64,000 bases of DNA from Dehalococcoidia bacterium (lineage in GTDB: Bacteria; Chloroflexota; Dehalococcoidia; Bin125). A model generated the notes under the pieces. It worked only from the letters and a program-made list of their open reading frames with translations. It ran no database searches and was not told the DNA's origin. The stretch is from assembly GCA_963662615.2 (NCBI GenBank), contig CAXXSR010000001.1:1504001-1568000 (forward strand), read 5' to 3'. A program made the position numbers and the translations under genes. Shown piece by piece: positions 1 to 64,000 of the stretch (its first letter is position 1; each line of letters begins with the position of its first letter).

Positions 1-109
1 GCCTCCGACAGCAGCCGCCGGCAGCGGCCGCCCTTTCCGGCCGTCGGAGCGGCAGCTACAGTCCAAGCGCGGCGCGGACCCCTTCGTCCGCCGCGCGCGG
101 GAGGCACGC

Positions 110-949
110 GTGGTCATCGCCAGACGGGACCTGACGGCCATCCGCCGGGCCTTCGACCAGCTCTCCGGGCCGGTGAAGATCGATTACTTCCACCAATCGG
201 AGACGGGCCTGGTCATCCCCGGGCGTCGGGCCTGCCCTACCTGCAAAGAGGCCAAGGCGACGCTGGAGCAGATCGCGGCCCTCTCCGACGCCATCGAACT
301 TCGCGTTTACGAATTTGCCGACGAGCAGGACGTGGCCAAGAAACGGGGCGTGGAGCACGTGCCCGGCATCGTCGTGCGAGGCGAAGTGAACCGCCCCCTG
401 CGCCTGTACGGCATGCCCGGCGGCGTCTTCCTCCCGCTGCTGGTCCAAACGATTGTGGACGCCGCCGGCAAACCGCCGCAGCCGCCCGTGGACGTGGCGC
501 GACCGCTCAAGAAGCTCCGCGCGCGCGCCCACCTGCACGTCTTCGGGTCGCTCGCCCAACCGCCCTCAGCGGAGGCGGCGCGCACGGCCTACGGCGTCGC
601 CCTCGTCTCCTCCAAGGTGCAGGTGACGGTCTACGTGATCGAGGAGTTCGCCGAGCTGGCCCGCCGGCAGGGCGTCGAGCGCATCCCCGCCACCTTCGTG
701 AACGACCGGGCCGCGTTTGCCGGCGTCGCGACCGCCGCCACGCTCGTGGGCTTGATTCGCGACCTTCAGGCGCACCCCCGGCAGGTGCGGCTGGCCGCTC
801 CGCCGGTGGCGCCGGGCTCCTCTCAGCCCTGGTCTCCCCCGCGCCAGGAGACCACGCCGGGGGCGGCGCAGGCGGGCGCCGGGCCCGGGCCACCCCAGGC
901 CGGGGGCGGGCGTCGCACGCCGGGCGGCCTTATCATCCCCGAGCGCTAA
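110..949 (+). CDS. Two-domain thioredoxin/glutaredoxin-like protein (protein disulfide oxidoreductase / AhpF-NTD-like)
   Basis: N-terminal CPTC motif, 'GVEHVPGIVV' and 'GVERIPATFVN' cis-Pro loops of two Trx folds, 'YGMPGG' motif; GGAGG upstream of the GTG. The second CxxC appears lost. Confidence 0.75.
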   Translation: MVIARRDLTAIRRAFDQLSGPVKIDYFHQSETGLVIPGRRACPTCKEAKATLEQIAALSDAIELRVYEFADEQDVAKKRGVEHVPGIVVRGEVNRPLRLYGMPGGVFLPLLVQTIVDAAGKPPQPPVDVARPLKKLRARAHLHVFGSLAQPPSAEAARTAYGVALVSSKVQVTVYVIEEFAELARRQGVERIPATFVNDRAAFAGVATAATLVGLIRDLQAHPRQVRLAAPPVAPGSSQPWSPPRQETTPGAAQAGAGPGPPQAGGGRRTPGGLIIPER

Positions 950-983
950 GAGCGGACCAGAATCAATGGGGGCGTCAAACGGT

Positions 984-2771
984 CTAGCGGTCGGCCTCGT
1001 CTGATTCGCGGCCGCGCCATCCTGCCCAGGTATCGCCCTCGCTATCGCCGGCCTCTTCGGACGCTGGCGGCTCCGCTGCAACGTGCGGTTCGGCCGCCCC
1101 TGGCGCCGCGGGCGGCGGCGGCGTGGCAGCCGGGGTGACAGCCGGCTCCGACGTTGACAGCTCGACGGCGGGTGGCGAATCCGGCGGCGCCCACTCTCTG
1201 TCGCGCGGAGGCGCGGCCTCCTCGGGCCCCGCCTCCACCGCGGCCGGCTGAGCCGGACGCCCGCCCAGCATCAGCCAGAACAGCGCCACGCTGAGCAGCA
1301 GCATCCCCCCGCCCAGGCCGGTCGCGACCTCATCCCAGGGGAAGTCGGCGCCGCCGCCGAACGATGGAGCCGCCCGGCGGCTCGCCCGCCGACGCTCGAT
1401 CTCCGCCCGCCGCGCCTCGATCTGCTCATCGCTACGCGCCGCCGCTGTGGCCGTTTCCTCCTCGGCCGGTGTGCCGGCTTCATCCTCAACCGGCGCTGCG
1501 GCCTCATCCTCGGCCGGCGCTGTGGCGGGCGTCGCCGGCTCCTCGGCGGTCTCGGTATCACCACCGGGCCGGACGCCGCTCTCGTCGTCCTCAATCCGCG
1601 TCGAACGGTCCTCGCCCCGCACGCGCGCCTCCAGCCCCAGGCTCTGGCGGTAGCGGTCGTCAAGCCCGTCCCGGTCGAACCCGTAGACGCTCTGCAGCGC
1701 GTTGTCCACGGTGCTGCCGCGCTTGAACACCGCGAACAGCTCTGCAAGTTGCTCCTCACCGAACTGGTCGATGAGGAAAGTCACCAGGTCCGCCGACTGG
1801 CCGTAGAACAGGTCGACCTCCCCGGGCTCGTTCGATGTCGAGCCCATGCTGCGCACGCTCAAGAGCAAGTCGTTCTCAACGGCGAAGTCCACGGGCCGGC
1901 CGCGCCGGCTGCGCCAATCGCCCTCGGCGTACGTGGCGACGCCCTCGTTGAGCCAGGCCGGAATGCTGCCCAGCCCGCCCTCCCCGGCGATTTTCGTCAG
2001 CACATGGGTGAGTTCGTGTTGCACGATCCAGCGCGTCGGCGCAAAGACGTGGAGCAGATCGGCCAGGACACGCGTCCCGCCCGTCAGCACCTGCTCATCG
2101 AACGTCTCACTCTGCACGTTCTCGACACCGCGCGCATCGCCGGGGTTCGACCACACGTAGACGCGCACGGGAATGTCAAGCTCAACCTGGAGCAGTTCGC
2201 TGATCCGCGCCATCGCCTCGTTGCCGGCCCCAAGGAGCTGGAGCGCGGTGCTCTCGTCTTGGTAGTAGAAGACGGAAAGATTGCCCTCTCGGACCTCTCG
2301 CCAGTCGTGCGGATCCTCATAGCGGTAAAGCTGGAGATCCGTCTCCTCCACGCCGCCATCGACAGCCGTCAGCTCCCAGTACCACTCGATCTCGGCTCCC
2401 GCCGGGATCCAGATCCGATCGCGATTGGTCGGCACCGACGCCGTCACGCGCGTGACGTCCCCCCGCGCGATCTCGGCCGGCCGCCGCGTCAGCGCCCCCT
2501 CCGGCAGCACGGTGTAGAAAAGGATCGCCTCGCTGAGCGCGTCGCCGTTGTCAACCAGGGCGCTGAAGTCCAGTTCGCGGGGCCACTCATTGACGATCTG
2601 GGTCTCAACGATGCTGGGGCCCTGCTGGGCGGAGGCCGCCGTCATCAGTAGCGCCGACAGGGCCAGAGCCGCCAGCACTATGATCGCCAGCGGAAACAGC
2701 GCCAGCGGCAGCAGCGCACGCCTGCGATTTGTCGGCGAACGGACGCCCACGGCCTCGATTCCCTCGCCCAC
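984..2771 (-). CDS. Membrane-anchored peptidase MA (gluzincin) family metallopeptidase
   Basis: N-terminal signal/TM segment, HELTH zinc motif followed by 'PAWLNEGVATY', acidic Ala/Pro-rich linker and a C-terminal TM helix. Confidence 0.8.
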   Translation of the reverse strand: MGEGIEAVGVRSPTNRRRALLPLALFPLAIIVLAALALSALLMTAASAQQGPSIVETQIVNEWPRELDFSALVDNGDALSEAILFYTVLPEGALTRRPAEIARGDVTRVTASVPTNRDRIWIPAGAEIEWYWELTAVDGGVEETDLQLYRYEDPHDWREVREGNLSVFYYQDESTALQLLGAGNEAMARISELLQVELDIPVRVYVWSNPGDARGVENVQSETFDEQVLTGGTRVLADLLHVFAPTRWIVQHELTHVLTKIAGEGGLGSIPAWLNEGVATYAEGDWRSRRGRPVDFAVENDLLLSVRSMGSTSNEPGEVDLFYGQSADLVTFLIDQFGEEQLAELFAVFKRGSTVDNALQSVYGFDRDGLDDRYRQSLGLEARVRGEDRSTRIEDDESGVRPGGDTETAEEPATPATAPAEDEAAAPVEDEAGTPAEEETATAAARSDEQIEARRAEIERRRASRRAAPSFGGGADFPWDEVATGLGGGMLLLSVALFWLMLGGRPAQPAAVEAGPEEAAPPRDREWAPPDSPPAVELSTSEPAVTPAATPPPPAAPGAAEPHVAAEPPASEEAGDSEGDTWAGWRGRESDEADR

Positions 2772-2788
2772 GCCCCGCAGGCACCGGC

Positions 2789-3908
2789 CTACGGCGCGCC
2801 CCCGTCGTCCCGCGCCCCGATCTGCGACTTGAGATACGCCGACACGATTGCGTCCAGATCTCCGTCCAGAAGCCCGTCCGGATCGCTCGACTCGTAGCCG
2901 CTGCGCAGGTCCTTCACCATCTTATAGGGCTGCAGGACGTAGGAGCGGATCTGGTTGCCCCAGCCCGCCTCCACGTGCTCCCCCCGCAGACGGGCTCTCT
3001 CCTCCGCCACCCGCGCAACCTCGCGCTGCAGCAGCCGCGACTCCAGCACGCGCAGCGCGCTCTCCCGGTTGCGGTGTAGCGACCGCTCGTTCTGGCAGGA
3101 GACCACAAGGCCGCTGGGGCCATGCGTGATTCGCACCGCCGTCGCGTTCTTTTGCACGTGCTGCCCGCCGTGACCGCTGGCGTGGAAGACGTCAATGCGC
3201 AGATCGTCCGGGTCAATCTCCACCTCCTTTGCGTCCTCCACCTCCGGCAGCACCTCCACCAGCGCGAACGAGGTGTGGCGGGCGTGGGCCGCGTCGAACG
3301 GGGAGATGCGCACCAGCCGGTGCACGCCGGCCTCGCCGCGCAACCAGCCATACGCGTACGGGCCCTTCACCTCAATCGTGGCGCTCTTGACCCCCGCCTC
3401 TTCGCCCCAGCTCTGGTCCACCACGCTGACGTCGAAGTCGCGCCGCTCCAACCAGCGCAGATACATGCGCTGCAGCATCTCCGCCCAGTCTTGGGACTCG
3501 GTCCCGCCCGCGCCCGCATGCAGGTCCAGGATGGCATTGCGCGCGTCGTAGGAGCCGGTGAAGGACAGCTCGAACTCCATCTGGCCCAGCGCCGCCTCCA
3601 TCGCCACGGCCTCCGCCTCCACCTCCGACGCCACGGCCGCGTCCTCCTCAGCGGCCGCCAACGCCAGCAGGTCGGCGGCCTCGGTGAGGCGGCGCTCCAG
3701 CCCGCGCCAGCTCTCCACCAGCCGCTTGCGATCGGCCAGGCGCTGCATCTGCGCCCGCGCGTTCTCGGGCGCATCCCAGAAGGCGGGTGCGCTGGCCTCC
3801 CGCTCCAACCGTGCCACCTCCGCTTCTACGGCGGGAAGGTCAAAGGCGCTCCAGGACGCCGGCCACGCGGCCTTGCAGACCGGCCAGCCGCTCACGAAGC
3901 TCCTCCAC
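2789..3908 (-). CDS. prfB: Peptide chain release factor 2, made by programmed +1 ribosomal frameshift
   Basis: SD AAGGAGG (3914-3920), GTG at 3908, 22 codons, then CTT-TGA-C (3845-3839) with an internal GGAG 3 nt upstream. The +1 frame contains the SPF specificity motif and GGQ. Confidence 0.97.
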
Positions 3909-4016
3909 CGGGGCCTCCTTCCCGCGCGCGTCGTTTGCCGACCCGCTCTCGCGCACACCGGCAAGATCGGACCGCGCAATCGCCATAGTGCAGTCTACTG
4001 AGCGGCGTGGCGACGC

Positions 4017-4913
4017 CTAGCGTCGCCGATACTGCCGCGCCGACCGCACCACGTTGGCCAGCAGCATCGCCACCGTCATGGGGCCCACCCCGCCCGGCAC
4101 CGGCGTAATGAACGACGCCTTCTCCTGCACCGCCTCAAAGTCCACGTCACCCACCAGCCGATAGCCCCGCTTCCGTGAGGCATCGTCGACGCGGTTCACG
4201 CCCACGTCGATCACTACAACTCCCGCCCGGACCATGTCGGTGCTGATCATCTTGGGCCGCCCGGCGGCGGCCACAAGGATATCCGCCTCGCGCGTCACGG
4301 CTCCCAGGTCGGGCGTGGCCGTGTGGCAGACCGTGACGGTCGCGTTTGCGCCGGCGCGCTTCTGCATCAACATTGCCGCCAGCGGCATCCCCACCAGCGT
4401 CGATCGGCCCACAACGACGACACGCTTGTGGCCGGGATCGTTGCCGCTGCGGATGAGCAGCTGCTGCACGCCATGCGGGGTCGCGGGCAGGTAGCGCGGC
4501 CGCCCGCGGAGCAGGCGCCCCTGATTTTCCGGATGCAACCCGTCCACGTCCTTCAGCGGGTCAATCCGCTCCAGCAGCGACTCCGCATCCACACCGTCTG
4601 GCAGCGGCAGTTGCAGGATCATCCCGTCCACATCGCGGTCGCCGTTCAAGCGGTCGATCAGCGCCCCGATCTCCTCAGTGATCTGGGCGGGATCACCGCT
4701 CCCGGGAAGACGCTGGATGTCGGCCGCAATGCCGGTCTCCTCGGCGGCGGCGCCTTTGGCCTTGACGTATGACGCCGACGCGGGATCCTCCCCCACCAGG
4801 ACCACGGCCAGCCGGGGAACGATCCCCTCCCCCTTGAGCCGCTCCGTCTGCTTTCGCAGCTCCACACGAATGCCGCCGGCCACGGCGCTACCGTCGATGA
4901 TCTGCGCGGGCAT
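4017..4913 (-). CDS. folD: Bifunctional methylene-THF dehydrogenase/cyclohydrolase
   Basis: 'LAVVLVGEDPASASYVKAK', 'KDVDGLHP', 'ITPVPGGVGPMT'. Confidence 0.97.
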   Translation of the reverse strand: MPAQIIDGSAVAGGIRVELRKQTERLKGEGIVPRLAVVLVGEDPASASYVKAKGAAAEETGIAADIQRLPGSGDPAQITEEIGALIDRLNGDRDVDGMILQLPLPDGVDAESLLERIDPLKDVDGLHPENQGRLLRGRPRYLPATPHGVQQLLIRSGNDPGHKRVVVVGRSTLVGMPLAAMLMQKRAGANATVTVCHTATPDLGAVTREADILVAAAGRPKMISTDMVRAGVVVIDVGVNRVDDASRKRGYRLVGDVDFEAVQEKASFITPVPGGVGPMTVAMLLANVVRSARQYRRR

Positions 4914-4998
4914 GAGGGCATCCTAGGCGGCGCCGACTACAGCCACAATCGCGCCGCCGCTGCGGGACGCCTGGGGCCGCGTGATAGAATCCCCGCCA

Positions 4999-5382
4999 AT
5001 GAGCGCCTACGGCACCGGCGTCGATCTGATTGAAATCGCTCGTATTCGTGCCGTCTTGGAGAGACGCGGCAGCCGTTTCCTCAATCGCATCTATACCCAA
5101 CGCGAACGGGACTATTGCGGCGGCCGCGTGGCCGAGCTGGCCGTACGCTTCGCGGCCAAGGAGGCCGTGATGAAGGCGCTGGGCACCGGCATGCGGGGCA
5201 TCGCCTGGCGCGAGATCGAGATCCTGGCCAACGCCCGCGGCAAGCCGGTGGTCCTGCTGCATGGCCGGGCACGGGCGCGCGCCAACCGGACCGGCCTCTG
5301 CGACATTGACATCAGCCTGACGCACGCGCGCGAACTCGCCTGCGCCTTCGTGGTTGGCGGCCCCGGGATCGCAACGGCATGA
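4999..5382 (+). CDS. acpS: Holo-[acyl-carrier-protein] synthase
   Basis: 'GVDLIEIARI', 'RFAAKEAVMKALGTG', 'ISLTH'. ATG at 4999; a GTG at 4981 is also possible. Confidence 0.95.
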   Translation: MSAYGTGVDLIEIARIRAVLERRGSRFLNRIYTQRERDYCGGRVAELAVRFAAKEAVMKALGTGMRGIAWREIEILANARGKPVVLLHGRARARANRTGLCDIDISLTHARELACAFVVGGPGIATA

Positions 5383-7100
5383 AGGTCGTGACCAGCCGCC
5401 AAATGCGCACTCTGGACGAACGCGCGGCCGAGGCCGGCGTGCCTCAGGAAACCCTGATGGAGAACGCCGGGCTGGCAGTGGCGCAGGAGGCCTGGATGCA
5501 GCTCGGCCAGTTGCAGGGGCAGCGCATCCTGGTCCTGGTGGGGCCCGGCAACAACGGCGGCGACGGGCTCGTGGCCGCCCGCCACCTGGCCGAGTGGGGC
5601 GCCGGCGTCGATTGCTACGCGCTGACTCCGCGCGACGACTCGCAATGGCGGCAGACCCTGGAGGCGGGCGTTCCCTGCCGCTCGGTCGCCGCCGACCCGC
5701 AATTCGCCGTCCTAGACGACCTCCTCGCCGGCGCCGCGCTCGTTGTCGAGGCGCTGCTGGGCACGGGCCGCGCCCGCCCCATTGCCGGCGACTTGGCCGA
5801 GATCCTCAAGCGCCTGGGCAGGCGCCGCAGCGTCGCGCCCCGTCCCAAGCTGGTCGCGGTCGACCTTCCCACCGGCCTTGACGCCGACAACGGCGGCGTC
5901 GACCCCCTGCTCGTCGCTCCGGATGAGACGGTCACCTTCCAGTTCCCGAAGGTGGGCCTCTACACGCAACCGGGCACCGGAGTGGCCGGGCGCGTGCAGA
6001 CGGTGGACATTGGCATCCCCGCCGGCCTGGACCACGACATGCGAGTGGAGCTGCTGGACCGGCGCCAGGCCAAGGAGTTGCTGCCCGCCAGGCCGGCCGG
6101 GGCGAACAAGGGCACGTTCGGCAAGCTGCTGGTGATCGCCGGCTCCTTGCGCTATCCCGGAGCCGCCGTCCTGGCCGCTTCCGCCGCCTACAAAGCGGGC
6201 GCCGGGCTCGTCACGCTCGCCGCCCCCGCCTCGGTCGCTCCCGCTCTCGTCGCCGCCATGCCGGAGGTCACCCACCTGCCGTTACCCGACGGCAATACGC
6301 CCGGTACCCTCGACGCCGGCGCCGTCGCGGTACTCAGCACGCCACTCGGCAGTTATGACGCCTTGGTCGTTGGCTGCGGACTGGGCAGCGCGCCGGCCAC
6401 GACCGCCTTCATCCGCCAGCTGCTCCGCAACGATGCCCTCGCCGGCCTGCACGGAATCGTGATCGACGCAGATGGCCTCAACGCCCTCGCCGGCAGCGAC
6501 TGGCACGCACATCTTTCCGCGCCGTTCGTGCTGACCCCCCATCCCGGCGAGATGGCGCGCCTAGTCGACCTCGACGTTGCCGCGGTGCAGAGCGATCGCC
6601 TGGCCCTGGCGCAGGCGCGCGCGACGGCGTGGGGCGGCACGGTCGTCCTGAAGGGGGCCAACACGGTGGTGGCCGCCCCCGACGGCCGCGCCCGGCTCAG
6701 CCCGGTCGCCACGGCGGCGCTGGCGACCGCCGGCACCGGCGACGTCCTGGCGGGGGCCATCGGCGCGCTGGTGGCGCAGGGCCTGGCCCCGTTCGAGGCG
6801 GCCTGCCTGGCCGTCTACCTCCACGGCGACGCCGGGGAACGTGCGGCCAAGGCCGTCGGCGCCGCCGGGACCACCGCCGGCGACGTGCTCACCCACCTGG
6901 CGCTGGCGGGTCGGGCCCTCGCTGGAGAGGAGCCCCTGGAAGGCATCGGTTTCGCGGCCGGCCTGCGCGCGAGACTGGGACGGCAGCCCGGTGGCGATGC
7001 CCTCGCGGACAGCCCCACGAATCCGCACGGCGCCGGCGATCCGCTCGCCGACGCCCTGGCGGATTCGCCGGGGCGGGCCGGCGGCGCCCGGCTCCAGTGA
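5379..7100 (+). CDS. nnr: Bifunctional NAD(P)H-hydrate epimerase/dehydratase (YjeF)
   Basis: 'LMENAG', 'GPGNNGGDG', 'NKGTFG', 'LTPHPGE', 'LATAGTGDVLAG'. ATGA overlap with acpS. Confidence 0.95.
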   Translation: MKVVTSRQMRTLDERAAEAGVPQETLMENAGLAVAQEAWMQLGQLQGQRILVLVGPGNNGGDGLVAARHLAEWGAGVDCYALTPRDDSQWRQTLEAGVPCRSVAADPQFAVLDDLLAGAALVVEALLGTGRARPIAGDLAEILKRLGRRRSVAPRPKLVAVDLPTGLDADNGGVDPLLVAPDETVTFQFPKVGLYTQPGTGVAGRVQTVDIGIPAGLDHDMRVELLDRRQAKELLPARPAGANKGTFGKLLVIAGSLRYPGAAVLAASAAYKAGAGLVTLAAPASVAPALVAAMPEVTHLPLPDGNTPGTLDAGAVAVLSTPLGSYDALVVGCGLGSAPATTAFIRQLLRNDALAGLHGIVIDADGLNALAGSDWHAHLSAPFVLTPHPGEMARLVDLDVAAVQSDRLALAQARATAWGGTVVLKGANTVVAAPDGRARLSPVATAALATAGTGDVLAGAIGALVAQGLAPFEAACLAVYLHGDAGERAAKAVGAAGTTAGDVLTHLALAGRALAGEEPLEGIGFAAGLRARLGRQPGGDALADSPTNPHGAGDPLADALADSPGRAGGARLQ

Positions 7101-7152
7101 GGGCAACGACGACAGCTATACTCGCCACAGCGCGGCCGGGGATCAGAGACGG

Positions 7153-8406
7153 ATGAGCAAGACCGACGGCGATCGCGTAGTTGTGACCGGCATGGGAGCG
7201 GTCACCCCCCTGGGGCTGACCGTTGCCGACTTCTGGGACGGCCTGCTCGAGGGACGCAGCGGCATCGGTCCGATCACGCTGTTCGACCCCTCGCATCTCC
7301 GCGTGCGGATCGCCGGCGAGGCGCCCGGCTTCGACGCTGCGCAGTACGTGGGCCGCAAGCAAGCGCGCCGCATGGACCGCTTCAGCCAGTTCGCCGTCGT
7401 GGCGGCCATGGAAGCGGTCGCCGACGCCGAACTCATCATCACCGACCAGAACTCGCATCGGACCGGCGTCATGATCGGTTCCGGCATCGGCGGCATCACG
7501 ACCTTGAACCAGCAGTTTGAGGTGATGCACCGGCGCGGCCCGGACCGCTTGAGCCCGTTCGTCGTGCCCATGCTGCTGCCCAATATGGCCAGCGGGCACG
7601 TCAGCATCGCGCTGCAGGCCCGCGGGCCCAACGTGGCGCCTACCTCGGCCTGCTCCAGCGCCGGCGATGCGATCGGCCTGGCGGCGGCGCTGCTGCGCAC
7701 CGGCGAAGCGGACGTGATGATCGCCGGCGGCAGCGAAGCCCCTGTGGCCGAGATGTCAGTCGCCGGCTTCCACGCCGCGCGCGCCCTCTCGACGCACAAT
7801 GACGAGCCGGAGAAGGCCTCCCGCCCCTTCGACTTGCAGCGCGACGGCTTCGTCATGGGCGAAGGTGGCGGCGTCCTCATTCTGGAGCGCGCCGACCACG
7901 CCCTGCGACGCGACGTCCCCGTCCTGGCGGAGGTGGTGGGCTACGCCAGCAGGGCGGATGCCTATCACGTCACCCAACCCAGCGAGGACGGCGAGGGCGC
8001 CGCCCGCGCCATGGCCGCCGCCGTTGAACAAGCGCGGATCGACCTCAGCGAAGTGGACTACATCAACGCGCACGGCACCTCCACCGCCATCAACGACCGC
8101 GTGGAGACCGTGGCCATCAAGCGCGTCTTTGGCGAGGCGGCCTACGACATCGCCATCTCCTCCACGAAGTCCATGACGGGCCACCTGATGGGCGCTGCCG
8201 GAGGGATTGAGGCGGTGGCCTGCATCCGCGCCATCAACGAAGGGATCATTCCTCCCACCATCAACCTGGCCTCGCCCGATCCGGCCTGCGACTTGGACTA
8301 CGTGCCCAATCGCCCGCGCCGCCGCGACGTGCGCGTTGCGCTCAGCAACTGTCTGGGCTTCGGCGGCCACAACGTCTGCCTGGCGTTCAAACAGTGGGAG
8401 CCCTAG
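7153..8406 (+). CDS. fabF: Beta-ketoacyl-ACP synthase II
   Basis: 'RVVVTGMGAVTPLG', 'SACSS' catalytic Cys, 'INAHGTST', 'KSMTGHLMGAAG', 'GFGGHN'. Confidence 0.95.
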   Translation: MSKTDGDRVVVTGMGAVTPLGLTVADFWDGLLEGRSGIGPITLFDPSHLRVRIAGEAPGFDAAQYVGRKQARRMDRFSQFAVVAAMEAVADAELIITDQNSHRTGVMIGSGIGGITTLNQQFEVMHRRGPDRLSPFVVPMLLPNMASGHVSIALQARGPNVAPTSACSSAGDAIGLAAALLRTGEADVMIAGGSEAPVAEMSVAGFHAARALSTHNDEPEKASRPFDLQRDGFVMGEGGGVLILERADHALRRDVPVLAEVVGYASRADAYHVTQPSEDGEGAARAMAAAVEQARIDLSEVDYINAHGTSTAINDRVETVAIKRVFGEAAYDIAISSTKSMTGHLMGAAGGIEAVACIRAINEGIIPPTINLASPDPACDLDYVPNRPRRRDVRVALSNCLGFGGHNVCLAFKQWEP

Positions 8407-8412
8407 ACCGGG

Positions 8413-10122
8413 GTGCCGCGTCTCCGCTCTGACGGGTTCCTGGGGCGGGTCTGGGTCATTGCAGAGCCGAACGAGCTGCGGCCCATCCCCGGCACGCCCT
8501 ACCCGGACTTCGTGACCAAGCTCCTTCACCGCCGCGGCACGCGCGACGCCGCGGCCGCGGCGGTGTATCTCTTCGACGCCCCGCCCCCGCGGCCGGATCC
8601 GCTCTTGCTCCCCAACGCGGCCGCTGCCCTGGACCGCATTGAGGCGGCCGTCAAGGGAGAGGAAACCATCGCCGTGTACGGCGACTTCGACGTGGACGGC
8701 GTGACGGCGGCGGCGATCCTGACGGAGGCGATCCGCAGCGTGGGCGGGCGGGTGATCCCCTACATCCCAGACCGCTTCCGTGAGGGCTACGGCGTCCACA
8801 AGGCCGCGCTCGACCGGCTGCGGCGTGAGCATGGGGCGCGCCTGGTCATCACCGCCGACTGCGGGATTACCGCCGTTAAGGAGGTGCGGTACGCACGCGA
8901 GCTGGGTCAGGACGTCATCATCCTGGACCACCACAGCGTCCCCGACCGCCTGCCGGAGGCGCACGCGATCATCAACCCCCAGCTCCCCTCCTCTCCCTAC
9001 CCGTTCTCGGAACTTTCCAGTGGTGGCATCGCCTACCGCCTGGCCCCCGCGATCCTCGATCGCTTCGGTCGCGCGGCGGACCCGGAGCAGTGGCTCGACC
9101 TCGCCGCCCTGAGCACGGTCGCGGACGTGGTGCCGTTGCGGGGCGAGAACCGCTGGATCGTCCGCGAGGGACTCCAGGCGATCCGCCGCACGGAACGTCC
9201 GGGCCTGCGGGCGCTGCTGGACGTCGCCGGGCTTGGGGACGCGGAGCTGGACGCGGACAGCATTGGCTTCGCCCTCGCGCCCCGCATCAACGCCGCCGGC
9301 CGACTGGACCACGCGCTGCGGGCGCTGGGCCTGCTCATTGAGACGGAGCCGGAGCGGGCCCAAGAGCAAGCCCTGGAGCTGGACCAGCTCAACGTCCGCC
9401 GCCGCCAGATGACCCTGGACGCCATGAACCTGGCGGAGGCGAAGCTGAGCCAGGAAGAGCCGGACGCTCCACTGACCTTCCTCGGTGACGCGGCTATCCC
9501 CAGCGGCATCCTGGGCCTGGTGGCCGGTCGCTTAGCGGAGCGGCGGCACCGGCCGGCCATCGTCTACCAGGAGGGATCGCCGTCATCGCAGGCCTCCTGC
9601 CGGTCCATTCGCGAATTCAACGTGGCGGCGGCGCTGCGCAGCTGCTCCGACCTTCTGCTCAGGCATGGCGGCCACGCCATGGCCGCCGGGTTCACGGCGC
9701 ACACGGCGGACCTCCCTGCGCTCAAAGCGCGGCTCGTTGCTCTCGCAGCCGAGCAGCTTGACGGCGTCAGCTTGAGCCCGCGCATCGACGTGGACGCGCA
9801 GACCCCGCTTGACCGCCTGCAGGCGACGCAAGTGAGCTGGCTCGATCGGCTGGCGCCGTTCGGCGCGGGCAATCCGGCCCCAACCTTCCTCAGCACCAAC
9901 GTCACCGTCCTGGAGAGCCGCCGCGTCGGGGCCGACCAATCGCACCTGCGGCTCACACTCCGCGCCGGTGAGCGCACCTGGCCCGCGATCGGCTTCGGTC
10001 TGGGCGAGGCGCCCTGTGCGCGCGGCGACCACGTCGATCTGGTCTGGCGCCTCAAGCGCGACGGCCTGCGCGGCACCATGGAGCTGGAGGTGCAGGACCT
10101 CGCCCCAACGCGCGCCGGCTGA
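8413..10122 (+). CDS. recJ: Single-stranded-DNA-specific exonuclease RecJ
   Basis: 'YGDFDVDG', 'ITADCG', 'LDHH', 'PRINAAGRL', 'GGHAMAAG'. Confidence 0.95.
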   Translation: MPRLRSDGFLGRVWVIAEPNELRPIPGTPYPDFVTKLLHRRGTRDAAAAAVYLFDAPPPRPDPLLLPNAAAALDRIEAAVKGEETIAVYGDFDVDGVTAAAILTEAIRSVGGRVIPYIPDRFREGYGVHKAALDRLRREHGARLVITADCGITAVKEVRYARELGQDVIILDHHSVPDRLPEAHAIINPQLPSSPYPFSELSSGGIAYRLAPAILDRFGRAADPEQWLDLAALSTVADVVPLRGENRWIVREGLQAIRRTERPGLRALLDVAGLGDAELDADSIGFALAPRINAAGRLDHALRALGLLIETEPERAQEQALELDQLNVRRRQMTLDAMNLAEAKLSQEEPDAPLTFLGDAAIPSGILGLVAGRLAERRHRPAIVYQEGSPSSQASCRSIREFNVAAALRSCSDLLLRHGGHAMAAGFTAHTADLPALKARLVALAAEQLDGVSLSPRIDVDAQTPLDRLQATQVSWLDRLAPFGAGNPAPTFLSTNVTVLESRRVGADQSHLRLTLRAGERTWPAIGFGLGEAPCARGDHVDLVWRLKRDGLRGTMELEVQDLAPTRAG

Positions 10123-10258
10123 ACCGCCCCCAGCCTCCCACCCCGCACCGCTTCGCCCTCTCGGCGCAGCCGCCCGCGGGCGCGTCCGCTCGCTTCGCTG
10201 TCGCGCCTGCAACCGTTTCGTCTACACTGGCGCCGCAAATCCCCGGGAGGACAGTGGC

Positions 10259-12337
10259 ATGGCCAGCGTGGAAACCGCGCAGATCCGCAATGTGGTCCTG
10301 ATGTCCCATGGCGGTGCCGGCAAGACCTCGCTCGTGGAGGTGCTGGCCTTCGGCGCCGGCGCCATCTCGCGCAAGGGCAGCGTGGAAGACGGCAACACGG
10401 TGGCGGATTTCGACCCCGAAGAGCGCCAGCGCGGCATGAGCATCAGCACCGCTGTGGTCTCCTTCGACTATCAGGGCACGCGCCTCAATCTCATCGACAC
10501 GCCCGGCTACGCCGACTTCATTGGCGAGCTGCTCTCGGGGGTGAGCGCCGCCGACAGCGCGCTGATCCTCATTGATGCCGCGGCCGGCGTGCAGGTGGGC
10601 TCGGAGACGGCCTGGCGTGTCGCCACGGAGCGCAGCATGCCGCGGGCCCTGGCGGTGAACCGCCTGGATCGCGAGAACGTGGACTGGGAGCGGCTGCTGA
10701 GCGGGATCCAGGAGACCCTGGGCCGGCAGTGCCAGCCCCTGCAGCTGCCCATTGGCATTGAGCACGAATTCGAGGGCGTGGTCGACGTGCTGGCCGAGAC
10801 GGCCTATCGCGGCGACGGCACGGACTCCTCCGCCGTTCCCCCCGAGATGGCGGACGCCGTAGCGGCCGCGCGCGACGCCCTCATTGAGCGCATCGCTGAG
10901 GCCAACGATGATCTCACGCTCAAGTTTCTGGAAGGCGAGGAGCTGACGCCGGAGGAACTCAGCAGCGGCCTCAAGCGGGCGATCATCGCCGGGACGCTGG
11001 TCCCTATCGTCTGCGCCGCTGCAACCAAGCCGATCGGCACCCTGCCGCTGCTGCGGTTCATCGCCGAGCAGCTCCCCAGCCCCCTCGACGTGCGGCCGCT
11101 GACCGCCATCGTCGCCGGCGAGCAGAAGGAACTCCCCGTCGACCCTTCCGGCCCTCCCACGGCCATGATCTTCAAGACCACCGCCGACGAATTTGTGGGC
11201 CGGCTCAGCTATCTGCGCACCTCCAGCGGCACCATCAAGGCGGACATGCACCTCCACAACGTGCAGAAGAACAAAGACGAGCGGCTGGCCAACCTGTCCC
11301 ATGTCTTCGGCAAGGAGCTGCGGCCCGTGGGCGACCTGGCGCCGGGTGACATTGGCGCGGTCACCAAGCTCGCCGCCTCCAGGACGTTTGATACCCTCTG
11401 CGACAAGGCGAACCCCGTCGTCGTGCCCCCGCCGGCCCTCCCCCTTCCCGTCTTCTCCGCCGCCATCACTCCCAAGACCAAAACCGACGTGGACAAGCTG
11501 GGCCCCGCCCTGCAGCGGTTGGTGGAAGAAGATCTCACCCTGAAGATCGAGCGCGACGCCGACAGCGGCGCCATGATCTTGAGCGGGCTGGGGGAATCGC
11601 ACGTGGACCTGGCGGCGGAGCGGCTGCGGCGGAAATTCAAGGTGGAGGTGGACATCCACGACCGTCGCGTGCCCTACCGCGAGACGATCACCGCCACGGC
11701 GCGGGCCGAGTACCTGCACAAGAAGCAGAGCGGCGGCCACGGCCAGTACGCGCGCGTCGCCATACGGGTGGAGCCCATGAACCGGGGCGACGGCGTCGCC
11801 TTCGCCAGCGAGGTTTCCGGCGGCAACGTCCCCCGACAATACATTCCCGCCGTGGAGAAAGGCGTGCACGAGTCGTTGCCGGAAGGGGTGATGGCCCGCT
11901 ACCCCGTCACCGATATCCGCGTGGTCCTCATCGATGGCAAGCACCACGACGTGGACTCCAGTGAGATGGCCTTCAGACTCGCCGCCACGCAGGCCCTCCG
12001 AGAAGCGACGCAGAAGGCCCGGCCCATTCTCCTGGAACCGATCATGAGCTATCGCATCACCATCCCCGAAACCGTCACCGGCGACGTGATCAGCGACCTC
12101 AACAGCCGCCGCGCCCGCGTCCTGGGCATGGAGCCGGCGGCGGGCCACCTGGGCGCCACGACCGTCAGCGCGGAGGGGCCCATGGCGGAGTTCCTCCACT
12201 ACGCCACGGACCTCCGCTCCATCAGCGCCGGTCGGGGCACATTCAGCTTTGAATTCACGCGCTACGACCCCGTGCCGGCCCATGTGGCACAGAAGGTGGT
12301 GGAGAAGGCCAAGGCCGCGGCGGAAGCGACGGGCTAG
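10259..12337 (+). CDS. Elongation factor G-like GTPase (EF-G2 type)
   Basis: Five-domain EF-G architecture with divergent motifs: SHGGAGKTS, RGMSI, DTPGYADF, NRLD; also 'KKQSGGHGQY' and 'HDVDSSEMAF'. Confidence 0.9.
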   Translation: MASVETAQIRNVVLMSHGGAGKTSLVEVLAFGAGAISRKGSVEDGNTVADFDPEERQRGMSISTAVVSFDYQGTRLNLIDTPGYADFIGELLSGVSAADSALILIDAAAGVQVGSETAWRVATERSMPRALAVNRLDRENVDWERLLSGIQETLGRQCQPLQLPIGIEHEFEGVVDVLAETAYRGDGTDSSAVPPEMADAVAAARDALIERIAEANDDLTLKFLEGEELTPEELSSGLKRAIIAGTLVPIVCAAATKPIGTLPLLRFIAEQLPSPLDVRPLTAIVAGEQKELPVDPSGPPTAMIFKTTADEFVGRLSYLRTSSGTIKADMHLHNVQKNKDERLANLSHVFGKELRPVGDLAPGDIGAVTKLAASRTFDTLCDKANPVVVPPPALPLPVFSAAITPKTKTDVDKLGPALQRLVEEDLTLKIERDADSGAMILSGLGESHVDLAAERLRRKFKVEVDIHDRRVPYRETITATARAEYLHKKQSGGHGQYARVAIRVEPMNRGDGVAFASEVSGGNVPRQYIPAVEKGVHESLPEGVMARYPVTDIRVVLIDGKHHDVDSSEMAFRLAATQALREATQKARPILLEPIMSYRITIPETVTGDVISDLNSRRARVLGMEPAAGHLGATTVSAEGPMAEFLHYATDLRSISAGRGTFSFEFTRYDPVPAHVAQKVVEKAKAAAEATG

Positions 12338-12412
12338 GGGCCCGCCGGCCCATGTTCCCCCTCACCTCTGCCGTCGCCACCGGCGCACAGGCGAGCGATG
12401 CCCGCCGGCGTC

Positions 12413-12682
12413 CTACTCGGCCCTCGTAAAGTGGAGCCAGGCCCCCTCGGTCCAGCCTCCCTGCAAGCCGACGGAGCTCGCCACCGGCACGATGCTCGCG
12501 AGTCGCAGCCCCTGACTCGCCATCTCGTCGCACGCCTCGTTCATCTCTTGCGCCAGCCGCTCGCGCCACTCTCGTTCGGGCTCGTGTCGGACGCCGCCGA
12601 AGAAGCGTCGGAAATGACGGGACCGCCGGCCCGTGCCGACCCAGATCACCCGGTCTACCGGCCCTGCTTCGGTTGCCGCCAT
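12413..12682 (-). CDS. Small hypothetical protein (DUF4177-like layout)
   Basis: Strong SD upstream; 'MNEACDEMASQGLRLASIVPV...WLHFTR' pattern. The family assignment is tentative. Confidence 0.55.
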   Translation of the reverse strand: MAATEAGPVDRVIWVGTGRRSRHFRRFFGGVRHEPEREWRERLAQEMNEACDEMASQGLRLASIVPVASSVGLQGGWTEGAWLHFTRAE

Positions 12683-12880
12683 CTCTCCCTCTTCTCCGTA
12701 GGTTGGGGCTCCGCGGACGCCGCGTCAGAGGGCGACCCGCGCCACGGACGCGATAATGACTGACGGGAGTCGCCGCGGCGCTGGCCTACACTGTCGCTGG
12801 CGGCGATGCGCTGCGCCAGGATCGTGCCGCGGCGCAGGCGTGACGCCGCGCCCGCGCTCTCTAGGAGATCACAGGGCGAT

Positions 12881-14131
12881 ATGAGGATTCGCTGCGTCGC
12901 TGGAGCTGGAGCGCTGCTGGCGGCCGGGGCGTTCCTGCTCGCCGGCTGTGGCGGCGACGACGGCCCTCCGGCGCCGGCGCAGGTCGCGGATCTCCCGCCC
13001 CCCATCGCTACAGCCGACCGCGCCGCAGATCCACAGCCCGAGCCAGCGGTCACGCTGGACCCGCCCCGCGAGCCAACGGCCGCGGCTGACGTCTCGGCTT
13101 CGCAGGACGAGCCCACGCCCTCTACCAACACTGCAGCGGCGGCGGCCGGTCCCGCGGCGCCCGTTGACGAGCCCACGCCCCCCACCGTCGCGGCGGCGGC
13201 GGCGGCCGGTCCCGTGGCGCCGGTTGACGATCCGCCCAACGTAGACAGCGAACAAGCGCCTGAGGCGCCGGCAGCCCAGCCACTAGTCAAGACCGTCGTC
13301 CTCGACCCCGGCCATGGCGGCGACGATCCCGGCGCGGCCGCCTTCGGCGTCGTTGAGCGCGAGTCCAATCTCGATATGGCGCTCCGCGTCGAGCGGCTTC
13401 TCGTTGGGGACGGCATCCGCGTGATCCTCACCCGACATGATGAGGGCCGCGTCACCACACCCGACGCCGCCCTCTCCGAGAGCGGCACGGCTTTCCTGGA
13501 AGCGATCGCGGAGCGCTTCGGCCGCGACAACGTCCGCCTGCGCAGCTTTGCCGTCCGTCGCGCCGACCTGCAGGCCCGCGTCGATATCGCCAATGCGGAG
13601 GGCGCCGACCTCTTCGTCTCGATCCATTCCAACGGCTCGCCCATCGCGCGCCAAGCCGGCGTTGAGGTCTGGTACGACCCCAATCGCCCCTTCTCGGCGG
13701 ACAACCTGGTGCTGGCTCAGGCGCTCCAGCGCCGGGTGGTGGCGGAACTGAGCGCGTACGGCTACACCCCCGCCGACCGCGGCGTGATGGACGACTCTTG
13801 CTGGCGCTTCTCGGAGCAGGCGGGGCAGTGCTTCCCGCTCTTCGTCCTTGGCCCCGCGCGCGTCATCCTGCGCGACGATCTCCGGCGATTCGAGCTGGAT
13901 CCGGCGGCGCTGGGCCTGCCGCCGGATCAGGAGATCGTCTACGTCCCCCGCGCCACGCAGATGCCGGCCGCGTTGGTGGAGCTGCTCTTCATCAGCAACG
14001 AGGACGAAGCCGCGCTGTTGCGTGACGACGCCGCCCGCGACGCTGCCGCCCGCGGCGTCGCTGAGGCGATCAGGGAGTTCCTGCAGAGCCCCAAGGAGAC
14101 GGACGCGGCGCCGGCGAACGCCTCCGGCTAG
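12881..14131 (+). CDS. Lipoprotein N-acetylmuramoyl-L-alanine amidase (Amidase_3)
   Basis: Lipobox LLAGC, Pro/Ala-rich stalk, 'VVLDPGHGG', 'LFVSIHSN', 'MPAALVELLFISN'. Confidence 0.9.
   Translation: MRIRCVAGAGALLAAGAFLLAGCGGDDGPPAPAQVADLPPPIATADRAADPQPEPAVTLDPPREPTAAADVSASQDEPTPSTNTAAAAAGPAAPVDEPTPPTVAAAAAAGPVAPVDDPPNVDSEQAPEAPAAQPLVKTVVLDPGHGGDDPGAAAFGVVERESNLDMALRVERLLVGDGIRVILTRHDEGRVTTPDAALSESGTAFLEAIAERFGRDNVRLRSFAVRRADLQARVDIANAEGADLFVSIHSNGSPIARQAGVEVWYDPNRPFSADNLVLAQALQRRVVAELSAYGYTPADRGVMDDSCWRFSEQAGQCFPLFVLGPARVILRDDLRRFELDPAALGLPPDQEIVYVPRATQMPAALVELLFISNEDEAALLRDDAARDAAARGVAEAIREFLQSPKETDAAPANASG
13106..13232 (+). repeat. Intragenic 60-bp (20-aa) tandem repeat in the amidase stalk
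   Basis: DEPTPSTNTAAAAAGPAAPV / DEPTPPTVAAAAAAGPVAPV / DD. Confidence 0.8.
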
Positions 14132-14171
14132 CGGGCCAGAGCCGGTGCAGGCGGCGGCGCGGCCCGTGCCC

Positions 14172-14546
14172 CTACCCGTCGATGATCACGTGCTCCTCTC
14201 CCAACCAGGCGCGGCAGCCCGGGAGGTCCAGGAAGTTGGGCTCATCCTCCATCAGCATCTGCGTGGCCGCCTGCCCTTCGGGGGTCGCGTGGCCGGCGCG
14301 GAACTGCTCCATGCTGTCGTACCAGACCTCCGCCAGGCCGTCGTACGCCTCCTCCATCCCGCGCAGCTTCGCCATCCGCTCGTTCACCTCGTCATAGGCG
14401 GTGTGGACCTGCACGTACCGCCTGACCCCGAAGGGGCCGGCCGCTTTCGCCTTCACCAGCGGCGCATGCTCCTCCAGCCAGTAGCGCTGGCACTCGGCCC
14501 GCGTCATGCCGGGCTTCCGCCGCATCAGGAAAATAAGCTTGATCAC
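14172..14546 (-). CDS. EthD-domain protein
   Basis: 'RKPGMTRAECQRYWLEEHAPLV', 'YDGLAEVWYDS', 'DEPNFLD'. Confidence 0.9.
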   Translation of the reverse strand: MIKLIFLMRRKPGMTRAECQRYWLEEHAPLVKAKAAGPFGVRRYVQVHTAYDEVNERMAKLRGMEEAYDGLAEVWYDSMEQFRAGHATPEGQAATQMLMEDEPNFLDLPGCRAWLGEEHVIIDG

Positions 14547-14680
14547 GTCATGCCTCCGTCAGCTACAAGGGAACTGCCGCTGCCATGCCGGGGGCATGCT
14601 AGCAAGGAGGCGCGTCCGGCCTGCGGGTCGACCGGAGCGCCCGCGCAACACCGCCGTCGTGGACGCGCAGACGCCGGCGC

Positions 14681-15417
14681 CTAGAGGATCTCGAATTGCA
14701 TCTCCACCCTGACGATGATGTCGTCCGTGCCGGTGAAGATCGGCGTCGCGAACCCCACGTCCGGCGCGGCTTCGAAGGGGACCGCGAACGGGGTAGCGAA
14801 CCCCACTTCGCGGATGGAGATCGCCCGGCCCAGCACCACGCCGGCTCGGGCGGCCATGGCCTCAGCCTTGGCAATGGCGTCGTCAATGGCGGAGAGCCGG
14901 GCCCGATCCTCCAGGGCGGAGCGGTTGCTGACCTGGAAGGCGATGTTGCCCAAGCTCACGAGGTCGCCGCCCGCGCTCACCGCCCTGTCGATGACGGGGC
15001 CGACGCTGTCGGTGTCGCGCACCGTGACGCGGATGCTGTTGCTGAAGCGGAACCCCACCAGGATGCGCCGGCTGAGGGCGAATTCGTACTCCGGCCGCAA
15101 AGAGACGTTGGTCGTGCGGATGTCCTTCACGGCGACGCCCTCCGCGATGACGGCGTCGATCACATCGTTCATCGCGTTGCTCGCCGTCGTGATCGCCTGG
15201 ACGGCGCCCAGCTCCAGCGCGCTCACCGTGATGTCGATCGTCGCCTCGTCGGGCGTCGCCGTGACGGTCGCGGATCCGGTGACGAAGAGCGCGCCCGGCT
15301 CGACCGGCTCGACCGTTTGCGCCTGGGCGCGGCCGCCGCCCCCAAGCGACAGCAGCAAGCCGCCTACGACGGCGAGCGCCGCCACCACTGCAGTAATTCC
15401 AGCGAGTCGATTTTCAT
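14681..15417 (-). CDS. SIMPL (DUF541) domain secreted protein, with an apparent 1-nt deletion in codon 3
   Basis: 'VTGSATVTATPDEATI', 'AIDDAIAKAEAMAARAGVVLG'. SD GGGAGG plus ATG at 15417 is out of frame by one base at an A4 run (15411-15414); adding one A gives the signal peptide MKNRLAGITAVVAAL. In-frame GTG at 15388. Confidence 0.85.
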
Positions 15418-15600
15418 CGTGTTCCTCCCGCCCGTTTCGGGCTCTGTGTAGCTAGACGCCGGCAGAGGCCGTTCTGTTCCTGGCCTCCGGCGTCGCGGCG
15501 AACAGACGCGAGGCTAGGGCTGAAAGCAGATCCGGGGAAGAGCGTCAGGGGCCGTGCGCCAGCCGAAGCGACGCGTACCGGCGGCAAGCGACGCCCGGAA

Positions 15601-16884
15601 CTACTCCGCGACAACCCGCAGCCAGCGCCGAGTCCCCACCTTGATCACACTGCCGGGCTTGAGCCTGACTTCGGCCGCACCCTCAGTGCTGCCGTCCAGT
15701 TCCACCGACCCCTGCTTGAGGAGCCGTTTGACCTCACTCTTACTGCTTACGACGCCCGCGCTGGTCAGCAGCTCGGGCAGCGAGACAGCGGCCAGTTCGC
15801 CTTCGAATGGCACTGCGATCTCGGGAATATCATCCGGGACCTCACCGCCCGAAAACACACGAGCGAAGTTTTGCGAAGCCGCGTCCGCCGCCACCTCCCC
15901 GTGCCACTCCGACACGATGACGTGCGCCAGCCGCTTCTTCGCCTCCATGGGGTGGAGCGTGCCGTCGTGGCGCGCCTTCTCGACCGCGTCCACCTCGTCG
16001 GCGGGCAGATTGGTGGCCAGCGTGAAGAATTCGCTGAGGGCGCCGTCCGGGATCGACATCGTCTTGCCGTACTGCTCGTCGGGCGGCTCGTTGATGGCGA
16101 TGTGGTTGCCGGCGCTCTTCGACATCCGCTCCTTGCCGTCCAGGCCAACCAGGATCGGAAAGGTCACCACGATCTGCGCTCGCTGGCCGTAGGCGCGTTG
16201 CAGGATTCGCCCCGCCATGATGTTGAACGTCTGGTCGGTCCCGCCGATCTGCACGTCCGTCTCCAGCGCGTAGGCGTCGTAGGCCTGCATGAGGCCGTAC
16301 ATGAACTCGTGCACGTAGACGGGGTCGCCACGGTCCAGCCGCTTGCGAAACGTGTCGCGCTCAATGAACTGTGCCACGGTGAACTTGCTGGCCAGCCCGA
16401 TCACGTCCTGGAAGGTCAGCGCGCTCAGCCACTCGCTGTTGCGGCGCACTTCGGTGCGGTCCCGGTCGAGCACCTTGAACGCCTGTTCCTGGTAGGTACG
16501 CGCGTTCTCCGCCAGCGTGGCCGCCGTCAGCATGGGTCGCAGCGACTCCTTGTCGGACGGATCGCCCACCAGCCCGGTGAAGTCACCGATGAGCAAGATC
16601 GCCTGGTGCCCCAGATCCTGGAATGTGCGCAGCTTGCGCAGGCCCACGCAATGGCCCAGGTGGAGGTCGGGAGCAGTAGGATCGACGCCGAGGTACACGC
16701 GCAGCGGCTGCCCGCTCTGAAGCGACTCCGCCAGCCGCTCCCGCAGCTCCCGCTGCATGGTGGCGCGTGTCTGCTCGTCCCCGAAGGCGGTGCCGCGCAT
16801 GATCGCCGCCTGCTGGCGGTCCACTTCGCGGGCTTGCGCCGGCGACAGCGAGGGATCGGGCAGGGGGCGGTCGCCCGCCGTCAC
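15601..16884 (-). CDS. tyrS: Tyrosine--tRNA ligase
   Basis: 'YLGVDPTAPDLHLGH', 'GGTDQTFN', 'RMSKS', C-terminal S4 domain. Confidence 0.97.
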   Translation of the reverse strand: MTAGDRPLPDPSLSPAQAREVDRQQAAIMRGTAFGDEQTRATMQRELRERLAESLQSGQPLRVYLGVDPTAPDLHLGHCVGLRKLRTFQDLGHQAILLIGDFTGLVGDPSDKESLRPMLTAATLAENARTYQEQAFKVLDRDRTEVRRNSEWLSALTFQDVIGLASKFTVAQFIERDTFRKRLDRGDPVYVHEFMYGLMQAYDAYALETDVQIGGTDQTFNIMAGRILQRAYGQRAQIVVTFPILVGLDGKERMSKSAGNHIAINEPPDEQYGKTMSIPDGALSEFFTLATNLPADEVDAVEKARHDGTLHPMEAKKRLAHVIVSEWHGEVAADAASQNFARVFSGGEVPDDIPEIAVPFEGELAAVSLPELLTSAGVVSSKSEVKRLLKQGSVELDGSTEGAAEVRLKPGSVIKVGTRRWLRVVAE

Positions 16885-17840
16885 GGCGCCGAACTCTCCG
16901 CCGTGAGCGAAGTCAACTCCGCGCGAGCAGCATCGCAGTCCTTGCGGATCTGCGCCTTGAGCGCGTCAGGCCCGTCGAACTTGACCTCGCCGCGCAGCCG
17001 ACGGGTCAGCTCCACCCGCAGGTCACGGCCGTAGAGATCGCCCTCAAAGTCCAGCAGGTGACACTCCACGGTCATGGCGTCGCCTTCGCCGAAGGTCGGC
17101 CGCACGCCGATGTTCGTGACGGAGGGGTAGGTGCGCCCGCCGACATGCGCGATCGTCGCGTAGACACCGGCGGCCGGAAGGGCGCGATCCGCCCCCACGG
17201 CGACGTTCGCCGTGGGAAAGCCAATCGAACGGCCCCGCTCCAGGCCCAGGACCACAGGGCCGTGCAGCGAGAAGCGCCGGCCCAACAGGGAACTGACGCG
17301 GCCGATGTCGCCGGTTGCCAGAGCGCCGCGGATGTCGGTGGAGGAGACCCGCCCGGAATCATCCTGGAGGAACTCGATCACCTCCACGCCAAAGCCCAGC
17401 TCGTCGCCGAGCGCCCGCAGCGTCGCCACGTCGCCGCCGCGCCCGCGGCCCAAAGCGAAGTCCGGGCCCACCACCAGCAGCGCCAGCTGCAGCTCTTCTT
17501 TCAGCAGGCGCACGAAATCCGGCGCGTCCGACTGCGCCAGCTCGGAGGTGAACGTCACCTGCGCCACGCTCGCCACGCCGCTGTGCATCAGCAGGTCCAG
17601 CCGATCCTCCAGGCTGGTGAGGTACTGCAGGGGGAGATCGGGGCGGATGACTTGGCGCGGGTTGGGGTGGAAGGTGACGACGACGGCCGCGAGGCTGTCG
17701 CGATCGGCGCGGGCGCGCAACCGTTCCAGGAGCGCCTGATGCCCGCGATGGACACCGTCGAAGACGCCGATCGTCACCGCCGTGGGGCGCCCCACCGCCG
17801 CGCGGCGCAGCTCTTCTCGAGCCAGCGCGGTGACCACCAA
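16881..17840 (-). CDS. ribF: Bifunctional riboflavin kinase/FAD synthetase
   Basis: 'IGVFDGVHRGH', 'VSSTDIR', 'IGFPTAN', 'NIGVRPTF'. Confidence 0.96.
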   Translation of the reverse strand: MVVTALAREELRRAAVGRPTAVTIGVFDGVHRGHQALLERLRARADRDSLAAVVVTFHPNPRQVIRPDLPLQYLTSLEDRLDLLMHSGVASVAQVTFTSELAQSDAPDFVRLLKEELQLALLVVGPDFALGRGRGGDVATLRALGDELGFGVEVIEFLQDDSGRVSSTDIRGALATGDIGRVSSLLGRRFSLHGPVVLGLERGRSIGFPTANVAVGADRALPAAGVYATIAHVGGRTYPSVTNIGVRPTFGEGDAMTVECHLLDFEGDLYGRDLRVELTRRLRGEVKFDGPDALKAQIRKDCDAARAELTSLTAESSAP

Positions 17841-17905
17841 TCGGCTCTCCGCCAGAACCGCGCCTACGGACGCGGGCTCAGCCTACCACGGCGTCTGGGC
17901 GCGAC

Positions 17906-18670
17906 TCAGTCAGCGCCACCGACCCGCGCCGCGCTTGCCTTCGGCACGACGAGGATGTCGCCATACACCTCGGCCTGTCGCATCTCAATCTCGCGTGATT
18001 TGTACATCTCCAAGATCGCCAGGAACGTCACGATGACGTCCACTCGCGTCCGCGCTTCCGCGATCCAGGCGCGGAAGGAGACGGGTTGGCCACCACGCAG
18101 CCGTCGCTGGAGATCCGCGATCTTGTCCTTGACGGTGAGCGGTTCGCGCTCAAGCTTGACCTCGGGGGCACGTTTCGCCTGCTGGTCGGCGCGAGCGAGC
18201 GCCTCGCGCACCAGCTTGCTGAGGAGGTCCAGCGTGACGGAGTCGGGCAGGCCCGCCGGCGGCGCCGTCTGCACGGGAGGCGGCGCTCCCGGCCGGAATG
18301 AGCGGAGCCCGCTGCGGTCAATGGTGCCCAACACAGTCACCGTCTCCCGGTAGCGGCGGTACTCCTCCAGCATCTCCACCAGCTCGCGGCCAACGTCGTC
18401 GTCGTCCTCCTCCAGCGAGTCGGACTCCACTTCGCGCGGGAGCATGGCCCGCGACTTCAGCAACATGAGCTTGCCGCCGATGACGATGAACTCGCCCAGA
18501 GAGTCGGCGAGGTCGCCCGCGCCCCGCGCCTTCAACTGCTCCATGTGCTCCATGTACTGATCCGTGACCTGAACCAGCGAGAGCTCGGAAACGTCCAGCT
18601 CCTTCTCTTCAATGAGCTGAAGCAGCAGCGCGAGCGGGCCATCATAGCCGGGCAGGTGGAGCTGCACCAT
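17906..18670 (-). CDS. scpA: Segregation and condensation protein A
   Basis: 'YDGPLALLLQLIE', 'LLKSRAMLP', 'IVTFLAILEM...QAEVYGDI'. ATG at 18670. Confidence 0.9.
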   Translation of the reverse strand: MVQLHLPGYDGPLALLLQLIEEKELDVSELSLVQVTDQYMEHMEQLKARGAGDLADSLGEFIVIGGKLMLLKSRAMLPREVESDSLEEDDDDVGRELVEMLEEYRRYRETVTVLGTIDRSGLRSFRPGAPPPVQTAPPAGLPDSVTLDLLSKLVREALARADQQAKRAPEVKLEREPLTVKDKIADLQRRLRGGQPVSFRAWIAEARTRVDVIVTFLAILEMYKSREIEMRQAEVYGDILVVPKASAARVGGAD

Positions 18671-18764
18671 CCTTCTGAGGGTACACGCTGCCTGCGGCGA
18701 CCGCCCCTTCCTGGCGGCGGCAGCGCCGCCCGCTTTTGTGGCTGCGAGCCCCGGGCGGCGCCGG

Positions 18765-19814
18765 CTACGCCCTGGCGCCCGCCAGCGGCCGCGGCGCAAG
18801 CGACCGCCCCAACACCTCCGCGATCGGCTGCAGGCCGCCCATGAGACGGTCGAAGTTCTCGAAGGTGAGCGACTGCGCCCCGTCGGAGAGGGCGTGGTCG
18901 GGGCTGGGGTGCACCTCCACCATGATGCCGTCGGCGCCCACAGCCACCGACGCCCTGGCCATGGGCTCGACGAGCTGCCAGCGGCCGGTGCCGTGGCTGG
19001 GGTCGCTGATCACGGGCAGGTGGCTGAGCCCCTTCACCAGGGCAATGCCGGCAAGGTCCAGCGTGTTGCGCGTCGCGGTCTCGAACGTGCGGATCCCGCG
19101 CTCGCAGAGGATCACCTCGTGATTGCCCTTGGACATGACGTACTCGGCGGCAAGGAGCCACTCCTCAATGGTGCCGCTGAGGCCACGTTTCAGCATGACG
19201 GGCTTGCGCACCATCCCCACCTCATCCAGCAGGACGAAGTTCTGCATGTTGCGCGCGCCGACCTGGAGAATGTCGGCGTAGCTTGCCACCAGGCCCACGT
19301 CGCTGACGGCCATGACCTCCGTGATGACCGGCAGCCCGGTCTCGTCGCGGGCGGTGGCGAGGTGCTTCAGCCCTTCTTCGCCCAGTCCGCGGAAGGCGTA
19401 GGGCGAGGTGCGCGGCTTGAAAGCGCCGCCGCGGAGGACATGCGCCCCCGACGCGGCGACCGCCTTCGCCGTCTCGACCAGCTGCTCTTCGCTCTCAATG
19501 CTGCACGGGCCGGCCATGACCACGACGCGGCCGTCGCCAATGCGCACTCCCCCCACTTCAATCACGGTGTCGCTCGGTTTGAACTCGCGGCCGGAGAGCT
19601 TGTAGGGCCGGCTGATCGGGACCACCGAGTCAACACCGCGCATGGTGCCAATGGCGGTGCGGATCTCGGGATCCGTCACCCGTCCCACGGCGCCAATCAC
19701 CGTGCGCTCCGCCCCGGCGGACAGGTGGCCTTGGAGGTTGGCCTCCTTGAGCCGCGCCAGGACGGACTCAATCTCAGCCTCGGTCGCGTCGGTTCGCATG
19801 ACAACGAGCATCAA
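18765..19814 (-). CDS. aroF: 3-deoxy-7-phosphoheptulonate synthase (type Ibeta, N-terminal ACT-like regulatory domain)
   Basis: 'MAGPCSIES', '[12 protein letters not shown]', '[10 protein letters not shown]', 'DPSHGTG'. Confidence 0.95.
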
Positions 19815-19826
19815 TAACCCTCGCTT

Positions 19827-20228
19827 TCAGTGGAGGTCGCGGTCGGCCTCCGCGACGTCCGGCCGCAGAACGGTGGCGCCGCGCAGGTAGACGTGGTGGA
19901 TCTGATCCTGCCGCCGTTGCGTGTTCACATGCAGAAGGATGCGCAAGCAGCGCCGGAGGCTGCCGGGGACGTCCATCTCGTGGGAGCAGAGGAGAGCGAC
20001 GTTATCCCAGCCGAAGACGTCGCGGGCCGCCACGGCGGGAAACTCCGCATCCAGGTCCCGCGTGGTGCTGAACCAGGCGGAGGCGATGTCATCGCGCTCG
20101 ACGCTGTTGCGCCGGATCATCTCCGCCAACAGGTCGCGCGTCGCGGCCAGGATGGCCTCTCGCGTGTTCTGCTCTGCTGTCGTCGCGCCACGGATGCCGC
20201 GGACGCGCCAAGCGGCGGCCTCTGCCAC
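19827..20228 (-). CDS. aroH: Chorismate mutase, AroH class
   Basis: 'VRGIRGATT', 'FPAVAAR', '[13 protein letters not shown]'. Confidence 0.95.
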
Positions 20229-20378
20229 GGTTTGCTTGCCTCAGCCTCTGTGTCGAACGGAACGGCCGGCGTCCTTCGCCGTGGAAGGACGATCTACGAG
20301 CGACCGGCCCAAACGGCCCGGCCGCGGAGGGATAGATCAGTGCGAGGGCGACGGTGCTCGAACGCTGTGGGCGAGGCA

Positions 20379-21215
20379 TCATCGCTCTCTGTCTTCCCTC
20401 CGACGGCCGGAAATCACCTCAGCAACTTGCTGCAGTGCCGCTGCTCGGTCGGCGGGGGGCGCCTGCTCGATCACCGACACGAGAGCGCTCCCCATAACCG
20501 CAGCCTCACATAATTTGCCGATCGTTTCAACCTGTCGCCGGTTCGAGAGGCCGAATCCCAACGCTAGCGGGAGGTCCGTGCCACGGCGCACGCGCGTCAC
20601 GAACTCCACCAGATCGGGAGGAAGCGCCTCTCGCACCCCGGTCACCCCCGTCACGCTGACCAGATAGAGAAAGCCGCCGGCACGCTCCGCGACTGCTTTA
20701 ATCCGCACTTCTGTGCTGGTGGGCGCGAGCAGATAGATCAGCTCCAGATCCCGCGCGCGCAGCGCGGCGCGCACACCGTCAGATTCCTCCGGCGGCAGAT
20801 CCACAATGATGAGACCGTCGGCGCCGGCGGCGGCGGCATCGTCCGTCAGGCGCTCGATGGCGTCGGCGTCTTGTCCGCGCGCGCGACCGTAGGACAGAAA
20901 CGGGTTGAGATAGCCCATCAAGGTGATAGGCACATCGACGCCCTCGGCGCGCAGCTCGGACACCGTCTTCAGAATGAAGGCCAAGTTGGCGCCCTGTTGC
21001 AGAGCGACGGCGCTGGCGCGCTGAATGGTGGGCCCATCGGCCAGGGGGTCGCTGAAGGGCACGCCCACCTCCAAGGCGCCGGCGCCACCGCGCACCAGCG
21101 CTGCCAGCAGCGGTCGCGTCTCTTCCAGGCTGGGAAACCCCGCCGTCAGATAGGGCATGAAGAGCGTCTCGCCGCGTGCCTTCGCCGCCGCGAAGGCGGC
21201 CGCGTAGCGGCTCAT
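20379..21215 (-). CDS. trpA: Tryptophan synthase alpha
   Basis: 'EVGVPFSDPLADGPTIQ', 'IVDLPPEE', 'YLVSVTGVTG'. Confidence 0.97.
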   Translation of the reverse strand: MSRYAAAFAAAKARGETLFMPYLTAGFPSLEETRPLLAALVRGGAGALEVGVPFSDPLADGPTIQRASAVALQQGANLAFILKTVSELRAEGVDVPITLMGYLNPFLSYGRARGQDADAIERLTDDAAAAGADGLIIVDLPPEESDGVRAALRARDLELIYLLAPTSTEVRIKAVAERAGGFLYLVSVTGVTGVREALPPDLVEFVTRVRRGTDLPLALGFGLSNRRQVETIGKLCEAAVMGSALVSVIEQAPPADRAAALQQVAEVISGRRREDRER

Positions 21216-22147
21216 CCGACGCCCTGATCGGCGACGATGGCGGAGAAGGCGATGGCGTTGAAGAGGAAATGGGCGATCACCGAACTGAAAAGATTGCCGG
21301 AGCGGAGGTAGACGAAGGCGAAGACGGCCCCGATCAGGGCAAAGGGGATCAGGCTGCCAACATCCAGATGGACGGCGGCGAACAGGGCCGAGCTGACCAG
21401 CACGGCCGGCAGGATGCTCCAGCGTCGAGCGATTCCCCGCACGAGAAAACCGCGGTAGAAAAGCTCCTCCGCGAGTGGCGCCACGATCACTGTCAAGATC
21501 CCCGTCAGGACGACCAGGGGAATGTGGTCGTAGATCACGTCGTCATCGATCGTGGAGACCGGCTCCAGCGCGTCGGCGTTGATCAGATCGACCACGCCCG
21601 CGTAGATCCCCAGCACCACGTAGGCCATCCCCAACCCCGCCAGTCCCCAGCCGACGGCAAGCAGAGAGGGGCGGCGCACGCCCAATGCGGCCAGTGCGGG
21701 ACGGCGACCGCCGAGGACCCACACAGGGATGAGGACGAACGCGACCGCGTCGACGACGAGCGTGACGATGAGAGCCACGAGCGTCTCCGCCTCGTCGCTG
21801 GGATCGGACACGACCGCCAACAGCACTCCGAACGCCACCAGCGGCAGAAGCAGGAACGCCGCCAGCGCCCAGGCGAAGCCCACGAAGACCGTGTTGCGCT
21901 GAAAGCCCTGCCCCAGAGCGGTGGCGGCCTTGCCCTCTGGCCGCTCCACCTGCCAGGGCCAGTCGGGCTCGGGGCGACCGGAGGAGGGCGGTCTCTGCCG
22001 GCGCCACGGCCGCCGGGCGCCCCGCGCTGCGGAAGACGCTTCTCCCCAGCGCAGGCCGCCCGGCGGCTCTCCGCGGCCCCCGCGCAGATAGGCGTCCGGC
22101 GACGGCGGATTCGGAGGGGGCGGGCCGCCGTCAGAGTCGCTCATCAC
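21212..22147 (-). CDS. CPBP family (CAAX/Abi) intramembrane metalloprotease
   Basis: Multi-TM protein; 'PLAEELFYRG', 'FAAVH', 'AHFLFN' motifs. Confidence 0.9.
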   Translation of the reverse strand: MMSDSDGGPPPPNPPSPDAYLRGGRGEPPGGLRWGEASSAARGARRPWRRQRPPSSGRPEPDWPWQVERPEGKAATALGQGFQRNTVFVGFAWALAAFLLLPLVAFGVLLAVVSDPSDEAETLVALIVTLVVDAVAFVLIPVWVLGGRRPALAALGVRRPSLLAVGWGLAGLGMAYVVLGIYAGVVDLINADALEPVSTIDDDVIYDHIPLVVLTGILTVIVAPLAEELFYRGFLVRGIARRWSILPAVLVSSALFAAVHLDVGSLIPFALIGAVFAFVYLRSGNLFSSVIAHFLFNAIAFSAIVADQGVG

Positions 22148-22186
22148 GCTTCGAGCGTATCAGGGCGTCGTCGTCGCAGCGGCGGC

Positions 22187-23413
22187 TTACAGCTCCAGAC
22201 CGCGTGCGGCGAGCGCCTCGCGAACGATGTCGATGTCCTTGTCGCCGCGCCCGCTCAGCCCTACGAGGACGATCGCGTCGGCGGACAGCGTGGGCATCAG
22301 CTTGGACAGGTAGGCGATGGCGTGGCTCGGCTCCAGGGCGGGCACGATGCCCTCTGTCCGGCAGAGGAGCTGGAAGCCATCCAGCGCCTCGTCGTCGGTA
22401 ACGGCGACGTACTCCGCCCGTCCCGACTCCTTGAGCCAGGCGTGCTCGGGCCCCACGCCGGGATAGTCGAGGCCGGCGCTGATGCTGTGCGCCTCCTGCA
22501 CTTGGCCCTCGTCGTCCTGGAGGAGGTAGGTGTGGGTTCCGTGCAGCACGCCGGGGCGGCCAAGGACGAGGGTGGCCGCGTTGCGACGGTCGAGGCCCTC
22601 GCCGGCCGCTTCCACCCCAATCAGCCGCACGCCGTCGTCCCTGAACGGGTGGAAAAGGCCAATGGCGTTGCTGCCGCCGCCCACGCAGGCGAGGGCCACG
22701 TCCGGCAGCCGCCCGGTTGCCTTTTGCAGTTGCTCCTTCGCCTCCAGCCCAATCACGGACTGCAGCCCCCGCACGATGTCGGGGTAGGGCGCGGGACCGA
22801 TGGCGCTGCCGATCACGTAGTGGGTGTCGCGCACGTTCGTGACCCAATCGCGGATCGTCTCGTTGATGGCGTCCTTGAGCGTGCGGGAGCCGGAATCGAC
22901 GGGACGCACCTCCGCGCCCAGCAGACGCATGCGAAAGACGTTGAGCGATTGGCGCCGCACGTCCTCCGTGCCCATGTAGATCACGCAGTCCAGCCCAAAC
23001 TTGGCGCAGGCGGTGGCCGTCGCGACGCCGTGCTGACCCGCGCCCGTCTCCGCAATGATCCGGCGCTTGCCCATCCGCTGGGCCAGGAGCACCTGGCCCA
23101 GGGCGTTGTTGATCTTGTGCGCGCCCGTATGCGCCAGGTCCTCGCGCTTGAGGAAGATCCGCGGCCCGGCGCCGCCGGCGATCAGGTGCTCGCTCAGGCG
23201 CTGCGCGTACGTCAGCGGGGTGGGCCGACCGGCGTATTCGCGCAGCAGCACGTCGAGCTCGCGCTGGAATGCGGAGTCGCTTTCGGCGTCGCGCCACGCC
23301 GCTTCCAGTTCCGCCAGTGCCGGCATCAGGGTCTCCGGGACGAACTGGCCGCCGAATTCGCCAAAGCGCCCGGCCGACGCCCGCTCGCCTTCGCGCTTGG
23401 AGAGGACGCTCAC
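22187..23413 (-). CDS. trpB: Tryptophan synthase beta
   Basis: '[16 protein letters not shown]', 'AETGAGQHG', '[10 protein letters not shown]', 'LSGRGDKD'. Confidence 0.98.
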
Positions 23414-24159
23414 GACGAGGCTCCAGTCTGATTCCCAATCGCGTCGCGCGCCGCTGCCCGCGCCGCCCCAATGAAGGCGCGGATCTTCTCGGGATCCTTG
23501 CGCCCGTCCGTCTCCACCCCGGAGGAGACGTCCAGCGCCCAGGGCTGCACCTGCCGCACGGCCTCGCCGACGTTGGCCGCCACCAGCCCCCCCGCCAGCA
23601 TCACGGGCCGGCCGCGCGCTACCGCCGCCGCGACGGACCAGTCGAAGGGGGCGCCGCTGCCGCCGCCCGTCGGCGATTTCGTGTCGAGCAGGATGACGGT
23701 CTGCGGTGGTCGCGCGACGGCGGCGCGCACCGCATCGACACCAGTGCCGGGCCCCACGTGAACAGTGCGGATGACCGGCCGCATGATGCGCCCCGCTAAC
23801 GACGGGTGCTCGCCGCCGCTGAGCTGCACGAGATCGAGGTCGACGGCAGCGATGATGCGATTGATCTCGTCGGGCGTCTGTCGGACAAAGACGCCCACCA
23901 GCAGCGGGCGGCCGGCCCGATCGATGGCCGCGGCAAAGGATTGGGCATCGGACTCGAACAGCTCGATCCGCGGGCCCACGACGTCCCGGATCGCTCCTGC
24001 CTCTTGCACAGAGACTTGCCGCCGGCTCTTGGCGAAGACCACGCCCAGGAAGTCCGCCCCGGCGTCCATGGCGACGCCTGCGTGCTCGGGCTCGCGCAGC
24101 CCGCAGATCTTCACGCGGATCTCGCTCGCCGTCGCATCACCAGTCGCGAAAGGCGCCAC
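23410..24159 (-). CDS. trpF: Phosphoribosylanthranilate isomerase
   Basis: 'VKICGL', 'GGSGAPFDW', 'LAGGL', 'DVSSGVE'. Confidence 0.95.
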
Positions 24160-24163
24160 GGAT

Positions 24164-25033
24164 CTACCCGCCGCCTTCCGCCGCGGCCGGGCGCACAGCG
24201 CCCCACAGCTCCCGGATCTTCGCGCTGGGGTCGGGAGCCACGCAGAGCGCCTCCCCGATCATCACCGCATGCACGCCGGCGTCGCGCATGCGCTCCACAT
24301 CTGCGCGCGTCTGCATGCCGCTCGCCGCCACGACGGGAATGCCGTCCGGCACCCGCGGACGCAGCCGCTCGCTGGTGCTGAGATCATCGCGGAACGTGTG
24401 CAGGTCGCGATTATTGATGCCGATCGTCTTCGCGCCCGCCTCCAGCGCCATCTCCAATTCGGCCTCATCCGTGACCTCCACGAAGGCGGTCATGCACAGC
24501 TCCTCGCCGCAATGGATGAGGTCGCGCAGGGCCGCCGCTTCCAGCGTCTTCACGATGAGCAAGTAGGCATCGGCGCCCAGCGCGCGCGCCTCCGCCACCT
24601 GGTACGGATCGATGTGGAACTCCTTGCACAGCAGCGGCGGGCAGGGAGGGCCGGCGTCGCGTGCGTCGGCACTGAGCGCCGTGGCGACCTCGTCCAGCTC
24701 CAGATTGTCGGCATAGAAGTACGGCGACGTCAGCACGGAGATCGCGGCCGCGCCCGCGTCGCGGAAGGCCCGGGCCACACCGACGTGATCGATGCCGGCG
24801 GCGAAGGGCCCCTTGCTGGGCGAGCCCTTCTTCACCTCCGCCACGAGGCCCAAGCCCGGTTCAAGCAACGCCGCCCCGAAATCGCGCGGGGCCGGCCGCG
24901 CCACGGCCAAGTCGCGCAGGAACGGTTCCGGCTGCGCCCGCTTCGTCGCGGCCAAGGCCGCGCGGGTCTCCGCCACGATCCGGTCCAGGACCGATTCCCT
25001 CTGCGGCGAGCCGGCCCTCGACTTGTCGGTCAT
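24164..25033 (-). CDS. trpC: Indole-3-glycerol phosphate synthase
   Basis: 'VAEVKKGSPSKG', 'IGINNRDLHTF'. Confidence 0.95.
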   Translation of the reverse strand: MTDKSRAGSPQRESVLDRIVAETRAALAATKRAQPEPFLRDLAVARPAPRDFGAALLEPGLGLVAEVKKGSPSKGPFAAGIDHVGVARAFRDAGAAAISVLTSPYFYADNLELDEVATALSADARDAGPPCPPLLCKEFHIDPYQVAEARALGADAYLLIVKTLEAAALRDLIHCGEELCMTAFVEVTDEAELEMALEAGAKTIGINNRDLHTFRDDLSTSERLRPRVPDGIPVVAASGMQTRADVERMRDAGVHAVMIGEALCVAPDPSAKIRELWGAVRPAAAEGGG

Positions 25034-26070
25034 GACGACGCTCCCAGCTCCTGCGTCAGCTCCACGAAGCGCTCCAGCTTACGCAGCGCGCTCCCCTCGC
25101 GGATGCACGCGTCGGCACGGCGGACACCGTCGGCGAAGGTAGCCACTGCGTCGGCGGCCACGAGCGCGGCGGCGGCGTTGAGGGTGACGAAGCCCGTGAG
25201 CGGACCCGATCTGCCGCCCAGGACGTCGCACATCGCCCGCGCGTTCGACGCCGCATCGCCGCCGACGACGTCTTTGAGCGGGACAGGGTCAATGCCGACG
25301 CCGGCGGGGTCGACCTCGTACCGCGCCACGGCCCCGTCCTTCAGCTCCCACACCATCGTGGGGCCGCACGGCGATACCTCGTCCAGCCCCTCCCGTCCGT
25401 GTACCACCAGACTGTGCGTGCTGCCCAACCGGCCCAGCGCCGTGGCGATCGTCTCCCCAATCTTCGGCGTCGCCACCCCAATGACTTGGTGTTTCGCACC
25501 CGCCGGGTTGGTCAGCGGCCCCAGGATGTTGAACACGGTGCGGAAGCCCAACTCCCGCCGCACCGGCGCCACGTGCTTCATGGCCGGGTGAAAGGCCTGC
25601 GCGAACATGAAGCCGATACCGATCTCGTCGATGCTCTTGGCGACGCTGGCCGGCTCCAGGTCGATGCGCGCATCTAGCGCCTCCAGGACGTCGGCGCTGC
25701 CGCAGGCCGACGACATGCCGCGATTGCCGTGCTTGGCCACCGGCACACCGCAGGCGGCCACTACGAACGCCGCGGCCGTGCTGACGTTGAAGGTGTGCTT
25801 GCCGTCGCCGCCGGTGCCGCAGGTATCGACCACGCGCTCCACGCCGGGCACCTCCACCCGCACCACCTTCTCCCGCATCACGTGGGCAAAGCCCACGATC
25901 TCGTTCACGCTCTCGCCCTTCACCGCCAGGGCGGTGAGGAAGGCGCCCACCTGCGCCGGCGTGGGCCCCGCACCGGACATGATCTCGCGCAGCGCCGCGT
26001 AGGCCTCCTCCTCCGTCAGGTCGCGGCCCTCGCTGACGATGGCCCGCAGCGCGTCACCGATCGCGGTCAT
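25030..26070 (-). CDS. trpD: Anthranilate phosphoribosyltransferase
   Basis: 'DTCGTGGDG', 'NVST', 'KHGNR', 'FNILGPLTNP'. Confidence 0.97.
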   Translation of the reverse strand: MTAIGDALRAIVSEGRDLTEEEAYAALREIMSGAGPTPAQVGAFLTALAVKGESVNEIVGFAHVMREKVVRVEVPGVERVVDTCGTGGDGKHTFNVSTAAAFVVAACGVPVAKHGNRGMSSACGSADVLEALDARIDLEPASVAKSIDEIGIGFMFAQAFHPAMKHVAPVRRELGFRTVFNILGPLTNPAGAKHQVIGVATPKIGETIATALGRLGSTHSLVVHGREGLDEVSPCGPTMVWELKDGAVARYEVDPAGVGIDPVPLKDVVGGDAASNARAMCDVLGGRSGPLTGFVTLNAAAALVAADAVATFADGVRRADACIREGSALRKLERFVELTQELGASS

Positions 26071-26107
26071 GGTGCGTACCGAGTTCGGCTGAGGTGCGAT
26101 CGCTCCA

Positions 26108-26704
26108 TCATCGCTGCTGAGCGAGGGTCCTCTCCTCCATCGCCAGGAAATTGCGCAGGAGGTCGTGCCCCACCTTGGTCATGATCGATTCGGGGTGAAA
26201 CTGCACGCCCTCCAGCGCGTAGTCGCGGTGTCGCACGCCCTGCAACACCCCGGAGTCCGACCAGCTCGTCGCGATCAATTCAGCGGGCAGGGTGTCCGGA
26301 TCGATGGCGAGGCTGTGGTAGCGGATCGCCTCGAACGGGTTGGGCAGGCCCGCGTAAACGCCCTCGCCGTCGTGGCGAATGGCGCTGGACTTGCCGTGCA
26401 TGATCTCGCCCGCGCCCACGATCTCCGCCCCCAGGGCCGCGCCGATGCACTGATGCCCCAGGCACACGCCCAGCAGCGGCGTGCGACCGGCGAAGCGCCG
26501 CACCAGCTCTACGCTGATCCCCGCGTGCTCGGGCCGCTTGGGACCCGGCGAGATGACGATGTGGTCGGGCTCCAGCGCCTCGATCTCGTCCAGCGTGACC
26601 TGGTCGTTGCGAGCCACCGTCACCTCCCCACCCAGCTCGCTGAGGTACTGGAAGAGGTTGTAGGTGAAGGAGTCGTAGTTATCCAGGAGGAAGACGCGGC
26701 TCAC
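26108..26704 (-). CDS. trpG: Anthranilate synthase component II (glutamine amidotransferase)
   Basis: 'DNYDSFTYNL', 'SPGP', 'GVCLGHQ', 'QFHPES'. Confidence 0.96.
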   Translation of the reverse strand: MSRVFLLDNYDSFTYNLFQYLSELGGEVTVARNDQVTLDEIEALEPDHIVISPGPKRPEHAGISVELVRRFAGRTPLLGVCLGHQCIGAALGAEIVGAGEIMHGKSSAIRHDGEGVYAGLPNPFEAIRYHSLAIDPDTLPAELIATSWSDSGVLQGVRHRDYALEGVQFHPESIMTKVGHDLLRNFLAMEERTLAQQR

Positions 26705-27729
26705 GGGCTGTTTCCGTCGCCGGAATCGCCGTCGTCGCGATGCTGACGGCGCTCACGAACGCGCGCCGCCTGCTTCTGCGCTTCCGCCAGGGCGGTCCGC
26801 ACCCCTCGTTCCGCGACCTCGCGCGCCCGCGCCGTTCGCTTCTCGACCTCTCCCGCCCCCACGCGCGCCCGCGCCTCCAAGTCCTCGGCGGCGTGGCGCA
26901 CCCGTCCCTCCAGCGCCTCCCGGCCCGCCGGGCCCTTGCGGCTCTCTCCCTGCGCGTCTCGCAACGCCACCATGGCTTCCACCGCGAAGGGGAAGCCCAC
27001 GTAGAACGCGGCGGTCGTGATCAGCTCCTCCACCTCCTCCACCGCGACACCGTTGTTGAAGGCGCCGGGGATGTGCAGCGCCAGCTCATCGACGCGCCCC
27101 AGCGCCGTCAGCGCGGAGACCGTGATCAGGCTGCGGTCGCGGCGCGGTAGCTGTGGGCGCGCCCACACTTCGCCAAAGAGCCACTCGCGCGCGAAGCCCG
27201 CAATGGGGCCCAGATCCCTGCCCGCTCCCGCCGTGGGGACGCCCGCGAACATCCCTTCCCTCACGCGCTGCATGTCCCGGCGACGCTCGTCGTCGGACTT
27301 GCGCTCGGCGGGGGCGCGGGGCGGCGGCTCGGCGCCGCCGGCGCGTTCCCGCAGCACGTCGCGCACCGTGTTCATCCCATCGATGGCCCGAGGGAAGCCG
27401 GCGTAGCCGGCCATGTGGACCATCAGCTCCTCGATCTCTTCCTCGCTGAGGCCGTGGTTGAGCCCGGCGCTGACATGGATGCGGAGCTGGTGGAGCTGGT
27501 TGAGCGCCGTCAGCATGGCGATGACGATCAGGCTGCGGTCGCGCCGCGAGATGCCGGGTCGCGTCCAGAGTTCGCCCAGGCAGGTGTCCAGGGCAAATGA
27601 GCCCAGGGCCCCGCGGCTCTTCTCCATCTCCTCGGCCCTGGCGGCGGCGGCGGCCGCATCAATGTCATGGATCGAGGCCAGCGCCTCCAGGCCCTTCGCT
27701 CGTCGATCAGCGTGCGTCTGTTCCGGCAT
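26701..27729 (-). CDS. Tandem carboxymuconolactone decarboxylase (CMD/AhpD-like) domain protein
   Basis: Two CMD repeats ('GELWTRPGISRRDRSLIVIAML...YAGFPRA' and 'GEVWARPQLPRRDRSLITV...YVGFP'), C-terminal coiled tail; SD GAGGAGG; its stop overlaps the trpG start. Confidence 0.88.
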   Translation of the reverse strand: MPEQTHADRRAKGLEALASIHDIDAAAAAARAEEMEKSRGALGSFALDTCLGELWTRPGISRRDRSLIVIAMLTALNQLHQLRIHVSAGLNHGLSEEEIEELMVHMAGYAGFPRAIDGMNTVRDVLRERAGGAEPPPRAPAERKSDDERRRDMQRVREGMFAGVPTAGAGRDLGPIAGFAREWLFGEVWARPQLPRRDRSLITVSALTALGRVDELALHIPGAFNNGVAVEEVEELITTAAFYVGFPFAVEAMVALRDAQGESRKGPAGREALEGRVRHAAEDLEARARVGAGEVEKRTARAREVAERGVRTALAEAQKQAARVRERRQHRDDGDSGDGNSP

Positions 27730-27834
27730 CCGTAGATCCCTCCTCACCGCTCATCCGTGCTCTCATCCTGCCACCTCGCGGCCCTTGAATACCAGAGGCC
27801 GCTTGCGCTCTTTGCGGGTATGGGCCGCTTCCGC

Positions 27835-29307
27835 CTAATAGCCTAGGCTGCCGCGGCGCCCCTCCGCGGCGGCGCTTCGCGCCTCGGCGATATCCAGGGC
27901 GGTGAACAGCGCCTTCGCCTTGTTCACGGTCTCCTCGAATTCCGCCTGCGGCTTACTGTCGTAGACGATGCCGCCGCCCGCCTGCACCGCGGCGACGCCG
28001 TCCCGCATCACGATTGTACGGATCGTAATGGCCGTTTCCATGTTGCCCCCAAAGCCGAAGTAGCCCAGCGCGCCCGCGTAGGGACCGCGCTGGTCCTCTT
28101 CCAGCTCCGCGATGATCTCCATGGCGCGGATCTTGGGCGCGCCCGAGACCGTGCCGGCGGGGAAGGTGGCGCGAACGGCGTCAAAGCAATCCAGCTCCGG
28201 CCGCAGCTGCCCCTGCACCTGCGAGACCAGATGCATGACGTGGCTGTAGCGCTCCACCTCCAGTTGCCGAGTGGCCCGGACGGTGCCGGGTACGCTGACC
28301 CGGCCAATGTCGTTGCGGCCCAGGTCCAGCAGCATGACGTGCTCGGCGAGTTCCTTCTCGTCCGAGCGAAGCTCCTGTTCCAGGGCCGCATCCTCCTCCG
28401 GCGAGGCGCCGCGAGGCCGCGTCCCGGCGATGGGGTTGGTCGCCACCACCCCCTCCTCCACGATGACCAGCAGCTCCGGCGACGTGCCGATGATCTGATG
28501 GTCCCCCATCTCCAGGTAGTACGTGTAGGGCGACGGGTTCACCGTGCGCAAAGTGCGATAGACGTTGAGCGGGTGCACGAACGTCTCCCGCGAGAACCGC
28601 TGCGAGTAGACGCACTGAATCACGTCTCCCGCGACGATGTATTCGATGATCCGTCGCACGTCCGCCAGGTACTCTTCTCGGTCCATGTTGGAGCGGACGG
28701 GCCCCGTGGCCTGCGGCGGCGCGTCGCGCGGCAGCGGCGGCATGGTCCCCGCCAGCCGCTCCACCATCTCATCGATGCGGATCTGCGCCGTTCGGTACGC
28801 CTGCTCAATGTCGCCGTCGGCGCGAACGTGACTCACCACTTTGATCACGTGCTTGAAATGGTCGAAGACCAGGACCGTATCGACGAACTGGAAGAGCGCC
28901 TCCGGGAGCTGAAGGGGATCATCGCTGGCAACGGGCAGCCGCTCGAAATGGCGCACGGCCTCATAGGCCAGGTAGCCCACGGCGCCGCCGTGGAAGGGCG
29001 GCAGCTCCGGGTTAGCGATAAGCCGGAAGCGCTCCAGCTCCTCTTTGATCAGGTCCAGGGGGTCGGCGTCGCCGCCCGACGGCACGCGCAGCACCCGATA
29101 CGGCTCCGTGCCGATTAACGAGTAGCGAGAGGGCCGCTCGCCCCCTTCCACCGATTCGAGCAGGAAGGAGTAGTCGCCGCGCTTCACCTTGAGGAACGCG
29201 GACACGGGCGTCTCCAGATCGGCGAGGACCTCCCGATAGACGGGGACGAGATTCCCCTCGCCGCTTCCGGCGAGCCGCTTGACCTCCTGCAGCGACGGTA
29301 CGTGCAT
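27835..29307 (-). CDS. trpE: Anthranilate synthase component I
   Basis: 'SFLLESVEGGE', 'NPSPY', 'PIAGTRPRG', 'TFPAGTVSGAPK'. ATG at 29307 has GGAG upstream; TTG at 29331 is an alternative start. Confidence 0.97.
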   Translation of the reverse strand: MHVPSLQEVKRLAGSGEGNLVPVYREVLADLETPVSAFLKVKRGDYSFLLESVEGGERPSRYSLIGTEPYRVLRVPSGGDADPLDLIKEELERFRLIANPELPPFHGGAVGYLAYEAVRHFERLPVASDDPLQLPEALFQFVDTVLVFDHFKHVIKVVSHVRADGDIEQAYRTAQIRIDEMVERLAGTMPPLPRDAPPQATGPVRSNMDREEYLADVRRIIEYIVAGDVIQCVYSQRFSRETFVHPLNVYRTLRTVNPSPYTYYLEMGDHQIIGTSPELLVIVEEGVVATNPIAGTRPRGASPEEDAALEQELRSDEKELAEHVMLLDLGRNDIGRVSVPGTVRATRQLEVERYSHVMHLVSQVQGQLRPELDCFDAVRATFPAGTVSGAPKIRAMEIIAELEEDQRGPYAGALGYFGFGGNMETAITIRTIVMRDGVAAVQAGGGIVYDSKPQAEFEETVNKAKALFTALDIAEARSAAAEGRRGSLGY

Positions 29308-29487
29308 TGCTCTCCGCGTTTCCGCTGTCAACGCCGCAATTCAACTGTCATACGCCACGCCACGAGAGGCGCCCACCGCGGTCTCTCCTCGGCGCGGGTC
29401 GCACTTTGGTGTGGGGCGCACCGACGGGATGTTCCCGACGCGGCCTCCTTCCACCACGAACTGCACCAACCCTCCTCTTCGCGATCG

Positions 29488-29514
29488 AAAAAAAATCCGC
29501 TCCTGAAGGAGCGG
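29488..29514 (-). terminator. Intrinsic terminator (attenuator) in the trp leader
   Basis: Minus strand reads CCGCTCCT-TC-AGGAGCGG followed by A and T8. Confidence 0.85.
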
Positions 29515-29726
29515 CGTCGATCCGCGCTGCCACCCGTGTTCCCCGCCGCGCGGGTGCACGGCCGCGCACTCGATTCAAGGACGGCCTCACGGCGTGCTCG
29601 CGCATCCGCTGGAGCCTCGCAGCCCCTCCGTCGCAGGAAGGCCCCTCCTTCGAAACAAGGAAAGGCCCGCGCGCTGGGGCTCGCTTGACCGGGTACACTC
29701 CCCGTTCGGCGTCACGATTCCGTTGT
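29488..29726 (-). promoter_or_regulatory. T-box-like attenuation leader of the trp operon
   Basis: AACACGGGTGGCAGCGCG (29540-29523) resembles the T-box consensus; the antiterminator GGG-UGGCAGC-GCGG...CCGC-UCC overlaps the terminator 5' arm. No UGG specifier found by eye. Confidence 0.6.
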
Positions 29727-29732
29727 GCCCCG

Positions 29733-29762
29733 ACCGTAGGGGCGACGGCGTCAGGCTGTCAA
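29733..29762 (-). promoter_or_regulatory. Sigma70-type promoter for the trp leader
   Basis: TTGACA-N18-TACGGT directly upstream of the leader. Confidence 0.55.
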
Positions 29763-29809
29763 TCGTAGCGCCGGGGCCGGCACGCGCCCAGCGTCCATTG
29801 CCCGCGCGG

Positions 29810-30427
29810 CTACACGTGGACGGGGGGACGGTCCTTGCGGTCCCGCGCGGCCTGGAGGATGGCGAGCAGCTCGCCGATCGCCTCCTCTTCCCGGCCCTCG
29901 CGATTGACGATCACATGATCGAAGCGACCGCTCTCCGCCTCTTCATCACGGGCGGCGGCGAGCCGTCGTTCAAGGTCGAATTGAGCGTCGGCGGCGCGGC
30001 GGCGCAGGCGGCGTTCCAGGGTCGCCTGATCCGGCACGGTGATGAAGATCAGCACGGCGCCGGGAACCACGTCCCGCAGCGTCCGTGCGCCCTGGATATC
30101 GGTCCGGACCAGGACCGTCTTGCCGGCGGCCAGGAGCCGGCGCACCTGATCCCGGGGCACGCCGCTGCGATGCCCGTACACCTCCGCGTGCTCCAGGAAG
30201 CCGCCCGCCGCCAGCAGCGCGTCGAATTCGGCATCCGAGAGGAAGAGGTGGTGGACGCCGTGTTGCTCGCCGGGACGCGGGGCGCGCGTCTTCGCGGTCG
30301 CCACCGTGGCGAGCTGCGGATCTCGGGTCAGGGCCGCGCGGAGGATGGTGTCCTTGCCGGCCCCCGACGGTCCCGAGATCACGGCCAGCAAGGGAGGGCC
30401 AGAGTCGGACTCGCGCGGGCTACTCAT
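29810..30427 (-). CDS. gmk: Guanylate kinase
   Basis: 'ISGPSGAGKDT', 'TRAPRPGEQHGVHHLF', 'EHAEVYGH'. Confidence 0.93.
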   Translation of the reverse strand: MSSPRESDSGPPLLAVISGPSGAGKDTILRAALTRDPQLATVATAKTRAPRPGEQHGVHHLFLSDAEFDALLAAGGFLEHAEVYGHRSGVPRDQVRRLLAAGKTVLVRTDIQGARTLRDVVPGAVLIFITVPDQATLERRLRRRAADAQFDLERRLAAARDEEAESGRFDHVIVNREGREEEAIGELLAILQAARDRKDRPPVHV

Positions 30428-30722
30428 GCTCACCCGCCATCGTCTCAGCCTCGTGCGACGATCGTTGGGCCCCGGCCCACCACTCGGAACCGATCCGACG
30501 GGTGATGGTCTCCGGCGCGATGGCCGCCAGCACGACATGGCCGCTGTCCAGGATCAGCACCGCCTTGGCGCGGCGCCCGCTGGTCATGTCGATGATCTGG
30601 CCCGCGCCCTTACTCTCCTGCACCAGCCGTTTGGTGGGCGCCGAGCCGGGCGAGACGATCGCCACCACGCGATTGATGGCCAGGACGTTGCCGAAGCCAA
30701 TGTGCACCAGTTCCGTCTGCAT
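30420..30722 (-). CDS. remA: DUF370/RemA-family regulator
   Basis: 'LVHIGFGNVLAINRVVAIVSPGSAPTKR...DMTSGRRAKAVLILDSGHVVLAAIAPETI'; usual remA-gmk linkage. Confidence 0.9.
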   Translation of the reverse strand: MQTELVHIGFGNVLAINRVVAIVSPGSAPTKRLVQESKGAGQIIDMTSGRRAKAVLILDSGHVVLAAIAPETITRRIGSEWWAGAQRSSHEAETMAGEHE

Positions 30723-30786
30723 GGCGCATCCTTTCGAGGTTCCGCATCGCGCGCGTGGGTTTCCCCAGCCCGGTTCGCGGCGCCGG

Positions 30787-30846
30787 CGGCGCTCAGGCTT
30801 TCGGCGCTCAAGCTTTCCGCGCTCAAGCCATCGGCACTCAAGCCAT
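30787..30846. repeat. 4 x 15-bp tandem repeat that copies the aroA stop codon
   Basis: cggcgctcaggcttt / cggcgctcaagcttt / ccgcgctcaagccat / cggcactcaagccat. Confidence 0.9.
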
Positions 30847-32145
30847 CGCCGTGTCGCCCGTGATCTGCGCCAGGTCCCGCCAGAAGGTGGGATAGGAGAT
30901 CGCGACGGTCTCTTCTCCCCGCAGCTGGCACTCCCCCTCCGCGACCAGCGCCGCCACCGCGGCGGCCATGGCGATGCGGTGGTCGCCCGCACTCTCCAAC
31001 GCCGCACCGTGCAGGGGCCGCCCCCCCTCAATACGGAGCCCGTCCGCCCGCTCTTCCACCGTTGCGCCGAGCGCGCGCAGGAGGGCGGCGGTCGAGCGAA
31101 TGCGGTCCGATTCCTTCAAGCCCAGCTCTGCGGCATCGCGGATTTCGGTGACGCCCTCGGCCAGCGCGGCCGCGACGGCCAGCACGGGCAGCTCGTCGAT
31201 CGCGCGCGCCACCAGGTCGCCGTCGATGGTCGTGCCGCGCAGCCGAGCCGATCGCACCACGAGGTCGGCCACGGGCTCGGGCCCCATCATGCGCTCCTCA
31301 CGCCGCTCGATGTCCGCGCCCATCGCCGTCAGGACGTCCAGCACGCCACTGCGAGTGGGATTGACCCCCACGGCGGGCAGGCACAGCTCCGCATCCGGGA
31401 CGATGCTGGCCGCCACAAGCCAAAAGGCGGCGGCGCTGAGGTCGGCGGGGATGCGGACGTCCAGCGGCGCGAGCCCGTTGCCCGGGCGGATCTCAACGCT
31501 GGGCCCGTCCCGGCGGACGTCGACGCCCATCGCCTGCAGCAGCCGCTCGGTGTGGTCGCGGCTGGGCGCGATCTCCTCCAGCCGGGAGACGCCGTTGGCG
31601 GCCAGGGCGGCTAGCAGCACCGCGCTCTTCACCTGCGCGCTGGCCGTCTCCAGCCGGCCCGCGAAGGGGCGCAGCGTCCCCCCGGAGGGGCCGCGCAGCG
31701 AGAGTGGGGCCCGCGTGCCGCCGTCCCGCCCGTCGACCTGAGCGCCCATCGCGCGGAGGGGGTTCAGCACGCGCGCCATGGGGCGGCGGCGCAGGGAGGC
31801 GTCGCCGGTGAGGACGGAGAAACCGTCCACCCCCGCCGCCACGCCGCAAAGCAGGCGCATGGTGGTGCCGCTGTTGCCACAGTCCAGCACCGTCGCGGGC
31901 TCCTGGAGCCGGCCAAGGCCCCGGCCGCGGACACGGACGCGTTCGCCCTCACGTTTGAACTGCGCGCCGTACGCCTTCAGACACTCCAGCGTCCGCAGGC
32001 AGTCGGCGGCGGGGAGGAAGCCGTCAATGACAGCGTCGCCCTCCGCGAGGGCATTGAGGATCAGCGCGCGATGGGAGATGGACTTGTCGCCGGGGACCGT
32101 CACGGTCCCCCGCAAGCGACGGACGGGTCGCAGTTGGACGGTCAT
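30838..32145 (-). CDS. aroA: EPSP synthase
   Basis: 'VPGDKSISHR', 'CGNSGTTMR', 'SAQVKSA', 'GDHRIAM'. Confidence 0.97.
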   Translation of the reverse strand: MTVQLRPVRRLRGTVTVPGDKSISHRALILNALAEGDAVIDGFLPAADCLRTLECLKAYGAQFKREGERVRVRGRGLGRLQEPATVLDCGNSGTTMRLLCGVAAGVDGFSVLTGDASLRRRPMARVLNPLRAMGAQVDGRDGGTRAPLSLRGPSGGTLRPFAGRLETASAQVKSAVLLAALAANGVSRLEEIAPSRDHTERLLQAMGVDVRRDGPSVEIRPGNGLAPLDVRIPADLSAAAFWLVAASIVPDAELCLPAVGVNPTRSGVLDVLTAMGADIERREERMMGPEPVADLVVRSARLRGTTIDGDLVARAIDELPVLAVAAALAEGVTEIRDAAELGLKESDRIRSTAALLRALGATVEERADGLRIEGGRPLHGAALESAGDHRIAMAAAVAALVAEGECQLRGEETVAISYPTFWRDLAQITGDTAMA

Positions 32146-32169
32146 GGGCTCCCCCGCGACGACGCCGGA

Positions 32170-33174
32170 CTAGGGCCGCTCTCGCGCTGCACGAGCGCCC
32201 GGCGCAGCCCGTTTCGTGACCCCACGAAGACGCGCATAGATCTTAGGTCCCAGCAGCATCGCGGCCATGGATGGCCGCGAGTCCGGCACGGCGCCGCGGC
32301 GCGGTTGGTCCTCGAGGTCCTCGCCCGCAAGGAAGCGGGCGCGATCGCTCTGCGCATTGGCGAACTCGGCCAAGATCTCCTCGTTGGGCCCGTCCAGCAG
32401 ATCGCGGAACCGCTTCAGCTCCAAGATGTAGCGGTCGAGCCAGTACTGGATCTCCTCGCGGTTCATGGAGGCGATGTCGGCGGCCAGATCAGGGTCGCCT
32501 GAGGCCAGGCGGGTGAGGTCGTGATAGGCGGGACCGGCGATCTTGCCGAAGTCGGCCCAGCTCTGGCTCCGGCGCAGCAGTGTGAAAAGAGCCGTGGACG
32601 CCGCCAGGGGCAGGTGGCTGACGGCCGCCACGAAGTGGTCGTGCTCGTCGGCGGTCATGAAGCGCTCCTGCGCGCCAACGGCGTGAATCAAGCCGACTAC
32701 CGAGCGTATCGCCGTCTCGCCTGCGCCCTCGCTGGGCACGACGGCGTAGGGCCGGCCTTGGAAGAGGCCCGCCTCCGCGTGCTCAACGCCGGCTTCCGTC
32801 TTGCCGGCCAGGGGATGGCCGCCTACGAAGGAGACATGCTGCGGCAGGTGCTGCGCGGCCCACTCCAGAATGCGCCCTTTGGTTGAAGCGACATCCGTCA
32901 CCACGGCGTCCGGCGCCAGCGCCGGCGCGATGGCTTCGAACACGTCCGCGATGCGCGCCGCGGGCGTCGCGACGACAACGAGGCCGGCGTCCGCTACGGC
33001 GGCGCGAGGGCTCTCAACGGCCCGATCCACGGCGCCGATCAGGCGCGCGCGCTCGCGGGCGCGGCCGTCCTCGTCGTAGCCCCAGATGGCCAGATCCTCA
33101 CGTGGGGTCGCCTTGAGAGCGAGGCCCAACGAGCCGCCGATCAGCCCGAGCCCAATGATGGCGATGCGCGCCAT
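32170..33174 (-). CDS. tyrA: Prephenate/arogenate dehydrogenase
   Basis: 'IIGLGLIGGSL', 'DVASTK', 'GGHPLAG', 'HDHFVAAVSHLP'. Confidence 0.93.
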   Translation of the reverse strand: MARIAIIGLGLIGGSLGLALKATPREDLAIWGYDEDGRARERARLIGAVDRAVESPRAAVADAGLVVVATPAARIADVFEAIAPALAPDAVVTDVASTKGRILEWAAQHLPQHVSFVGGHPLAGKTEAGVEHAEAGLFQGRPYAVVPSEGAGETAIRSVVGLIHAVGAQERFMTADEHDHFVAAVSHLPLAASTALFTLLRRSQSWADFGKIAGPAYHDLTRLASGDPDLAADIASMNREEIQYWLDRYILELKRFRDLLDGPNEEILAEFANAQSDRARFLAGEDLEDQPRRGAVPDSRPSMAAMLLGPKIYARLRGVTKRAAPGARAARERP

Positions 33175-33440
33175 GGAGTCTCCGGGAGGCGCGCAGGGGA
33201 GCGGGATCAGCGAATGCTCTACACGGGATGATCGAGCGCCTCGAGAGTACCGGGAGTATACCACCGGCTCGGGCATGCTCCGCGCGCCTCAGAGCGCGTC
33301 AGCGCACGTCCCTTGGACCCAATCGGTCGCGATGGTAGAGTCCAGCGGTACCACCGGCGCGCTCTGTCAGCCGGCGGCGGCGGCGCGCCGCCGGGAGAGT
33401 GTCCGTTGGCACGGCGGGGTCCGGCTGAAACGTGCCGCGC

Positions 33441-34589
33441 ATGCACATCGCGATCACGCGCGGGCGGCTGCTGGCCGCCGGCGCTCTCTTCCTGGCGCTC
33501 ATTGCGCTGATCCTCGGCATCCTTGTCCCGCCGCGCGCCTCCGACGCCGGCGCCGCGCGCGACGGTGACGGGCCCCGCCTGCTGATCAGCGAGTTCGGCC
33601 ACGTGGAGAGCACGATCTGGCTCGTCAACCCGGACGACCCGGCGCGCCGGCGGCGCTTTCTGCGCGTGGAGCACGCGCCCGGTTGGGAGTTGGCAGGCGC
33701 GCCGGCGCCCCACGGCGACGGGCTCGCCTACCTGGTCCTCCCGCCGGGGCACTACGACGCTCGGACCCAAGCGACGCTGCGCTTCACGACCGGCAACGGC
33801 GTACGCAGCCTGGCGACGGGCCTCGACCTCAAGGGCGGAGTTGCCTGGAGCGCCGACGGCGAGGCGCTCTACGTGCGGCGCTGGCGAGGCGGACCCAGCG
33901 GCCGCGAGACGTTCGAGCTCGTCGCGGTCGATCTCGCTGGGGGCGAAGAGCACACGCTGCTGGTCCGCAACGACGTCGCGGGCCTCTACCCCCTGGGCCG
34001 GCCTCGGAACGGCCCCGTGTACGCGGTCGTGATCGGTCGGCGGGGGAGTGAACTGTTGGCGATCGGCGACGGCGCCGCGCGGCCCCTGCAGCTCTCATCC
34101 GGCCTGACCCGCGATTGGCGCCTTTCGCCGGACGGCGAGCACCTGGCCTTTACCCGACAGCACGGCCTCCGACTCGAAGTTCGGATCGCGCCACTCACCA
34201 GCGGCGCCGCCGCCGACGCGGTACCGGCGGCGGTGCCTGCTGTGATCGCTCCGGCGGACGGAGTGCCACACGACGGAACCGCCTCCCCAGCGTGGCGCCC
34301 CGACGGCTCCCTCAGCGTGGGCGTCTTCGGCGAGCCGGACGGGTCGCCGACGCTGCGGGTGCCAGCGAGCGGCGACGGTGCGACGCTGGAGACGGTGCGC
34401 GACCGCGGCTTCGCCTTGCCGGTCGCCTGGTCTCCGGCGGGCACGTACCTCGCGGTGCGATCGTTCAGCGGCGTCGGCCCAAGTGACCCCGGCGAGGAAA
34501 CCGCCGCCGTCATCGCGCCCGACGGCGCGACTCTCATGATTCCAGGGAACTTCGTTTGCGTGCTGGGATGGTGGCATGGGGACGGCTAG
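33441..34589 (+). CDS. Secreted/anchored TolB-like beta-propeller protein
   Basis: N-terminal TM/signal segment; repeated PD40-like blades 'WSADGE', 'LSPDGEHLAF', 'PAWRPDG', 'WSPAGTYLA'. Confidence 0.7.
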   Translation: MHIAITRGRLLAAGALFLALIALILGILVPPRASDAGAARDGDGPRLLISEFGHVESTIWLVNPDDPARRRRFLRVEHAPGWELAGAPAPHGDGLAYLVLPPGHYDARTQATLRFTTGNGVRSLATGLDLKGGVAWSADGEALYVRRWRGGPSGRETFELVAVDLAGGEEHTLLVRNDVAGLYPLGRPRNGPVYAVVIGRRGSELLAIGDGAARPLQLSSGLTRDWRLSPDGEHLAFTRQHGLRLEVRIAPLTSGAAADAVPAAVPAVIAPADGVPHDGTASPAWRPDGSLSVGVFGEPDGSPTLRVPASGDGATLETVRDRGFALPVAWSPAGTYLAVRSFSGVGPSDPGEETAAVIAPDGATLMIPGNFVCVLGWWHGDG

Positions 34590-35988
34590 CCGGCGCCCGA
34601 CGGCGGGGGGCCGTGCTCGCTTGCCGGCGCTGCTGGCGGCGATCGCGGTCGGCGCGGTGGCGCTGCTGGCGCTGTACTCGCCCGCCCGCGGCGACGAGCT
34701 GATCTGCTCCGCGTTCGGCGGAGGCCCTCCCTACCCATTCGAGACGTACGAGGTGACTCGTGACCGTCAGCCCTATCTCCTCGCACAGCAGCTCGCGGCG
34801 CAGAACCTACTGCTCCCCCACGACCCGGCTTTCGCCCTGCCGGAGGTCCTGGTGGGAACGCCGTCTCAGCGAGAGCCCGACGAGGCCGCTCTGATCGCGC
34901 CGCAACTGCTTCACGCGATCGGCTGGATCGAGAGCGGGCTCAACCAGGCCGCCATTCAGGTGCCGTACGAGAGCGTCGGCGACGTGCTCCTCTCCTCGTC
35001 CTGCGCCTACGGGCTGATGCAGGTCGCGTCGTTCTTCAGCAACCAGGGCGACGTGCCCAGCCGCAGCGAGACGCTCGCTGGGACGCACTACGCCTACAAC
35101 GTCGCCGCCGGGGCGCGAATCCTTGTCGAAAAGTGGAACGCGGACTTCTTCCCCGCGGTCGGGAGGAGCGACCCGCGCTTTGTGGAGTCGTGGTACTACG
35201 CGATCTGGGCGTACAACGGCTGGGCGCTTGCCAACCACCCGGTGGGGCCGGAGGTGGACCCGTTTCGCCGCCTCCCCTACGGATGCGAGGGCCCCTACAA
35301 CGGCTACGCCTACCAAGAGCTGGTGCTTGGCTGCGTGGTCAATCCGCCCACCCTGGACGGCAACCGCCTCTGGACGCCGCTTCCCGTGCGCCTTCCCGAT
35401 CTCGCCAAACTGGGCACTATCGCCGGGCCGCTGAGCACAGAGGCGTTCTTCGACGGCTGGGCCACCGTCCTCAGCGCCTCCTTCGCGGACGAGGAGGTCG
35501 CGCGGCCGTTCTCGGCGATGGACATGATCTTGCCGCCCACCGCGGCGATCGTCGCAGCGCGGATGCTCGACCCCGCCACCGCCGCAGCGATCCAAGCCGA
35601 GATCCTGGGACCGCCCTTGCTCACCTTGGACACGACGACGTTCGAGCTCAAGGTCACGGACGATGCCGTGGAAGCGGGTGCGCTCACCATTGGCAACGCC
35701 GGCCGCGGAATCCTGGTCTACCGGCTTGTTCCCCAGCAGGACTGGCTGCAGGTCAGCCGGCCCGCCGGCGTGGCGATCGGCTCCGACGTGCCCCTGAAGA
35801 GCGACACATCCCGCAGCGCCACCGTGCTCGTGCTTCCCAACGCCGAGGGCCTCGCGGAGGGGCTCCACCAGGGGACTATCATGGTGGAAGTGCTGCTTCC
35901 GGACGGCAGCGTGCAAACTGAGACGGTCGCCGTCTTGGTGGACAAGCAGGGCGTGCCGCGCTACGAAGCCGGGACGCCGCGGAGCTAG
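34576..35988 (+). CDS. Secreted lytic-transglycosylase-like (SLT fold) protein with C-terminal BACON/Ig-like domain
   Basis: 'LLHAIGWIESG', 'AYGLMQV', 'YNVAAGARIL', 'AIWAYNG'; C-terminal 'LTIGNAGRGIL...DWLQVS...GLAEGLHQGTI'. Confidence 0.75.
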   Translation: MGTASRRPTAGGRARLPALLAAIAVGAVALLALYSPARGDELICSAFGGGPPYPFETYEVTRDRQPYLLAQQLAAQNLLLPHDPAFALPEVLVGTPSQREPDEAALIAPQLLHAIGWIESGLNQAAIQVPYESVGDVLLSSSCAYGLMQVASFFSNQGDVPSRSETLAGTHYAYNVAAGARILVEKWNADFFPAVGRSDPRFVESWYYAIWAYNGWALANHPVGPEVDPFRRLPYGCEGPYNGYAYQELVLGCVVNPPTLDGNRLWTPLPVRLPDLAKLGTIAGPLSTEAFFDGWATVLSASFADEEVARPFSAMDMILPPTAAIVAARMLDPATAAAIQAEILGPPLLTLDTTTFELKVTDDAVEAGALTIGNAGRGILVYRLVPQQDWLQVSRPAGVAIGSDVPLKSDTSRSATVLVLPNAEGLAEGLHQGTIMVEVLLPDGSVQTETVAVLVDKQGVPRYEAGTPRS

Positions 35989-36004
35989 GCCGCAGCGAAG
36001 CGCC

Positions 36005-36514
36005 GTGCAGCGTGAGAGGCCCCCAGTGCTCAACCGCATGATCGGCTCCATGCGTCGGAACCATGCCCTGGAGCACGCAACCGTGTCCGTGTTGCTGAGC
36101 CGACTGGGTCCCAACATCCGGCTGGTGGGCCGGGCCGTCAGCAGCGGCTTCTACATCTACGGCAATGTGCCGGCGCAAGAGTTGGAGGCGGCGGCGGCAG
36201 AGGCGCTGGTGCGGATGCAGCGGGGCGAGAAACAGCTGGCCGTCTCTCCCCTCTGCGGGACGAATCTGGCGGTGGCGGGCACCTTGGCCGGCGTTGCCGC
36301 CCTGCTGACGGTGGGCAGCGGCAACCGCTGGGAGCGGATGCCCAATGTGCTCATGAGCGCCATGCTGGCGGTGCTGGCCGGCCAGCCGCTCGGCCGGCTG
36401 GCGCAGAAGCATCTCACCACCGACGCCGACCTCGCCGACACGCGCATCGTGGGCTTCCGGCACGGCGGGCGGGGTGGGCGGCGCTACACCAAAGTGGAGA
36501 CGGCGCGATCGTAA
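36005..36514 (+). CDS. DUF6391-like membrane protein
   Basis: 'RRNHALEHAT', 'GFYIYG', 'LAVSPLCGTN', TM hairpin, 'QKHLTTD'. Confidence 0.75.
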   Translation: MQRERPPVLNRMIGSMRRNHALEHATVSVLLSRLGPNIRLVGRAVSSGFYIYGNVPAQELEAAAAEALVRMQRGEKQLAVSPLCGTNLAVAGTLAGVAALLTVGSGNRWERMPNVLMSAMLAVLAGQPLGRLAQKHLTTDADLADTRIVGFRHGGRGGRRYTKVETARS

Positions 36515-36603
36515 GGTGGCGACGCGCTGCGACGCAGCCGTGGGACAGTGAAGTAAGACAGCGCCGACGCTGGGCGCAACGGCCGCGCCGCGATTCCCAT
36601 GCC

Positions 36604-36680
36604 GCCCCCGTAGCTCAACTGGATAGAGCAGCGGCGTTCTAATCCGCAGGTTGCAGGTTCGAGTCCTGCCGGGGGCGCCA
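36604..36680 (+). tRNA. tRNA-Arg (anticodon UCU)
   Basis: 77 nt. Acceptor stem GCCCCCG/CGGGGGC, D-arm GCTC..GAGC, anticodon loop GTTCTAA, T-arm GCAGG-TTCGAGT-CCTGC, encoded CCA. Confidence 0.95.
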
Positions 36681-36973
36681 GGTTTCGCCAAACGAGAATG
36701 CTGGACACGCGCGTGGTGCACCACGCGCGCAGGCGGCGGCGCGGCCCCTTCGGGAATCTTGCACCCTCCCGTCACCCATCGGTGGTGGACCCATAGACGT
36801 GTCAGGAGTTGCTGCCGCCCGCGCAGCGCTATCGGAGCGAAGGTGACTACCGGCCCCATGTGCCCCTACAGTCCCAAGGAGCAGCCGCCCCCACCCGAGC
36901 GCTGGCATCGCCAGGGCATCCCCGGTACGAGTGCGGGGGCGGTCGCGGACAGCACGGACGGAAGGAGCTTCCC

Positions 36974-37414
36974 ATGGCCGAATTGAAGCTCGCCTACCAG
37001 GTGAGGAGCTACAGCTCCGGTACCCTGGGACGCGCCATTTGTAACGCCCGCAACCACCACTTTGTCGCCGACGGCCCGGACGGGGACGAACTGGGCGCCT
37101 CAGAGTTGTTCCTCTCCGGCATCGGCGCCTGCGCGGTGAACATGGTGGAGCGGGTGGCCAAGGATGAAGAGATCCCCGTGGACTGGATGGACGTCAGCGT
37201 GGCGGCCTACCGGGACCCCGACAAGGTTCCGGCGAAAATAAGCGTCTACGACGACGTGCGGGTCCACCTCCAGATATGGGGTGTTGACGACACCCAAGGT
37301 CAGCACCTCGTGGACGTGTGGAAGCAGCGTTGACCCCTCTACGGTTCGGTCGCCGTGGCGACCCCCAGCACCAGCGTCACCTCAGAGATTTACGCCGGTC
37401 CGCACCAGCGGTAG
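36974..37414 (+). CDS. OsmC/Ohr-family protein, probable selenoprotein (UGA at 37331-37333 read as Sec)
   Basis: SD AAGGAG; 'ELFLSGIGAC' first Cys motif; 'WKQR-UGA-PLYGSV' where the family has CP; a hairpin follows the UGA and the frame stays open for 26 codons to TAG. Confidence 0.82.
37348..37363 (+). promoter_or_regulatory. Putative bacterial SECIS hairpin
   Basis: GGTCGC-CGTG-GCGACC starting 15 nt after the UGA, with GU in the apical loop. Confidence 0.65.
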
Positions 37415-37561
37415 TGGACAGGCGCCACCGCACAAGCCAATCGCCTGCTCCGCATTCCAACCCTCCTCCTCCGCCCTCCTGAAGCGGCTTGGCGAGGTTC
37501 CATCATGGTCGGATTGCGCGCCGTCGACGGGGCTCGAACCTAGAGCCTTCCGGACCCCCGG

Positions 37562-37746
37562 TGACATTCAACCCGACATCCAACCCGCTGGACAACCACG
37601 GCGCGCGGCGGCACGCGATGGACGGCGCGCGCGTCTGAGCCCGTGGCGACGCGGCCTCTACGGCCACGTGTGGACGTCCACGGACACATGACAGTCGGCC
37701 CTCTAATCCGCAGGTTGCAGGTTCGAGTCCTGCGCCGGGGGCGCCA
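37562..37746 (+). repeat. att-like unit 1: 140-bp arm plus tRNA-Arg 3' half copy
   Basis: TGACATTCAACCCGACATCCAAC arm-type repeats, GG(A/C)C about every 10 bp, then TCTAATCCGCAGGTTGCAGGTTCGAGTCCTGC(GC)CGGGGGCGCCA. Confidence 0.92.
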
Positions 37747-37877
37747 GAATTTCCAATCCGGTAGCCGGCCGCTCGCATGTCCCTACGCAACGGTCACGGC
37801 TCGTTTGACAGCCAATCGCCGGGCCACATGGAAGCCGACGGGGCCCGCTACAATATCCCTTTCCTAGGAGTGAAGCG

Positions 37878-39020
37878 ATGGATCTCGGGTATTTCATGAT
37901 GCCGGCCCATCCGCCGGAGCGAAAACCGTACGACTGGCACCAAACGGACCTGCAGGCGCTTCGCTGGGGCGATGAGCTGGGGGTCACCGAGGCCTGGATC
38001 GGCGAGCATTTCACGGTCGCCTGGGAGCCGAACCCGGCCCCGGATCTGACGATCGCGCAGGCCTTGCTGCAGACCAAGCGGATCAAGCTCGCGGCCGGCG
38101 CGCACTTGCTGCCGTATCACAATCCGGTGGAGCTGGCGCATCGGGTCGCCTTCCTCGATCACCTGGCGCAGGGGCGCCTCCAGCTTGGCGTCGGCGCCGG
38201 CGGCCACGTCGGCGATTTCCTGGCGTTTGATGTGGACGGCCAAAACGGCGAGAACCGCACCATGATGTTCGAGGCGCTCCAGATCATGATGGGCATCTGG
38301 GCGGCGGAAGGCGCGTATCAGTACAAAGGCAAGTACTGGAGCGTAAACATTCCGGAGTCGATGGTCGCGGGCAACTATACCCATCACATGCACACGTTCA
38401 CCAAACCGCATCCGCCGATCGGCATCGCCGTGGTGACACCGCGATCCGACACGATCAAGTTCTGCGGGGCGAACGGGTTCATGCCCTTGAGCATTCATCT
38501 CAACGACACCTACACGGTTGGTCACTGGGAGACCTACGTCGAATCCGCGGAAGCGAACGGCATCACGCCCGATCGCAACAAGTGGCGGATTTACGCCGAG
38601 ATTCTGGTCGCCGAGACGGATGCCGAAGCGGAGAAGCTGGCCTTTGAAGGGCCGCTGGGCCGCGCTTGCCGCGAATATGCTTGGCAGATCTTCAACACGT
38701 TCGGGTTCCTCAAGCATATGAAGCTCGACCCCTCGATTCCGGATTCGGAGGTGACGCCGGAGTACATCATGCGGAATTGCTGGATCATCGGCTCAGTCGA
38801 AACCGTCACCGATCGGCTCGTCGAGCTCTACAACAAGACCGGCGGCTTCGGCACCTTGCTGTGGAGCCCGACCGACTATGGCGAACATCCCGAGCGGATG
38901 CGCCATACGTTGGAACTGCTGTTGAACGAGGTGCTGCCGCGGGTGAACAAGAACGTTCAGCCGCTCCCAGCGGCCACAGATTCGACGCAGGCGAGTAACC
39001 GCGTACTCCACGTCCGTTGA
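37878..39020 (+). CDS. LLM-class (luciferase-like) flavin-dependent oxidoreductase
   Basis: 'MDLGYFMMPAHPP', 'EAWIGEHF', 'LLPYHNPVELAHRVAFLDHLAQGR', 'KPHPPIG', 'GGFGTLL'; SD AGGAG. Confidence 0.93.
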   Translation: MDLGYFMMPAHPPERKPYDWHQTDLQALRWGDELGVTEAWIGEHFTVAWEPNPAPDLTIAQALLQTKRIKLAAGAHLLPYHNPVELAHRVAFLDHLAQGRLQLGVGAGGHVGDFLAFDVDGQNGENRTMMFEALQIMMGIWAAEGAYQYKGKYWSVNIPESMVAGNYTHHMHTFTKPHPPIGIAVVTPRSDTIKFCGANGFMPLSIHLNDTYTVGHWETYVESAEANGITPDRNKWRIYAEILVAETDAEAEKLAFEGPLGRACREYAWQIFNTFGFLKHMKLDPSIPDSEVTPEYIMRNCWIIGSVETVTDRLVELYNKTGGFGTLLWSPTDYGEHPERMRHTLELLLNEVLPRVNKNVQPLPAATDSTQASNRVLHVR

Positions 39021-39200
39021 CATCCAATCTGACAGTTGCGCGTGTGGACAACGACGGCACGCGGTGGCACCCGGGGGACGAAGGGCGCGTCTCTACCCCT
39101 TGAACCATGGCCTCCACGGCCACGTGCGGACGCCCAGGGACGCCCGACGGTCGGCCTTCTCATCCGCAGGTTGCAGGTTCGAGTCCTGCCGGGGGCGCCA
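39018..39200 (+). repeat. att-like unit 2: 140-bp arm plus tRNA-Arg 3' half copy
   Basis: Gaplessly collinear with 37562-37701 (100/140 identical by hand count); ends TTCTCATCCGCAGGTTGCAGGTTCGAGTCCTGCCGGGGGCGCCA. Confidence 0.92.
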
Positions 39201-39855
39201 AGTTTCTCGCCGAGAGTGAAGCGCGGTCGCCGTGACCAACCGGACCGCGGCAATGTAATCTCCGCCGAACATCCAGCGTCCAACAGCGTTGGGTCCGGCC
39301 GGGAGGGCCGGACGGGCCAGGCGCGAAGATGCATCTCTTCGCCGTCGAGAGAGGCCTCACGCTCATCGAGCCCCGCGAAAATGCGCCCTCAGGCCGCGGG
39401 TAGGTACGCGACGATCTGACGGTTGCCGGCATCGGACGGCCGCCGGATCGGGCGCCGGCGCGCGGATTTACCTTGGCTTTACCTCACTCTGGAACCAGCG
39501 AGCTGGGCCGCGCGTCTTGCCGATCAGGAACCGTTCCGTGGGCAAGCAACGCGCTGCGTGTGAGTCTCGTGTTGAGGGCGTGACAGACCGACGCACCTGG
39601 CATGGGCGATAGTGGAGATGCGTTGCTCGGACGGCGCCCGCGAACGGGCCAACAGGCCGGAACGTGGGCGGTCGAGAAGCGCCGCAGACCCAACGAGAGC
39701 CCAGGCGCAGGGCAGATCCGGATCTACTCGTGTGGGGACGGGCCGCCGTTCAGTCCTCCGGCGAATCTTCACCCTTCCTGAGACGGGGAGAGAGTTCCGC
39801 CGCCCGTCCTGTCTGAATACGACCGTGCTGTCTGAATACGAAAGGTGACCATCGA

Positions 39856-40380
39856 ATGCAACAACTCGTCACATCCGTTCTTCGGCCCCTCCGCCGATCC
39901 TCTCTGCGCTCTCACCCTCAGGTCGGCGCGCTCCGAGATATCCCTCTGTTCGATCACCTCGACGACGCGGCGCTGGCGAGACTCGCCCGGCACGTCGATC
40001 GGGTGACCGTTGGCGCGGGTACAGTCCTGGTTCGCCAGGGGGCGCGTCCGTCCCGCGATCTCCTGCTCATTCTCGACGGGGCAGTTCGCATCGAACGAGA
40101 CGGCGGGGAGCTGGCGCGGCTCGGCAGCGGGGATTTCCTCGGCGAGCTGTCCCTCCTGGACGGCATGCCGACCACCGCAACGGCGATCGTCGAGACGCGA
40201 ACAGATCTCTTGATCCTTCACCGCGATGGGTTCATGCAGTTGCTCGACACGGATCCGCTCTTCCTGCGCAAGCTCACGCTCGCGCTTGGGCGGCGGCTTC
40301 GCGCCACCAACGAGGCGGTAGCCGGCTTAGGACGCGCGCAGCGGTCCCTCAGTCGGGGAGATTCCGGATCACCTCCGTGA
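39856..40380 (+). CDS. Stand-alone cyclic nucleotide-binding domain protein
   Basis: 'LRDIPLFDHL', 'LGSGDFLGELSLLDGMPTTAT'. Confidence 0.85.
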   Translation: MQQLVTSVLRPLRRSSLRSHPQVGALRDIPLFDHLDDAALARLARHVDRVTVGAGTVLVRQGARPSRDLLLILDGAVRIERDGGELARLGSGDFLGELSLLDGMPTTATAIVETRTDLLILHRDGFMQLLDTDPLFLRKLTLALGRRLRATNEAVAGLGRAQRSLSRGDSGSPP

Positions 40381-40581
40381 CGAAGGTTCGCTCCGACACG
40401 GCTCCGCACCACGCTACCTGCGCCAAGGCTCCGCGGAGCCGCTCTCCGATGGTGCCTCACGACGCGCGACCTTCCTCGCGGCTGCATGAACGCACGCACG
40501 CACCCGGCAAGATCTGCTTGACAGCACCGACTAGCCTTTGCTGTGTCCGCGATCCAGCGGCACCGCAGGAGGTCAGGACGG

Positions 40582-41493
40582 ATGGCGCTGCCGCAGCACG
40601 TCACGATTACCGAGGTGGACCCGCGCGACGGCCTCCAGAACGAGGAGCGGATCGTTGACACCGACCGCAAGGTCGCCTTCATCGACGCCCTGGCCGCCGC
40701 CGGCCTGCGCCGCATTGAGGCGGTCTCCTTCGTCAATCCCAAGTGGGTCCCGCAAATGCACGACGCCGCGGCGCTGATGGCCGCCCTGCCCCGACGCCCT
40801 GGGGTGACGTACATCGCGCTGGTGCCGAACGAGACCGGAGCGTGCAACGCGCTCAGCGCCGGCGTCGATGAGCTGGGCACGGTGCTCTCCGCCACGGAGA
40901 CGCACAACCGCAAGAACGTCAACCGCTCGATCGACGAGTCGCTGGCGGGCGTTGAGGTCGTGGCGCGGCTGGCCGCCGCCGCAAATACGCCCTGGGACGG
41001 CTACATCTCCTGCGCCTTCGGCTGCCCCTATGAGGGTCCCGTCCCTCTCGACGCCGTGCTCAGCATCGCCGAGCGCCTCCGCGGGCTGGGCACCGCCGGC
41101 ATCTCCCTGGGCGACACCGTCGGCAGCGGCAACCCCCGTCAGGTCAAAGAGACCGTGCGCGCCTTCCGCCGGGCCCTCCCGGGCACGCCGCTGCGCCTCC
41201 ACTTCCACGACACGCGCGGCACGGGCCTGCCCAACGTACTGGCCGCCCTGGAAGAGGGCGTGGACCGCTTCGACGGCTCCGTGGGCGGGCTGGGCGGCTG
41301 CCCCTACGCACCCGGCGCCGCCGGCAACGTGGCCACGGAGGACCTGGTCTACATGCTTGAGGAGATGGGCATATCGAGCGGCGTCAACCTGGAGAAGCTG
41401 ATCGCCGTCGCCCGCGAGTCCGAAGAGATGGTCGGCCGCGCCCTTCCCGGCCGCGTCAAGCAAGCCACGCTCATCGCCCGTCCGTCCGCATAG
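40582..41493 (+). CDS. Hydroxymethylglutaryl-CoA lyase
   Basis: 'EVDPRDGLQNE', 'SFVNPKWVPQM', 'HFHDTRG', 'GLGGCPYAPGAAGNVATED'. Confidence 0.92.
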   Translation: MALPQHVTITEVDPRDGLQNEERIVDTDRKVAFIDALAAAGLRRIEAVSFVNPKWVPQMHDAAALMAALPRRPGVTYIALVPNETGACNALSAGVDELGTVLSATETHNRKNVNRSIDESLAGVEVVARLAAAANTPWDGYISCAFGCPYEGPVPLDAVLSIAERLRGLGTAGISLGDTVGSGNPRQVKETVRAFRRALPGTPLRLHFHDTRGTGLPNVLAALEEGVDRFDGSVGGLGGCPYAPGAAGNVATEDLVYMLEEMGISSGVNLEKLIAVARESEEMVGRALPGRVKQATLIARPSA

Positions 41494-41529
41494 TCCGTCC
41501 ACATAGTCCGGCCGAATAGTCCAGCCCAT
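41480..41529. repeat. About 4 x 13-bp tandem repeat that copies the HMG-CoA lyase stop codon
   Basis: gtccgtccgcata / gtccgtccacata / gtccggccgaata / gtccagcccat. Confidence 0.8.
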
Positions 41530-41646
41530 CGCGCGGGCCACGCGATGCGCCGAGGGCAGCGCATCGCGACGCGCGGGGCGCGCTTCCCACCGGCTCCCGG
41601 CGGGTTAGACTCCCCAGCGACCTGAGAGCAGGAAGGGAGGACGCCC

Positions 41647-42798
41647 ATGCCGCGTGATCTGGAAGGCCTCCTCGTCGTCTCGTTGGAGCAGGCCGTCGCC
41701 GCTCCCTACGCCTCATGCCGGCTCGCCGACGCCGGCGCCCGCGTGATCAAACTGGAACGCCCCGACGGGGATTTTGCCCGCCGCTATGACGCCGACGTGC
41801 TGGGACTCAGCGCCTATTTCGTCTGGCTCAACCGCGGCAAAGAGTCGTGCCGGGTTGACCTGAAAACCCCGCAGGACCTCGCGGTCGTCCGCGGCATGCT
41901 GGCGCAGGCCGACGTTTTCATCCAGAACCTCGCCCCTGGAGCAGCCGAGCGGTTGGGCATCGGCAGCGACGCGCTCCGGCAACAGCATCCATCTCTCATC
42001 ACCTGCGATATCAGCGGCTACGGGCAGGACGGCCCCTATCGGGAGTTGAAGGCGTACGACCTCCTGGTCCAGGCCGAATCCGGCCTCGCCTACCTGACCG
42101 GCACGCCGGATTCACCGGCGCGGGTCGGCGTGTCGGTGTGTGACATTGGCGCCGGCATGTACGCCTATCAGGCGATCCTGCAGGCGCTCTATGCCCGGCA
42201 GCGCGGCGGCCAGGGCCGGGGCATTCAGATCTCTCTCTTCCACAGTGTCGCCGATTGGATGAACGTTCCCTACCTGCAGCATCGCTACGGCGGCCGTGCG
42301 GTGTCGCGGCTGGGCCTGCAGCATCCCACCGTTGCGCCCTACGGCATGTATCCGTGCCGCGATGGCGAAGGCGTGCTCATCTCCGCCCAGAACGAGAGGG
42401 AGTGGCGGCGGCTGTGCGAGACGGTGCTGCAGCAGCCGAAGCTGGCCGACGATCCACGCTTCGCCACCAACCCCGACCGCGCGGAGCACCGCGCGGCGCT
42501 GGACGCGGTCATTGCTGCGGTGTTCGCGGCGCTGCCACGAGAGGAAATCGTGGCGCGGCTGGACGCCGCCAAGATCGCCTATGGGCGGCTGTCCTCGCTG
42601 GACGATCTGGACCAGCATCCGCAGAACCGCTTCATCACGGTAGCGACCAGCGGCGGGGAAGTGGAACTGCTCGCACCGCCGGCCGTCGTGCCCGGTGTGC
42701 ATGAGCGTTACGGGCCGGTTCCCGCGCTGGGCCAGCATGACGCGGCCATCCGGCGCGAATTCGCGCCGCGCGGTGACGCGGTGGATGCGGGCGCGTAG
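41647..42798 (+). CDS. CaiB/BaiF family (class III) CoA-transferase
   Basis: 'LEQAVAAPYASCRLADAGARVIKLE', 'LNRGKES', 'AYDLLVQAESG'. Confidence 0.93.
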   Translation: MPRDLEGLLVVSLEQAVAAPYASCRLADAGARVIKLERPDGDFARRYDADVLGLSAYFVWLNRGKESCRVDLKTPQDLAVVRGMLAQADVFIQNLAPGAAERLGIGSDALRQQHPSLITCDISGYGQDGPYRELKAYDLLVQAESGLAYLTGTPDSPARVGVSVCDIGAGMYAYQAILQALYARQRGGQGRGIQISLFHSVADWMNVPYLQHRYGGRAVSRLGLQHPTVAPYGMYPCRDGEGVLISAQNEREWRRLCETVLQQPKLADDPRFATNPDRAEHRAALDAVIAAVFAALPREEIVARLDAAKIAYGRLSSLDDLDQHPQNRFITVATSGGEVELLAPPAVVPGVHERYGPVPALGQHDAAIRREFAPRGDAVDAGA

Positions 42799-43348
42799 CC
42801 GGCACGGAGCGGCCGGCCGGAGCGTTGGGCCGGGTCCGCCGGCAGGCGCCGGGGCCCCGACTACGTCGATGCGCCGGGCCGGCTCCTGCTCTCTGCGCAA
42901 CACTCCGTCCTCTGTGCGAATTTCTTTGGGACGACCCCTAAAGATCGCCGCCGCACTCACCGACACTCTCTTGGTATGCCCCAGACAGCGCCGGACACGA
43001 GGCGGAAAACGAGGGGCCGGCACCATGAGGCGAAGGGAACAACGAGGGTGACGCAGGCAACGATCGCATCGGACGGCCGCGGGGCGCAGCAAGACACGCG
43101 GGCGAGGGGCGGACCCGGCGCGGTGGTCGGCGCTTGCAACCGGTCAAGCGGCCCCTTCCTCGAATCCCAGCGAGAAGGAGATCGCAATCGACCTTCGGGG
43201 TGGTTTCTGGTCGCTGTCAGCGGAGATGGGCCCCAGCCCGATGCGCCCGGCGCGGTGCGCGCCGGGCGCGTGGCTTGAAAGGAGAAGCGTGGCGCCGCCG
43301 TGGTCCCGGGCCTGTGACAAAGGCCGCTCGGTCCGGGACCCGCCGCGG

Positions 43349-44233
43349 CTACGCGGCTTGGCGACGTTTGCGGGACTTGTCCTCGTACATCCGCGCGTCG
43401 GCGGCAGCAAGGGCATCTTCGACCGCCGTACCAGGGCGCAGCACCGCCCAGCCGACGCTCAGGGCGAGGGTGAAGCGCTCAGCAGTCAGCGCGTTGGACG
43501 CCACTACCTGTCCCCAAATGCGCTCAAGGATGAAGGGGGCGCTCTGCTCCGTTGCCCCAATGGCGCAACAGACGAACTCGTCGCCGCCGAGACGGGCGAC
43601 GATGTCCGAACCTCGGAATGATTGGCGGAGGACTTGGGCAACTGCCACGAGCGCGCGGTCGCCCTCGGCATGACCCAGCGAGTCATTGATCTCCTTGAAG
43701 TGATCGACGTCGGCGAGGAAGAGCAGCCATGCCAGGTTCGTGCGTTCGGAAAGCTTGAGCTGCTGCTCGGCCAGCGTGAGGAAGCCGCGTCGGTTGAACA
43801 GCCCGGTCAGCTCATCGAAGAGGGTCGAGTCTCGCAGCTGCTGCTGCAAGCGATGGCGCTCTAACGCGTAGCGAACGATCCGAGGGAGCAAGACGGCCGC
43901 CGTCTCTCCTTTGACCACGTAGTCCTGTGCCCCGGCCGTCACCGCCTCTACAGCCACCGCGTCATCCCCCAGGCCGGACAGCACCACGATCGGAATCGCT
44001 TGGGCCACGGCCGCGAGCCGCTGAAAGGTGGCGATGCCGCCGCTGTCGGGCAGGCCGAGGTCGAGCAGGATGAGGTCAACGCCGCCGCCATCGAGCCGAG
44101 TGAGAGCCGCCGCCAGCCGGTCGACCGCCTCCAATGTGAAGGCGCCGGCAAGCTCTTCTTGAAGACTGAGCTCCACCAGGCGGCGATCGCCGAGATTGTC
44201 CTCAACGAGCAGAATGTGGATCTGGCTGGGCAC
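43349..44233 (-). CDS. Response regulator with diguanylate cyclase (REC-GGDEF)
   Basis: 'LLVEDN', 'LLDLGLPD', 'DELTGLFNRR', I-site RGSD, 'RLGGDEF'. Confidence 0.93.
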   Translation of the reverse strand: MPSQIHILLVEDNLGDRRLVELSLQEELAGAFTLEAVDRLAAALTRLDGGGVDLILLDLGLPDSGGIATFQRLAAVAQAIPIVVLSGLGDDAVAVEAVTAGAQDYVVKGETAAVLLPRIVRYALERHRLQQQLRDSTLFDELTGLFNRRGFLTLAEQQLKLSERTNLAWLLFLADVDHFKEINDSLGHAEGDRALVAVAQVLRQSFRGSDIVARLGGDEFVCCAIGATEQSAPFILERIWGQVVASNALTAERFTLALSVGWAVLRPGTAVEDALAAADARMYEDKSRKRRQAA

Positions 44234-44242
44234 CGATAGATC

Positions 44243-44677
44243 CTAGGTCCGCAGCAGGGTCACGATGCTCAGCCAGAAATCGTCCACGGAACGCACGACC
44301 CGCACGAACTGGTCGAAGTCCACGGGCTTGGTGATGTAGCAATTGACGTGGTGGTCATAGGCCCGCAGGACGTCCCGGTCATCGCTCGATGTGGTCATGA
44401 CGACCACGGGGATCTGCCGCAGCGTCGGGTCTCCCTTGATTTCGGTCAGCACCTCCCGTCCGTCCTTCTTCGGCAGGTTGAGGTCCAGGATGATCAGGTC
44501 AGGACGTGGGGCCTCGCCGTAGGGCTGTTCCCGTCGCAGAAACGACATGGCCTCAACGCCATCCTGCGTGACGTGCAATGCGTTCGTCATGCGGGCTTCC
44601 TTGAGCGCCTCCACGGTCAGGCGGACATCGCCGGGATTGTCCTCCACCAACATGATCTCGATCGGTCGTAGGTGCAT
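44243..44677 (-). CDS. Single-domain response regulator (Rcp1-like)
   Basis: 'LVEDNPGD', '[15 protein letters not shown]', '[10 protein letters not shown]', 'FWL'. Confidence 0.95.
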
Positions 44678-44679
44678 GG

Positions 44680-46495
44680 CTACGCGGCCTCCTTCCCAGC
44701 GGGAATGGTGAAATGAAACGTCGCGCCGTGGCCGTCCTGGGATTCAACCCAGATGCGACCGCGGTGCCGTTGGACGATCTTCTTGCAGAGGGCGAGGCCC
44801 ACGCCGGTCCCGGGATACTCCTCCCGCGAATGCAACCGTTGAAACATCTCGAAGATCCGCCGGTGGTAGGCCGGATCAATGCCGATCCCGTTGTCGCGCA
44901 CGGAGAAGGACCAGCCGGTCGCCAGGTAGCTGTAGCTGGCGGAGACGTGAATGCGTGGCGCATCGCTGCTGCGGTACCGGATGGCATTGAGGATGAGGTT
45001 CTGCAGGAGCGTGCGGAATTGCAGGGGATCGACGTCGATGGTGGGTAGGGCGTCGCTGGAGATCTCGGCGCCGCTCTCGGCGATGGCCTCGGTGATGTCG
45101 TGGCAGACGTCCCGCAGGACTTCGGCCGAATCCGTCGGCTGCGGCTCGGATGCCTGCCGGGTAATTCGCGAGAACTGCAGCAGCCCTTGGATCAACGCCT
45201 GCATCCGATTGGCGCCGTCTACCGCGAAGGCAATGTACTCGTCCGCTTCGTCGTCCAGCCGGCCTTGATAGCGCCGCGCCAACAGTTGCGTGTAGCTGGC
45301 CACCATACGGAGCGGTTCCTGGAGATCGTGCGAGGCGACGTAGGCGAACCGCTCCAGGTCCGAATTCGAGCGCCGCAGCTCCTCGGTTTGGACTTCGAGC
45401 TCGCGCTGGGCCCGGCCAATGGCGACCGCGTGCCTGGAGCGCAGCGCCAGGTAGAGGGCGAGCGCCGCGGTGGCGACAATGCCGGCGGTCAGCAGCAGCC
45501 AGCTTGGCGCGGCGGAGCCGAGGGGTAAGCTGTCGTCCGCCGAGGCCACGACGAGGCGCCAGGGGCGGGAGCCAACGACGATGGGACCGACGAGCCGCGT
45601 GTCGGTCGTTTCCAGATGCGCGGCAAGCAGGGTGAGATCTGGCGAGCGTGACGCGTGTGCCGTGGTGTAAAGCAGCCGCTCATCCTCCGCGGCCGCCTCG
45701 TCGATCACGATGGCGTCGAAATCATCCATAGGGAAGTTGGCGAGCGCGCTCTCGACGATGTCGGCGACCCGGTAGACGCCGAGGATGAAGCCCTCAAGCT
45801 CGGCAAGCGGCCCCGTCGCGTTGTCGGCGTACACCGGGACGTAGGCAAGGAAGCTGGCCTGCGGCTCGGCGTCCTGAACGAGCTGGATCGGCGCGGTGAT
45901 GGCCAAGGCGCTCGATTCCCGCGCGCGTGTGAGGGCGCTGCGGCGGTTCGCCTCCGAGCCGAGATCGAATCCGAGCGCGCCGCGATTGGGCTGGATGGGC
46001 TCGACGAAGTAGACGGGGAAGTACTCGTCGCGCTCCGCGGCGCGGACGAGCGCCCCATCGGGCCCGCGTTCAGTGATCTCGTATCCCGCGACGTCCTCAC
46101 CCGCCTGTCGTTCGTGTACCGTCCGCTCGCTCGCCCTGACGTATGGGATCCACTCCAGCGCGAGGATCTCACCCTGCGACGGGAAAACGACTGTGTCCGC
46201 CAACCCGGTTCGCTGTCCCAGGGTGATGTGGACCAAGTCGTGGAAGGTATCCCGGTCGATGATCGACGAGGCCTCGTAGAGCTTCGCCAACGACTGGACC
46301 GCACCCAACGAGTGGTCGATCTCGTTTTCGATCGCTGCGAGCCGTTCCTCAAGGTCGACCCGGAAGCTACTGACGGCCGAATCGTGGCGCGCCGAGCGCA
46401 AGGCGAAAAAGACGACGACGGTCGGGGTGAGGCCGAAAAGCACAACGGCCCCAGGGAAGGCAGCGAAGGAGTCTCGTGGGGAAACGGGTTGTCAT
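44680..46495 (-). CDS. CHASE-domain sensor histidine kinase, with an apparent 1-nt insertion near the start
   Basis: CHASE 'YFPVYFVEP...ALGFDL', H-box '[14 protein letters not shown]', '[12 protein letters not shown]'. ATG at 46495 joins the main frame if one G is removed from the G4 run (46449-46452); in-frame GTG at 46443. Confidence 0.88.
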
Positions 46496-46791
46496 GGAGT
46501 TGCTCCGGCCGGGGCCGTGCGGGGTGCGGGGACAGCAGTGCGCGAGAAGCGCGCGGTGGCCTTGGGAAACGCCCGACTCAGCGCCGAGATCGTTCTTGAC
46601 TCTAGTAACGGGCGCGCCGGTGTGCGTCCTCCCGAATCCCTACAAGCGCAGCGGAATTCGCCTCGACCGCTTCTCCGAGCCGACCGACGTCATTCGGCAT
46701 TTCCAATCGGAGCGCACCGGTCGGTGCGCCATCCGCTGGCGTCCTCATGGCCGGGAGAGCAGAGGGGGAAGGCAGAGCGCGCCGCCCGCAA

Positions 46792-46904
46792 TCGTGCCCG
46801 GTGTGCACGAGCGTTACGGGCCGGTTCCGGCGCTGGGCGAGCACGATGTGGCGATCCGGCGCGAATTCGCGCCTCGCGGGGAGTCGGTCATTGCGGGCGG
46901 CTAG
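46792..46904 (+). pseudogene. Orphan duplicate of the last 113 nt of the CaiB gene (42686-42798)
   Basis: VPGVHERYGPVPALGEHDVAIRREFAPRG...TAG; 97/113 identical by hand count, with many differences synonymous. Confidence 0.88.
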
Positions 46905-47011
46905 GCGGCGCCAAAAGGCAGCTAGTGGTTCGAGCGTCTGCCGGTTCTCAGGGTCTCGCAGGACCTCGCGGTGCAGCCGCGCGTTAGGCGAGTCAGAGTA
47001 GACTGTCCCCC

Positions 47012-48103
47012 ATGTCAGACCTTACCGACCTCGTCGCGCGACTCGCCACGAGTGAAAACCTCGATCAAGGTGGAGAAACGGGGACTCGACAGGCGGCCGT
47101 CCTGCCAGTCCTCGAGGCACTGGGGTGGAATTGGCGCGATCTGGAAGAGGTCGAACCCGAGTTCGCCGTCTCTGGCGGGAGGGTGGATTACTGCTTGCGA
47201 TCTGGGACCCGCGAGCTCGTCTTCATAGAAGTGAAGCGAGCCGGCACGGATCTGACATCGCATCAGGAGCAGCTTCTGGAGTACGCGTTCCGAGATGGCG
47301 TGCCCCTGGCGGCGCTAACCGAAGGCAGAACATGGTGGCTCTACCTGCCGACGGAGGAGGGGAGCTGGGAGCAGCGCAAGTTTTTTAGCATCGACTTTCG
47401 TCGGCAACAGCCAGAGAGCGCCGCTGAATCGTTGAAGCGCTTTCTGGCTAAGGAAGCTGTGGTCGCAGGCGACGCAGTACAGCGGGCAAAGGTGGAGTTT
47501 CGAGGGCAGGCTCGCGAAAGGAGGACCCGAGAGGCACTACCGAGAGCATGGCAGGAATTGCTTACCGGGCCCGATGAACTCCTAGCAGAGCTGCTAGCCG
47601 AGGCGGTCGAGGGCATCTCTGGACATCGACCGGATGCGGAGCCCGTCGCGCGTTTTCTCCTACAATGTGCGCCCGCGTCGCAGGGTGTCGCAATTGCGAA
47701 GCGCAAGGCGGCCCCGGACGTAGCACCGGAGCCACATGCCTCCAGATCGCCCGTGGCTCAATACACTGGGTGACAGCCTCGAGCTCTCCTTCTCAATGAT
47801 GCGAGGTACGAGGTGACAAGCTGGCGCAAGCTCCTGGTCAAAACCTGCGAAGTGCTTGCCGCGGAGCGCGGCGCAAGATTCACAGAAGCCGTGCTGCAAG
47901 TTCGCGGCCGAAAGCGCGCCTACTTCAGCAAACGAGCAGAGACTCTCGTCGATCCGCTTTCGCTTTCCTCGGCGGACTTGTACGTCGAGGGAAACCTCAG
48001 CGCGAACCGCTGCGCGAATCTCGCACGGCGTGTGGTTCGCGTCGTGCTGGGCTCAGACGAGCGCTTCGCTATCGATCTGGCCGACGAGCCTGAGCGACAG
48101 TAG
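47012..48103 (+). pseudogene. Restriction-endonuclease-like protein (HsdR N-terminal-like PD-(D/E)xK domain plus C-terminal domain) interrupted by an in-frame TGA
   Basis: 'VLPVLEALGW...EVEPEFAVSGGRVDYCL...FIEVKR...QEQLLEYAF...LTEG'. TGA at 47771-47773; the same frame continues 'QPRALLLNDARYEVTSWRKLL...YVEGNLSA' to 48103. Confidence 0.75.
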
Positions 48104-48373
48104 ACGCAATCACGAGCGTTTCCTGTGCCGACGGCGCTCACGACCACTTTTTACGATTCGTGCTTGTTGATCACGTCCTGAAGGGCGGCGGACTGTTCAA
48201 CGCTTGGGCGCGACCCGCATGGCCGCCCTGTTCCCGAACGATCCCGAGCCGTCGAAGAGAGTGCGCGCCGCCGCCTTGTGCAGTCGCGCCCGGCGGCTTC
48301 AGCGGTCAGGTGACGAGCGCGCCGCCCGCACGTGCGGGGCGGCGCGAGGGTGCGGAGATCGCCGGGGACGGCG

Positions 48374-48808
48374 TTAAACGTCGGGGTTGCGGCGGCGGCC
48401 CGTTCGCCGCTGGACCGCGTCAATCAAGGGCGCCAGCTCCAGCATGGCCAGCACGAGCACGGTCACGAGGAGGGCGACGAGCCGCAGCTCCTGTGCCACC
48501 AGCAAGCCCACGCCGGCCATGGCCCAGAGGGTGGCAGCCGTCGTCAGCCCCACGAGCCCTTGGCCGCGCTGAAAGATGAGCCCCGCCCCAATGAAGCCGA
48601 TGCCCTGCACGACGCCGGCGGCCACGCGCGAATCGTCGCTGAACGTCAAGCTGACGGCGCCGAAGATGGCGGCCCCCATGGTCACGAGGGCGTTGGTGCG
48701 GAGGCCGGCCTCGTGGTGCCGCAGCTCGCGCTCGATGCCGACGGCGGCGCCCAAGCCCAAGGCGAGCAAGATGTCGAGGAAGAGTTCAAGTTGGTCGGCC
48801 GTGCCCAT
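48374..48808 (-). CDS. MgtC/SapB family membrane protein
   Basis: 'GIERELRHHEAGLRTNALV', 'GIGFIGAGLI', 'GLTTAATLW'. Confidence 0.93.
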   Translation of the reverse strand: MGTADQLELFLDILLALGLGAAVGIERELRHHEAGLRTNALVTMGAAIFGAVSLTFSDDSRVAAGVVQGIGFIGAGLIFQRGQGLVGLTTAATLWAMAGVGLLVAQELRLVALLVTVLVLAMLELAPLIDAVQRRTGRRRNPDV

Positions 48809-48889
48809 TGCTCCAGCCCTCCTAGCGGCACGGTAGCCCAAGGAGCTGCTAGTGCGGGACGCGACCGTGGGGCCGGGCGGCAGCCGTGC

Positions 48890-49327
48890 CTACAGCTTGA
48901 GCGGCCTACTCTCGGCGACGCGCTGGGGGTCGCTTTTCCAGACAGCGGAGCCGTCGACGTACAGCTCGACGCCGTTGCCGTCGGGGTCGCGAAGGTAGAG
49001 CGCCTGCGAGACGGTGTGGTCGGTGACGGCGTCGATACGCACGCCCGCCGCCTCCAGCTCCGCCTTCACTTGCCGCAGCTCCTCCAGCGAGTCGCCCACC
49101 TTGAAGGCCAAGTGATACAAGCCGGGCGAGTTGGCGGGGGCGTCGGGCGCATCTTCGCCCACCGCCAGGAGAGCGAGGTCGTGGTGATTGCCCAGAGTGA
49201 AGAACGTCATGGGCGCGGTGGCGTGCCTGGCCGCAATGGGAATGCCAAGAACGCCGTGGTAAAAGGCCTCTCCCCGCTCCAGGTTGCGCACCCTGAGCAC
49301 GGCATGCCCGAGTCGTTGGACTTTCAC
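48890..49327 (-). CDS. VOC/glyoxalase family protein
   Basis: 'LGHAVLRVRNL', 'NHHDLAL', 'GLYHLAF', 'YLRDPDGNGVELY'. Confidence 0.9.
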   Translation of the reverse strand: MKVQRLGHAVLRVRNLERGEAFYHGVLGIPIAARHATAPMTFFTLGNHHDLALLAVGEDAPDAPANSPGLYHLAFKVGDSLEELRQVKAELEAAGVRIDAVTDHTVSQALYLRDPDGNGVELYVDGSAVWKSDPQRVAESRPLKL

Positions 49328-49600
49328 GCCGACCGAATCCTCTCTTGCTGCGACGGGCGCGCTCTGACGTGGACGCCGGCGTCGCCGGGAGCAGTCTAGC
49401 AGCGGCGCGAGAGCGTGGGCGAGATGGGGGGCGTTAGCTTCGGGCCACCGTCGACGGCGCCGCGCCGCGACGGATCAGGCGGACGTAGGCCCAACTGAGC
49501 GCGGCCGGCCAGACGCCGCCGAGCAACACTGCCGCGATCGGCTGAGGGACGCGGCCGCTCGGGAGTACGCTCGAGCCGCTACCGGGGGTAGACTCAGCGC

Positions 49601-49900
49601 GTGGACGACATCCGGGACATTGTCCTGATCGCCGCGCTGATTGGGCTGTCGCTGGTAATGCTCGTCGGCGCGCTCGTGATGGCGTTCGCGGCGAGCCGCA
49701 GCCTGCGCGGCCTGCGCGCGGTGCAGCGGCTGCACGACCGCCGAGTTCCCAGCGGCCTCGACCAACTCCAGACCCGCATGACGGCCTTGAATGAGCGGCA
49801 GGCATGGGAGCCGGGCGGCTTGGGAAGCCTGATCTGGGCCGTGTACCGCCGCCTGCGAGCCTGGAGGCGGCGGCGGCGCTTCGCCTTCCTGCGACGCTGA
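49601..49900 (+). CDS. Small membrane protein of unknown function
   Basis: N-terminal TM helix and basic C-terminus; it fills the gap between two minus-strand genes. Confidence 0.6.
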   Translation: MDDIRDIVLIAALIGLSLVMLVGALVMAFAASRSLRGLRAVQRLHDRRVPSGLDQLQTRMTALNERQAWEPGGLGSLIWAVYRRLRAWRRRRRFAFLRR

Positions 49901-49978
49901 CGCGGGGCCTTCCTGCGACGCTGACGCGGGGCCTTCCTGCGACGCTGACGCAGGGCCTTCCTGCGACGCTGACGCGGG
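49883..49978. repeat. 4 x 24-bp near-perfect tandem repeat between convergent stop codons
   Basis: gccttcctgcgacgctgacgcggg x4 (one copy ends ...cagg); no spacers. Confidence 0.97.
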
Positions 49979-49983
49979 CGCGC

Positions 49984-51510
49984 CTAAACGGGGCTCACCG
50001 GGCGCTTCTTCTCGAATGGAGCGGCGCGCTTGGGCTCCGCGTTGCGGAAGCGCTCAATCAGGGCCTCGCGGAGATCGTCGGGGGGCACGATGTCATCGAC
50101 CACGAGCTCCGCGGCGAGGCGGTAGATGTCGATGTCGGCTTCGAAGGCACGCTGCTGCTGCGCCACCCACTGCGACCGCTGCGGCTCCTCCATCTGCTGG
50201 ATGCGGTTGTAGTAGACGGCGTTGATGGCGGCCTCCGGACCCATCACGGCGATCTGGGCGGTGGGCAGCGCCAGGGCGGCGTCGGGCTCGAAGGCGGGAC
50301 CGCACATGGCGTAGAGCCCGGCGCCGTAGCACTTGCGGATGATGACGCTGATTTTGGGTACCGTCGCCTCACTGACCGCGGCGATCATTTTGGCGCCGGC
50401 GCGGATGATCCCCTGGCGCTCCACGGCCGTGCCGATCATGAATCCGGGCACGTCCGCCAAGAACAGGAGGGGGACGTTGAAGGCGTCGCAGAGCCAGATG
50501 AAGCGGGCCGCCTTGTCTGCCGAGTCGACGAAGAGGACGCCGCCCTTGACCGCGGGCTGGTTCGCCAAGACGCCGACAACTTTGCCGTTGAGGCGCGCGA
50601 AGGCGGTGATCAACTCGCCGGCGAAAAGCTCCTTGATCTCGAAGATCGAGTCGGCGTCGACGATGGCCTCAATGAGGTTGCGCATGTTGAAGGCGCGGTT
50701 CTGGTCCGCGGGAATGATCTCGCTGGGGGAGCGGCCGGACGCCGCCGCGACCGGCGCCATCTCCGGGGGCGCTTCCGTGTAGTTGGAGGGGACGTAGGAG
50801 AGGTAGCGTTTCACCACCGCAATGCCCTCCTCCTCGCTCTGCACCAGCACGTCGCCGCAACCGGAGACGGAGCAGTGCATGCGCGCCCCGCCCATCTCCT
50901 CCAGCGTCACGTCCTCACCGATCACCATCTGGGCCATGCGCGGTGAGCCGAGGTACATGGAGGCGTTGCCGTCGACCATGATGACGACATCGCAGAAGGC
51001 GGGGATGTACGCGCCCCCGGCCGCGCTGGGGCCCAAGAGGAGACAGACTTGCGGGACCAGCCCGGAGAGCTTGCTCTGCATCCAGAAGATGCGTCCGGCC
51101 CCGCGCCGGCCGGGAAACATCTCTACCTGATCCGTGATCCGCGCGCCGGCGCTGTCAACGAGATAGATCATGGGAAAGCGCAGCCGCGCCGCCTTTTCTT
51201 GAATCCGGATGATCTTCTCGACGGTCCGCCAGCCCCACGACCCCGCCTTCACGGTGGAGTCATTGGCCATGTAGCAAACGGGCCGATCGCCAACGCGGCC
51301 TACGCCGGTGACGACTCCGTCGGCAGGGAGGTCCTCCGCCAGGTTGTTGGCAAAGAGGCCGTCCTCGGACGCGGGAGCGCCGTCAAAGAGGAGCTGAAGC
51401 CGTTCGCGCACGAACAGCTTGCCGCGTGTCTTCGCCTGCTCGTGGTAGCGGGGCGCGCCTCCGCGCTGAATGCGGGCAATGGCCTCTCGCACGTCCGGAT
51501 CGTTCTCCAC
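49984..51510 (-). CDS. Acyl-CoA carboxylase carboxyltransferase (beta) subunit, methylcrotonyl-CoA-carboxylase-like
   Basis: 'GKLFVRERL', 'DSAGARI', 'SAAGGAYIPA', 'DVPGFMIG', 'KCYGAG'. Confidence 0.93.
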   Translation of the reverse strand: MENDPDVREAIARIQRGGAPRYHEQAKTRGKLFVRERLQLLFDGAPASEDGLFANNLAEDLPADGVVTGVGRVGDRPVCYMANDSTVKAGSWGWRTVEKIIRIQEKAARLRFPMIYLVDSAGARITDQVEMFPGRRGAGRIFWMQSKLSGLVPQVCLLLGPSAAGGAYIPAFCDVVIMVDGNASMYLGSPRMAQMVIGEDVTLEEMGGARMHCSVSGCGDVLVQSEEEGIAVVKRYLSYVPSNYTEAPPEMAPVAAASGRSPSEIIPADQNRAFNMRNLIEAIVDADSIFEIKELFAGELITAFARLNGKVVGVLANQPAVKGGVLFVDSADKAARFIWLCDAFNVPLLFLADVPGFMIGTAVERQGIIRAGAKMIAAVSEATVPKISVIIRKCYGAGLYAMCGPAFEPDAALALPTAQIAVMGPEAAINAVYYNRIQQMEEPQRSQWVAQQQRAFEADIDIYRLAAELVVDDIVPPDDLREALIERFRNAEPKRAAPFEKKRPVSPV

Positions 51511-51774
51511 GCTGTTCTCCTTCGTACGAACGGCCGCTCAGAGCCCGCAGGCCCAACGGGATCATGATCGTGGACAGGCTCAAGGCAGCGCTTCCGGGCT
51601 TGGTATCGTGACCGTCGTGGAGCGGCTGCCCCGGCCGGCCCCTGATCCATCGCTAGCCTAGCGCGTCCGCTGTACGGCCCGGCACAGCGGGGCTGGACGT
51701 CGCGGGCGCCGCGCCGCTGCCGCTGCCCTGACGCGCTGCGCTGGACCGATCCACAAGGGCGGCGTGGAACGGGC

Positions 51775-53106
51775 GTGCGGAGGGATCGCTATCGTGTGCC
51801 CGTGGCGGATCCGAACGCTTTCGAAGCCTATCTCGCGCCCTGGCGCGGCCCCCGCGCCGGTCGCACCGTCGACGCCGCCACCGCCCTCGCCGCGATCCCC
51901 GACGGGGCCCGACTCCTCATCCCCCCACTCTGCGGCACGCCGCTGCAGTTCCTGGCCGCGCTGGACGACAGCCGTGCGCGGTGGAGAGCGCTGGAAATCG
52001 TCGCAGGGCCGCTGCTGCATCCGATCGCGCCGTTGCGGCACGCGGGAGCGCCGTTTCGATTCACCACCGTGCATCCCACCCCCGCCTATGCCGCCGCGGC
52101 CGAGGCCGGGGCGCTGCGGATCATCCCGGCGCGCTACTCCGACACTGCGACACTGTTCCGGCCCGACGGTCGTTATCCGGTCGATGCGGTCGTCGTGGGC
52201 GTCAGTCCGCCCGGTGCGGCGGGCCGCTTCAGCTTGGGCGTGTCGGTGGGCAGCGTGATTGACGCGGTACGCAGCGCCCCTCTCGTCATTGCGCAGGTCA
52301 ACCCGGCGATGCCGTACACGCTGGGCGCCGGCGAGCTGGAGCGTGAGGCGTTCGACTTTCTCGTGGAGATGGAGGGGCCGCTGCCCGAGTTGCGACGGGC
52401 GCCGGCCGGGCCGGTGGAGGAGGCCATTGCCGGGCACGTGGCAGCCATCGTCCGGGATGGGGCGACGCTCCAATTCGGCATCGGTGCGGTGCCGGAGGCG
52501 ATCATGGGCCGGCTGGGGCAGCGCAGGGACTTGGGCGTTCACTCCGGCATGATCAGCGACGGCTTGATCGACCTGGCCGAATGCGGCGCCTTGACCAACG
52601 CGCGCAAGTCGCTCCAGCCCGGCGTGATGGTGACGGCGGAGGTCGCCGGCACGCGCCGCCTGTTCGACTGGGTGCATCGCAACCCCGGCGTGCGGATGGC
52701 GCCGGCCGGCTACAGCCACGGCGCCCAAGTGCTCGCCGGCTGCCGGCGCCTGACGGCGATCAATTCCGCGGTGCAGGTGGCGCTGGACGGGACGGTCAAC
52801 GCCGAGGAGATTGACGCGCGCACGGTGAGCGGCCCGGGCGGCCAGCCGGACTTTGTCGCCGGGGCGCTGGCGGCGCCGGAGGGCACGAGCATCGTGGCCA
52901 TGCCGTCCACGGCGGCGGCGGGCACGGTGTCGCGCGTCGTGCCGCGGCTGGCGGCGGGAGCCGTGGTGACAGTCGCGCGGTCTCTGGCGGACCGCGTCGT
53001 GACGGAATACGGCGTGGCGGAGCTGCGCGGCCGAACGCTGGAGCAGCGGGCCGCCGCGCTGCGGGCGATCGCCCATCCCGACTTCCGCACGGGCCTCACT
53101 CGTTGA
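51775..53106 (+). CDS. Acetyl-CoA hydrolase/transferase family (4-hydroxybutyrate CoA-transferase-like)
   Basis: 'GATLQFGIGAVP', 'SGPGGQPDF', 'VVTEYGVAELRG', 'IAHPDFR'. Start uncertain (GTG at 51802 possible). Confidence 0.88.
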   Translation: MRRDRYRVPVADPNAFEAYLAPWRGPRAGRTVDAATALAAIPDGARLLIPPLCGTPLQFLAALDDSRARWRALEIVAGPLLHPIAPLRHAGAPFRFTTVHPTPAYAAAAEAGALRIIPARYSDTATLFRPDGRYPVDAVVVGVSPPGAAGRFSLGVSVGSVIDAVRSAPLVIAQVNPAMPYTLGAGELEREAFDFLVEMEGPLPELRRAPAGPVEEAIAGHVAAIVRDGATLQFGIGAVPEAIMGRLGQRRDLGVHSGMISDGLIDLAECGALTNARKSLQPGVMVTAEVAGTRRLFDWVHRNPGVRMAPAGYSHGAQVLAGCRRLTAINSAVQVALDGTVNAEEIDARTVSGPGGQPDFVAGALAAPEGTSIVAMPSTAAAGTVSRVVPRLAAGAVVTVARSLADRVVTEYGVAELRGRTLEQRAAALRAIAHPDFRTGLTR

Positions 53107-53344
53107 GACGGCGTCCGCGTTGAAGTGCGGACGGGGCGGGGGAAGCGCCGCCCAATGTCGCGCGCAGGCGCCATTGCGAGAGGAGCGGGAGCGAGCGCAG
53201 CGGAGGGGCGGCGACGCCGGGCAGCGTTCGCCCCGACGCACTGGGGACGGACGGGCTGCATTGCGGGCGTCCGCCCGCGCTCGTATACTGCCCGCCACGT
53301 TGGAGCCGCGGACGCCCAGGTCCGCTCACTGAGGGGACGTGATT

Positions 53345-54235
53345 ATGCCCACTCTACTTCTTCCCCTGGATGGAACTCCTGCTGCGGAAGTGGCCTTCGT
53401 GTGCGTGCAGGCGCTCACGGGGAACCAACCCCATCAACTGCGGTTGCTCTATGTGGGAGACGACAGGGACGGGTCGCATCGGGCCTATCTGGAGCGCGTG
53501 GCCGGCATGTTCAAGGACTTGGAGCATGAGCCGTCGGTGGAGGTGCAATCGGGCGACCCCGCCCAGGTGATTGTCAGCGCGGCGGAGGAGCCGCCGGTGG
53601 ACGCCGTCATCCTGAAGCGCGACGAGCGGGAGGGCGTCCGCGGCTGGATCCTGGGTTCCATCACCGACAAGGTCGCACGGAGCCTGCAGCGCCCCTTGCT
53701 GTTGATGAACCCGCTTCCCGGCGAGGGCCGCTGGCTGGACTACGCCATCCGCAACATCATGGTGCCGCTGGACGGCTCCGGGAACGCGGAGCGCGGCGTT
53801 GACGCCGCCTTGCCGCTCGCCGAGCGACTGGGCGCGCAGGTCACGGCCATATATTCCTTGCCCTGGCTGCCCCGGGAGCCCGCCCAGCAGACACAGGACC
53901 GGCGCTCAGAGGTCACCCAGGACTCAGCCGGGCCTGAGCTGGCCGGGCTGGCGAAGGTGAGTACCGCCTCCGACGAATTGGAGGCGGCCGAGATGAAGGC
54001 CTACCTGGAGGATCTGGTGCATCGCTTCCGCGACCGAACGCGGCTTCGCACCATCGCCATGCGGGGGGACGCGGTGGCGGCGATTGAAGAGGCAGCGCAG
54101 AAGAATGAGATCGACCTCATTGTCATGACTACGCAGGGCGCGGGAGGTGTGGTTCATCGAGGGTTGGGCAGCGTGGCGGAGGCCGTGTCCAAGGATTGCA
54201 CGGTCCCCGTGATGCTGGTCCGACCCCTCAGCTGA
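53345..54235 (+). CDS. Tandem universal stress protein
   Basis: Two USP domains: 'LLPLDG...LGSITDKV' and 'MVPLDGS...GSVAEAV...PVMLVRP'. Confidence 0.92.
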   Translation: MPTLLLPLDGTPAAEVAFVCVQALTGNQPHQLRLLYVGDDRDGSHRAYLERVAGMFKDLEHEPSVEVQSGDPAQVIVSAAEEPPVDAVILKRDEREGVRGWILGSITDKVARSLQRPLLLMNPLPGEGRWLDYAIRNIMVPLDGSGNAERGVDAALPLAERLGAQVTAIYSLPWLPREPAQQTQDRRSEVTQDSAGPELAGLAKVSTASDELEAAEMKAYLEDLVHRFRDRTRLRTIAMRGDAVAAIEEAAQKNEIDLIVMTTQGAGGVVHRGLGSVAEAVSKDCTVPVMLVRPLS

Positions 54236-54261
54236 TCGCGTTCGTTGGGAAAGCTACCGCT

Positions 54262-54711
54262 ATGCCGACATCACCGACCTCTTTCGAACCGCTCCTGGCC
54301 AAGGCAAGCCTGTTTCAGGGGCTCAAGCCCGAGGAGCTCCGCAAGTTCGCCGGCCGCGTGCAACTGCACCGCTACGAGCCTGGCCAGACAATCACGAGGC
54401 AAGGGGAGCTGGGGACCGGCCTGTACGTGATTAGTCAGGGCTCGGTGAACGTGATCCACGACCAGGGCGAGCCGAGCGAAACGCAGATCGCGACGCTGGG
54501 CGAGGGTGACTTCTTTGGCGATATGGCGCTGCTGCGTGAGCGGACGCGGAGCGCGACCATTGTCGCGCGCGAGGCCACTGAATGCGTCACGCTGGTGCGC
54601 TGGGACTTCAAGGAACTGGCCCTGGAGAGTCCGGACCTGCTCTGGAACATGCTGGAAACCCTGGCGGATCGGCTGGCGGATGCGGACGACAGCGTGGCGC
54701 ACCACCTCTAG
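54262..54711 (+). CDS. Stand-alone cyclic nucleotide-binding domain protein
   Basis: 'LGEGDFFGDMALLRERTRSATIVA'. Confidence 0.9.
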   Translation: MPTSPTSFEPLLAKASLFQGLKPEELRKFAGRVQLHRYEPGQTITRQGELGTGLYVISQGSVNVIHDQGEPSETQIATLGEGDFFGDMALLRERTRSATIVAREATECVTLVRWDFKELALESPDLLWNMLETLADRLADADDSVAHHL

Positions 54712-54810
54712 CGAGCGCGTCGCACCCGCAGACGGACCGCCACGCCGGGCCCTCCGGGCCCCGCGTGGCGGTCGCTGATGCCGAGAGCGAGCCGGTGCAG
54801 CTAGACGCCG

Positions 54811-55704
54811 CTAGGCGCCGCGATGCACCTCCGCACCGCCCAGGGCTTCCAGGACGCGGACCAACGCCTGGGTGCCGCGGTCGCCGCCGCCCGCCGCCTC
54901 AAGATGGTGATAGAGCTGATGGACGAGGGCGGTAACGGCGAGCGGCTGTTGGACGTCCGCGGCCGCGCCCAAGGCGAGGCGAAGGTCCTTCTGCAGCAGC
55001 TTCACCATGAACCCCGGGGCGAAGTCGCGGTCAATGATGCGGGGCCCCAGGTTGGTCATTTGCCAGGAGCCGGCGGCGCCGGCGCTGATCGCCTCCAGCA
55101 TCTTGGCCGGGTCCACGCCAGACTTCTGACTGAGAGTGAGCGCCTCGCAGACACCGGTGAGCGCGCCGGCGATGGCCACCTGGTTGCAGAGCTTGACCGT
55201 CTGCCCCGCGCCCACCGGGCCAACGTGCGTGATCGTCTTGCCGAGGGCCTCGAAGATGGGCCGGCAGCGCTGTACGACGGCCGCATCGCCGCCCACCATG
55301 ATTGAGAGGGTGCCGGCGATGGCGCCCGTATCGCCGCCGGAGACCGGCGCATCCAGCATGGCGACGTTCTTCTCCGCCAGCTTCGCGCTGATGGCGCGCG
55401 TCACGGCGGGGCTGATCGTGCTCATGTCAACGAGGACCGCTTCAGACCGCAGGCCGGCGATCGCGCCGTCGTCGCCCAGCACCACCTGCTCCACGTCCGG
55501 GCTGTCGGTCACCATGCTGATGAAGACGTCGGCGCTCTCGGCGACCGCTCGGGCAGTGGCGGCTTCCTGCGCACCCGCTGCCACGCATTCGTCGATGCCG
55601 GGGCGGCTGCGATTCCAAACCGTCACGGCGAAGCCCGCCTTGAGAAGGTTCTTCACCATGGGGCGCCCCATGATGCCCAGTCCGACAAAGCCGATGTGAT
55701 CCAT
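54811..55704 (-). CDS. NAD(P)-dependent beta-hydroxyacid dehydrogenase (tartronate semialdehyde reductase / 3-hydroxyisobutyrate dehydrogenase family)
   Basis: 'IGFVGLGIMG', 'LDAPVSGG', 'GQTVKLCNQ', 'KDLRLA'. Confidence 0.93.
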   Translation of the reverse strand: MDHIGFVGLGIMGRPMVKNLLKAGFAVTVWNRSRPGIDECVAAGAQEAATARAVAESADVFISMVTDSPDVEQVVLGDDGAIAGLRSEAVLVDMSTISPAVTRAISAKLAEKNVAMLDAPVSGGDTGAIAGTLSIMVGGDAAVVQRCRPIFEALGKTITHVGPVGAGQTVKLCNQVAIAGALTGVCEALTLSQKSGVDPAKMLEAISAGAAGSWQMTNLGPRIIDRDFAPGFMVKLLQKDLRLALGAAADVQQPLAVTALVHQLYHHLEAAGGGDRGTQALVRVLEALGGAEVHRGA

Positions 55705-56085
55705 CTTTTTCTCCCTTGCACTCGCCCGCCCGCGAGGGCGGACTGCCGCGCGCGCGCAACGCCGAGACTATTGCCACGCCGCAGCCCTCTGCGTAGGCGA
55801 GGAGCGCCGCCGGCTGACGACCGGCGTGTTGCCTGGAGGCACGATGGCGACCTTCCCCCTGCTTGGCAAGAGTGCGGAGGCAGGAGGCCGCCGGCGTTTG
55901 CCATATCTGGCATGCTGGGGGCAGGGCTCGCCCCTTGCGGGGGGCCGGCATGGCCCGGCCGATCCGCTGGACGGAGCAGGGACGGCCGCCTGCACCAGCG
56001 GCGCCGTCGCGCGACGATGAACTTGTGGAGACGGCGCGCGCGAGGGACGGTCGCTAGGGAAGGCGGACAGCAGGTCCAGCATTTA

Positions 56086-56102
56086 TGTAATCGCCATGTA
56101 AA
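56086..56102 (+). promoter_or_regulatory. Direct-repeat operator, WalR/OmpR-type
   Basis: TGTAAT-CGCCA-TGTAAA matches TGTWAH-N5-TGTWAH; lies in an AT-rich patch about 60 bp upstream of a TATGCT -10-like element (56163-56168). Confidence 0.45.
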
Positions 56103-56191
56103 TTAGGAAACAGAGGGGGCGCGACGAGCTTTTCTGCCATCGCAAACTGGAAAGCGATGCGGTATGCTTACAGCCACAACTGAATAGGGTG

Positions 56192-56315
56192 CTGGGCCTA
56201 ATCCCTCCTGGAGGGAACGGGGGACCCGATATTTGGGGTGAATAGAGCATAACGCTCTTAGGCGCACTCCTTCGCGCCGAACCCGACAGCTAACCCCGTA
56301 GGCGACCGAGGGAGG
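56192..56315 (+). ncRNA. c-di-AMP riboswitch (ydaO/yuaA class)
   Basis: Hallmark blocks in order: AATCC..GGAACGGGGGACCC..TTTGGGGTGAAT..TAGG..CCGAACCCGACAGCTAACCCCGTAGGC..GAGGGAG. Confidence 0.9.
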
Positions 56316-56328
56316 TTTGACTGCTCAG

Positions 56329-56360
56329 GAGTCGATCCTGTCTTGAGGATCGGCTCTTTT
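56329..56360 (+). terminator. Intrinsic terminator, expression platform of the riboswitch
   Basis: GAGTCGATCCT-gtcttg-AGGATCGGCTC-TTTT. Confidence 0.85.
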
Positions 56361-56753
56361 GTGTAGAGTCACCCAAGTCGCCATTCACGGCTCGGTACCG
56401 TAATCATGCAGGGAACCGTTGGCCGCTCGCCCGGTCGACGGACCTGGAATTGGACAGGGTTTTCTCGCTCACCCTGTCCGCCTCCTGACCAGCCCGGGGC
56501 CTTAGGGCCCCGGGCTGTGCTTAACGCGAAAATCCGACTCCCTGCGTGAGGCCACGCTGCCCCGCCGCTGAGGGGGCGCCGCGCCTCACAGGGATCCAAG
56601 GGCACACCGTCCCGCAGGCAAGCGCGACCGCGAGGGCGGCCGGCGTGTCGATGCAGCCCGCGCCGGGGCCGGGCGCTCACTGTCGTTGCAACAGCGGTAT
56701 CGCGGCGGGGACCATCAGTGGACGCCGTACCCGGACGCGGACATACTCGTCGC

Positions 56754-57560
56754 ATGGATCGCGATGCACTGAGCCTCTTCTCCGTTCGTGCTGCCACGGA
56801 CGTGCCGGCGGTGAGCGCAGAGCAGATGCGCGAAGTGGACCGGCTGGCTGTTGAGGACGCCAGCCTGGACCTTCTGCAGATGATGGAAAACGCCGGCCGC
56901 GCACTGGCGCTCGTGGCGCGCGACTATCTGTCTTCGGGCGTGACGGGCAAGGGACCGGCGAAACCGTCGTCGATTCTGGTAGTGGCGGGCAAGGGCAATA
57001 ACGGCGGGGGGACGTTGGCCGCCGCGCGGCATCTGCGCAACTGGGGATTCGATCCGCAGGTGGTGTTGAGCGCTCCGCCCACGAGTCTGGGCGAGGCGAC
57101 CGCCCGCCAGCACCACATCCTCCACAAGGACGGGGTGCGACCGCTGTGGCCGGGCGGGCGCCAGTTCGATCAGCGCTTCCCGGAGCAGCTCGAGGCTGCC
57201 ACGGTCGTGGTTGAAGGGCTGGTGGGCTACGGCCTCCACGGCCCCCTGCAAGGCGATCCCGCCCTGCTTGTGGATGCGATCCTGGATCGGGCGGCGCCGA
57301 CGGTGATCTCGCTGGACCTGCCGGCGGGCTTCGACGCGACGTCCGGCGCCGTGTACTCCACCGGCGTCGTGGCAACCACCACACTGACCTTGGCGCTGCC
57401 GAAGACCGGCTTGCTCCAGGGCGACGCCACGGCGGCCGTGGGAGACCTCCTGCTCGCGGATATCGGAATCCCGCACTACATCTACGAGCGGCTCGGCCTC
57501 CAGGTCCCGCCCGACCTCTTCGCGGAGGGGTTGATCGTTCGGCTGCTGCCGGAAGGCTAG
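56754..57560 (+). CDS. nnrE: Stand-alone NAD(P)H-hydrate epimerase (YjeF N-terminal domain)
   Basis: 'QMREVDR', 'QMMENAG', 'GKGNNGG', 'SLDLPAG', 'LADIGIP'. Confidence 0.88.
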   Translation: MDRDALSLFSVRAATDVPAVSAEQMREVDRLAVEDASLDLLQMMENAGRALALVARDYLSSGVTGKGPAKPSSILVVAGKGNNGGGTLAAARHLRNWGFDPQVVLSAPPTSLGEATARQHHILHKDGVRPLWPGGRQFDQRFPEQLEAATVVVEGLVGYGLHGPLQGDPALLVDAILDRAAPTVISLDLPAGFDATSGAVYSTGVVATTTLTLALPKTGLLQGDATAAVGDLLLADIGIPHYIYERLGLQVPPDLFAEGLIVRLLPEG

Positions 57561-58374
57561 CCGCTGCCGGGGGGTAGCCACTGGACGATGTGCGCCTCGC
57601 CGGCGGCGCGGTCAGGGCCGGCGAAGTGACAGCGGCGTTGCATGGGGCATTCCGGGCAGCGCGGATTCCGAGCGACGCACAGTTGCGCGCCCAGATCCAT
57701 GAGCGCCTGGTTGATGGTCCAGCCGTCGCGGCGGGGCAACACGGCTTCGGCTAGGGCCCAGAGGCGGCGTAGGCGGAGCCCGGCCGTGTCCTCGGCGGGG
57801 AGGGCGCCGTGGAACCAGCGGCCCAGGACACGCGCGACGTTGGTGTCAAGGATGGGGGTGGGGACGTCGTAGGCGAAGGTCATCACCGCGCCCGCGGTAT
57901 AGCGGCCTACACCGGGCAACTCCATCAACTCCGGCGTCGTGGCGGGCAGTCGCCCGGCGTTGTAGGTCACGGCATGATCGGCGATCTGCTTGATCCATTG
58001 GCCACGGATCTTGTAGCCAAGCGGGTCGGTGATCCGCTTGACGTCGCGGAGGGGCGCCGCCGCGACATCCTCAATTGGGGGAAGCGCTCGAGGAAGTCGG
58101 AGTACACCTCAGCGACGCGCGGCACCTGCGTCTGCTGCAGCATGATCTCCGCCACCAGGATCGCATAGGGGTCGCGTGTGCGACGCCAGGGCAGGTCACG
58201 CCCGTGCTCAGAGAACCAGCGGCGAAGGTTGCGGCGCAGGTAGCGCCGGCGGGCAGGATCGATTCGGGCCCGCAGGCGAGCGTGTCCCATCTGACGTGGC
58301 GATTCCCAAGCCCCAGGCCGGCCGGACGCCGGCGGGCTGGGGCGATCGTATGATGCGGCGGGCCCCCGCGCCAT
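57557..58374 (-). CDS. mutY: Short MutY-like HhH-GPD [4Fe-4S] DNA glycosylase, split by a 1-nt deletion
   Basis: 'RDLPWRRTRDPYAILVAEIMLQQTQV' in one frame; 'LPGVGRYTAGA', 'NQALMDLGAQLC..RNPRCPECP..RC' in the other. The break is at the C5 run (58077-58081); the bridging frame reads IEDVAAAPLRDVKRITDPLGY. Start at 58290 or 58374. Confidence 0.85.
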
Positions 58375-58437
58375 CGATCGGTAGGGGCGAGAGTTGCGGA
58401 TATCCTCTCACCGTCGCGCCCATCGTGACGGAGGCCA

Positions 58438-59067
58438 ATGCCGAATCCGCTTCCGACTCGCTTCTATGACCGGGACACGCGGGAGGTCGCCCGCGATCTC
58501 CTGGGCTGCGAACTGTGGCTGCGCGCCGCGGGGATCGTGCGGCGGGGCCGCATTGTGGAAACGGAGGCCTACCGCGGCCTCGATGACCGGGCCTGTCTGG
58601 GCTGGCGGGGCGAGACGCCGCGCCTGCAGTCGCTGTTCGGGCCGGCGGGGCGGGCGTTCGTGTATATCACCTACGGCGTGCACTTCATGTTCAATGCCGT
58701 GACGGAGCGAAATCGATTCCCTGCAGGCGTGCTCATCCGGGCGCTGGAGCCCGTGGCCAACCTTGAGGCCGACGCTCGCGGCCCCGGCCGGCTCACGAAG
58801 GCGATGGGCATTGACCGCCGCCTCAACGGGAGCCATCTGCGGACCGGGCCCGTTCGCATCCTGACCGGCGGTCTTCGAAGCGGAGAGTCAACGGGCGTCA
58901 GCACCCGCGTGGGCGTGGACTATGCCGGTGCGGAGGCGGCGGCGCGCCCCTGGCGCTTCTTCATTGCCGGCAATCCCCATGTCTCACGGGGGCGGCCCAC
59001 GGACTCCACGCGGGCCGCGCGGGCGGTCGCTGAGCGTGAGGCCCGACGCGGCCGCGCGCTGCCTTGA
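58438..59067 (+). CDS. mpg: DNA-3-methyladenine glycosylase (MPG/AAG family)
   Basis: 'RIVETEAY', 'YITYGVH', 'VLIRALEP', 'GPGRLTKAMGI', 'PWRF'. Confidence 0.93.
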   Translation: MPNPLPTRFYDRDTREVARDLLGCELWLRAAGIVRRGRIVETEAYRGLDDRACLGWRGETPRLQSLFGPAGRAFVYITYGVHFMFNAVTERNRFPAGVLIRALEPVANLEADARGPGRLTKAMGIDRRLNGSHLRTGPVRILTGGLRSGESTGVSTRVGVDYAGAEAAARPWRFFIAGNPHVSRGRPTDSTRAARAVAEREARRGRALP

Positions 59068-59122
59068 CGGCCGTACCAGGAACGGCGCTCGCCGATCGCA
59101 ATGGTGGGGGCGCCGGCTCGGT

Positions 59123-60336
59123 CTAGGAGCCCAAGCTGACCCGCATGACTTTGCCCCGTCGGGGCAGCACGACGGGCCGAAACTCCCGCAGCTCCCGCAG
59201 GGCGGCGGCGAGCGGCTCAGCGCCCTCGTACTCGACGATGACGTCCAGCCGGCCCCCCTGAAAGCGGAGTGGGCGAACCTCGCGCACGCCCTGCAGTGTC
59301 GCCACGGCTTCCATAAATTGCGTCAGTCGGGCGAGGGCGGGAGGCGGGTGGACGGCAAGGTGGATGGTCTGCACGGGGGCACCGCGCGGATCGGGGATGG
59401 GGGCGCCTCCATAGACGCCGCGGGTTGCGGCTTCGGCTGCGGTCCGGCCTGCGGGCGCGGCTCCAGGGGCGGCGGCCAGAGATCGGCCTGCCCGCTCTGC
59501 GCTGGAGTCGCAGAGGCCGCCGCGCCGGGCGCGCCGCGATCTTCGCCCGTTGCGCCGCCGGCGAAGGCTTGGAGAAGCTCCACCATCGCCTGCCGCGCGG
59601 CGGCCATGCCAGAGTTGGCGGCGGCCTCCTGATCGCGATCGGTGGGCCTTCCTGGGGAAGGCAGCATGGATTCAAGCCGTTCGGCGGCCCGGTCGAGGGC
59701 GCCGGCGGCGCTGCGAATCTGCCGCAGCAGCGTGGGGTTTCGGCCCGCCCTCGGCGGCGCCGGTGTCTGCGACGGGGTTTTCTGCGGCGGCGTTATCTGC
59801 GACGGTGGCCGCTCGTCTCCCGATCGAGAGGCCGCCGCGGCCGCCACAGGCCGGATCCCGCCGCGCTCGGTCAGGCGCTGCGGCCGGGCGATGCGCCCTC
59901 CCCGTGCGCCGGGCCGCGCGGCAGTCGGGGACGGCTGCGCCGCCGCCGGGCCGGCCGCCACGACGCCGCGTATCGTGCGGATCAGGGTGTCGATGGGCGT
60001 GTCCTTGAGCAGGAAGGCGTCCGCCCCCAGGGCCAGCGCCTGCGAGCGCCAGGTCGTTTCAGCGACGAAGTAGATGATCCGAGTGTCCGGGAGGCGGCGT
60101 TTGATCTGCTCGCCGGCCTCAATGCCGTTCATGACCGGCATCTCGATATCCAGCAGGACGACGTCCGGGCGCAGGGTCGCGGCGAGTTCGACCCCGGCAC
60201 GCCCGTCGCCGGCGTCAGCGACCAGCTCAATGCCCTCTTCCTGAGCGAAGAGCGTGCGGAGGGAGGCGCGCAGCGGGGCGTTGTCGTCCACGCTGAGCAC
60301 CCGGATAGGACGCGGCGGCTGGTTGACTCGCGCCAT
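59123..60336 (-). CDS. REC-domain protein with a long Pro/Ala linker and a small C-terminal alpha/beta domain (frameshift at 59375-59379)
   Basis: 'VLSVDDN', 'VVLLDIEMP', 'FLLKD'. The ORF 59123-59374 continues the protein after a one-base shift in a C5 run. Confidence 0.7.
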
Positions 60337-60495
60337 GGTTTCGGCTTGATCGTCGCCCGTTGCCGCGGGCGCCACAGGACCAAAGGACCGAAAGATCCTG
60401 GCCCTATGGTCCAGCTTAGCTATTGAACGCGAGCAGCGGCCCTAGGACTTGGGTCAGAGGCGGCTGAGAGTTGGGTGGGGATCGCTGCCGCGAGG

Positions 60496-61164
60496 TCAGG
60501 AGGCGTCCCGCTTGGCGGCGCTCACCAGGTTCTCTTGGAGGGCCGTGACGATGGCCTGGCTGCGGTCCCGCACGTTGAGCTTGCGATAGATGCTGGTGAG
60601 GTGGCTCTTCACGGTCTTCTCACTCACGACCAGGAGTTCGGCGATCTCCTGGTTGCTGCGGCCTTCGGCCAGCCGCTGCAAGACCTCAAGCTCGCGCGCA
60701 GTCAGCCGCTCCGGTGGCGGGCTCTGGCCCTGGCGCCCCATCTGCTGAAACTCACTCACCACCCGGTCCATCACGGAGCGGTCGAGCATGGACTCGCCGC
60801 GCATGACGGCGCGGATCGCCTCGGCCAGCTGGTCTGCGGAGACGTCCTTGAGGAGGTAGCCTCGCGCGCCGGCATGCAAGGCATCGAAGATGTAGCGGTC
60901 GTCGTCATAGTTGGAGAGGACGATCACCTCCGTGCTGGACTGCCGGGTACGGATTCGCTGCGTGGCCTCCACGCCGTCCATGCCGGGCATGCGCACGTCC
61001 ATCAGCACCACGTCCGGCGAGAGTGCCCGCGCTTGCTCCACGGCCTCCGCCCCGTCGCCGGCCTGGCCTACGATCTTCAGGTCGTCATAGAGGGCGATCA
61101 TCTGGGCGAGCCCTTCCCGCACGACGGGGTGGTCGTCCGCGATGAGGACGGTGATCGGAGTCAC
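60496..61164 (-). CDS. NarL/LuxR-family response regulator
   Basis: 'IADDHPVVREG', 'LMDVRMP', 'LTARELEVL...SNQEIA..LVVSEKTVKSH'. Confidence 0.95.
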   Translation of the reverse strand: MTPITVLIADDHPVVREGLAQMIALYDDLKIVGQAGDGAEAVEQARALSPDVVLMDVRMPGMDGVEATQRIRTRQSSTEVIVLSNYDDDRYIFDALHAGARGYLLKDVSADQLAEAIRAVMRGESMLDRSVMDRVVSEFQQMGRQGQSPPPERLTARELEVLQRLAEGRSNQEIAELLVVSEKTVKSHLTSIYRKLNVRDRSQAIVTALQENLVSAAKRDAS

Positions 61165-62723
61165 GGCGCGCCCTCCGTTCGGGGAATGGTGGCCTCTACG
61201 AGGGCGCCCGCACCTGGTCGGCTGACGATGGAGACAGTTCCGCGAAGGCGCTCGACCCGCTCCTGCATGCCGAGCAGGCCGAAGTGGCGGTCGCGAGCCG
61301 CGGCAGCGAGGGCTGCACCCGTGGCGAATCCCACGCCGTCATCCTGGATACGGAGGGTTATCTGATCCGCGCTGTATTCCAGGCCAAGGCGGACCGTGGC
61401 GGCGCGGGCGTGCTTCTGGACGTTGCTCAGCGCTTCACGGGCAATCAGAAAGAGCGCCTGCGCCGCCGGCTCCGGCAAGCGCTCTTGCCTGGCGGGGAGG
61501 TGGAGCTCCAGGGCGACGCCGGCCCGCCGGGCAAACTCTTGCGCGTACGCCTTGAGGGCGCCCACGAGGCCCAGCTCGCTCACATTGGCCAGGCGTAGGT
61601 CGAAGGTGAGACTGCGGAGCTGTCCGATCACGCGGCGCACCTCATCACGACTGCGCTGGATGGAGAGGGCGGCGCGCTGGGGCTCCCGCTGCAGGAGCTT
61701 CAGCGCCACTTCCGCTTCCATAGCCGCGGCAGTGAGTTGCTGCATGGGTCCGTCATGGAGTTCGCCGGCCAAGCGGCGGGACTCCGCCGCTCGCAGTGAC
61801 TCGAGATCGAAGGTTCGGTCTGCGGCGGTGGCGTCGGCTTGCCCCATTTCGAGAAGCACGGCGGCCGCCTCCAGGTCCGCCACGTCGAAGGGCGGCGGCT
61901 CGTGCCGCAGCAGGAGGAGGGCGCCCGACTGCCCGCCAGCGTGGGAAAAGGGGACGCCAACGACGTCAGTGGCGTCGGCGTCGCGCAGGCTGGTACCGGG
62001 GGGGAGAGCGGCGCGGGTCACAGGGGCCTCACGGGAGGCCGCCGCTTCGGCGAGCGCGCGCCGGACGGCCGCTGGAGCGGGCGCGGCGGCGGCGGGCCAC
62101 TCGCTGTAGGTCTCAGTGTGGTCGCCGTCCGCTACGAGCAGCGCGACCGTGGAGGCGTTCAGGAGACGTCCCGTGAGACTCAACGTCCAGGCGCCGACCG
62201 GCTCCGCCGTCGCCGTCCGGAAGGGGGCGGGGCCGGCGGGCGGCGCTGTGATGAGGAGGCCGGCCTGCAGTGCGGAGAGCGCGCTCTGAGGAGGCGCCTC
62301 CCAGAAGCCGCGCCCATCCGACGCGTGAAGGAGAAAGTCGGCGAGCGCAGCGGCGAAGCCCGCCAGGAGCCGGGCCCGGCCCCGTAGCAGGTGATCGGGC
62401 CGGCCAACAAGGATCAGCTGGCCGCGGGTCACTCCGTCCACAATGAGGGCCTGTCGCAGCACGGCCTGCAGGGGGCTCTGGGGATGCGGCCACGAGCGCA
62501 TAGTCGCGCTGGCCGGCCCCGACTCGTCCCCCAGCCGCTCGAGCGCCTCGTGCCAATCCTGCGGGACGGGCCTGACGGGGTCGTCGTACAGCTCGTCGTC
62601 CAGGATGACCGGGGCGGTCTCGGAGCCAATGAGGGTGAGGGCGCCGGCGGCGACGGCGGACATGAACGCCGGTCCGTCCGGCACGGTAAGGAGTTGCAGC
62701 GGCGCGATGCCTCGCTCTACCAT
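61161..62723 (-). CDS. Cytoplasmic HisKA_3 sensor histidine kinase with GAF-like N-terminal region
   Basis: 'RLAGELHDG', 'EALSNVQKHA', 'DDGVGF', 'GLLGMQER'. ATG at 62723 has a GGAG-type SD. Confidence 0.9.
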   Translation of the reverse strand: MVERGIAPLQLLTVPDGPAFMSAVAAGALTLIGSETAPVILDDELYDDPVRPVPQDWHEALERLGDESGPASATMRSWPHPQSPLQAVLRQALIVDGVTRGQLILVGRPDHLLRGRARLLAGFAAALADFLLHASDGRGFWEAPPQSALSALQAGLLITAPPAGPAPFRTATAEPVGAWTLSLTGRLLNASTVALLVADGDHTETYSEWPAAAAPAPAAVRRALAEAAASREAPVTRAALPPGTSLRDADATDVVGVPFSHAGGQSGALLLLRHEPPPFDVADLEAAAVLLEMGQADATAADRTFDLESLRAAESRRLAGELHDGPMQQLTAAAMEAEVALKLLQREPQRAALSIQRSRDEVRRVIGQLRSLTFDLRLANVSELGLVGALKAYAQEFARRAGVALELHLPARQERLPEPAAQALFLIAREALSNVQKHARAATVRLGLEYSADQITLRIQDDGVGFATGAALAAAARDRHFGLLGMQERVERLRGTVSIVSRPGAGALVEATIPRTEGAP

Positions 62724-63308
62724 CTCCACTTCCGACGAAAGTCTGACAGACGTTGATACGATGAAGCAGTTTAGCAATAAGGTCAAATCCGGGGATGAAT
62801 GAACGACCGCGCGCCGCAGGCGTGCCCTGGCTCTCTGGGTCGACGTGCCTCTCCCTGGCGACGCCGGCGCCACCCCTCCACAGCGAGTCCGGCGCTGCAA
62901 GGCGAGGCTGAGGTCGTATCGGGAAGCCATGGCGAAGGCGGGCCGAGAATCCGCCCGCGACGTTGGCCTTCCCGCCCCGTTCGTGGCAATAGCCAGGCGC
63001 CCGCATGACGATGACGCGACCAGATTGGGCATCGTTCGGACGCGAGCGGGCGGTTCAAGCCCGAAGTTGTGGTGCGGAAGCCTCGTTCGCGCTTGGCGCC
63101 GTCTGGTATTATCTCGTCTCGGTGCGGCGTACCGGGGCGAGCGTGACGTCCCTCTCGCCGGGACGACGGGGAGGGTGAGGCGGCCGGGGCGCGGTTCGCC
63201 TGCGCTGCCGCACCCGAGCGCGAGCCGCTCTGGGGCCGGCGGCGCGAGCTTGGTGCGCGGCAGCGTCTACAGCGGGGCGGGTGACCGTCCGCCGGGAAGG
63301 AAACGGCA

Positions 63309-63773
63309 ATGCCCAGAGGACGTGCGCAAGCCTCAGTCCGGACCCGAGCCGCGTACACGCAGCTGTACCGGACCTTTGCCTCGGTCGATCGGGCGCATGA
63401 GCGCTGGCTTGCCGGCGTAGGCAGCAACGGCGCTCGCTATGCCGTGCTGCATGCGCTCGCCAGCAGCGGCCGGGCCATGACGCCCTCGGAGGTGTCGGAT
63501 GAAACGGGCCGGAGCCCCAACGCCATCTCTCCCCTCCTGCGGGCGCTGCACGACGAGGGGCTGATCAAGCGCAGCCCAAACTCGAACGACCGCCGCTCGC
63601 ACTTCCTGGCGCTGACGGCGGCCGGGCGTCGCATGGCGCAGCGGCTGGCACGCGAGGAGAGCGCCTTCATTGAGGCCGCACTGGGCCGACGCTCATCGCG
63701 CGATCTGAGCGCGCTAGAGAAGAGCCTGCTCTCCATTGAGGAGCGTGCCGGCGCGATCCAGCGGTTGCGGTGA
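63309..63773 (+). CDS. MarR-family transcriptional regulator
   Basis: 'MTPSEVSDE', 'LHDEGLIKR', 'DRRSHFLALTAAG'. Confidence 0.9.
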   Translation: MPRGRAQASVRTRAAYTQLYRTFASVDRAHERWLAGVGSNGARYAVLHALASSGRAMTPSEVSDETGRSPNAISPLLRALHDEGLIKRSPNSNDRRSHFLALTAAGRRMAQRLAREESAFIEAALGRRSSRDLSALEKSLLSIEERAGAIQRLR

Positions 63774-63798
63774 GCGCGCGCGTTCGCCCCGGCTGCGC

Positions 63799-63999
63799 CT
63801 ATTCCGGCGGCGCCCCGATCCGATAGATTACGCCCCGACTAAAATCCGCAACGTAGAGGTTCGCGCCCGGCCCCACGGTGACGTCCAGCGGATTGCCAAA
63901 TCCGGTGGCGAACTCGCGCAAGGTGAGCGACCCGTCCGCCTCCAGCTTGGCGAACTGCACGCGCTTGCCAATTTCGGGATCCCCCGAGTTGGCGCCGAA
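63799..63999 (-). CDS. C-terminal end of a PQQ-dependent sugar/sorbosone dehydrogenase-like beta-propeller (partial, runs off the window)
   Basis: Translated by hand: '...FATGFGNPLDVTVGPGANLYVADFSRGVIYRIGAPPE*'. Confidence 0.7.
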   Translation of the reverse strand, partial: FGANSGDPEIGKRVQFAKLEADGSLTLREFATGFGNPLDVTVGPGANLYVADFSRGVIYRIGAPPE

Positions 64000-64000
64000 G

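Follow-up and report, generated by a model that had tools for sequence, protein, structure and literature searches.

A probable pair of integrase-less, att-bounded mini-islands stacked at tRNA-Arg(UCU) in a Dehalococcoidia bacterium

The window, by which we mean the whole 64-kb stretch of Dehalococcoidia DNA analysed here, contains a single tRNA gene, followed by two short units that each carry one cargo gene, a homologous arm and a copy of the tRNA 3′ half. On balance, we read this locus as a tandem pair of CIME-type mini-islands, integrase-less and bounded by att sites, probably the remains of two related elements that integrated one after the other and lost everything but cargo and att. It belongs to a known kind, the decayed or non-autonomous island, of which it is a very small case.

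Anatomy of the tRNA-Arg(UCU) locus

The integration target, an intact tRNA-Arg(UCU) gene at 36604–36680 (+), is recognized by ARAGORN as tRNA-Arg(tct), scores 61.5 bits against the Rfam tRNA model and forms the attL side of unit 1; it is the one intact tRNA-Arg(UCU) that ARAGORN finds in the whole genome. The two single-cargo units described in the initial annotation were confirmed in their coordinates. Unit 1 (36681–37746, +; 1066 bp) comprises a left spacer, an OsmC-like gene, arm 1 and a tRNA 3′ half copy, and unit 2 (37747–39200, +; 1454 bp) comprises a left spacer with one arm-type motif, a luciferase-like monooxygenase (LLM) gene, arm 2 and a tRNA 3′ half copy. The stretch of tRNA-Arg(UCU) that begins in the anticodon loop and reaches the 3′ end is therefore present three times, all co-oriented, and bounds both units. 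Copy 2 (37702–37746, +; 95.6% identity over 45 nt) extends from the anticodon loop to the CCA end and has a 2-bp insertion between the T stem and the acceptor strand, while copy 3 (39157–39200, +; 97.7% over 44 nt) has an A-to-C change in its anticodon-loop part and is probably the displaced original end of the tRNA. Direct repeats of a tRNA 3′ half that start in the anticodon loop are the signature of tyrosine-integrase integration and, together with the P-arm architecture of the adjoining sequences, they uphold the earlier proposal of phage-type att sites at the 3′ end of a tRNA gene.

Arm 1 (37562–37701, +) is P-arm-like, with tandem TGACATTCAACC / CGACATCCAACC repeats and seven phased GG(A/C)C motifs. 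Its homologue, arm 2 (39018–39157, +), lies 1456 bp away and overlaps the last codon and the stop of the LLM gene. Recalculation gave the ungapped 100 identities in 140 positions that had been counted by hand, against an average of 40 and a maximum of 63 in about 20 000 random 140-mer pairs from the window, and in a repeat search the pair stretches to 154 nt at 79% identity. The shared TGACA(T/G)YCAA repeats and GG(A/C)C motifs noted previously were likewise recovered. The pattern TGACANYCAA has three matches in the 64-kb window (37562, 37806 and 39018), all at this locus, where 0.28 would be expected, and a count of three was reached in none of 100 shuffles; of its 29 matches genome-wide, the sole cluster is the one found here. 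The middle match corresponds to the extra arm-type motif TGACAGCCAATC (37806–37817, +), already reported in the left end of the second unit, which lies 60 nt inside it and is a possible P′ site. GG[AC]C occurs seven times per arm, compared with 2.6 expected per 140 nt, at the same offsets in both arms (28, 58, 91, 100, 110, 120 and 135; spacings of 30, 33, 9, 10, 10 and 15). The right arms of both units are homologous and have P-arm architecture. Mismatches between them cluster weakly (p = 0.03 and 0.06), and this clustering, the order of the phased motifs and the identical arm spacing hint at constraint on putative binding sites. The mismatches have no three-base periodicity (13/13/14), which rules out the arms as coding sequence.

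The left ends of the two units, in contrast to their right arms, show no similarity to each other by blastn. That of unit 1 contains a perfect 22-nt palindrome shortly 3′ of the tRNA (36708–36729, an opposite-strand self-match) and no TGACANYCAA match. Since the left ends are unrelated and that of unit 1 is devoid of the motif, complete attL sites have not been kept. An inverted T-arm-like stretch at 37518–37548 gave no tRNA match at E ≤ 0.05 and was treated as chance.

Cargo genes, recombinases and further arm copies

The cargo of unit 1 had been assigned to the OsmC family, which the Pfam OsmC match (4.2e-10) supports, but its frame very probably does not stop at the TGA codon at 37331–37333. 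With this TGA read as selenocysteine, the frame runs to 37414 and the gene (36974–37414, +) has 146 codons and a homologue in another genus (G004). The in-frame TGA stands at the aligned codon in this genome (G000) and in G004, followed by a conserved PLY.SVAVAT stretch, and a 16-nt SECIS-like hairpin (37348–37363, +), starting 14 nt 3′ of the TGA, is identical in the two although the proteins are only 40% identical. The genome also provides the Sec machinery, namely a tRNA-Sec (ARAGORN) and SelB (66.9 bits). An in-frame TGA kept in a homologue, a SECIS-like hairpin just downstream and Sec machinery are the marks of a selenoprotein gene, and this OsmC-like family appears among the prokaryotic selenoproteins tabulated in PMC1088965; the cargo is very probably a selenoprotein, as predicted from these features. 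A PDB sequence search with the protein returned no match.

The LLM gene of unit 2 (37878–39020, +) encodes 380 amino acids and matches Pfam Bac_luciferase at 9.1e-33. It is 91% identical in nucleotide sequence and 88% in amino-acid sequence to a gene in G004 that lies in an unrelated locus, whereas the flanking DUF6391 gene shares 71% nucleotide identity with G004; the G+C content falls to 59–60% at the LLM gene from 68–72% around it. Because this identity far exceeds that of the flanking gene and coincides with the G+C dip, the gene is, on sequence comparison, foreign and horizontally acquired. Its dN/dS of 0.2 indicates purifying selection. The gene-exact borders of the homology were considered as a sign of cassette formation and rejected, as they recur in a metagenome homologue of 77% identity and simply mark the RBS and the natural C-terminus.

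The initial statement that the window contains no integrase ORF, and the units no remnant of one, held under profile and tblastn searches. The tyrosine recombinase family PF00589 has 18 matches in the genome and none in the window; the serine recombinase families PF00239 and PF07508 have no match in the window; and tblastn of 36400–39900 with 17 integrase proteins gave a best E of 0.08. An integrase adjoining a related arm, the cognate enzyme that had been anticipated, was found neither in the genome itself nor in the collections searched. One candidate helper integrase (G000:C1:1196958–1198145), 1.7 kb upstream of tRNA-Arg(CCT), was rejected, having no flanking tRNA fragment and one isolated motif match, at chance level; it is nearest (38%) to the truncated integrase of G010 described below. 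A simple sigma-70 consensus scan of 36400–39900, which is weak evidence, gave no promoter-like site.

Many arm copies with different cargo had also been expected, and none was found beyond the pair. Both arms queried against the whole 2.66-Mb genome (blastn, word size 7) returned these two copies only, and arm-only queries against the loci of 20 relatives had no match. When arm 2 was compared by BLAST with 401 class genomes (400 besides its own), only chance-level short matches occurred outside its own genome, the best being 32 nt with E = 1.9e-4. The exact arm–core junction pattern had no match in metagenome-contig and genome-contig collections and the exact conserved arm block none in the genome-contig collection; such scans miss diverged relatives, and these collections may leave out the genome itself or near-identical records. 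Four viral contigs with the tRNA-half pattern are phage contigs that carry complete tRNA-Arg genes, with no integrase match and no arm similarity. Part of this stretch is present in 20 of 24 listed sequencing runs, from eight studies, with no RNA run among those holding it. Logan contigs of four runs, from four studies, all stop within the tRNA-half repeats, and the locus is not spanned by any of them; they gave no circle or empty-site junction, which contigs that break in this way cannot display. In run X12, a joint of 36639 to 37703 that mimics loss of unit 1 lies inside the repeat, has a 29-nt side and was rejected, since its depth of 376, compared with about 8 for this organism, assigns it to the tRNA of another organism.

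Relatives and competing explanations

Comparable arrays occur elsewhere. A second integrase-free array in this genome, at tRNA-Phe, consists of a 1.1-kb and a 1.2-kb unit bounded by tRNA fragments, and extra 3′ copies of tRNA-Arg(UCU) are present in six of 24 family genomes. An intact tRNA-Arg(UCU) was located in 13 of the 20 relatives' loci, none of the 13 with an integrase in the 7–14 kb of downstream DNA covered. Small integrase-free units lie at this tRNA in four further genera, where the cargo differs: G020 and G015 carry vapBC, G018 carries HTH and coiled-coil proteins, and G010 carries metabolic enzymes. In G020, just 46 and 18 nt separate the repeats from vapBC, leaving no room for arms. 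In G010, an att module of about 290 bp, analogous but unrelated to the arms described here, is present in three copies of 91–93% identity that separate unrelated metabolic cargo, and one copy is followed by an N-truncated integrase (a 228-aa frame whose Pfam match starts at model position 28 of 172); among the contigs examined it has no close intact paralogue, the best reaching 41% identity. Cargo orientation varies across the related arrays. Synteny is kept upstream of tRNA-Arg(UCU), while what follows the tRNA varies from genus to genus among those examined, and an ancestral empty site is not definable from the relatives. Decay of integrase-bearing islands in a fixed order had been named as the outcome that would overturn the initial reading: the truncated integrase beside the analogous G010 module indicates such decay, but neither order nor cargo at this tRNA is fixed among the relatives.

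As reconstructed from these observations, two diverged elements of one tyrosine-integrase family would have inserted successively into the single tRNA-Arg(UCU), at its anticodon-loop sublocation. Each insertion would have rebuilt the tRNA from the 3′ half borne by attP and displaced the earlier 3′ half downstream, and the 140-nt arms would represent the P arm of each attR site, their TGACAKYCAA repeats and helically phased GG(A/C)C motifs being putative sites for the integrase N-domain and for a bending or excision factor. Most likely, deletion removed the integration modules together with the greater part of the P′ arms; with lower probability, the elements were non-autonomous already on arrival. 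Selection would have retained a single useful gene in each unit, namely a probable Sec-containing OsmC-like peroxidase in unit 1 and the acquired LLM in unit 2, and renewed movement would occur only if a cognate integrase were supplied, none being seen in this genome. Two arrivals of diverged relatives, proposed from the outset, fit better than local duplication because the tRNA halves are kept far better than the arms (47 of 49 positions identical to the tRNA, against 100 of 140; Fisher p = 2e-4), as expected if each half belonged to a working tRNA until the next integration. As no autonomous relative of these arms was found, we infer their descent from an integrase-bearing element. The lack of any integrase trace in either unit counts against decay, since it calls for two independent deletions that each removed the whole module and spared cargo and P arm. 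The regularity of the arm architecture, the tRNA-Phe array and the integrase-free recurrence in relatives could reflect a systematic process rather than random decay.

Another explanation invokes true minimal cassettes, consisting of cargo plus att, that are excised as circles and reinserted at tRNA-Arg(UCU) by an integrase acting in trans, with the tRNA as an integron-like platform. We regard this explanation as doubtful, though it is the foremost rival. It would account for the single gene per unit, the conserved P arms with identically spaced repeats and phased motifs, the arm-type motif in the left end of unit 2, the near-intact core copies, the small integrase-free units at this tRNA in four other genera and at tRNA-Phe here, the three highly similar G010 modules between unrelated cargo and the LLM cargo common to another genus at 91% nucleotide identity. 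Against it, no third arm copy appeared in any collection searched, no integrase is linked to an arm and the genome has no second motif cluster. The unrelated left ends mean that excised circles would not restore one common attP, copy 2 has a 2-bp insertion, and copy 3 has a substitution in the anticodon-loop part, the expected crossover region. The G020 unit has no space for arms, the G010 module adjoins a truncated integrase with no close intact paralogue (best 41%) among the contigs examined, and cargo orientation is not uniform across arrays. The active, trans-mobilized, integron-like capture array of the initial annotation therefore finds no backing in further arms, a cognate integrase or related left ends. 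Its family-wide extension, in which cassettes of cargo and phage-type att form a pool that docks at tRNA genes (Arg-UCU, and Phe here) and is moved by a tyrosine integrase encoded elsewhere or only transiently present, is unlikely.

Local tandem duplication of one arm and tRNA half, followed by divergence and later insertion or replacement of the cargos without a second integration, is quite improbable. The gapless alignment of the arms over 140 nt and their occurrence solely as this pair would suit it, but cargos and left ends have no similarity, the better conservation of the halves would demand gene conversion limited to them, and the LLM gene is foreign in composition with a near-identical copy in another genus. 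A reading of the arms as functional RNA or as a regulatory element, whether an sRNA, the remnant of an intron or a processing signal fused to a tRNA-like 3′ end, is highly improbable. In its favour, each arm immediately follows a cargo gene and continues into a tRNA-like 3′ half, and a small GGCC...GGCC hairpin is common to both. Against it, Rfam at E ≤ 1 returns only the tRNA in 36300–39900, both strands of both arms fold no better than their shuffled versions (z-scores +0.13 to +2.21) and just one of 44 predicted pairs has a compensatory change.

Known systems and implications

The preferred reading, a pair of mini-islands reduced to cargo and att, places the locus among the CIMEs. In the sections of PMC5704250 devoted to them, CIMEs have lost integration and transfer genes, keep attL and attR and occur in tandem accretions, and the first to be reported were elements related to ICESt1/ICESt3 of Streptococcus thermophilus (Pavlovic 2004; Bellanger 2011; both cited in PMC5704250). 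As characterized there, they resemble the present units in having attL/attR direct repeats at the 3′ end of a target gene, in being without integration and transfer genes, in lying in tandem at one site and in the consequence of gene capture and stacking. Both units have flanking att direct repeats in the target 3′ end, and Pfam analysis of the cargo and the recombinase searches found no integration, excision or transfer gene inside them. Att kinship to an autonomous element was not detected in the genome, the 400 class genomes or the exact-pattern scans, absence from which is no proof. Known CIMEs, as presented in that source, adjoin or clearly relate to a functional ICE or IME with an acting integrase, whereas the present units have no known autonomous relative; they are also much shorter, at 1.1 and 1.5 kb with a single gene apiece, and stand as two integrase-less units alone.

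The Dehalococcoides ssrA islands are also comparable; according to PMC3146451, 16 of them have an integration module and 15 have none and are proposed as possible cis-mobilizable elements. These islands similarly form tandem arrays 3′ of one small-RNA gene, are each delimited by a directly repeated copy of that gene's 3′ end and have a short conserved motif just upstream of each repeat, but they differ, on the same account, in their tmRNA target, 20 bp repeat, serine integrase DsiB and several genes per island (PMC3146451). In the Islander scheme, tDNA islands consist of an intact tRNA and a co-oriented displaced 3′ fragment and include an anticodon-centred crossover class, and a candidate is accepted only if it encloses an integrase gene and measures at least 2 kb (PMC4383910). 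The arrangement of a tRNA with a downstream 3′ fragment in the same orientation is present here. Both units, at 1066 and 1454 bp and with no integrase, fail both filters, so such objects are discarded by Islander by design.

Integrons and the pdif modules of Acinetobacter plasmids also stack single-gene units without a recombinase of their own at one site, the latter depending on host recombinases. The present locus has no intI, attI and Pc, and the window is free of tyrosine recombinases. Its units do not end in attC sites, their boundaries being direct tRNA-half repeats with a 140-nt arm that has no fold signal; nor does one rule of orientation apply across the related arrays. Pdif modules are bounded by XerC/D sites, not by the tRNA-half repeats and arm that mark the boundaries here.

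If movement in trans were true, these arrays would represent a second, independent way to build gene-cassette arrays, and if the docking-site reading were true, integron-like capture would proceed from lambda-type att sites and be missed by island finders that require an integrase and at least 2 kb. Mini-islands of this kind are systematically uncounted, as Islander-type pipelines reject candidates that have no integrase or are shorter than 2 kb (PMC4383910). They recur at two tRNAs of this genome, and a quarter of the family genomes (6/24) have extra tRNA-Arg(UCU) 3′ copies. If the units are relics, tRNA-integrated elements would have been pared down to one selected gene and an att scar in a small, G+C-rich genome, and this route would have brought both the gene for a selenoprotein and a monooxygenase acquired by recent transfer into the chromosome.

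Anatomy of the tRNA-Arg(UCU) locus

The window (G000:C1:1504001-1568000) belongs to a genome of 2.66 Mb in two contigs with 68% G+C. Its sole tRNA, as called by ARAGORN, is tRNA-Arg(tct) at 36604-36680, the only one of its kind among the genome's 48 tRNAs. Two copies of its 3' part follow in the same orientation, at 37702-37746 (95.6% identity over 45 nt, with a 2-bp insertion at the junction of the T stem and the acceptor strand) and at 39157-39200 (97.7% over 44 nt, with an A-to-C substitution in the anticodon-loop part), and these delimit two units of 1066 and 1454 bp, inside which no further tRNA-like fragments were found. The identity of the copies with the tRNA starts in the anticodon loop, which places the locus in the anticodon-centred class of tDNA integration sites described in PMC4383910. 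The locus has the anatomy of two tyrosine-integrase integrations at a tRNA.

Each unit ends in a 140-nt arm (37562-37701 and 39018-39157), and the two arms are identical at 100 of 140 positions without a gap; random 140-mer pairs from the window share 40 identities on average and 63 at most. The mismatches lack a three-base periodicity (13/13/14 by codon phase) and are weakly clustered (p = 0.03 and 0.06). All three matches to the motif TGACANYCAA in the 64 kb lie at the tRNA-Arg locus (0.28 expected), and the sole cluster among the 29 genome-wide matches to the looser GACA[TG][TC]CAA is again this locus. GG[AC]C occurs seven times per arm (2.6 expected per 140 nt), at equal offsets and with spacings of 30, 33, 9, 10, 10 and 15 nt in both. 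The left ends of the units share no sequence similarity, and of the two only that of unit 2 has an arm-type motif. The initial annotation had described the tRNA, halves, units, arms and motifs correctly in each particular checked. A structured-RNA role for the arms was considered and rejected: Rfam at E <= 1 detects nothing except the tRNA, folding z-scores run from +0.13 to +2.21 over both strands, and covariation is seen in 1 of 44 predicted pairs.

Two smaller features lie nearby. A perfect 22-nt G+C-rich palindrome (36708-36729), 28 nt past the tRNA 3' end and with no T run behind it, could bind a protein or form a tRNA trailer hairpin. Two head-to-tail copies of a 19-nt unit (89% identical) occupy 39801-39838, immediately before the start of a cNMP-binding-domain gene (39856), and may be an operator.

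Cargo genes of the two units

Unit 1 carries an OsmC-like gene (36974-37414; Pfam, 4.2e-10) whose frame is broken by a TGA at 37331-37333, so that conventional ORF calling cuts it short at 119 codons; reading the TGA as selenocysteine yields 146 residues. Among the 61 family genomes searched, this one included, a homologue was found in one other genome (G004, of another genus; 40% identity), where the aligned codon is also TGA and the PLY.SVAVAT stretch after it is shared. Both genes contain an identical 16-nt hairpin beginning 14 nt past the TGA (37348-37363 here), and the genome encodes tRNA-Sec (C2:309606-309703) and SelB (C1:1250949-1251086). OsmC-like proteins are among the prokaryotic selenoprotein families listed in PMC1088965. 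Judged from these sequence features, the cargo gene very probably encodes a selenoprotein.

Unit 2 carries a luciferase-like monooxygenase (LLM) gene (37878-39020; 9.1e-33). It shares 91% nucleotide and 88% amino-acid identity with a G004 gene (L033:8075-9208) that lies in an unrelated setting, between SDR and transporter genes and with no tRNA or att repeat near; dN/dS between the two is 0.2. Since flanking core genes are only about 71% identical between the two genera (71% at the nucleotide level for DUF6391), the comparison points to recent horizontal transfer of the LLM gene alone. G+C drops to 59-60% within the gene, from 68-72% around it. The homology borders were set aside as a sign of cassette formation: they coincide with the RBS and the natural C-terminus, as they also do in a 77%-identical metagenome homologue.

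The locus is present, nearly identical, in public runs of eight studies; assembled contigs aligned to it break inside the tRNA-half repeats. One metagenome contig from run X12 contains a variant of cassette 2 (38748-39126) with about 93% identity in the LLM gene; in the arm of this variant the match extends to 39032 and resumes at 39126, the intervening 93 nt being unmatched. This single contig offers a lead, and only that, to a diverged strain in which cassette 2 is present with its arm ends retained.

Integrases and related arrays in this genome and its relatives

All 18 PF00589 matches of the genome fall outside the window, PF00239 and PF07508 have no match in it, and a tblastn search of 36400-39900 for integrase remnants with 15 integrase frames from this genome and two from relatives gave a best E of 0.08. 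The pair of arms has no further copy in the genome. Arm-only queries found no match at 20 relatives' tRNA-Arg(UCU) loci; across 401 genomes of the class only 20-40-nt chance matches appeared outside this genome (best E = 1.9e-4); and three exact arm patterns had no match in genome_contigs or metagenome_contigs. The tRNA-half pattern also matched four viral contigs, which carry complete phage tRNA genes and nothing resembling the arm. Neither the further arm copies nor the helper integrase expected by the initial annotation came to light in these searches.

A second mini-array lies outside the window at tRNA-Phe (G000:C1:762798-765251; L063:2799-5252, minus strand), where two fragments covering the T arm to the 3' end lie behind the tRNA. 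Its units measure 1.1 and 1.2 kb; a lamin-tail-domain protein is encoded in one, a MarR regulator together with a small ORF in the other. An integrase is absent from both, and there are no long conserved arms. Elsewhere in the genome, four tRNA-Lys(UUU) 3' halves (C2:19585-19627, C2:7725-7769, C1:1997942-1997986 and C1:1988235-1988277) each lie directly 5' of one member of a near-identical integrase gene set, and a fifth, shorter integrase frame adjoins the genuine tRNA-Lys (C2:32188-32263); by its sequence this set looks like a multi-copy element bringing its own att half. Fragments of tRNA-Gly(CCC) occur at six places.

Upstream of tRNA-Arg(UCU), a 385-aa ORF, an SLT-domain protein and DUF6391 are syntenic family-wide, and the downstream content differs in every genus. 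Additional 3' copies occur in 6 of 24 same-family genomes. In G020 the tRNA is followed by a vapB (FitA-like)/vapC (PIN) pair, a 35-nt half and an Eco57I-type enzyme gene, with just 46 and 18 nt between the repeats and vapBC, gaps that leave no arm there. The same pair lies between two full-length tRNA-Arg(UCU) genes in G015, of the same genus (L039:13167-14105), and in two more species of the genus 1.9 and 4.2 kb separate the tRNA from a vapB homologue. G018 has a 1.46-kb unit encoding an HTH and a coiled-coil protein, and G009 and G016 each have one additional half on a contig without an intact tRNA-Arg(UCU). In G010 (a fragmented, 84% complete assembly) three copies of an att module (about 290 bp, 91-93% identity) are present; each comprises about 195 nt upstream, the half and about 50 nt downstream, and the sequence bears no relation to the window's arms. 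The cargo between the modules is unrelated: metallo-beta-lactamase-fold, enolase-superfamily and ABM proteins, then an FMN-dependent dehydrogenase and an aldo-keto reductase. Behind one module lies an integrase gene that lacks its N-terminal part and reads towards the module; among the G010 contigs examined there was no intact close paralogue (best 41% identity). An intact tRNA-Arg(UCU) is present in 13 of the 20 relatives' loci, and none of these has an integrase in the 7-14 kb of sequence available downstream of it.

In two species of another genus (G010:C346, L015:1-160; G001:C64, L051:2020-2215) the DUF6391-adjacent tRNA-Arg(UCU) is broken immediately past the anticodon loop and runs into conserved non-tRNA sequence; ARAGORN calls a tRNA at neither locus. 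G001 has a degenerate 5' half and, about 150 nt downstream, the anticodon-loop core in an inverted copy. Insertion or site-specific inversion at the same core could account for the break.

Decay versus mobility of the units

The halves (47/49) are kept better than the arms (100/140; p = 2e-4), which is consistent with two arrivals of diverged relatives and argues against plain duplication. Tandem, att-bounded units without an integrase are an already described category: PMC5704250 describes cis-mobilizable elements (CIMEs) that retain attL and attR, have lost integration and transfer genes and accrete at one site, and PMC3146451 describes 15 Dehalococcoides ssrA islands without integration modules, proposed as possible cis-mobilizable elements or fixed relics. 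We prefer to read the units as decayed to cargo and an att scar, rather than as an active cassette pool, because the G010 module adjoins a truncated integrase, the left ends of the units are unrelated, both displaced halves carry lesions, and no other arm copy or helper integrase was found. The integron-like array of trans-mobilized cassettes proposed initially is not borne out. Three results speak for units that are still mobile: integrase remnants are wholly absent, the arms have an ordered architecture, and such units recur both at two tRNAs of this genome and across several genera. Set against the four results above, we consider mobility unlikely.

The most fitting class for the locus is a minimal CIME-type pair in tandem. 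Two side results deserve record, a Sec-OsmC gene as island cargo and a recently transferred monooxygenase, and mini-islands of this kind are systematically invisible to integrase-dependent island finders.
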